Assembly (NCBI GenBank): GCA_040218735.1
Contig: JAVJQW010000013.1
Location: 1-12,440 of the forward strand
Source of the DNA: Deltaproteobacteria bacterium
Lineage (GTDB): Bacteria; Myxococcota; Kuafuiibacteriia; Kuafuiibacteriales; Kuafuiibacteriaceae
Reading direction: 5' to 3'
DNA length: 12,440 bases
Positions 1 through 12,440 of the stretch are shown here, piece by piece (within the stretch, counting starts at the first letter, position 1; each line of letters opens with the position of its first letter). The notes below the pieces were generated by a model. The model saw only the letters and a list, made by a program, of their open reading frames with translations, was not told the origin of the DNA and searched no databases. Both the position numbers and the translations under genes were made by a program.

Positions 1-15
1 ACTCAACGATTCCAT
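1..15 (-). CDS. 5' end of a downstream gene (MESLS...), truncated by the window edge
   Basis: On the - strand, the TGA of the lipoprotein gene (29..27) is followed by AGGGG (26..22), a 6-nt spacer, then ATG GAA TCG TTG AGT running off the window. Only 5 codons are visible. Confidence 0.5.
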
Positions 16-26
16 CTGATTCCCCT

Positions 27-2792
27 TCACTGCTGCAGCACGTAGCGCTGCATCGCCGCGCAGCTGTCGTCTCGACGCAGCGGCACGGCCAAGAACGACC
101 ACCCCAGCGCCGGCGTCACATCGACGCCGACCGGAGGGCCGTAGATTTCGATTTCGCTGACGGAGGCGCGCGTCTCGAACGGACGCTCGCGATAGCGCGC
201 GCTCACGCCGGTCCCACGAGACGCGTACGCAAGCTCACGGCCGACGTGGTGCTCAGGCCCGGGCCAGCGGTAGCGACCTTCCGTCGACACGGAAGCAACC
301 CAGCCCGCCGGCGCCGGCGGATAGGTGGTGCGCCAGTCGTACACCGCGCCGCCGATCGACAGGCGCGGCGCATCAAGCCGCGCGATCAACGTCGCCGCTT
401 CGTCTCCGACGAGGCGCTCGTCGCGCGCGGCCACGGACCGCACGCCGGTGTTGCGCTGCACTTCGAGGACCGACGGATGCAGGCTCGGGTCGCTGAGCGG
501 CCCGCGAACGTCGGCGCTCCAGAAGACGCGCTCGTTCGGAAAGACGAGGCCGGGGCCGATCGCACAGACTGGTGCCAGCGGCGTGACCCACGCTTCGGCG
601 ACTTCGTAGCCGCGGTTGTTCAGGACGTCGATTCCGCAGGGCATGGACCAGATCGCCGTCGTCTGCGGGGCCGACCAAGGCCCCACGAACGTCTGCTCGC
701 TCAACGCCGTGACACGACTTCCCAACGTCGGCGCCGTGAGGCGCGCGATCACCGAAGGCGTGCTCGCTACGTCGAGCGCTGTGTCCGAAGGCAGCTCGAG
801 GTGATAGGCGAGCTGACCTTCGAAGGCTGATGCCGTGGAGTTCTCGGTGAAGAGCTCACCGAGATTCGCCCAGCCGATGCGCCCGGACGGATTGCAGTCC
901 GTGTACCAAACCGGCGGCGATCGAATGTCGACCTCGAAGGTGAACGTCCGCGTGCGTGTGACACCTGCGGCGTCACGCGCGTGCACCTCGACGGCGTGAA
1001 GCGCCCCCGGTCGTGCGATCAGCTCGGGCCCAAGCGTCGCGTAGGCGACGGGGATGGCGGCGCGCCCGTCAGCCTCGATTTCGATTGCGCGGGGCGCCCC
1101 GCGCTCCAGTCCATTGACGACGTAGCGGTAGGTCGCGCCGACCACGTCCGCCGAGAAGGCGAGCTCGAAGACCGGGAGGTTGTCGCTCGCGAGGTCGAGG
1201 CGGTTCAGGAACTTTTCGAACCGGAACGGTTGCGGCGCCGTCTCGTCGATCACGAGCTCGCGACCCCCGCCGGCCGGCGCCGTGTACTTCAGGGCACCGC
1301 TCGGCTCGAGGTCCACCGCCCAGTCGCCCTCCTGGACGAAGCGCGTGGCCTGCAACGTGATCTGCGGTCCCGTCGCCGTGCACAGCACGTTGTGCTCCGA
1401 GGCCTCGGACCGGTTTCCGGCCGCGTCCTCCGCCCATACAAAGAGAGACGCCACGCGGCCGCACGGCAGCGGCGCGATCGCCTCGAACGTCGCGCCCGCG
1501 TCCTGCAGCTGCGCAGCCGGCGCACCGTCGACATGGATCACGACGTCGACCCGGCGGGCGTCCTCGACCTCGCCGAGGATCGCGACCGTCGCCGTAGGCA
1601 CCGAGTTCGGCACCGCGGCGCTCAGGCGCGGCGCGGTGTTGTCGACCACGAAGTCGAAGGTCCGCGCCGTCCTTCGGCCCGCGCGATCCACAGCGGTGAT
1701 CACGACCCGCCGCGCGCCGTCCTGCAGCGTCCCCGTGTCGACCTCGAAGCGTCCGGTGCCTCCGGGCGTCCGTTGGCGGCCCGCGCCCGCCTCGACGAGA
1801 ACCTCGACGACGTCGCCGACGTCGTCCGCCGCCTCGACCTGCAGCTCGAGCACGCCGGCGACGTCGGTGCCCGCGACGACGAGGCGCCCGCGGCGATCGC
1901 GCAGCTCCGCCCGCACGAAGCGCGGGGGCTCAGCGTCGACCGGCATCGCGGTGCCCGCTGGGAACAAGGGTCCATCGTTGGTCCTGATGGCTTGGGCGAG
2001 CGCACCGACCTCGGCGCCGCGCACGCCGCTGAGGTTGTTGGGGCCTTCGGCGAAACGGATCAGCGCCGCCGCGAGGCCGGCGCGAAGCGTTTGATCGTCG
2101 AGCGCGATCCCCGCGAAGCGGACCTGCACACCGCTCGCGTCGAGGCCATCGAACAGGCCGTCGCTCAGATCGATCGACAGCTGCCGAAGGAGCGCGCCGC
2201 TCGACACCTCGGGACCGAGGTCGAGTCCCGCCTGTTGGCGCAGGCCTTCGCCGAGCTCGACGAGCGCGGCAGCGACGAGGCCGGCGATCACGCCGTCCGA
2301 GGCGGGGACGCCTGCGACAGCGCGCACGTCGATCGGTGCGACCCGATCGTGCGCTACGCCGCCAAGCCAGTCGTGGACGGCCGCTCGCGCCGCCTGCAGC
2401 GCTTCGGCAGGATCGTCGCCCTGCCCTACCCGTGTACCCGCATAGATCCTCGCCAGGTGCGTCGCCGCGGTGACGCGGACCTGCGAGCGCGGCGCGCCCA
2501 ACCTGACGTCGTCGACGATCGCGCTCAGCGCGCCGGCCTCGACGAGGAGGGTCCCGTTCGCGATCTCGGCATCGAGCACGAACGCGCCGTCGTCATCGGT
2601 GAAGCCGGAGGCGAGGCGCGCGCCCCGCACGCCTTCCGCGAAGTCGTACAGCGCGATCGCTTCACCGACGGCCGCGCCGTCGAAGAACACCGACCCGATG
2701 ATCGGCGTCGTCACCCTGCCCTCGGGCGCGGACGACGGCTCGGCGCACGCCAAGGCGAGGACGCCCCATACCATCCATGTACGCCGGCTCAT
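27..2792 (-). CDS. Large lipoprotein (~921 aa) with bacterial Ig-like repeats; putative surface/adhesin-type protein
   Basis: The start was reassigned from 2858 to ATG 2792 because a strong SD (GGGAGAGG) lies just upstream and the N-terminus MSRRTWMVWGVLALA-C is a type II signal peptide with a lipobox. Repeated Ig-like boundary motifs: VDAEPP, VDNTAP, AVDRAGRR, AEDAAGNRS, ARDAAGV. There is an acidic DLSDGLFDG loop and a Cys/Trp-rich C-terminal region. Confidence 0.8.
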   Translation of the reverse strand: MSRRTWMVWGVLALACAEPSSAPEGRVTTPIIGSVFFDGAAVGEAIALYDFAEGVRGARLASGFTDDDGAFVLDAEIANGTLLVEAGALSAIVDDVRLGAPRSQVRVTAATHLARIYAGTRVGQGDDPAEALQAARAAVHDWLGGVAHDRVAPIDVRAVAGVPASDGVIAGLVAAALVELGEGLRQQAGLDLGPEVSSGALLRQLSIDLSDGLFDGLDASGVQVRFAGIALDDQTLRAGLAAALIRFAEGPNNLSGVRGAEVGALAQAIRTNDGPLFPAGTAMPVDAEPPRFVRAELRDRRGRLVVAGTDVAGVLELQVEAADDVGDVVEVLVEAGAGRQRTPGGTGRFEVDTGTLQDGARRVVITAVDRAGRRTARTFDFVVDNTAPRLSAAVPNSVPTATVAILGEVEDARRVDVVIHVDGAPAAQLQDAGATFEAIAPLPCGRVASLFVWAEDAAGNRSEASEHNVLCTATGPQITLQATRFVQEGDWAVDLEPSGALKYTAPAGGGRELVIDETAPQPFRFEKFLNRLDLASDNLPVFELAFSADVVGATYRYVVNGLERGAPRAIEIEADGRAAIPVAYATLGPELIARPGALHAVEVHARDAAGVTRTRTFTFEVDIRSPPVWYTDCNPSGRIGWANLGELFTENSTASAFEGQLAYHLELPSDTALDVASTPSVIARLTAPTLGSRVTALSEQTFVGPWSAPQTTAIWSMPCGIDVLNNRGYEVAEAWVTPLAPVCAIGPGLVFPNERVFWSADVRGPLSDPSLHPSVLEVQRNTGVRSVAARDERLVGDEAATLIARLDAPRLSIGGAVYDWRTTYPPAPAGWVASVSTEGRYRWPGPEHHVGRELAYASRGTGVSARYRERPFETRASVSEIEIYGPPVGVDVTPALGWSFLAVPLRRDDSCAAMQRYVLQQ

Positions 2793-2798
2793 GGCGCA

Positions 2799-2806
2799 CC
2801 TCTCCC
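2799..2806 (-). promoter_or_regulatory. Shine-Dalgarno site of the lipoprotein gene
   Basis: The - strand reads GGGAGAGG, 6 nt before ATG 2792. Confidence 0.7.
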
Positions 2807-2938
2807 TTTCCGCGTCCGCTCGGGACGCACCTGTCCCCGTGCGCGCCGACGACGGCACGCGGGGGTCCGTGATCAGCGCCGCGCGACCTTCACGATCGCG
2901 GCGGCGCGAGGCGGTGACGTCGCGCCTCTACGCGCGCG

Positions 2939-3997
2939 TCACCAACGCACCGTCGGCCCTCCGCCGAACGTGAAGATCGTGAGCCCTTCTGCGAGCGCGC
3001 CACGCCCCAGCGTGGTGCGCGCCTGCAATGTGGCTGCGAGGCCGACCTGCTCGCCGAGGCGGCCCTCGAACACCCAGACATCGACCCCGACCGCTCCGAT
3101 GACCGTCGGAATGGAGGTGCTGTCCGCGGATCGATCCGTCCGCAGCGGGACACCTTCGCCCTGCCCGCCCGCGATCAACAGCCCCAGCCCCGCTTCGCCC
3201 CTGAGTTCGATGCGAGGCGACTCCGAGCCGCTCTCCTCGTAGTAGGCCCATGAGCGCTCCCACAGCGCGTAGCGAAGCGCCGCGCGCGCCGACAGCTCGA
3301 CGAGGAGGATCGTGCCGTTCGCCTCGTGCTCGTAGGCAACCGGCAGCACCTCGAGCCCCGCGGTGGGACCGACGCGAAGCGCGCCGTCGCCGAAGCGGTA
3401 ACCCACCGCGGCTCGGAAGCTACTCTGCAACCCCGACACATCACCGTTTCGAATCGCGGCGCCAGCGGCTTCGACCCGGGCTCGCCACCGATACCTCTGC
3501 ACTTCGAACGGCGGCTCGGTGATCAAGGCATCGGCCGGTGGATCCACGCGCGCCTCGCCGGGTGCGGCCCCGTCGCGCTTGGGATCCACGCCCGGCCCCC
3601 GCGGGGGGCCGTCGGGCTCCGGCTCGATCCCGCGCGGGGGCGCCGCCGCGGTCGCGCGCTGCGCGGCGCAGGTCTCTTTGGACTTGGCGATGAGCGTCGG
3701 CGTCCGCGAGTCCATGCGGCAGTCGCCGGTGCAGGCGGCGCGGTAGCGCTCGTAGAACTCGACCGCCTGATCGCAGCGATCACTCTTGCGGTAGGCCTGC
3801 GCGATCCCGAACAGCAGCGCGGGATCACCGTTCTTGCGGTACGCCTTCGACAACAGATCCACGGCCTCGTCGTAGGCTTCGAGCGTGAAGGCACGGCGGC
3901 CGCGGCGCGCGAGCTCCTCGGCGGACGCATCCGGGTCCGTCGACGGCGCGGCTTGCGCGGTGAGCAGCGCGACCAGGGTGAGGTTCATCCAAGACAT
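2939..3997 (-). CDS. Secreted TPR-domain protein with Pro-rich linker and C-terminal outer-membrane beta-barrel (~352 aa)
   Basis: The start was reassigned to ATG 3997 (GAGGAG SD at 4012..4007). Signal peptide MSWMNLTLVALLTAQA-. TPR helices AEELARRGRRAFTLEAYDEAVDLLSKAY...PALLFGIAQAYRKSDRCDQAVEFYERY. A Pro-rich linker follows, then amphipathic beta-strands (FRAAVGYRF, LSARAALRYAL, GAVGVDVWVF), ending in the aromatic residue of GGGPTVRW. Confidence 0.8.
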   Translation of the reverse strand: MSWMNLTLVALLTAQAAPSTDPDASAEELARRGRRAFTLEAYDEAVDLLSKAYRKNGDPALLFGIAQAYRKSDRCDQAVEFYERYRAACTGDCRMDSRTPTLIAKSKETCAAQRATAAAPPRGIEPEPDGPPRGPGVDPKRDGAAPGEARVDPPADALITEPPFEVQRYRWRARVEAAGAAIRNGDVSGLQSSFRAAVGYRFGDGALRVGPTAGLEVLPVAYEHEANGTILLVELSARAALRYALWERSWAYYEESGSESPRIELRGEAGLGLLIAGGQGEGVPLRTDRSADSTSIPTVIGAVGVDVWVFEGRLGEQVGLAATLQARTTLGRGALAEGLTIFTFGGGPTVRW

Positions 3998-4016
3998 TCG
4001 ACTTCGCTCCTCATCT

Positions 4017-5519
4017 TCAACGACCGGGGTCGTAGCCCTCCGGGAACAGGGCGTCTGGATCCAACGCAGGGCGCTCGCCGGCGTCCGGCTTGGGCGGCAG
4101 CTCGTAACCTTCGGGGAACAGGCGATCGAGCGGCGTCGCTCCGCCATCGCGTGGCGGCGCCGTCGCAGGTGACTTCTTCGTCGTGGGACGCGCCGGCGCA
4201 GCGCGGACCGGGCGAGCGTTCACGCGGCGCACGACCTGGCCGCCGTCCCGAGACGGCCGCGGCGCCGACACTACGGCCGCGCCCTCGTCGCCGGCGTCGC
4301 GGAGCGATGCGGCGACCGACTTCGCAGGCCCCGCGTGATGCATTGCGCCTCCGTCCCGCGCCATCGCCGCGCTGGGCAACGTCCCGCCCGCCTCTGATGC
4401 CTCGCCCTGCCCCATGCGCCGCGCCACGAGCATGCCCGTCAGCACGACCACCACCACCGCGAGGGCGTACGTCGCCCACTTCAACAGGTGCGGCTCGCTC
4501 GCTTCCCCGCTCGCCCACCCGAACGACTGGGTCGTCGAGCGCATCGCCGCGGCGCCGCGGTCGTCGCGGGTCGGTGTGTCCGCAAACTCGATGCGCCGGG
4601 TCGCGTCCTGCGTGCGCAGCCAGACCTTGAGGCGCTCATCGTCCACACCATCCAAGAGCCGGCTCGCCTGCAGCGCGCGGACCGCGTCCACGGCCGTCGG
4701 CCGTCGGGCGACGTCGCGCTCGAGCATCCGCAGGCACGCCGTCGCCAGCGCGGCCGGGATGCCTTCGCGGAGCTCGCGCGGGTCGCGGACCTCGCCGTCC
4801 AAGATCTGCCGCCCAATGCGCCGATCGCTCAGGCGCTGGCCGTCTTCGTCGTACCCGAAAAGGGCCCGGCCCGTGAGCATCTCGTGCAGCACCACGCCCA
4901 CGCCGAAGACGTCCGAGCGTCCGTCGACGGGCTGAAACTGCAGCCGCTCCGGGCTCGCGTACGTAAGCTTGCCGACGAAGACGTTGCTCCGCGTCGTATC
5001 GAGGCGCTCGTAGACACGCGCGACGCCGAAGTCCGCGATGCGCACGGCACCTTCGCTGTCGACGAGGATGTTGTCGGGCGAGATGTCGCGATGGACGACC
5101 GGCGTGGGCTCGCCCGCTTCGTTCGTCCAGGCGTGCGCGTACGCGAGGCCCCGGAGCACCTCCGCCGCGATGTAGCCGGCGAGCTCGGGCGGAAGCGCCC
5201 CGCGCTTCTTCAAGACGGCTTTCACGTCGGGCCCGCCCTCGAACGCGCCGCGCACCAGCTCGAAGACCAGGAAGCGCCCCCCCTCGCTCTCGCCGGAGTC
5301 GAGCAGGCGCACGATGTTCTTGTGGGCCAACTGCGCGCACAGGCGCGCCTCGTTCACGAACGCCAGCGCGTACGCTTCGCGGAGGTCCTCACGCGGCGGC
5401 GCCTTCATGAACTTGAGCGCGACTTCCCGGTCCCAGATGTCCTTGATCTGACGCGCGCGGTAGACGACGCCCATGCCGCCGCCGCCGAGGCGATCGAGCT
5501 TTTCGTAGCGCGCATTCAT
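4017..5519 (-). CDS. Hanks-type membrane Ser/Thr protein kinase (500 aa)
   Basis: The catalytic motifs are intact: LGGGGMGVVY, VALK, alphaC Glu (FVNEARL), HRDISPDNIL, DFG, GKLTYASPE, DGRSDVFGVG. One TM helix (WATYALAVVVVVLTGMLVA) is followed by an Ala/Pro/Arg-rich tail. SD GAGGG at 5531..5527. Confidence 0.95.
   Translation of the reverse strand: MNARYEKLDRLGGGGMGVVYRARQIKDIWDREVALKFMKAPPREDLREAYALAFVNEARLCAQLAHKNIVRLLDSGESEGGRFLVFELVRGAFEGGPDVKAVLKKRGALPPELAGYIAAEVLRGLAYAHAWTNEAGEPTPVVHRDISPDNILVDSEGAVRIADFGVARVYERLDTTRSNVFVGKLTYASPERLQFQPVDGRSDVFGVGVVLHEMLTGRALFGYDEDGQRLSDRRIGRQILDGEVRDPRELREGIPAALATACLRMLERDVARRPTAVDAVRALQASRLLDGVDDERLKVWLRTQDATRRIEFADTPTRDDRGAAAMRSTTQSFGWASGEASEPHLLKWATYALAVVVVVLTGMLVARRMGQGEASEAGGTLPSAAMARDGGAMHHAGPAKSVAASLRDAGDEGAAVVSAPRPSRDGGQVVRRVNARPVRAAPARPTTKKSPATAPPRDGGATPLDRLFPEGYELPPKPDAGERPALDPDALFPEGYDPGR
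4029..4121 (-). repeat. Two-copy peptide repeat LFPEGY[E/D] at the kinase C-terminus
   Basis: 4121..4101 reads CTG TTC CCC GAA GGT TAC GAG and 4049..4029 reads CTG TTC CCG GAG GGC TAC GAC. The period is 72 nt. Confidence 0.85.
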
Positions 5520-5541
5520 CGCACGTCCCTCGATCCGAACC

Positions 5542-5550
5542 TGCTATCGT
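5542..5550 (+). promoter_or_regulatory. Putative extended -10 element (TG-n-TATCGT) for a leaderless activator transcript
   Basis: TGCTATCGT matches TGnTAnnnT and ends 7 nt before ATG 5558. No SD precedes this ATG. Confidence 0.5.
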
Positions 5551-5557
5551 TTCGCGC

Positions 5558-7180
5558 ATGAGGGTGCGCGTCACGATCGACGGTCGCGACTACGACGAAG
5601 CGATCTTGCCCCGCCATCGCGGCGTTCGCTGCGGCTCGACGACCCACGCCGACGTGCGTGTGCCTCATCCCGACGGCCAAGCGCAAACCGTCTTCCTGCT
5701 CCACCCCGCGACGTCCACGGCCTTCACGCTGGAGCCGCTGGTTCCGCTGCTCCTCAACGGCGAGGCGCCGACCGAGCCGGCGTTCGTCGAGGCGAACGAC
5801 GAGATCATGGTCGGTGGCGCGCGCGTGCGCTTTTCGGATTCGTCGGAGCGCGGCGCGACGATGACCGAACTCGATGCGCCGCCGGCGGCGCGCGCGCTCG
5901 AGCTGTCGTTGCCCGACGGGCGCACCGTTCGCCTCGAACCCGAGCAGCACACCAAGGCCACGCCGTTGGTCATCGGCCGTCGCCCCGCGGCGAGCCACGA
6001 CCACGTCTGCGTGCTTCGCAACGATCCTGTCGTGTCGCGCGAGCACTGCCACGTCTTCGCCGACGGCCCCTACTGGGTCGTCGCTTCGTTCGCGAAGCAC
6101 GGCACCATCGCGCACGACCTGCTCATCCCGCACGGGCAGCACCTCGCGCTCACGCGCACGAGCCTTCGCCGACCCGTGATCCTTCACTGCGGTAAGACGC
6201 CGCTGCAGCTGCGCCTCGTGCCCGACCCTTGGGAGTTCATGCCGGCAAGCGCCGCGATGAAGGCGATCTACGACCGCATCGACACGGAGCTCGCGTACCA
6301 CAAGGACACCGTCCTCATCCTCGGCGAGACGGGCGTCGGCAAGACCATCCTCGCGCGACGGATCCACGATCATTCCGTGGGTCGCGACACGGCGGCGGAC
6401 AAGTTCGTGAAGTCCGAGCATTCCGAGGTCGGCGTCGAGGCGGACCTCGTCGGCGTCAAGAAGGGCGGCTACACCGGCGCGGACGGCGATCGCGACGGCG
6501 TGTTCGTGCGCGCCGATGGCGGCACAGCGTTCCTCGACGAGATCGGCGACTACAACAAGACCGCGCAACTTCGCTTGCTCCGCGCCTGCGACGAGGGCGT
6601 AGTCACGCCGATCGGCGCGACCCAAGACGTCGCGTTCGACGCGCGCATCGTCGCGGCGACTTGGCGCGACCTCAAACAAGAGGTCGCCGAGGGGCGCTTT
6701 CGTACCGACTTGTTGGCGCGCCTGCTCCAGGTCCCGCCGATTCGCATCCCCGCTCTTCGCGACCGACCCGAAGACATCGCGCCCTACGCGAAGAGCTTCC
6801 TTTCGAAGCACGACCCTGACCTCGCGCTGACGTCGGACGCACTGTCGGTGCTTCACACGCACCCTTGGCGCACCAACCTGCGCGAGCTCAACGCCGTCTT
6901 GAAGGCGAGCACCCGCCGCGCCCTCGCCCGCGGCGCACGCGACATCGACGTGGGCGACGTGCAGGCTGCATTGCATCAGCTCGGCGACGTCGAGGCGGCG
7001 CCCCCGGCACCCGCTACGCGCCATCATCGGCGCGTGCCCCGGGCGCAGATCGAAGCCGCGCTCCGCAGCACCGGCGGCAACGTCCGGCGCGCCGCGATGG
7101 AGGTCCTCGCCGTGCCCGACACCACGCTGCGACGCTGGCTGCACAAGCTCGAGATCGATCCCGCGCGCTTTGTCGACTGA
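5558..7180 (+). CDS. FHA-domain sigma54-dependent-type transcriptional activator (FHA-like + FHA + AAA+ + Fis HTH; 540 aa)
   Basis: FHA core LVIGRR...VSREHC. Walker A GETGVGKT (6323-6346). GAFTGA-like GGYTGA (6464-6481). Walker B AFLDEIGD, then QLRLLR, RIVAAT, GRFRTDLLARL, IPALRDRPEDI, WRTNLREL. C-terminal Fis-type HTH IEAALRSTGGNVRRAAMEVLAVPDTTLRRWL. Confidence 0.92.
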   Translation: MRVRVTIDGRDYDEAILPRHRGVRCGSTTHADVRVPHPDGQAQTVFLLHPATSTAFTLEPLVPLLLNGEAPTEPAFVEANDEIMVGGARVRFSDSSERGATMTELDAPPAARALELSLPDGRTVRLEPEQHTKATPLVIGRRPAASHDHVCVLRNDPVVSREHCHVFADGPYWVVASFAKHGTIAHDLLIPHGQHLALTRTSLRRPVILHCGKTPLQLRLVPDPWEFMPASAAMKAIYDRIDTELAYHKDTVLILGETGVGKTILARRIHDHSVGRDTAADKFVKSEHSEVGVEADLVGVKKGGYTGADGDRDGVFVRADGGTAFLDEIGDYNKTAQLRLLRACDEGVVTPIGATQDVAFDARIVAATWRDLKQEVAEGRFRTDLLARLLQVPPIRIPALRDRPEDIAPYAKSFLSKHDPDLALTSDALSVLHTHPWRTNLRELNAVLKASTRRALARGARDIDVGDVQAALHQLGDVEAAPPAPATRHHRRVPRAQIEAALRSTGGNVRRAAMEVLAVPDTTLRRWLHKLEIDPARFVD

Positions 7181-7185
7181 CACCC

Positions 7186-7836
7186 TCACCAGTACACGCT
7201 CAATTCCAAGGGGACCGTCACGAACCGCGCGTAGCGCTCCGCCCCGAACACCTCGGTCACGCGCAGCGCGGCACCCACGAACACGAGGTTGAAGATCCGC
7301 CAGTCGACCGCGACTCCGAGCATCACCGTCGCCCCGCCCTGCCCTTCGTCCGAAAGCTCCACACCGAAGCTGCGACCCGTCTGCACCTCGCGAAGGTCCT
7401 GCGCCGAGTAGATCGTCCACTGGTAGCCGAGCGCCCCTTCGACGTACGGCGCGACATCGTAGCCGCTCAGCACCTTGTAGCGCGCGCCAGCGTGCACGCC
7501 GATCTGTTGCGCCGAAAAGACGCGCACCGCGTCGACGGGCGTCCCGAGCATGACCGCTTCGTTCATGGAGCCCGCGAACTGGGCCCAGTCTGCCCCCAAG
7601 GTCAGGTCGAGATCGTCGAGGAGGCCGTAGCGCCCCTGGACACCGACCATCCAGGTGGTGAGCCGAAACGCGGTCGCGTCCTGCGCGCTGAACGCCGGGA
7701 ACAGCGCGCCGGAGGCGACCCCGGCGACCCACTCCCCGCGCTCCGCGCGCGCCGACGAGGCGCTCGTTAGCAACGCTCCCATACATAGTAAGGCGAGGGC
7801 GCCGGCCGCGAGCCTGTGGAGGGCGCTGCGGATCAC
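7186..7836 (-). CDS. Small outer-membrane beta-barrel protein (216 aa), last gene of the T4SS-like operon
   Basis: Signal peptide ending ...SASSARA-. About 8 amphipathic strands (WMVGVQGRYGL, IGVHAGARYKV, PYVEGALGYQW, MLGVAVDWRI, FVGAALRVTE) and an aromatic C-terminus (LELSVYW). The GTG start overlaps the upstream TGA (GTGA 7836..7833). Confidence 0.8.
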   Translation of the reverse strand: MIRSALHRLAAGALALLCMGALLTSASSARAERGEWVAGVASGALFPAFSAQDATAFRLTTWMVGVQGRYGLLDDLDLTLGADWAQFAGSMNEAVMLGTPVDAVRVFSAQQIGVHAGARYKVLSGYDVAPYVEGALGYQWTIYSAQDLREVQTGRSFGVELSDEGQGGATVMLGVAVDWRIFNLVFVGAALRVTEVFGAERYARFVTVPLELSVYW

Positions 7837-9149
7837 CGCTCGTCCCCCACCACGAGCACCTCGAAGGCGGTCCCCGCCGCGACCTCGTAGGTCACGCCCC
7901 GTCGGTCCGCTTCGAGCTCGCGCTGCGCCTCGGGCACCGTGCCTTGCGCCACGCGGCGGACGACTTTGCCGACCACACCGGATCCCGCGACCTCGCTCGC
8001 GATCTCACCGCCGGCCCCCACGGCGCCGCCGAGGCCGCCGGCGCCCACGCGATCTTCGAGCGACGCTTCGCGACGTCGGGCCACGAGGCCCGGCATGTCG
8101 CCGTGACTGATCGCGTAGCCCTGCAGCGCGTAGCGCTCTTGGTTCGTCCGCACCTCTTCGAAGTCGATGTACAGGCGCCCGGTCGAAGCGTCGGCGTTCG
8201 CGCGGCCCCGAAGGATCGCGCCGGCCTTTACCTTCACGGCCCCGCCGACGCGCACCGGCTCGGTGACCTTCGCGAGCACCGGGCTTCGGTTCGCGCTCGA
8301 TGCGCCGACGAGGAGCTTCGCCTTCAGACGCGTCCCCACCGGCAAGCCGAGCCCGCGTTCCTTCGCCTCGACGCCGTAGCCTTCGGGCAGCTCGAGCACC
8401 CCGCCCGGCGCAAAGAAGATGCTCTGATCCACCGGCGCACGCTCCGCGCCGGGAAGCGGCCGCGGCGCCAGTGCGCGCGGCACGTCGATCGTCGCGTCCG
8501 CCATCGGGTCGTAGAGCTCGCCCGGCTGCAGTACCCGCCGCGCTGGGACGTCGTCCTCGACGAGCGCTTCGTCGAGCGCCCGTTGTTCGGCTTCGCGTCG
8601 CGCTTCCTTCGCCGCGGCCTGACGGAGGAGCTCGCCGATGTCCTGCTCGGCCACGCCGTCCTCGGCCTCGCTCTTGAAGACCGGGAAGCCCGTGGCCTTC
8701 TTCTTCGTCGCCGGCTTCGCCTCGGGCGCGGGTGCCTCGACGGGCGCGCCGAACACCCACCAGCCGAAGAGCCCCGTGGCCACGAGTAACCCAAACTGAA
8801 GCCCGCGCCGTTGCTCGAGTCCCTCGACGAGCGCGCGCCAGCCCGTCACGCGCGGCGCGATCGTTCGGTGGTCTGGCGCCGTCGAGGCCTCCGGGTGCTC
8901 GAAGCCCACGACCTGCGCGCCCTCGTCCTCGGGCGCAACGATCCGCTGCGCCGCCTCCTCCAGTGTCAGGTCGCTGTCGTCGTGACTCAGCTCGACCGCC
9001 TCGAAGGTGCGCGGCGCATCCAGAGGCTCGGCGGCCTCGACGACGGTCGTCGCCCTCGACATCGCGACAACGGCCACCGCGGCTTCGTCCGGCGTGGCTT
9101 CGTCGCCTCGCGCCCGCGGCAAACCCCGCTTCTTGTCGTCGGTCTTCAA
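7833..9149 (-). CDS. VirB10/TrbI/TraM-like T4SS core scaffold protein (~438 aa)
   Basis: The architecture is an acidic N-tail, one TM (GLQFGLLVATGLFGWWVFGA), a Pro/charged linker and a C-terminal domain. That domain reads LPVGTRLKAKLLVGASSANRSPVLAKVTEPVRVGGAVKVKAGAILRG...RLYIDF...GYAISHGDMPGL, then a Gly-rich helical hairpin, then YEVAAGTAFEVLV. The likely start is TTG 9149, overlapping the upstream TGA (TTGA). An in-frame ATG at 9062 is an alternative. Confidence 0.78.
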   Translation of the reverse strand: MKTDDKKRGLPRARGDEATPDEAAVAVVAMSRATTVVEAAEPLDAPRTFEAVELSHDDSDLTLEEAAQRIVAPEDEGAQVVGFEHPEASTAPDHRTIAPRVTGWRALVEGLEQRRGLQFGLLVATGLFGWWVFGAPVEAPAPEAKPATKKKATGFPVFKSEAEDGVAEQDIGELLRQAAAKEARREAEQRALDEALVEDDVPARRVLQPGELYDPMADATIDVPRALAPRPLPGAERAPVDQSIFFAPGGVLELPEGYGVEAKERGLGLPVGTRLKAKLLVGASSANRSPVLAKVTEPVRVGGAVKVKAGAILRGRANADASTGRLYIDFEEVRTNQERYALQGYAISHGDMPGLVARRREASLEDRVGAGGLGGAVGAGGEIASEVAGSGVVGKVVRRVAQGTVPEAQRELEADRRGVTYEVAAGTAFEVLVVGDER

Positions 9150-10057
9150 AACGCGATCCCGTCCACGACCACTTCGCGCTTCGCGCCACCGTCTTCGATC
9201 ACTGTGAGGGCGTAGGCGCGCGCGGCGTCGCCCTCGATCCCAAAAATCGCCATCCCGAAAACACGCTCGTCGAACGCGAGCGTCGGATCGCCTCGCCACT
9301 CGACGAGCGCCTCGACGTTGCCCTCGTCGTCCGAAGCTTCGCGCAGCACTACGTCCTTCAGGTGAAACAGATCGCGGCGCCGGTTGTGCACCTCGAACGC
9401 CACGAACGTCTCCGCGCCGATGCGGCAGATGCGATGCACGCGCACGACAAGGAGGTCGTGCATCGCGCGCTCGCGGAGCGACTCACAGTGCATCCGATCG
9501 AGCATCGCCCGCGCCATGCGGCGCCGGCTCTGTTCGACGACGGTGTTCGACAGGGCGGCCTTCTCTTCTTCGAAGGCCGCCGTCAGTCGCCGCGCCTGCT
9601 CCGCGAGCTGCTCCTTCACGAACTCCCGCTCGCGCACGCGCTCGGGGAACGCGAGCACGACCCGCTGTACGGACTCGCGACTTCGCGCGACCCGAAGATC
9701 CACGAGGAGCGTTGCGCCGCTATCCATGAAGATCTGCAGGTTGCCGCGCTGGCCGAGCAGATCCTCGGTCGTGAGGTTTCCGCCCCGAGGCATTCGCGGC
9801 CAGACCAGGACACGCAGCGGCTCGGTCTCCTGCGCCTGGTACTTGAAGATCGCCGCGTTCCCGAGCGCCGGTGCGCCCTTCATGCGCACGCCCTCCGGGA
9901 ACTCGATCGACACCACGTCGCCGAGCGCCGTGTTGATCTTCAGGCGCGTCGCCTCGCCGTAGGCGATGTCGTGCGTCAGCGCCTTGCCGGTGCAGTAGCC
10001 CTGGCGGTCCGCGCCGCATCCGGCGGCGGCGACGAGAAGCGCAACGAGCGCGATCAT
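9146..10057 (-). CDS. VirB9/TraN-like (DUF2381-like) exported core-complex protein (~303 aa), possible lipoprotein
   Basis: The start was reassigned to ATG 10057 (ATGA overlap). Hydrophobic leader MIALVALLVAAAG-C. N-domain RLKINTALGDVVSIEFPEGVRM...ALGN...VLVWP...NLQIFMDSG...LVDL resembles the VirB9/TrbG N-domain. A central coiled coil is followed by a C-terminal beta-sandwich (VAFEVHNRRRDLFHL). It lies between the VirB8-like and VirB10-like genes. Confidence 0.65.
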   Translation of the reverse strand: MIALVALLVAAAGCGADRQGYCTGKALTHDIAYGEATRLKINTALGDVVSIEFPEGVRMKGAPALGNAAIFKYQAQETEPLRVLVWPRMPRGGNLTTEDLLGQRGNLQIFMDSGATLLVDLRVARSRESVQRVVLAFPERVREREFVKEQLAEQARRLTAAFEEEKAALSNTVVEQSRRRMARAMLDRMHCESLRERAMHDLLVVRVHRICRIGAETFVAFEVHNRRRDLFHLKDVVLREASDDEGNVEALVEWRGDPTLAFDERVFGMAIFGIEGDAARAYALTVIEDGGAKREVVVDGIAF

Positions 10058-10758
10058 CCCTCGGACTCCTGCAGACGATGGACCTCGAGGTCCTCGGCCG
10101 AGTCGAACCACCACGTCTTCACGTGGTGCACCTGCAGCCCGTGAATCGATGCGCGCGAGACGGGCACGCGCTGCAAGACGATCTGCGCGTAGTAGTACTG
10201 GCGGTGCTCGGGCGCCTCGCCCTCGGCCCAGCTGTTGTGGATCTTCGGCGTCACCACGACCGCGCCCCACGCCACGGCATAGATACGTGCGTCCACGTCG
10301 CCGGGGTCGAAGTCGCCGAGACGGATCTGCAGACCTTCGAAGCGACCCTTGAGGTTGAGGTCCTCGGTCTTCCTGCGCCGCGCGATCTCTTCTTCGTCGG
10401 CGAGGAAGATCTTCCGGAGGCGCGGCGTCATCATCGCCGTCGCCTCGGAGAGGTCCTCCTCGACGTCCATCGAGTCGACGAGGCTGAACTTTTCGAGGAA
10501 GTGCCGCGTGAACGTGTCGACACGTTCGTTCGCCATCTCCACGCGCGGCCGCACCGTGTCCTCGAAGAGCACCGGCTGCCAGTTCGCGTCGAAGACGACG
10601 ACGGGGATGGGGCGCGCCAACGCAACAACCGCGACGCCGAGCGCGGCGAGCGCCACGAAGACGAGCCCGCCCACCGCGAACCAGATCTTTCGGTTCACGC
10701 TCCGTCGGAAGTCTTCGAGCTCCACGAACTCCGGACGCAGCGACACGGGCGGACTCAC
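10054..10758 (-). CDS. VirB8/TrbF/TraK-like bitopic inner-membrane T4SS protein (~234 aa)
   Basis: The start was reassigned to GTG 10758 (GTGA overlap). A short cytoplasmic N-terminus precedes one TM (IWFAVGGLVFVALAALGVAVVAL), then RPIPVVVFDANWQP, helices VDTFTRHFLEKF...DLSEATAMMTPRL, and terminal strands ending in a motif of the VirB8 NPxGL type (SIHGLQVHHV). This fits an NTF2-like VirB8 fold. Confidence 0.72.
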   Translation of the reverse strand: MSPPVSLRPEFVELEDFRRSVNRKIWFAVGGLVFVALAALGVAVVALARPIPVVVFDANWQPVLFEDTVRPRVEMANERVDTFTRHFLEKFSLVDSMDVEEDLSEATAMMTPRLRKIFLADEEEIARRRKTEDLNLKGRFEGLQIRLGDFDPGDVDARIYAVAWGAVVVTPKIHNSWAEGEAPEHRQYYYAQIVLQRVPVSRASIHGLQVHHVKTWWFDSAEDLEVHRLQESEG

Positions 10759-11915
10759 GACAGCACCTCGATCAGCAGCCAAACCGCGAGCACGCCGAGC
10801 CCCACGAACGTCAGCCACAACGTCCGCCGGGACGAGGTCGGATTCACAGCTGGGAGCATCGACACCGGACGAACCTCGGGCCTTGGCGGCGCCTCCGCCG
10901 GATACAGGCGATCGTCGGGCGCGATCGAACGCTCGGCCAGTGTCGGCCTCGGCGGCGTCGAGGGTCGCTCGGGATCCACGATGCTGATCGGCTGCGCGCC
11001 CTCCTCGGCGGGCAGAATGATCGACCCGGTGAACAAGACGCTCGCCGACGGTCGTCGTTGCGGCGGCTTCTTCCACGACGGGTGCCCAGCGCCTGCGTCA
11101 GCAACGACGCCCGATCCCGAGGGCCTCCGCTCCGATCCCGAAGAGGCGCGCCGCGGCGCCGCGACGGACGGCCTCGGCCCCGGCTTCGCGCGCAACGTCT
11201 CCGCCGAAGCATCGAGGCCGTCCCCCTCGGCCGCGACGGCCGCGAGCATGTCGCTCGACGGCGCAAATGGTCTGGTCGCCGACTCGAAGAGGACGGGCGT
11301 CTTGTCGTCGTCGTCGAAGCCGGTCACGTCGACTGCGGCGAGAACCGCCTCGGAGAGGACCTCGCGCGTCGTCTCCTCCGTCGGCACTTCGTCGAGCGGT
11401 GGCGGCTTGCGAGCGCTCGGTCGACGCACCGGCCGAACCCGCTCCGTCGGTACCGGTTCCGTCGGCGCAGAGGCGGTCGGCACGGACGCGGTCGACGCGG
11501 AGGCTTCCGGCGAAGCCCAGCGTTGCGACAGGTTGGCGAGCGCCCACGTTGTCTGCGCCGCCACGCTCACCGTGTCGTCGAGCTTCGCCGCTTCGAGCTC
11601 GTCACCGAGGATGAGGCCGAGCTGCTCCTCGAGGATCTGCGCTCGCGCCTCACGCACGACGAGGACCGTGCCGACGAAATTCTTGCGGATCCGCTTCGCG
11701 ACATCGGCCGCGTCCAGACCAATGCGGTCGCCGTCGATCACGATGACCGCGTCCACCGTCGCGGGCGCGAGGTTATGGATGCCGGCGGCGACCCCGTCGT
11801 AGATTTCGACCTCGCCGCTCAGTCGCTCCGCGAGCCACTTGCGCTCCCGGTCGGGCCCGACCAGCGCAACCCGCAGCTTCCTTCCGATGTTTCTCCAGCC
11901 CGTCATGTCTTCCAT
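10755..11915 (-). CDS. Hypothetical tail-anchored protein: degenerate receiver (REC)-like domain + long Pro/acidic disordered linker + C-terminal TM (386 aa)
   Basis: The N-terminus LRVALVGPD...EVEIYDGVAAGI...VDAVIVID...GLDAADVAKRIRK...TVLVV parallels the CheY-like pattern. The C-terminal hydrophobic helix is TLWLTFVGLGVLAVWLLIEVLS. AGGGAG lies upstream; ATG 11906 is an alternative start. Confidence 0.7.
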   Translation of the reverse strand: MEDMTGWRNIGRKLRVALVGPDRERKWLAERLSGEVEIYDGVAAGIHNLAPATVDAVIVIDGDRIGLDAADVAKRIRKNFVGTVLVVREARAQILEEQLGLILGDELEAAKLDDTVSVAAQTTWALANLSQRWASPEASASTASVPTASAPTEPVPTERVRPVRRPSARKPPPLDEVPTEETTREVLSEAVLAAVDVTGFDDDDKTPVLFESATRPFAPSSDMLAAVAAEGDGLDASAETLRAKPGPRPSVAAPRRASSGSERRPSGSGVVADAGAGHPSWKKPPQRRPSASVLFTGSIILPAEEGAQPISIVDPERPSTPPRPTLAERSIAPDDRLYPAEAPPRPEVRPVSMLPAVNPTSSRRTLWLTFVGLGVLAVWLLIEVLS

Positions 11916-11924
11916 GGCTCCCTG

Positions 11925-12440
11925 CTACTTCCCGCCGCCGCGATGCTCGCGACGGTCCAGTCCACTCGCTTCGTTGTCGTTCGTGATGCGGAAGACCGGA
12001 CTCGGCGACGTCGTCGCCCCGCTCCCGCTATGTCCGCCGCTCCCGCCCATCGCGCCGGAGGCCACCCCGGCCCCCGCCGCTCCTGCGAACCGTCCGAGCC
12101 CCGCGCTCGCGGCGCCGGTGGCGACCATCGAGCCGAGGCGGATCATCTGCGCGGCGATCAGGCCGCCGAGGACGGCGACCGGGGCGCTGCGCACGAGGAG
12201 CGCGGACACCACCGGCGTGAACCAGACCAGCAGGCAGTACGCGATGCAGACCGCCCACCACCGGGTCGCGATCAAGACGGCCTGACTCCCCTCGACCGGA
12301 TCGAAGAGGGTCGCAAAGTCGATCGTCTGCACCTGCCGCAGGAGCCCCGCGAGCGAGGCGACCATCAGCGACAAGATCACGTTGAAGACGAGCGGCCACA
12401 GCGACACCTCGACGAGGTTCTTGATCCACCCCTCGATGCC
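11925..12440 (-). CDS. VirB6/TrbL/TraJ-like polytopic inner-membrane conjugation protein, C-terminal part (5' truncated by the window)
   Basis: The frame is open to the window edge: GIEGWIKNLVEVSLWPLVFNVILSLMV.... The W...LWP TM signature, further TMs (WWAVCIAYCLLVWFTPVVSALLV) and a Gly/Ala/Ser-rich tail are typical of the VirB6/TrbL class. It lies upstream of the VirB8/9/10-like genes. Confidence 0.68.
   Translation of the reverse strand, partial: GIEGWIKNLVEVSLWPLVFNVILSLMVASLAGLLRQVQTIDFATLFDPVEGSQAVLIATRWWAVCIAYCLLVWFTPVVSALLVRSAPVAVLGGLIAAQMIRLGSMVATGAASAGLGRFAGAAGAGVASGAMGGSGGHSGSGATTSPSPVFRITNDNEASGLDRREHRGGGK

Follow-up and report, generated by a model that had tools for sequence, protein, structure and literature searches.

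A possible kinase, FHA and sigma-54 control circuit beside a conjugative type IV secretion system in Myxococcota

Background

In Pseudomonas aeruginosa, the H1 type VI secretion system (H1-T6SS) has a threonine-phosphorylation pathway that consists of PpkA, PppA and Fha1. Sigma-54 and its enhancer-binding proteins (EBPs) also control secretion, through HrpR/S for the T3SS and VasH for the T6SS, with activators that carry no FHA inputs. FHA-domain EBPs of the Nla type have reportedly been described in Myxococcus xanthus, where they are chromosomal developmental regulators. In the part of the literature accessible to us, we found no on-topic report linking sigma-54, an enhancer-binding protein, conjugation and type IV secretion.

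Here we describe a locus in which a Hanks-type Ser/Thr kinase and a sigma-54 activator with FHA-type domains lie beside the genes of a type IV secretion system (T4SS). The window analysed (1 to 12,440, forward strand) is the entire 12.4-kb contig JAVJQW010000013.1 of assembly GCA_040218735.1, from a Deltaproteobacteria bacterium of the Myxococcota. Coordinates refer to it unless another contig is named.

Results and discussion

A conjugative element in three versions

The window covers the distal half of the region for mating-pair formation in a conjugative element that resembles a plasmid. It is joined to two neighbouring contigs, C30 and C44, through unique 141-nt end overlaps, and the element exists in three diverged versions within the assembly. 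These may be co-binned strains, because the genome is a metagenome-type assembly. C30 carries a TrbC/VirB2 pilin, a VirB4/TraC ATPase, the N-terminus of a VirB6-like protein, RepA/ParA and a coupling protein; Pfam profile searches identify its ParA and an RPA-like RepA. A MobF/TrwC relaxase and a full-length coupling protein are found on C47, a contig of a sister copy. The contig chain of copy 1 stops within the coupling-protein gene, and the relaxase is known from the sister copy. The gene content of the element comprises the MobF relaxase, the coupling protein, RepA/ParAB, SSB and ArdC. A sequence-only reading had taken the window for part of a T4SS, and the conjugation genes in the flanks bear this out.

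Components of the secretion system

The pilin on C30 matches Pfam TrbC with 45.4 bits (cut-off 27.9). The VirB4-family ATPase (C30, 8117-10666) matches TraC_F_IV (41.6 bits, cut-off 28.1) and P-loop_TraG (38 bits, cut-off 25.8), with no match to PF03135; its NCBIfam matches, TraC-F-type (E 5e-50) and VirB4_CagE (E 1e-34), both fall below equivalog cut-offs. The coupling protein is represented on C30 by the N-terminal part of a TrwB_AAD_bind match, which reaches 360 bits at full length on C47, where the relaxase scores 274 bits with TrwC/MobF and 288.5 bits with NCBIfam MobF (cut-off 100).

Within the window, the T4SS genes all lie on the minus strand. The first (11925..12440) encodes the C-terminal 171 aa of a polytopic protein of 345 aa, whose N-terminus is on C30; the reading frame is intact over the 141-nt overlap and the protein is identical to copy 3 at 336 of 345 positions. 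It has at least five hydrophobic segments and no family match in Pfam or NCBIfam, and its counterpart in one relative gives a weak TraG_N match (26.6 bits, cut-off 36.1). The VirB6-like label thus denotes gene position and hydrophobic segments. Next comes a tail-anchored protein (10755..11915), whose N-terminal domain is putatively receiver-like and is followed by a long linker rich in Pro, Ser and Ala and, at 368-386, a C-terminal transmembrane (TM) segment. The earlier description of it as receiver-like retains a language-model lead, in that the nearest named ESM clusters are receiver folds (0.86-0.87), but no Pfam or NCBIfam family, Response_reg included, matches at E<=0.01. The protein is absent from all 21 related Myxococcota loci that we compared and appears to be lineage-specific.

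The following protein (10054..10758) is bitopic, with an N-terminal TM segment and an NTF2-like periplasmic domain. Profile searches gave no sequence-level family match. Its AF2 model (pLDDT 74) had 20 Foldseek matches in the PDB at E<=1e-3, nearly all of those listed belonging to the VirB8 family (TrwG, TraE, CagV, VirB8, DotI) and the best being R388 TrwG, pKM101 TraE and Brucella/Agrobacterium VirB8; the predicted structure thereby confirms a VirB8 fold. The lipoprotein encoded at 9146..10057, in which a Cys follows the signal sequence, has no Pfam match. Its gene lies between those of VirB8 and VirB10 in syntenic loci, and a profile of 14 homologues, compared with PDB sequences, found TrwF/VirB9 as its sole match (E 0.12), which weakly suggests a VirB9 identity.

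The VirB10/TrbI-like channel protein (7833..9149) has no kinase domain. It scores 30 bits with TrbI (cut-off 35), but its identity is supported at the profile level: hhalign pairs it with the C-termini of kinase-VirB10 fusions from relatives (99.4%, E 3e-21), homologous C-terminal domains of five fused relatives score 42-58 bits with TrbI, and NCBI names near-identical proteins 'TrbI/VirB10 family'. Its cytoplasmic N-terminus, 165 aa, is unusually long; an ATG at 9062 is a possible alternative start. The last gene of the operon (7186..7836), whose start overlaps the VirB10 stop, encodes a small outer-membrane (OM) beta-barrel (OMP_b-brl 22 bits, under the cut-off) with homologues 3' of VirB10 in four related loci (L020, L021, L067 and L071). 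Of the VirB6/8/9/10-like channel proposed earlier, the VirB8 fold is thus confirmed, VirB10 has profile-level support, and the VirB9 and VirB6 assignments are weaker.

At the far end of the window lies a large Ig-like lipoprotein gene (27..2858, minus strand; Big_13 35.6 bits, cut-off 27), its product bearing a Cys after a hydrophobic N-terminus, and directly after it, on C44, a second Ig-like paralogue of 936 aa. Giant Ig-like proteins are also encoded 3' of VirB10 in relatives, and their association with this T4SS lineage is conserved. Between the lipoprotein and the kinase, in the same direction as the latter, a gene at 2939..3997 (minus strand) encodes a secreted TPR protein of 352 aa (TPR_19/TPR_12 22-23 bits, below cut-offs) with a signal-peptide-like start, a beta-barrel-like C-terminal half and a C-terminal Trp; it is 85% identical to copy 2 and 95% to copy 3. 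We conclude that the conjugative T4SS is genuine, its parts being VirB2, VirB4, VirB6-like, VirB8, VirB9-like and VirB10 proteins, the OM barrel and the Ig-like lipoproteins.

An exchangeable kinase/activator cassette

The membrane Hanks-type Ser/Thr kinase (4017..5519, minus strand; Pkinase 152.4 bits) has a kinase domain at 5-280, one TM segment at 348-366 and, beyond it, a short outer tail of low complexity, and keeps the catalytic motifs: the Gly loop, the VAIK Lys, HRD143, DFG163 and APE189. The sigma-54 activator is encoded on the plus strand (5558..7180; Sigma54_activat 139.9 bits, cut-off 20.2). Gene order and coordinates are as first described: the kinase and activator starts are divergent, with 38 bp between them, and the activator stop (7180) converges on the stop of the barrel gene (7186) with 5 bp between. 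No PP2C phosphatase is encoded on the element contigs, all eight PP2C_2 matches of the genome being on other, larger contigs.

The activator consists of two N-terminal FHA-type domains, an AAA+ core and a C-terminal DNA-binding (HTH) end, with NCBIfam EBP alignments reaching residues 533-537. The core has the Walker A motif GETGVGKT and the motif FLDEIGD. GAFTGA is the consensus of the sigma-54 interaction loop; the loop here is the variant GGYTGA, and GAFSGV in copy 3. The proposed tandem FHA arrangement finds support. Domain 1 (1-98) adopts an FHA fold (VIA-align Z 8.2, rmsd 2.6 Å, 78 aligned), with FHA-type folds at ranks 1-41 among the 50 matches listed; the canonical pThr-binding residues were not seen in it by eye. 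Domain 2 scores 19.3 bits with Pfam FHA (cut-off 20.7) in a region where the model is of low confidence, and keeps the GR...SxxH pattern, with GR and SREH present in all three copies.

Within the 11.6-Mb genome, the N-terminal 225 aa of the activator match the three element copies only, and they find no match in the genome of the relative L021. Weakly related FHA activators are present on relatives' chromosomes. The activator is the sole EBP on the element contigs scanned; its HTH end is identical in copies 1 and 2. In copy 3, the kinase and the activator are replaced together, with 48% and 34% amino acid identity respectively, compared with 88-100% for the flanking genes. The pair thus appears to have been exchanged as a single two-gene cassette, which in all three versions keeps its place, with the T4SS operon on one side and the Ig-lipoprotein genes on the other.

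Kinases recur in the T4SS lineage

An active Hanks kinase is encoded right after the VirB9-like gene in 16 of the 21 related loci, and in most of these it is fused to VirB10. All 15 kinases checked keep HRD, DFG and APE, and 13 have one TM segment before the VirB10 domain. A profile of the fusion C-terminus matched 60 long cluster representatives, 56 of them with Pkinase, and at least 56 protein clusters contain the fusion. Most members of the lineage share a layout of active cytoplasmic kinase, one TM segment and a periplasmic/OM channel domain. From these alignments and profiles, Hanks-type Ser/Thr kinases appear to have been repeatedly wired into this T4SS, usually as an N-terminal cytoplasmic fusion to VirB10.

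The window kinase differs in origin. In a phylogenetic tree it nests, with support 0.989, among kinases encoded on the chromosome of the same genome, apart from the VirB10-fused kinases, which argues that it was recruited independently; its link to the fused kinases is one of analogy, not descent. The fused-kinase relatives have no FHA protein or activator nearby. A sigma-54 activator was found in none of the 21 related loci (about 20 kb examined in each), nor was the kinase/activator cassette in any of them outside this assembly. The earlier interpretation is thus supported in part: the two blocks co-occur in the three copies, and Hanks kinases and Ig-like proteins recur in relatives, but the cassette itself does not.

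A conserved -24/-12 promoter before the pilin gene

A promoter of the GG-N10-GC type had been anticipated upstream of the T4SS operon, and we found a conserved one before the pilin gene: a -24/-12 (sigma-54) site, CGGCAC-N5-GTGCT, at C30:5861(+), about 135 nt upstream of the pilin ATG. It lies within an island of about 30 nt that is nearly invariant in the three copies, while the surrounding intergenic DNA has diverged. L021, whose VirB4 shares 49% identity, carries TGGCACGGTCTGTGCT at the homologous place, and no other site in its 18.4 kb scores 10; sites scoring at least 10 number 145 in the 11.6-Mb genome. No sigma-70-like match is present on the same strand at the pilin promoter, and the genome has rpoN. 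The number of sigma-54 pattern matches on C30 is at chance (3, with 3.44 expected), so that position and conservation alone give the pilin site its weight.

A better match, TGGCACGCGTCATGCT, occurs 42 nt before the repA-like gene, with a similar one in the copy on C7. In the window, neither the kinase operon nor the activator gene is preceded by a sigma-54-like site, and the Ig genes, like the kinase operon, have no intergenic site scoring at least 9 in front of them. This leaves the promoters of the T4SS operon and of repA as the intergenic candidates. We recognised no upstream binding site for an activator; by eye, an alignment shows other repeats before the pilin promoter on C30 than in the other two copies, although copies 1 and 2 share the same HTH end.

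Proposed circuit and alternative explanations

The T4SS being real, we give about an even chance to the hypothesis that its conjugation genes are under a kinase, FHA and sigma-54 control circuit, which is plausible but unproven. The kinase, perhaps on the surface or contact cue suggested earlier, would autophosphorylate, or modify a partner, on Thr; an FHA domain of the activator would read this mark and the AAA+ ring would turn active; the activator would then open the conserved -24/-12 promoter of the pilin/T4SS operon, and perhaps also the second site before repA. Transfer genes would thus be on only while the kinase is on. The idea of a single kinase-controlled T4SS locus gains from the one element, the promoter and the recurrent kinases, and loses from the restriction of the activator to this element.

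The cassette may instead be an accessory plasmid module that controls the TPR-barrel/Ig-lipoprotein (adhesin) genes, replication or host genes, a chromosomal activator serving the T4SS promoter. We regard this as unlikely, if the strongest of the alternatives. L021, the one independent relative with the same promoter, has neither activator nor kinase on its 22.8-kb contig, which L021 and L025 together cover in full, so that a host activator could serve the promoter; the cassette was found neither on that contig nor, with this query, in that genome. The missing cassette in all 21 related loci, the better match before repA and its likeness on C7 point the same way, as do myxobacterial genomes with many activators and 251 kinase-domain matches. 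Against it stand the lack of intergenic sigma-54-like sites scoring at least 9 before the kinase operon and the Ig genes, the recurrence of kinases in the T4SS lineage and the setting of the cassette, in three versions, between T4SS genes and T4SS-associated Ig proteins.

Still less probable to us is a kinase whose main role is to modify the machine itself after translation, with the FHA activator's control of transcription secondary or separate. Candidate targets, covered jointly by this low estimate, would be the 165-aa VirB10 N-terminus, the Ser/Thr/Pro-rich linker of the tail-anchored protein, VirB4 and the coupling protein. Such a kinase would resemble the relatives' fused VirB10 kinases, which are physically part of the channel protein and have no FHA protein or activator nearby, and the PpkA/Fha1 pair; the unusual length of the VirB10 N-terminus and the extra cytoplasmic-domain protein in the operon would also fit. 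However, the window kinase is not descended from the fused kinases and is co-inherited as a pair with the activator, which itself bears FHA domains, and a -24/-12 site precedes the T4SS operon. Post-translational action is compatible with the main circuit.

We find it hardly credible that misassembly, or chance, brought two unrelated blocks together near 7181-7185, so that their adjacency would mean nothing. The contig is short and comes from a tangled, multi-copy region of a metagenome-type assembly, but one element with conjugation genes on both flanks holds both blocks, their order is identical in three separately assembled, diverged copies, and an independent public run yielded a 3,133-nt contig that spans 4351-7215, from the kinase through the activator and 30 nt into the barrel gene.

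Returning to the kinase, FHA and sigma-54 circuit, a wider reading, to which we give somewhat less than even weight, is that Myxococcota harbor an unrecognised conjugative T4SS lineage with built-in eukaryote-like Ser/Thr kinase signalling, in the form of a receptor-kinase-like VirB10 fusion that is here split into a kinase and a tandem-FHA activator driving the pilin/T4SS operon. This myxobacterial lineage may then switch DNA transfer on through protein phosphorylation. If true, threonine phosphorylation would here be seen for the first time to gate a conjugation system, and the exchangeable cassette might insulate co-resident plasmids from mutual signal cross-talk.

Comparison with known systems

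Among conjugative T4SSs, the R388 Trw, pKM101 Tra and Agrobacterium VirB systems share with this one the VirB2 pilin, the VirB4 ATPase, the VirB8 fold, a VirB10-like C-terminal barrel, a TrwB-type coupling protein and a TrwC/MobF relaxase. Unlike in VirB/D4-type systems, most subunits here fall below or outside curated family models and VirB4 is closer to TraC/TraG types. Extra parts are the small OM barrel, the tail-anchored, putatively receiver-like protein and the giant Ig-like lipoproteins, and the lineage also has a Hanks kinase, either within VirB10 or from a gene next to the operon. MOB-suite calls one lineage member plasmid non-mobilizable.

Plasmid pYRE of Myxococcus stipitatus YRE12 (NZ_CP102771.1) carries a T4SS of this very lineage and resembles the element in its VirB4-like and VirB9-like proteins, Ig-like giants, coupling protein, ParAB and ArdC. 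Its kinase, annotated merely 'protein kinase', is fused to VirB10 (813 aa), and it has neither a sigma-54 activator nor a clear -24/-12 site before the operon. In the text of the pYRE paper (PMC11237760), the string 'conjug' does not occur.

Nla-type activators share the FHA, AAA+ and HTH layout and a kinase-rich myxobacterial host, whereas the gene of the window activator is plasmid-borne and head-to-head with that of a kinase, and the protein carries two FHA-type domains and an N-terminus unmatched outside the element. Membership in the PpkA/PppA/Fha1 pathway was considered and rejected, as the machine is a T4SS, PP2C is encoded elsewhere and FHA is on the activator; the two work alike at most. 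What they share is a membrane Hanks kinase and an FHA reader encoded with a trans-envelope secretion machine, with outer-membrane, lipoprotein and TPR-type proteins alongside. They differ in the type of machine, in the phosphatase, for which none was found on the element, and in the placement of FHA domains on a sigma-54 activator, a placement that implies control at the level of transcription and not of assembly. HrpR/S and VasH are alike in that a dedicated AAA+ activator encoded with the secretion cluster drives a -24/-12 promoter, as the activator here may do; the present locus differs in joining FHA inputs on the activator to a conjugative T4SS.

Gene content of the window and of the surrounding element

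The source genome comprises 11.6 Mb in 70 contigs, with about 70% GC. Based on third-position GC and start-codon context, we called ten genes in the window, which comprises all 12,440 bp of contig C51. On the reverse strand, a T4SS-like operon runs from a polytopic membrane protein in the VirB6 position, represented by its C-terminal part (11925-12440), through a tail-anchored protein whose N-terminus is receiver-like (10755-11915), a bitopic VirB8-like protein (10054-10758), a VirB9-like lipoprotein (9146-10057) and a TrbI/VirB10-like protein (7833-9149) to a small OM barrel (7186-7836); the five genes from tail-anchored protein to barrel are joined by 4-nt start/stop overlaps. The forward strand encodes a sigma-54 activator (5558-7180), with 5 bp between its end and the barrel gene and 38 bp between its start and a Hanks kinase gene on the opposite strand (4017-5519); that strand also holds the genes for an Ig-like lipoprotein (27-2858) and, between it and the kinase, a TPR/barrel protein (2939-3997). 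Family models of Pfam and NCBIfam recognize the activator, the kinase and a single Big_13 domain; the VirB10-like protein has a Pfam TrbI match of 30 bits, under the cut-off of 35, and the remaining four T4SS-like window proteins match no family in either collection.

The tail-anchored protein, encoded between the VirB6-like and VirB8 genes, carries a long Pro/Ser/Ala-rich linker after its receiver-like domain. It was found in this element alone, and its identity between copies (81-84%; L009, L010) is below that of its neighbours. In L021, the locus of the closest independent relative, a protein with a weak match to DUF4388 (PATAN-type, receiver-like), encoded at 12050-12865 between VirB10 and the OM barrel, may be its counterpart.

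Unique 141-nt overlaps of contig ends place C51 in the order C31-C44-C51-C30, and the VirB6-position ORF (345 aa) runs uninterrupted through the C51/C30 join. Besides the upstream part of this gene, C30 carries a VirB4/TraC ATPase with an unassigned 282-aa protein and a TrbC/VirB2 pilin (45.4 bits against a cut-off of 27.9) listed with two small unassigned proteins. The genes that diverge from these on C30 encode a small RHH-like protein, an RPA-type RepA, ParA and the first part of a coupling protein of TrwB type. On C44 the kinase operon goes on with another Ig-type protein (936 aa), SSB, an SprT-like protein and ArdC, and sister contig C47 holds a complete coupling protein as well as a relaxase-helicase of MobF/TrwC type. 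The VirB4 belongs to the TraC/TraG type and not of the CagE_TrbE_VirB type (PF03135), a search for which gave no match in the genome. The T4SS-like core proposed in the sequence-only reading is thus borne out by VirB2, VirB4 and the coupling protein on C30 and by the relaxase on C47; of the flanking features that reading named, VirB4, coupling protein and relaxase are present, whereas integrase or att sites were not seen in a non-exhaustive scan of the joined contigs. Because coupling protein, MobF/TrwC relaxase, RepA/ParA and T4SS genes lie on joined or sister contigs, the element is conjugative and has a replicon of its own, a plasmid being the simplest reading. The identification of a T4SS is secure, as is its conjugative character.

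The locus occurs in three versions in the assembly (C51; C10+C34; C62+C2) at 90-92% nucleotide identity, with upstream parts of the other versions on C7 and C3. The genome resembles a metagenome bin, so the versions may come from different strains binned together. Beside near-identical transfer genes, the RepA/ParA(B) modules of C30, C7 and C3 differ strongly (L004:2706-5026, L022:880-4414 and L023:912-4038; 36-50% amino acid identity), as one would expect of compatible plasmids sharing a host. Assembly of four public DNA runs on the locus gave contigs too short and mixed to decide its structure, with loose ends and joints at 7186 that could be the diverged cassette allele; no RNA run was listed as containing the locus. 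Cargo on the joined or sister contigs C31 (L006, 8557-13113) and C69 (L008, 1579-8762) includes a CusB/HlyD and RND efflux pair, RadC, a reverse transcriptase beside FGE-sulfatase-domain proteins, and an AAA_5 ATPase.

Identity of the VirB8, VirB9 and VirB10 proteins

The model of the 234-aa bitopic protein (pLDDT 74) consists of a TM helix followed by a domain of helix and four-stranded sheet. A Foldseek search returned 20 matches at E<=1e-3, headed by R388 TrwG (E 1e-5), then TraE, CagV, the Brucella and Agrobacterium VirB8 proteins and DotI; by its predicted fold, the protein is VirB8. A profile of the VirB8-like protein against PDB sequences gave nothing useful. For the lipoprotein, a profile of 14 homologues had a sole match among 177,635 PDB sequences, TrwF/VirB9 at E 0.12, and weakly suggests VirB9. 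Three observations together point to a probable VirB10: the TrbI match below cut-off, the NCBI name of near-identical proteins, and homology to domains of relatives that reach 42-58 bits with TrbI. A profile search of genome contigs with the VirB10 alignment found 2 loci only. A homologue search restricted by a word filter gave 5 matches each for VirB10 and for one fusion C-terminus (see below), the VirB10 homologues including P0001 on a 63-kb contig and P0004, 68% identical, on a 16.8-kb contig.

A kinase-activator cassette specific to the element

Gene order is the same in all three versions. Relative to the window (copy 1), the T4SS genes and Ig protein are 81-100% identical in copy 2 and 84-100% in copy 3, while the kinase is 91% and 48% identical and the activator 97% and 34%, respectively. 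Since both proteins are low in copy 3, where T4SS and Ig genes are not, kinase and activator were exchanged, or diverged, jointly as one cassette. The RepA/ParA module is likewise divergent (36-50%).

VirB9-like matches were found in 23 other genomes of a 400-genome sample of the phylum. We examined 21 related loci (20 fetched, plus L021), leaving out four further places, two on contigs shorter than 2 kb and two with weak matches. A sigma-54 activator was found near the VirB9-like gene in none of the 21, in stretches of up to 20 kb; as such, the pairing of activator and kinase in a cassette is thus restricted to this element. L021, a whole 22.8-kb contig with relaxase, coupling protein, ParA, T4SS and Ig protein, is devoid of the cassette. 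The co-occurrence of the two blocks envisaged earlier thus holds within the assembly (3/3) but, as regards the activator, not among relatives (0/21).

The kinase has a complete set of catalytic motifs, one TM segment and an outer tail that is short and disordered. Walker A and B motifs and a GGYTGA loop are present in the activator, whose alignment to known activators extends through their DNA-binding ends. For residues 1-98 the activator model shows an FHA fold by VIA-align (Z 8.2, rmsd 2.6 Å, 78 aligned), FHA-type folds taking ranks 1-41 among the 50 VIA-align rows shown; Foldseek on the low-confidence activator model was less clear, reaching FHA domains at E ~0.05 only. Residues 138-190, a poorly modelled region, score 19.3 bits against the Pfam FHA cut-off of 20.7; GR and SxxH are conserved there in each of the three copies. 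A profile of the N-terminus against PDB sequences gave nothing useful. The N-terminal 225 aa had no match elsewhere in the genome or in the genomes of four relatives, and metagenome contigs yielded a single 2,264-nt contig covering 22 residues. Across the 20 genomes of the order, weak chromosomal FHA-activator matches occurred in 3 of the 19 others; the three surrounding stretches contain neither matches to our T4SS-gene queries nor a head-to-head kinase.

A candidate sigma-54-type promoter upstream of the pilin operon

The sequence-only reading had suggested looking for a promoter upstream of the T4SS operon, and a simple −24/−12 score locates a candidate, CGGCAC-AGGAT-GTGCT, at C30:5861(+), about 135 nt ahead of the pilin ATG. 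The number of −24/−12 matches on C30 is not above chance (3 observed, 3.44 expected). The site lies, however, within an island of about 30 nt with almost no differences among C30, C7 and C3; upstream of the island, C30 can hardly be aligned to C7 or C3, and between island and ribosome-binding site the copies have diverged. L021, whose VirB4 and VirB9 are 49% and 43% identical, has TGGCACGGTCTGTGCT at the homologous place, the sole score-10 site in its 18.4 kb; sites scoring at least 10 number 145 in the 11.6-Mb genome. No sigma-70-like match is present there on the same strand, and the host genome has rpoN. A site scoring at least 9 occupies a plausible place in 3 of 12 loci scanned, namely L021 and, among the 11 more distant kinase-fusion loci, L054 and L056, so that sigma-54 control is not general for the lineage. 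Upstream repeats co-varying with the activator HTH were rejected by eye on alignments of the three copies (pilin-upstream DNA, A2; activator, A3).

Another site, TGGCACGCGTCATGCT, lies at C30 (L004) 5053-5068(-), 42 nt ahead of the RPA-type repA, with a score of 10, better than that of the pilin site. Such a site is seen in two of the three versions, C30 and C7 (L022, about 4617(-)), which raises the possibility of common sigma-54 control of replication and transfer.

Kinase-VirB10 fusions in related loci

In 16 of the 21 related loci, a kinase domain directly follows the VirB9-like gene on the same strand, in ORFs of 506-1,135 aa. Pkinase scores 110-154 bits in all 12 fusions scanned together and in L064; a weak C-terminal match to TrbI or Transposon_TraM is found in 7 of the 12 and in L064, two being above cut-off. 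A profile of kinase-less VirB10s, the window's included, matches the C-termini of ten fusions with 99.4% probability (E 3e-21). HRD, DFG and APE are kept in all 15 fusions checked, 13 of which have one TM segment between the domains. At least nine loci have the fusion within a full VirB4-to-VirB9 gene set. In L061, L062, L063 and L068, which form one family, no VirB4 was found within 20 kb; in L062, the one member for which neighbouring genes were scanned, these include defence genes. There, the chromosomal VirB9-like gene and fusion (G071:C1, 9445-12288) lie beside ParB, RadC, MoxR/VWA, an AbiJ-like gene and a Thoeris-type TIR. Such a pair lacking VirB4 could be a remnant or serve a different use.

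The fusion C-terminal profile retrieves 1,942 cluster representatives at E<=1e-3, 57 of them at E<=1e-30; of the 150 best, 60 reach a length of 550 aa or more, and 56 of those contain Pkinase. These proteins (for example L071:8963-11065 and L057:7259-9700; P0008-P0155) form a large unannotated fusion family whose public name is just 'protein kinase'. One member is borne by Myxococcus stipitatus plasmid pYRE (L079, NZ_CP102771.1), where 17858-30731 holds a VirB4-like ATPase, a coupling protein, a VirB9-like gene and the fusion, annotated 'protein kinase' among 'hypothetical' neighbours. pYRE is the single member plasmid found in PLSDB, where its MOB-suite type is non-mobilizable.

An origin of the window kinase as a split-off from such a fusion is ruled out by BLAST rank and a 137-sequence FastTree, for which own-genome matches were kept if at least 230 aa long and covering the query from position 20 or earlier to 260 or later (122 of 251). 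In this tree, the window kinase clusters with five kinases encoded on the chromosome of the same genome (support 0.989), and the fused kinases do not form a single clade. Recruitment of kinases to this T4SS lineage thus looks recurrent.

A putative phosphorylation circuit

In the circuit that we propose, a kinase signal would reach the FHA activator, which would act at the −24/−12 promoter to turn on the T4SS operon through sigma-54. We infer all these signalling steps, and judge the chances of the circuit to be even. It is the most economical account, given an activator specific to the element, a conserved −24/−12 island, a co-inherited pair and a lineage-wide tie to kinases. The TPR/barrel and Ig proteins, read as co-transcribed with the kinase, are only candidates for a link to the cue. 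Two other accounts deserve mention. The kinase may play a direct post-translational role, as the kinase-VirB10 fusions suggest; such a role is compatible with the circuit. A host activator could also serve the pilin promoter.

Relation to known systems

Myxobacteria were long thought to be nearly plasmid-free, with only two plasmid-bearing organisms known (PMC11705834); pYRE is reported as the third myxobacterial plasmid, and the string 'conjug' is absent from the main text of its description (PMC11237760). On another Myxococcus plasmid, just four proteins are annotated, one of them a Ser/Thr kinase, and its description mentions neither conjugation nor secretion systems (PMC10544341). If our reading is true, the transfer machinery of myxobacterial plasmids is identified, and tools may become available for genetics in these bacteria, which are hard to manipulate.

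Genes spread among bacteria mainly by conjugation, for which the known switches include repressors and quorum signals. In the literature searched, which most subscription journals lie outside, we found no T4SS under a Hanks kinase, FHA reader or sigma-54 activator; titles and abstract openings retrieved for T4SS or conjugation in Myxococcota, for VirB10 with a kinase domain and for sigma-54/EBP with conjugation held nothing on the subject. The circuit, if true, would offer a testable case of phospho-Thr control over horizontal gene transfer. VirB10, already regarded as an envelope-spanning energy sensor, would gain a direct signalling output.

Follow-up and report, generated by a model that had tools for sequence, protein, structure and literature searches.

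A divergent, apparently undescribed conjugation-type type IV secretion locus from the Myxococcota

The stretch of DNA analysed here (the window; 12,440 nucleotides of contig JAVJQW010000013.1, assembly GCA_040218735.1, a member of the Myxococcota) carries on its minus strand an operon resembling the core of a type IV secretion system (T4SS), and one may ask whether the operon belongs to a described mating-pair-formation (MPF) class and whether it serves conjugation. Few plasmids are known from myxobacteria, and the group is hard to manipulate. The gene order claimed in an earlier note on this DNA is borne out: a VirB6/TrbL-like polytopic inner-membrane subunit (11925..12440, the C-terminal 171 amino acids, with the 5′ part beyond the window edge), X (10755..11915, 386 amino acids), a VirB8/TraE-like bitopic subunit (10054..10758), a VirB9-like core-complex subunit (9146..10057), a VirB10-like protein of about 438 amino acids (7833..9149) and an eight-stranded OmpA/Ail/NspA-like outer-membrane barrel (7186..7836). 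All six ORFs are intact (GC3 0.85-0.92), and the GC content of the window is flat at 66-75%. The genes for X, VirB8, VirB9, VirB10 and the barrel form a chain of 4-nt overlaps (X/virB8, virB8/virB9, virB10/barrel and, likewise, the virB9 stop with the virB10 start). We place that start most probably at TTG 9149 and reject GTG 9299 because of this overlap and a shift in GC3, which is 0.46 in 9299-9150 versus 0.83-0.88 below. The lack of a small virB7 and of virB11, also claimed earlier, agrees with our regex scans: within 7000-12440 the minus strand has no small ORF with a lipobox, and nowhere in the window did they find a VirB11-like P-loop ORF. VirB7 easily escapes detection, and the P-loop regex is imperfect, having overlooked one VirB4. 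We do not regard these gaps as a novelty, since absence of VirB11 is normal outside MPF-T (PMC4027160).

The identity of the VirB9-like protein (β domain, long helix and Ig-like domain) is supported by its predicted fold. Foldseek places T4SS core-complex entries at ranks 1-7 for the AF2 model (pLDDT 84.7; best E 3.9e-8), with a whole-chain TM of only about 0.26 and a best domain match of TMt 0.71 (rmsd 3.3). With VIA-align the top rank went to X. citri VirB9 (Z 12.1), level with generic Ig folds (Z 11.8), so that this ranking adds little. A predicted complex of the VirB9 and VirB10 C-domains scored 0.00 and was counted neither for nor against. The protein is 30% identical (E 1e-19) to one encoded by the Myxococcus plasmid pYRE (NZ_CP102771.1). 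Of 106 scanned relatives, 30 match DUF2381 (13 above cut-off), 6 match CagX and 2 match DUF4138/TraN; the protein in the VirB9 position of a second Myxococcus plasmid, pMxC21 (NZ_CP123279.1), scores 135.7 bits against DUF2381 (cut-off 29.2), and that of the GTDB locus L006 also passes. The window protein itself gives no match to DUF2381 (PF09544). Judged by its relatives, it is nevertheless a distant member or relative of the DUF2381/TIGR02268 group, a paralogue family of M. xanthus with unexplained function. In the VirB9 tree, its clade lies inside a 48-row group (SH-aLRT 90) together with the pYRE clade, from which it is distinct, and other VirB4-linked members fall just outside.

The VirB10-like protein has an acidic cytoplasmic tail, one transmembrane segment, a proline-rich linker and a TrbI domain with a glycine-rich helical hairpin. 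It matches Pfam TrbI below the curated cut-off (E 4.5e-7 to 5.7e-7) and its family HMM at E 2e-13. The domain alone found no match in the plasmids and no relevant match among PDB sequences; a 13-row profile matched four PDB sequences, all of them VirB10, DotG or ComB10, and supports the identity. Four of six myxobacterial loci (the two plasmids and four loci from GTDB) encode a fusion of VirB10 with a Ser/Thr kinase, whereas the window protein is kinase-free, as are those of L005 and L008. Our literature search found no published description of such a fusion.

The two inner-membrane subunits are identified only by family profiles. The VirB6-like fragment (three hydrophobic segments) gives E 0.34 with TrbL and E 6e-8 with a 25-member family HMM from which the window was left out. 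The VirB8-like protein (one transmembrane segment) gives E 0.03 with Pfam VirB8 and E 9e-9 with a 57-member HMM, likewise built without the window; among 14 aligned relatives, six match VirB8 and seven match TraE (E<=0.1). Of the VirB8, VirB9 and VirB10 folds that a structure search was expected to return, VirB9 is recovered by Foldseek and VirB10 by sequence profile, and the 14-row VirB8 profile finds no VirB8 structure among PDB sequences. By the general standard of a T4SS, whatever its class, the window has core subunits of the VirB9 and VirB10 types, and the family HMMs, with the Pfam matches of relatives, indicate the VirB6 and VirB8 subunits. X consists of a globular N-terminus of about 130 residues, a long Pro/Ser/acidic region and a C-terminal membrane anchor (around residue 366), with no lipobox and no meaningful Pfam, NCBIfam or PDB match. 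On visual inspection its N-terminal part resembles a degenerate receiver domain, for which Pfam and PDB give no match. X occupies the virB7 position, but its length, C-terminal anchor and lack of a lipobox led us to reject it as VirB7. In intact myxobacterial loci, virB6 directly adjoins virB8, and the fetched loci hold no homologue of X, which looks like a lineage-specific insertion.

The window holds no VirB4, coupling protein or relaxase, and conjugation is therefore deduced from relatives. A GTDB pattern scan with the closest VirB9 relatives, itself insensitive, gave no confirmed locus among 51 pattern matches, so that all of the gene context is taken from relatives that are about 25-30% identical. 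Both pYRE and pMxC21 are complete and have unannotated tra regions with homologues of the window VirB6, VirB8, VirB9, VirB10, barrel and Ig-domain (Big) lipoprotein, the first four in the same order; they also encode a pilin, VirB3, VirB4, a coupling protein and a Replic_Relax-type relaxase-like protein. The relaxase call is a similarity to Replic_Relax (pMxC21 E 3e-9, L006 E 1e-4, pYRE through its own HMM). Neither plasmid shows a VirB11 by annotation or P-loop regex. They differ from the window in the kinase at the N-terminus of their VirB10 and in having no X. The order B4-B6-B8-B9-B10 recurs in 6/6 myxobacterial loci (L008 is frameshifted), a count affected by how the loci were located: pYRE by way of VirB9, the other five by way of VirB4 or together with it. 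Genes for a coupling protein and a relaxase-like protein accompany this order in four (both plasmids and two of the four GTDB loci), and in a Bdellovibrionota-dominated group the order B4-B6-B8-B9-B10-T4CP-relaxase is found in 13 of 25 loci. We set aside 34 further loci (L033-L066) as another system: their order is B8, B10, then B4, and their VirB4 form a separate clade. The main text of the papers on pYRE and pMxC21 does not mention conjugation, and MOB-suite types both plasmids as ‘non-mobilizable’, with no MPF or relaxase assigned. No Pfam or NCBIfam model passes its curated cut-off with any of the six core-operon proteins of the window, and the VirB4s of relatives fall below every NCBIfam class cut-off, so the earlier view that standard models mostly miss this virB-order core was correct.

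We consider it probable, although some way from certain, that the window contains the distal half of an operon for mating-pair formation, belonging to a conjugative plasmid or ICE that encodes a myxobacterial-type T4SS with no clear place among the eight described classes. A domesticated chromosomal derivative that transfers no DNA, and instead delivers proteins on contact, for predation or for competition among kin, with control by the local kinase and FHA-sigma-54 genes, seems unlikely to us. It would account for the separation of the window VirB9 clade from the plasmid clade, the flat base composition and the additional regulatory-looking genes that the plasmids do not have; moreover, 75% of unclassifiable T4SS loci have no relaxase (PMC4027160). 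Chromosomal clusters of DUF2381 and kinase genes are also described in M. xanthus, where they are proposed to act in phase variation, and some relatives may therefore not conjugate. Against domestication, the relatives known in full, pYRE and pMxC21, are plasmids, each encoding a coupling protein together with a relaxase-like protein, both genes also occur in two of the four GTDB loci, the window has kept the accessory barrel and Big genes of the plasmids, and no effector or immunity candidates are seen in it. The want of a close GTDB relative in the insensitive pattern scan would also fit a patchy mobile element.

We think it less likely still that the locus is a diverged representative of one of the existing classes (the best candidates being MPF-F by VirB4 and MPF-T or MPF-B by other parts) and is missed by profiles trained on other phyla. 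Class assignment requires at least three matches to class-specific CONJScan profiles near virB4 (PMC4027160). The VirB4 results are those of relatives, the window having no VirB4 of its own. All 13 family VirB4s score below every NCBIfam class cut-off: TraC-F-type is the best model for each of them, at 170-290 bits versus a cut-off of 567, with lower scores for VirB4_CagE (102-206 versus 643), TraG (at most 99 versus 262, which a true TraG control passes at 479), MPF-G (37-74 versus 521) and TcpF (11-23 versus 1100). In the phylogeny of the linked VirB4 suggested in the earlier note, the pYRE-type clade (98/98) stands apart from the references sampled for F, T, B, C and FATA, which form one fully supported clade per class with no family members; the deep branches are unsettled, and the references comprise 3 T and 4-5 F sequences, with MPF-G, MPF-I and MPF-FA left out. 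The monophyly of a wider group of Myxococcota, Bdellovibrionota and Thermus is weak (SH-aLRT 85 in a quick tree), and the group becomes a polytomy in a second tree (LG+G4) that omits 14 rows, namely the long-branch P0215 and others that are for the most part near-duplicates.

Class by class, the locus resembles MPF-T (VirB/D4, Trw, Trb) in its B6-B8-B9-B10 order, VirB9 fold and TrbI domain, and differs in having an accessory barrel and Big protein and in that neither virB7 nor virB11 was found; the VirB4s of relatives lie outside the T clade and fail the T models. With MPF-F (F, SXT/R391, IncH), it shares the best VirB4 model, the TraE matches of VirB8 relatives and the lack of VirB11. However, the VirB4s are excluded from the TraC clade (100/99), virB4 precedes B6-B8-B9-B10 in relatives, and TraW/U/F/H/N/TrbC are unannotated on both complete plasmids and unmatched by Pfam among the tra-region proteins scanned. 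MPF-B (CTnDOT-type, Bacteroidetes) also has no VirB11 and encodes a barrel close to its core, and the family HMMs weakly match Bacteroidetes TraK (2e-6), TraJ (1e-4), TraN (3e-3) and TraM (0.01) in a set without T or F controls; in the window, VirB9 precedes VirB10, unlike TraM before TraN, the VirB4s of relatives are not of TraG type, and annotation and Pfam reveal neither TraO nor TraQ on either complete plasmid. MPF-C has VirB10 before VirB9, its clade (100/100) excludes the family VirB4s, and its Nostoc components are unmatched (E>=6.7). FATA systems have no outer-membrane core, whereas VirB9 and VirB10 are present here, and the VirB4s fall outside the FATA clade. Bdellovibrionota relatives do match TraE (6e-5), VirB9 (4e-12) and VirB10 (4e-7), which favours an existing class.

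The terminal gene was described earlier as a TraO-like barrel; the barrel stands and the TraO likeness does not. The AF2 model has eight long strands, its best Foldseek match is OmpA (E 7.7e-9) and Atlas assigns OMP_b-brl at 0.98. An HMM of the plasmid barrels finds the window barrel at E 3e-12, compared with 1.5 for the best of 500 shuffles. Pfam TraO recognises five of five real TraOs (53-189 bits) and none of seven barrels of this family, hhalign gives probabilities of 0.3% and 2%, and the barrel HMM run on TraOs gives E>=73. By these comparisons the barrel is not TraO, and is a separate OmpA/Ail-like family common to both Myxococcus plasmids. On the plasmids, it lies several genes downstream of virB10, after the Big gene and a conserved 124-residue ORF (34% identical between pYRE and pMxC21, absent from the window), so its position directly after virB10 is a feature of the window locus. 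The proposed hybrid of virB and Bacteroidetes layouts is therefore not upheld, given a barrel without TraO similarity and a VirB11 absence that is normal outside MPF-T. A virB-order core that acquired a Bacteroidetes TraO is very improbable and largely refuted at the sequence level by the profile results and the non-adjacent plasmid barrels, even though both barrels have about 190-215 residues and follow core genes and the core proteins are weakly similar to MPF-B parts. The large Big lipoprotein (27..2792, minus strand; lipobox-like LALAC, Pfam Big_13) is 28% identical over 370 residues to the pYRE Big protein (E 5e-21), its homologues follow virB10 in five of six myxobacterial loci, and it is a probable adhesin of the same T4SS. 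We note that the earlier note had missed this lipoprotein, which lies beyond its coordinates, as well as the DUF2381 link and the kinase-VirB10 fusion in relatives.

For a conjugative system, we suggest that VirB6 and VirB8 would form the inner-membrane scaffold and the DUF2381-related VirB9 and VirB10 the envelope-spanning core, with the VirB10 hairpin forming the outer-membrane pore by analogy with known VirB structures. The upstream part would be as in relatives, where it contributes a pilin, VirB3, VirB4 and a gene in the VirB5 position and has a coupling protein and Replic_Relax-type relaxase encoded nearby; VirB11 would not be used, and the likely substrate, given the coupling protein and relaxase of relatives, is relaxase-bound single-stranded DNA. 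The barrel and Ig-domain lipoprotein may be surface accessories that are not part of the channel, their most likely roles being adhesion between donor and recipient or entry exclusion. The kinase that most myxobacterial relatives carry fused to VirB10 on its cytoplasmic side could control assembly or transfer by phosphorylation. More tentatively, we can envisage a ninth class of mating-pair system, at home in the Myxococcota and perhaps also in Bdellovibrionota and Thermus, in which VirB9 is DUF2381, VirB10 is often an envelope-spanning receptor-like Ser/Thr kinase that gates transfer by phosphorylation, a dedicated barrel and Ig lipoprotein serve mating contact, and the chromosomal M. xanthus clusters are domesticated pieces; we rate this as possible rather than probable. 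The data suggest that myxobacteria possess their own conjugation system. If so, two cultured strains hold complete copies and it is testable at once; it would offer a potential self-transmissible vector for myxobacteria, place DUF2381 in the structure of the T4SS as its VirB9, contribute a kinase-VirB10 fusion and mean that mobility typing overlooks a whole group.

Two further genes are possible regulators of the T4SS. The membrane-anchored Ser/Thr kinase (4017..5519, minus strand) has a kinase domain with its catalytic motifs (Pkinase E 2e-44), a transmembrane segment and a proline-rich tail. That it split off from a kinase-VirB10 fusion is unsupported: it shares 35-39% identity with three VirB10-fused kinases, which share 45-49% among themselves, and these values do not establish orthology. 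The FHA-domain sigma-54 activator (5558..7180, plus strand; Sigma54_activat E 8e-41, FHA E 0.0016, HTH_8) is encoded convergently with the barrel gene and divergently from the kinase gene. Its N-terminal part has no homologue in the fetched loci, and sigma-54 promoter sites number four against 8.5 expected, none above chance. Like X, neither the activator nor the TPR gene has a counterpart in the loci of relatives, and it is uncertain whether the TPR protein belongs to the T4SS locus. Encoded between the kinase and Big lipoprotein genes (2939..3997, minus strand), the TPR protein has a signal peptide, TPR matches and a β-rich C-terminus.

We conclude that the window encodes part of a real, divergent T4SS that belongs to an apparently undescribed myxobacterial conjugation type. 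The VirB6-like, X, VirB8-like, VirB9-like, VirB10-like and barrel genes lie in this order, as the earlier note had read it, in six minus-strand ORFs running from the window edge to 7186. All six have a GC3 of 0.85-0.92 (the GC content of the window is 70%), and four-base overlaps occur at X/VirB8, VirB8/VirB9 and VirB10/barrel; the high GC3 and the overlaps show that the operon is intact and coupled. The start of VirB10 is likely the TTG at 9149, which overlaps the VirB9 stop; a start at 9299 was rejected because the extra part of the longer frame has a GC3 of 0.46. The core operon is barely visible to standard profile libraries: its Pfam matches are all below cut-off (VirB8 E 0.03, TrbI E 5.7e-7, OMP_b-brl E 2e-4), Pfam has no match for the VirB9-like or VirB6-like genes, and NCBIfam gives TrbL at E 0.34. 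Downstream of the core genes, Pfam identifies an FHA-sigma54 activator, a membrane Ser/Thr kinase, a TPR protein and an Ig-domain lipoprotein. These genes, the high GC content and the relatives described below suggest that the host is a myxobacterium.

A homologue search with the VirB9-like protein returned 15 proteins, the query among them, and two had a precomputed DUF2381 match; a profile search gave 293 proteins at E<=0.001. When the 106 near-full-length proteins among 150 listed (of the 293) were scanned with Pfam, DUF2381 matched 30 (13 above cut-off), CagX six and DUF4138 two; DUF4138 is the Bacteroidetes TraN family, a link found in our own scan. The AF2 model (pLDDT 84.7, pTM 0.49) has a long helix joining two beta domains. 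All of its first seven Foldseek matches belong to T4SS core complexes (R388, X. citri, F-type plasmids and Dot/Icm; best E 3.9e-8), and a CagX/CagY entry ranks 11th; the whole-chain TM is only about 0.26, and the best single-domain match has a TMt of 0.71 and an rmsd of 3.3. VIA-align also places X. citri at the top (Z 12.1), but level with generic Ig folds.

For the other core proteins, HMMs were trained on the relative loci, with the window left out, and searched among 5539 ORFs. They matched the window VirB10 (E 2e-13), the VirB6 fragment (E 6e-8) and the VirB8-like gene (E 9e-9). A 13-row profile of the VirB10 domain has four matches among PDB sequences, each of them a DotG, VirB10 or ComB10. 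The 14-row VirB8 profile, in which six rows match Pfam VirB8 and seven TraE, found no VirB8 structure in the PDB, and VirB8 is therefore the least directly supported part of this predicted core. X has no homologue in any relative locus examined.

Among 72,556 plasmid records, the sole match of the VirB9-like protein (30% identity) is on pYRE of Myxococcus stipitatus. The tra genes of pYRE run coupling protein, unknown, relaxase-like, pilin, VirB3-position gene, VirB4, VirB5-position gene, VirB6, VirB8, VirB9, kinase-VirB10 fusion, topA, small gene, Big protein (a large Ig-domain lipoprotein), small ORF and barrel. The relaxase-like ORF (L001:27073-28050, minus strand; own HMM E 2e-45) is missing from the PLSDB gene table, which has a short opposite-strand ORF instead. 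A search with the pYRE VirB4 also led to pMxC21. The protein at the VirB9 position of this plasmid scores 135.7 bits as a full member of DUF2381, and next come a kinase-VirB10 fusion, the Big protein, a small ORF, the barrel and SLT; the Replic_Relax and coupling genes are elsewhere on the plasmid. MOB-suite types both plasmids as non-mobilizable. The Ig lipoprotein of the window and the Big protein of pYRE are homologues (E 5e-21), so the T4SS reaches beyond the stretch the earlier note had assigned to it. The small ORF directly before the barrel (124-125 aa; L001:9375-9746, minus strand, on pYRE and L068:3630-4004 on pMxC21) is 34% identical between the two plasmids, has no Pfam match and is absent in the window.

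A 39-row VirB4 alignment, scanned against GTDB, retrieved 63 loci. Four are from Myxococcota, 25 form one group that is mostly Bdellovibrionota, and 34 form a second group whose gene order differs. The order B4-B6-B8-B9-B10 is found in all six myxobacterial loci (the four and the two plasmids), L008 being frameshifted; five have the Big gene and four have a coupling protein and a relaxase-like gene within reach. Four also have the kinase fused to VirB10 (N-terminal Ser/Thr kinase, TM, linker and TrbI domain), on pYRE (L001:17861-20299, minus strand), on pMxC21 (L002:26150-28534) and in two GTDB loci (L006:16531-18972; L007:16231-18624); all are annotated merely as 'protein kinase'. Both complete plasmids have the barrel, and the flanks of the four GTDB loci stop at or before the Big gene. 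In the first Bdellovibrionota-dominated group, B4-B6-B8-B9-B10-T4CP-relaxase is present in 13 of 25 loci, and no kinase, Big gene or barrel was detected there (the barrel HMM having two seeds). The window VirB9 clade adjoins the pYRE clade and is represented here only by metagenomic proteins; a GTDB scan with its closest VirB9 relatives gave zero loci.

The earlier note had proposed a hybrid T4SS ending in a TraO-like barrel; the divergent core stands, but the TraO component does not. The AF2 model of the barrel is eight-stranded, with OmpA, Ail and NspA as its best Foldseek matches, and by every test run it is not TraO. Pfam TraO recognised five of five real TraOs (53-189 bits) but no barrel among the seven of this family, and the profile-profile probability was 0.3% (from shallow profiles). 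An HMM of the two Myxococcus plasmid barrels matches the window barrel at E 3e-12 (best of 500 shuffles E 1.5; TraO at least E 73), which places the barrel in the family of this system. PMC4027160 treats TraO as TraI/pilin-like. The fifth Foldseek match (PDB 9nh2_A, E 6e-7), a porin that was seen in situ within the Legionella Dot/Icm machine, may be a precedent for the attachment of small barrels to a T4SS, although the similarity may be generic to barrels.

The best NCBIfam model for all 13 VirB4s of the relative groups is TraC-F-type, yet at 170-290 bits they fall below its cut-off of 567, as they do for every NCBIfam cut-off; a Bacteroidetes control was above its own. In a 33-row VirB4 tree with references for five of the eight mating-pair (MPF) classes, F, T, B, C and FATA, each of the five forms one fully supported clade. 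The pYRE type (98/98) is outside all five, and pMxC21, the Bdellovibrionota group and Thermus branch one by one from a polytomy. A 45-row quick mixture tree joins these three with the pYRE type at an SH-aLRT of only 85. The VirB4s of the relatives differ from MPF-T and MPF-F in both score and clade. The non-ATPase parts of the family are weakly like Bacteroidetes TraK/J/N/M (E 2e-6 to 0.01), but its barrel is not TraO and its VirB4s are outside the B clade; no MPF-C component was matched by these parts, and the Bdellovibrionota ones weakly match T or F models. From the VirB4 scores, the tree and these mixed likenesses, rather than the CONJScan three-profile rule (outlined in PMC4027160), its unclassified status is well supported. 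Standard models are indeed mostly blind to it, as the earlier note had suggested; that it is one new class is a plausible proposal.

Judged from the relatives, a conjugative mating-pair apparatus is most likely; the main rival, a domesticated protein-delivery system, we regard as improbable. In the conjugative apparatus, VirB6 and VirB8 would be the scaffold, a DUF2381-type VirB9 and VirB10 would form the core, and VirB4 and coupling ATPases would drive relaxase-linked DNA transfer. There would be no VirB11, whose absence is described as the norm outside MPF-T in PMC4027160. For the barrel and the Ig lipoprotein, a role at the surface in contact or exclusion is probable, and the kinase-VirB10 fusion in relatives suggests control by a kinase. 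The window kinase is at most 39% identical to the fused ones and no sigma-54 site stands out in the window, so a link of this kinase or the FHA activator to T4SS control is speculation; their genes are divergent, with starts 38 bp apart (5519-5558).

We found no description of such a T4SS in the literature on myxobacterial, Myxococcota or Bdellovibrionota T4SSs, kinase-VirB10 or DUF2381, most subscription journals being outside coverage. Kinase-DUF2381 clusters are described in bioRxiv 10.64898/2026.08.28.747804. The main text and one supplement of PMC10544341 contain no conjugation terms; the genes of pYRE could already be annotated in supplements to the paper on that plasmid.

In pYRE-type loci a type I topoisomerase lies directly 3' of virB10 (L001:15454-17682, L006:18972-21317, L007:18679-20892 and L008 near 17651), annotated on pYRE and recognised from sequence in the others. 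The best plasmid matches of the pYRE VirB4 are Thermus plasmid VirB4s (L003:9546-14505), and there a VirB10-like gene is divergent, upstream of the pilin. The first group (L009-L032, L067) has a compact B4-B6-B8-B9-B10-T4CP-small lipoprotein-relaxase layout, and several of its MAGs have multiple, partly interrupted copies. The second (L033-L066) is another Bdellovibrionota/Deltaproteobacteria VirB4 clade with B8-B10-B4 order, including two tandem VirB8-like genes in L036, L056, L058, L060 and L062. On both Myxococcus plasmids (L001:36957-38402; L002:8222-9585) there are pairs from myxobacterial paralogue families (TIGR02269 lipoprotein with double-CXXCG protein; AHH-domain with DUF1629), which resemble toxin-immunity cargo.
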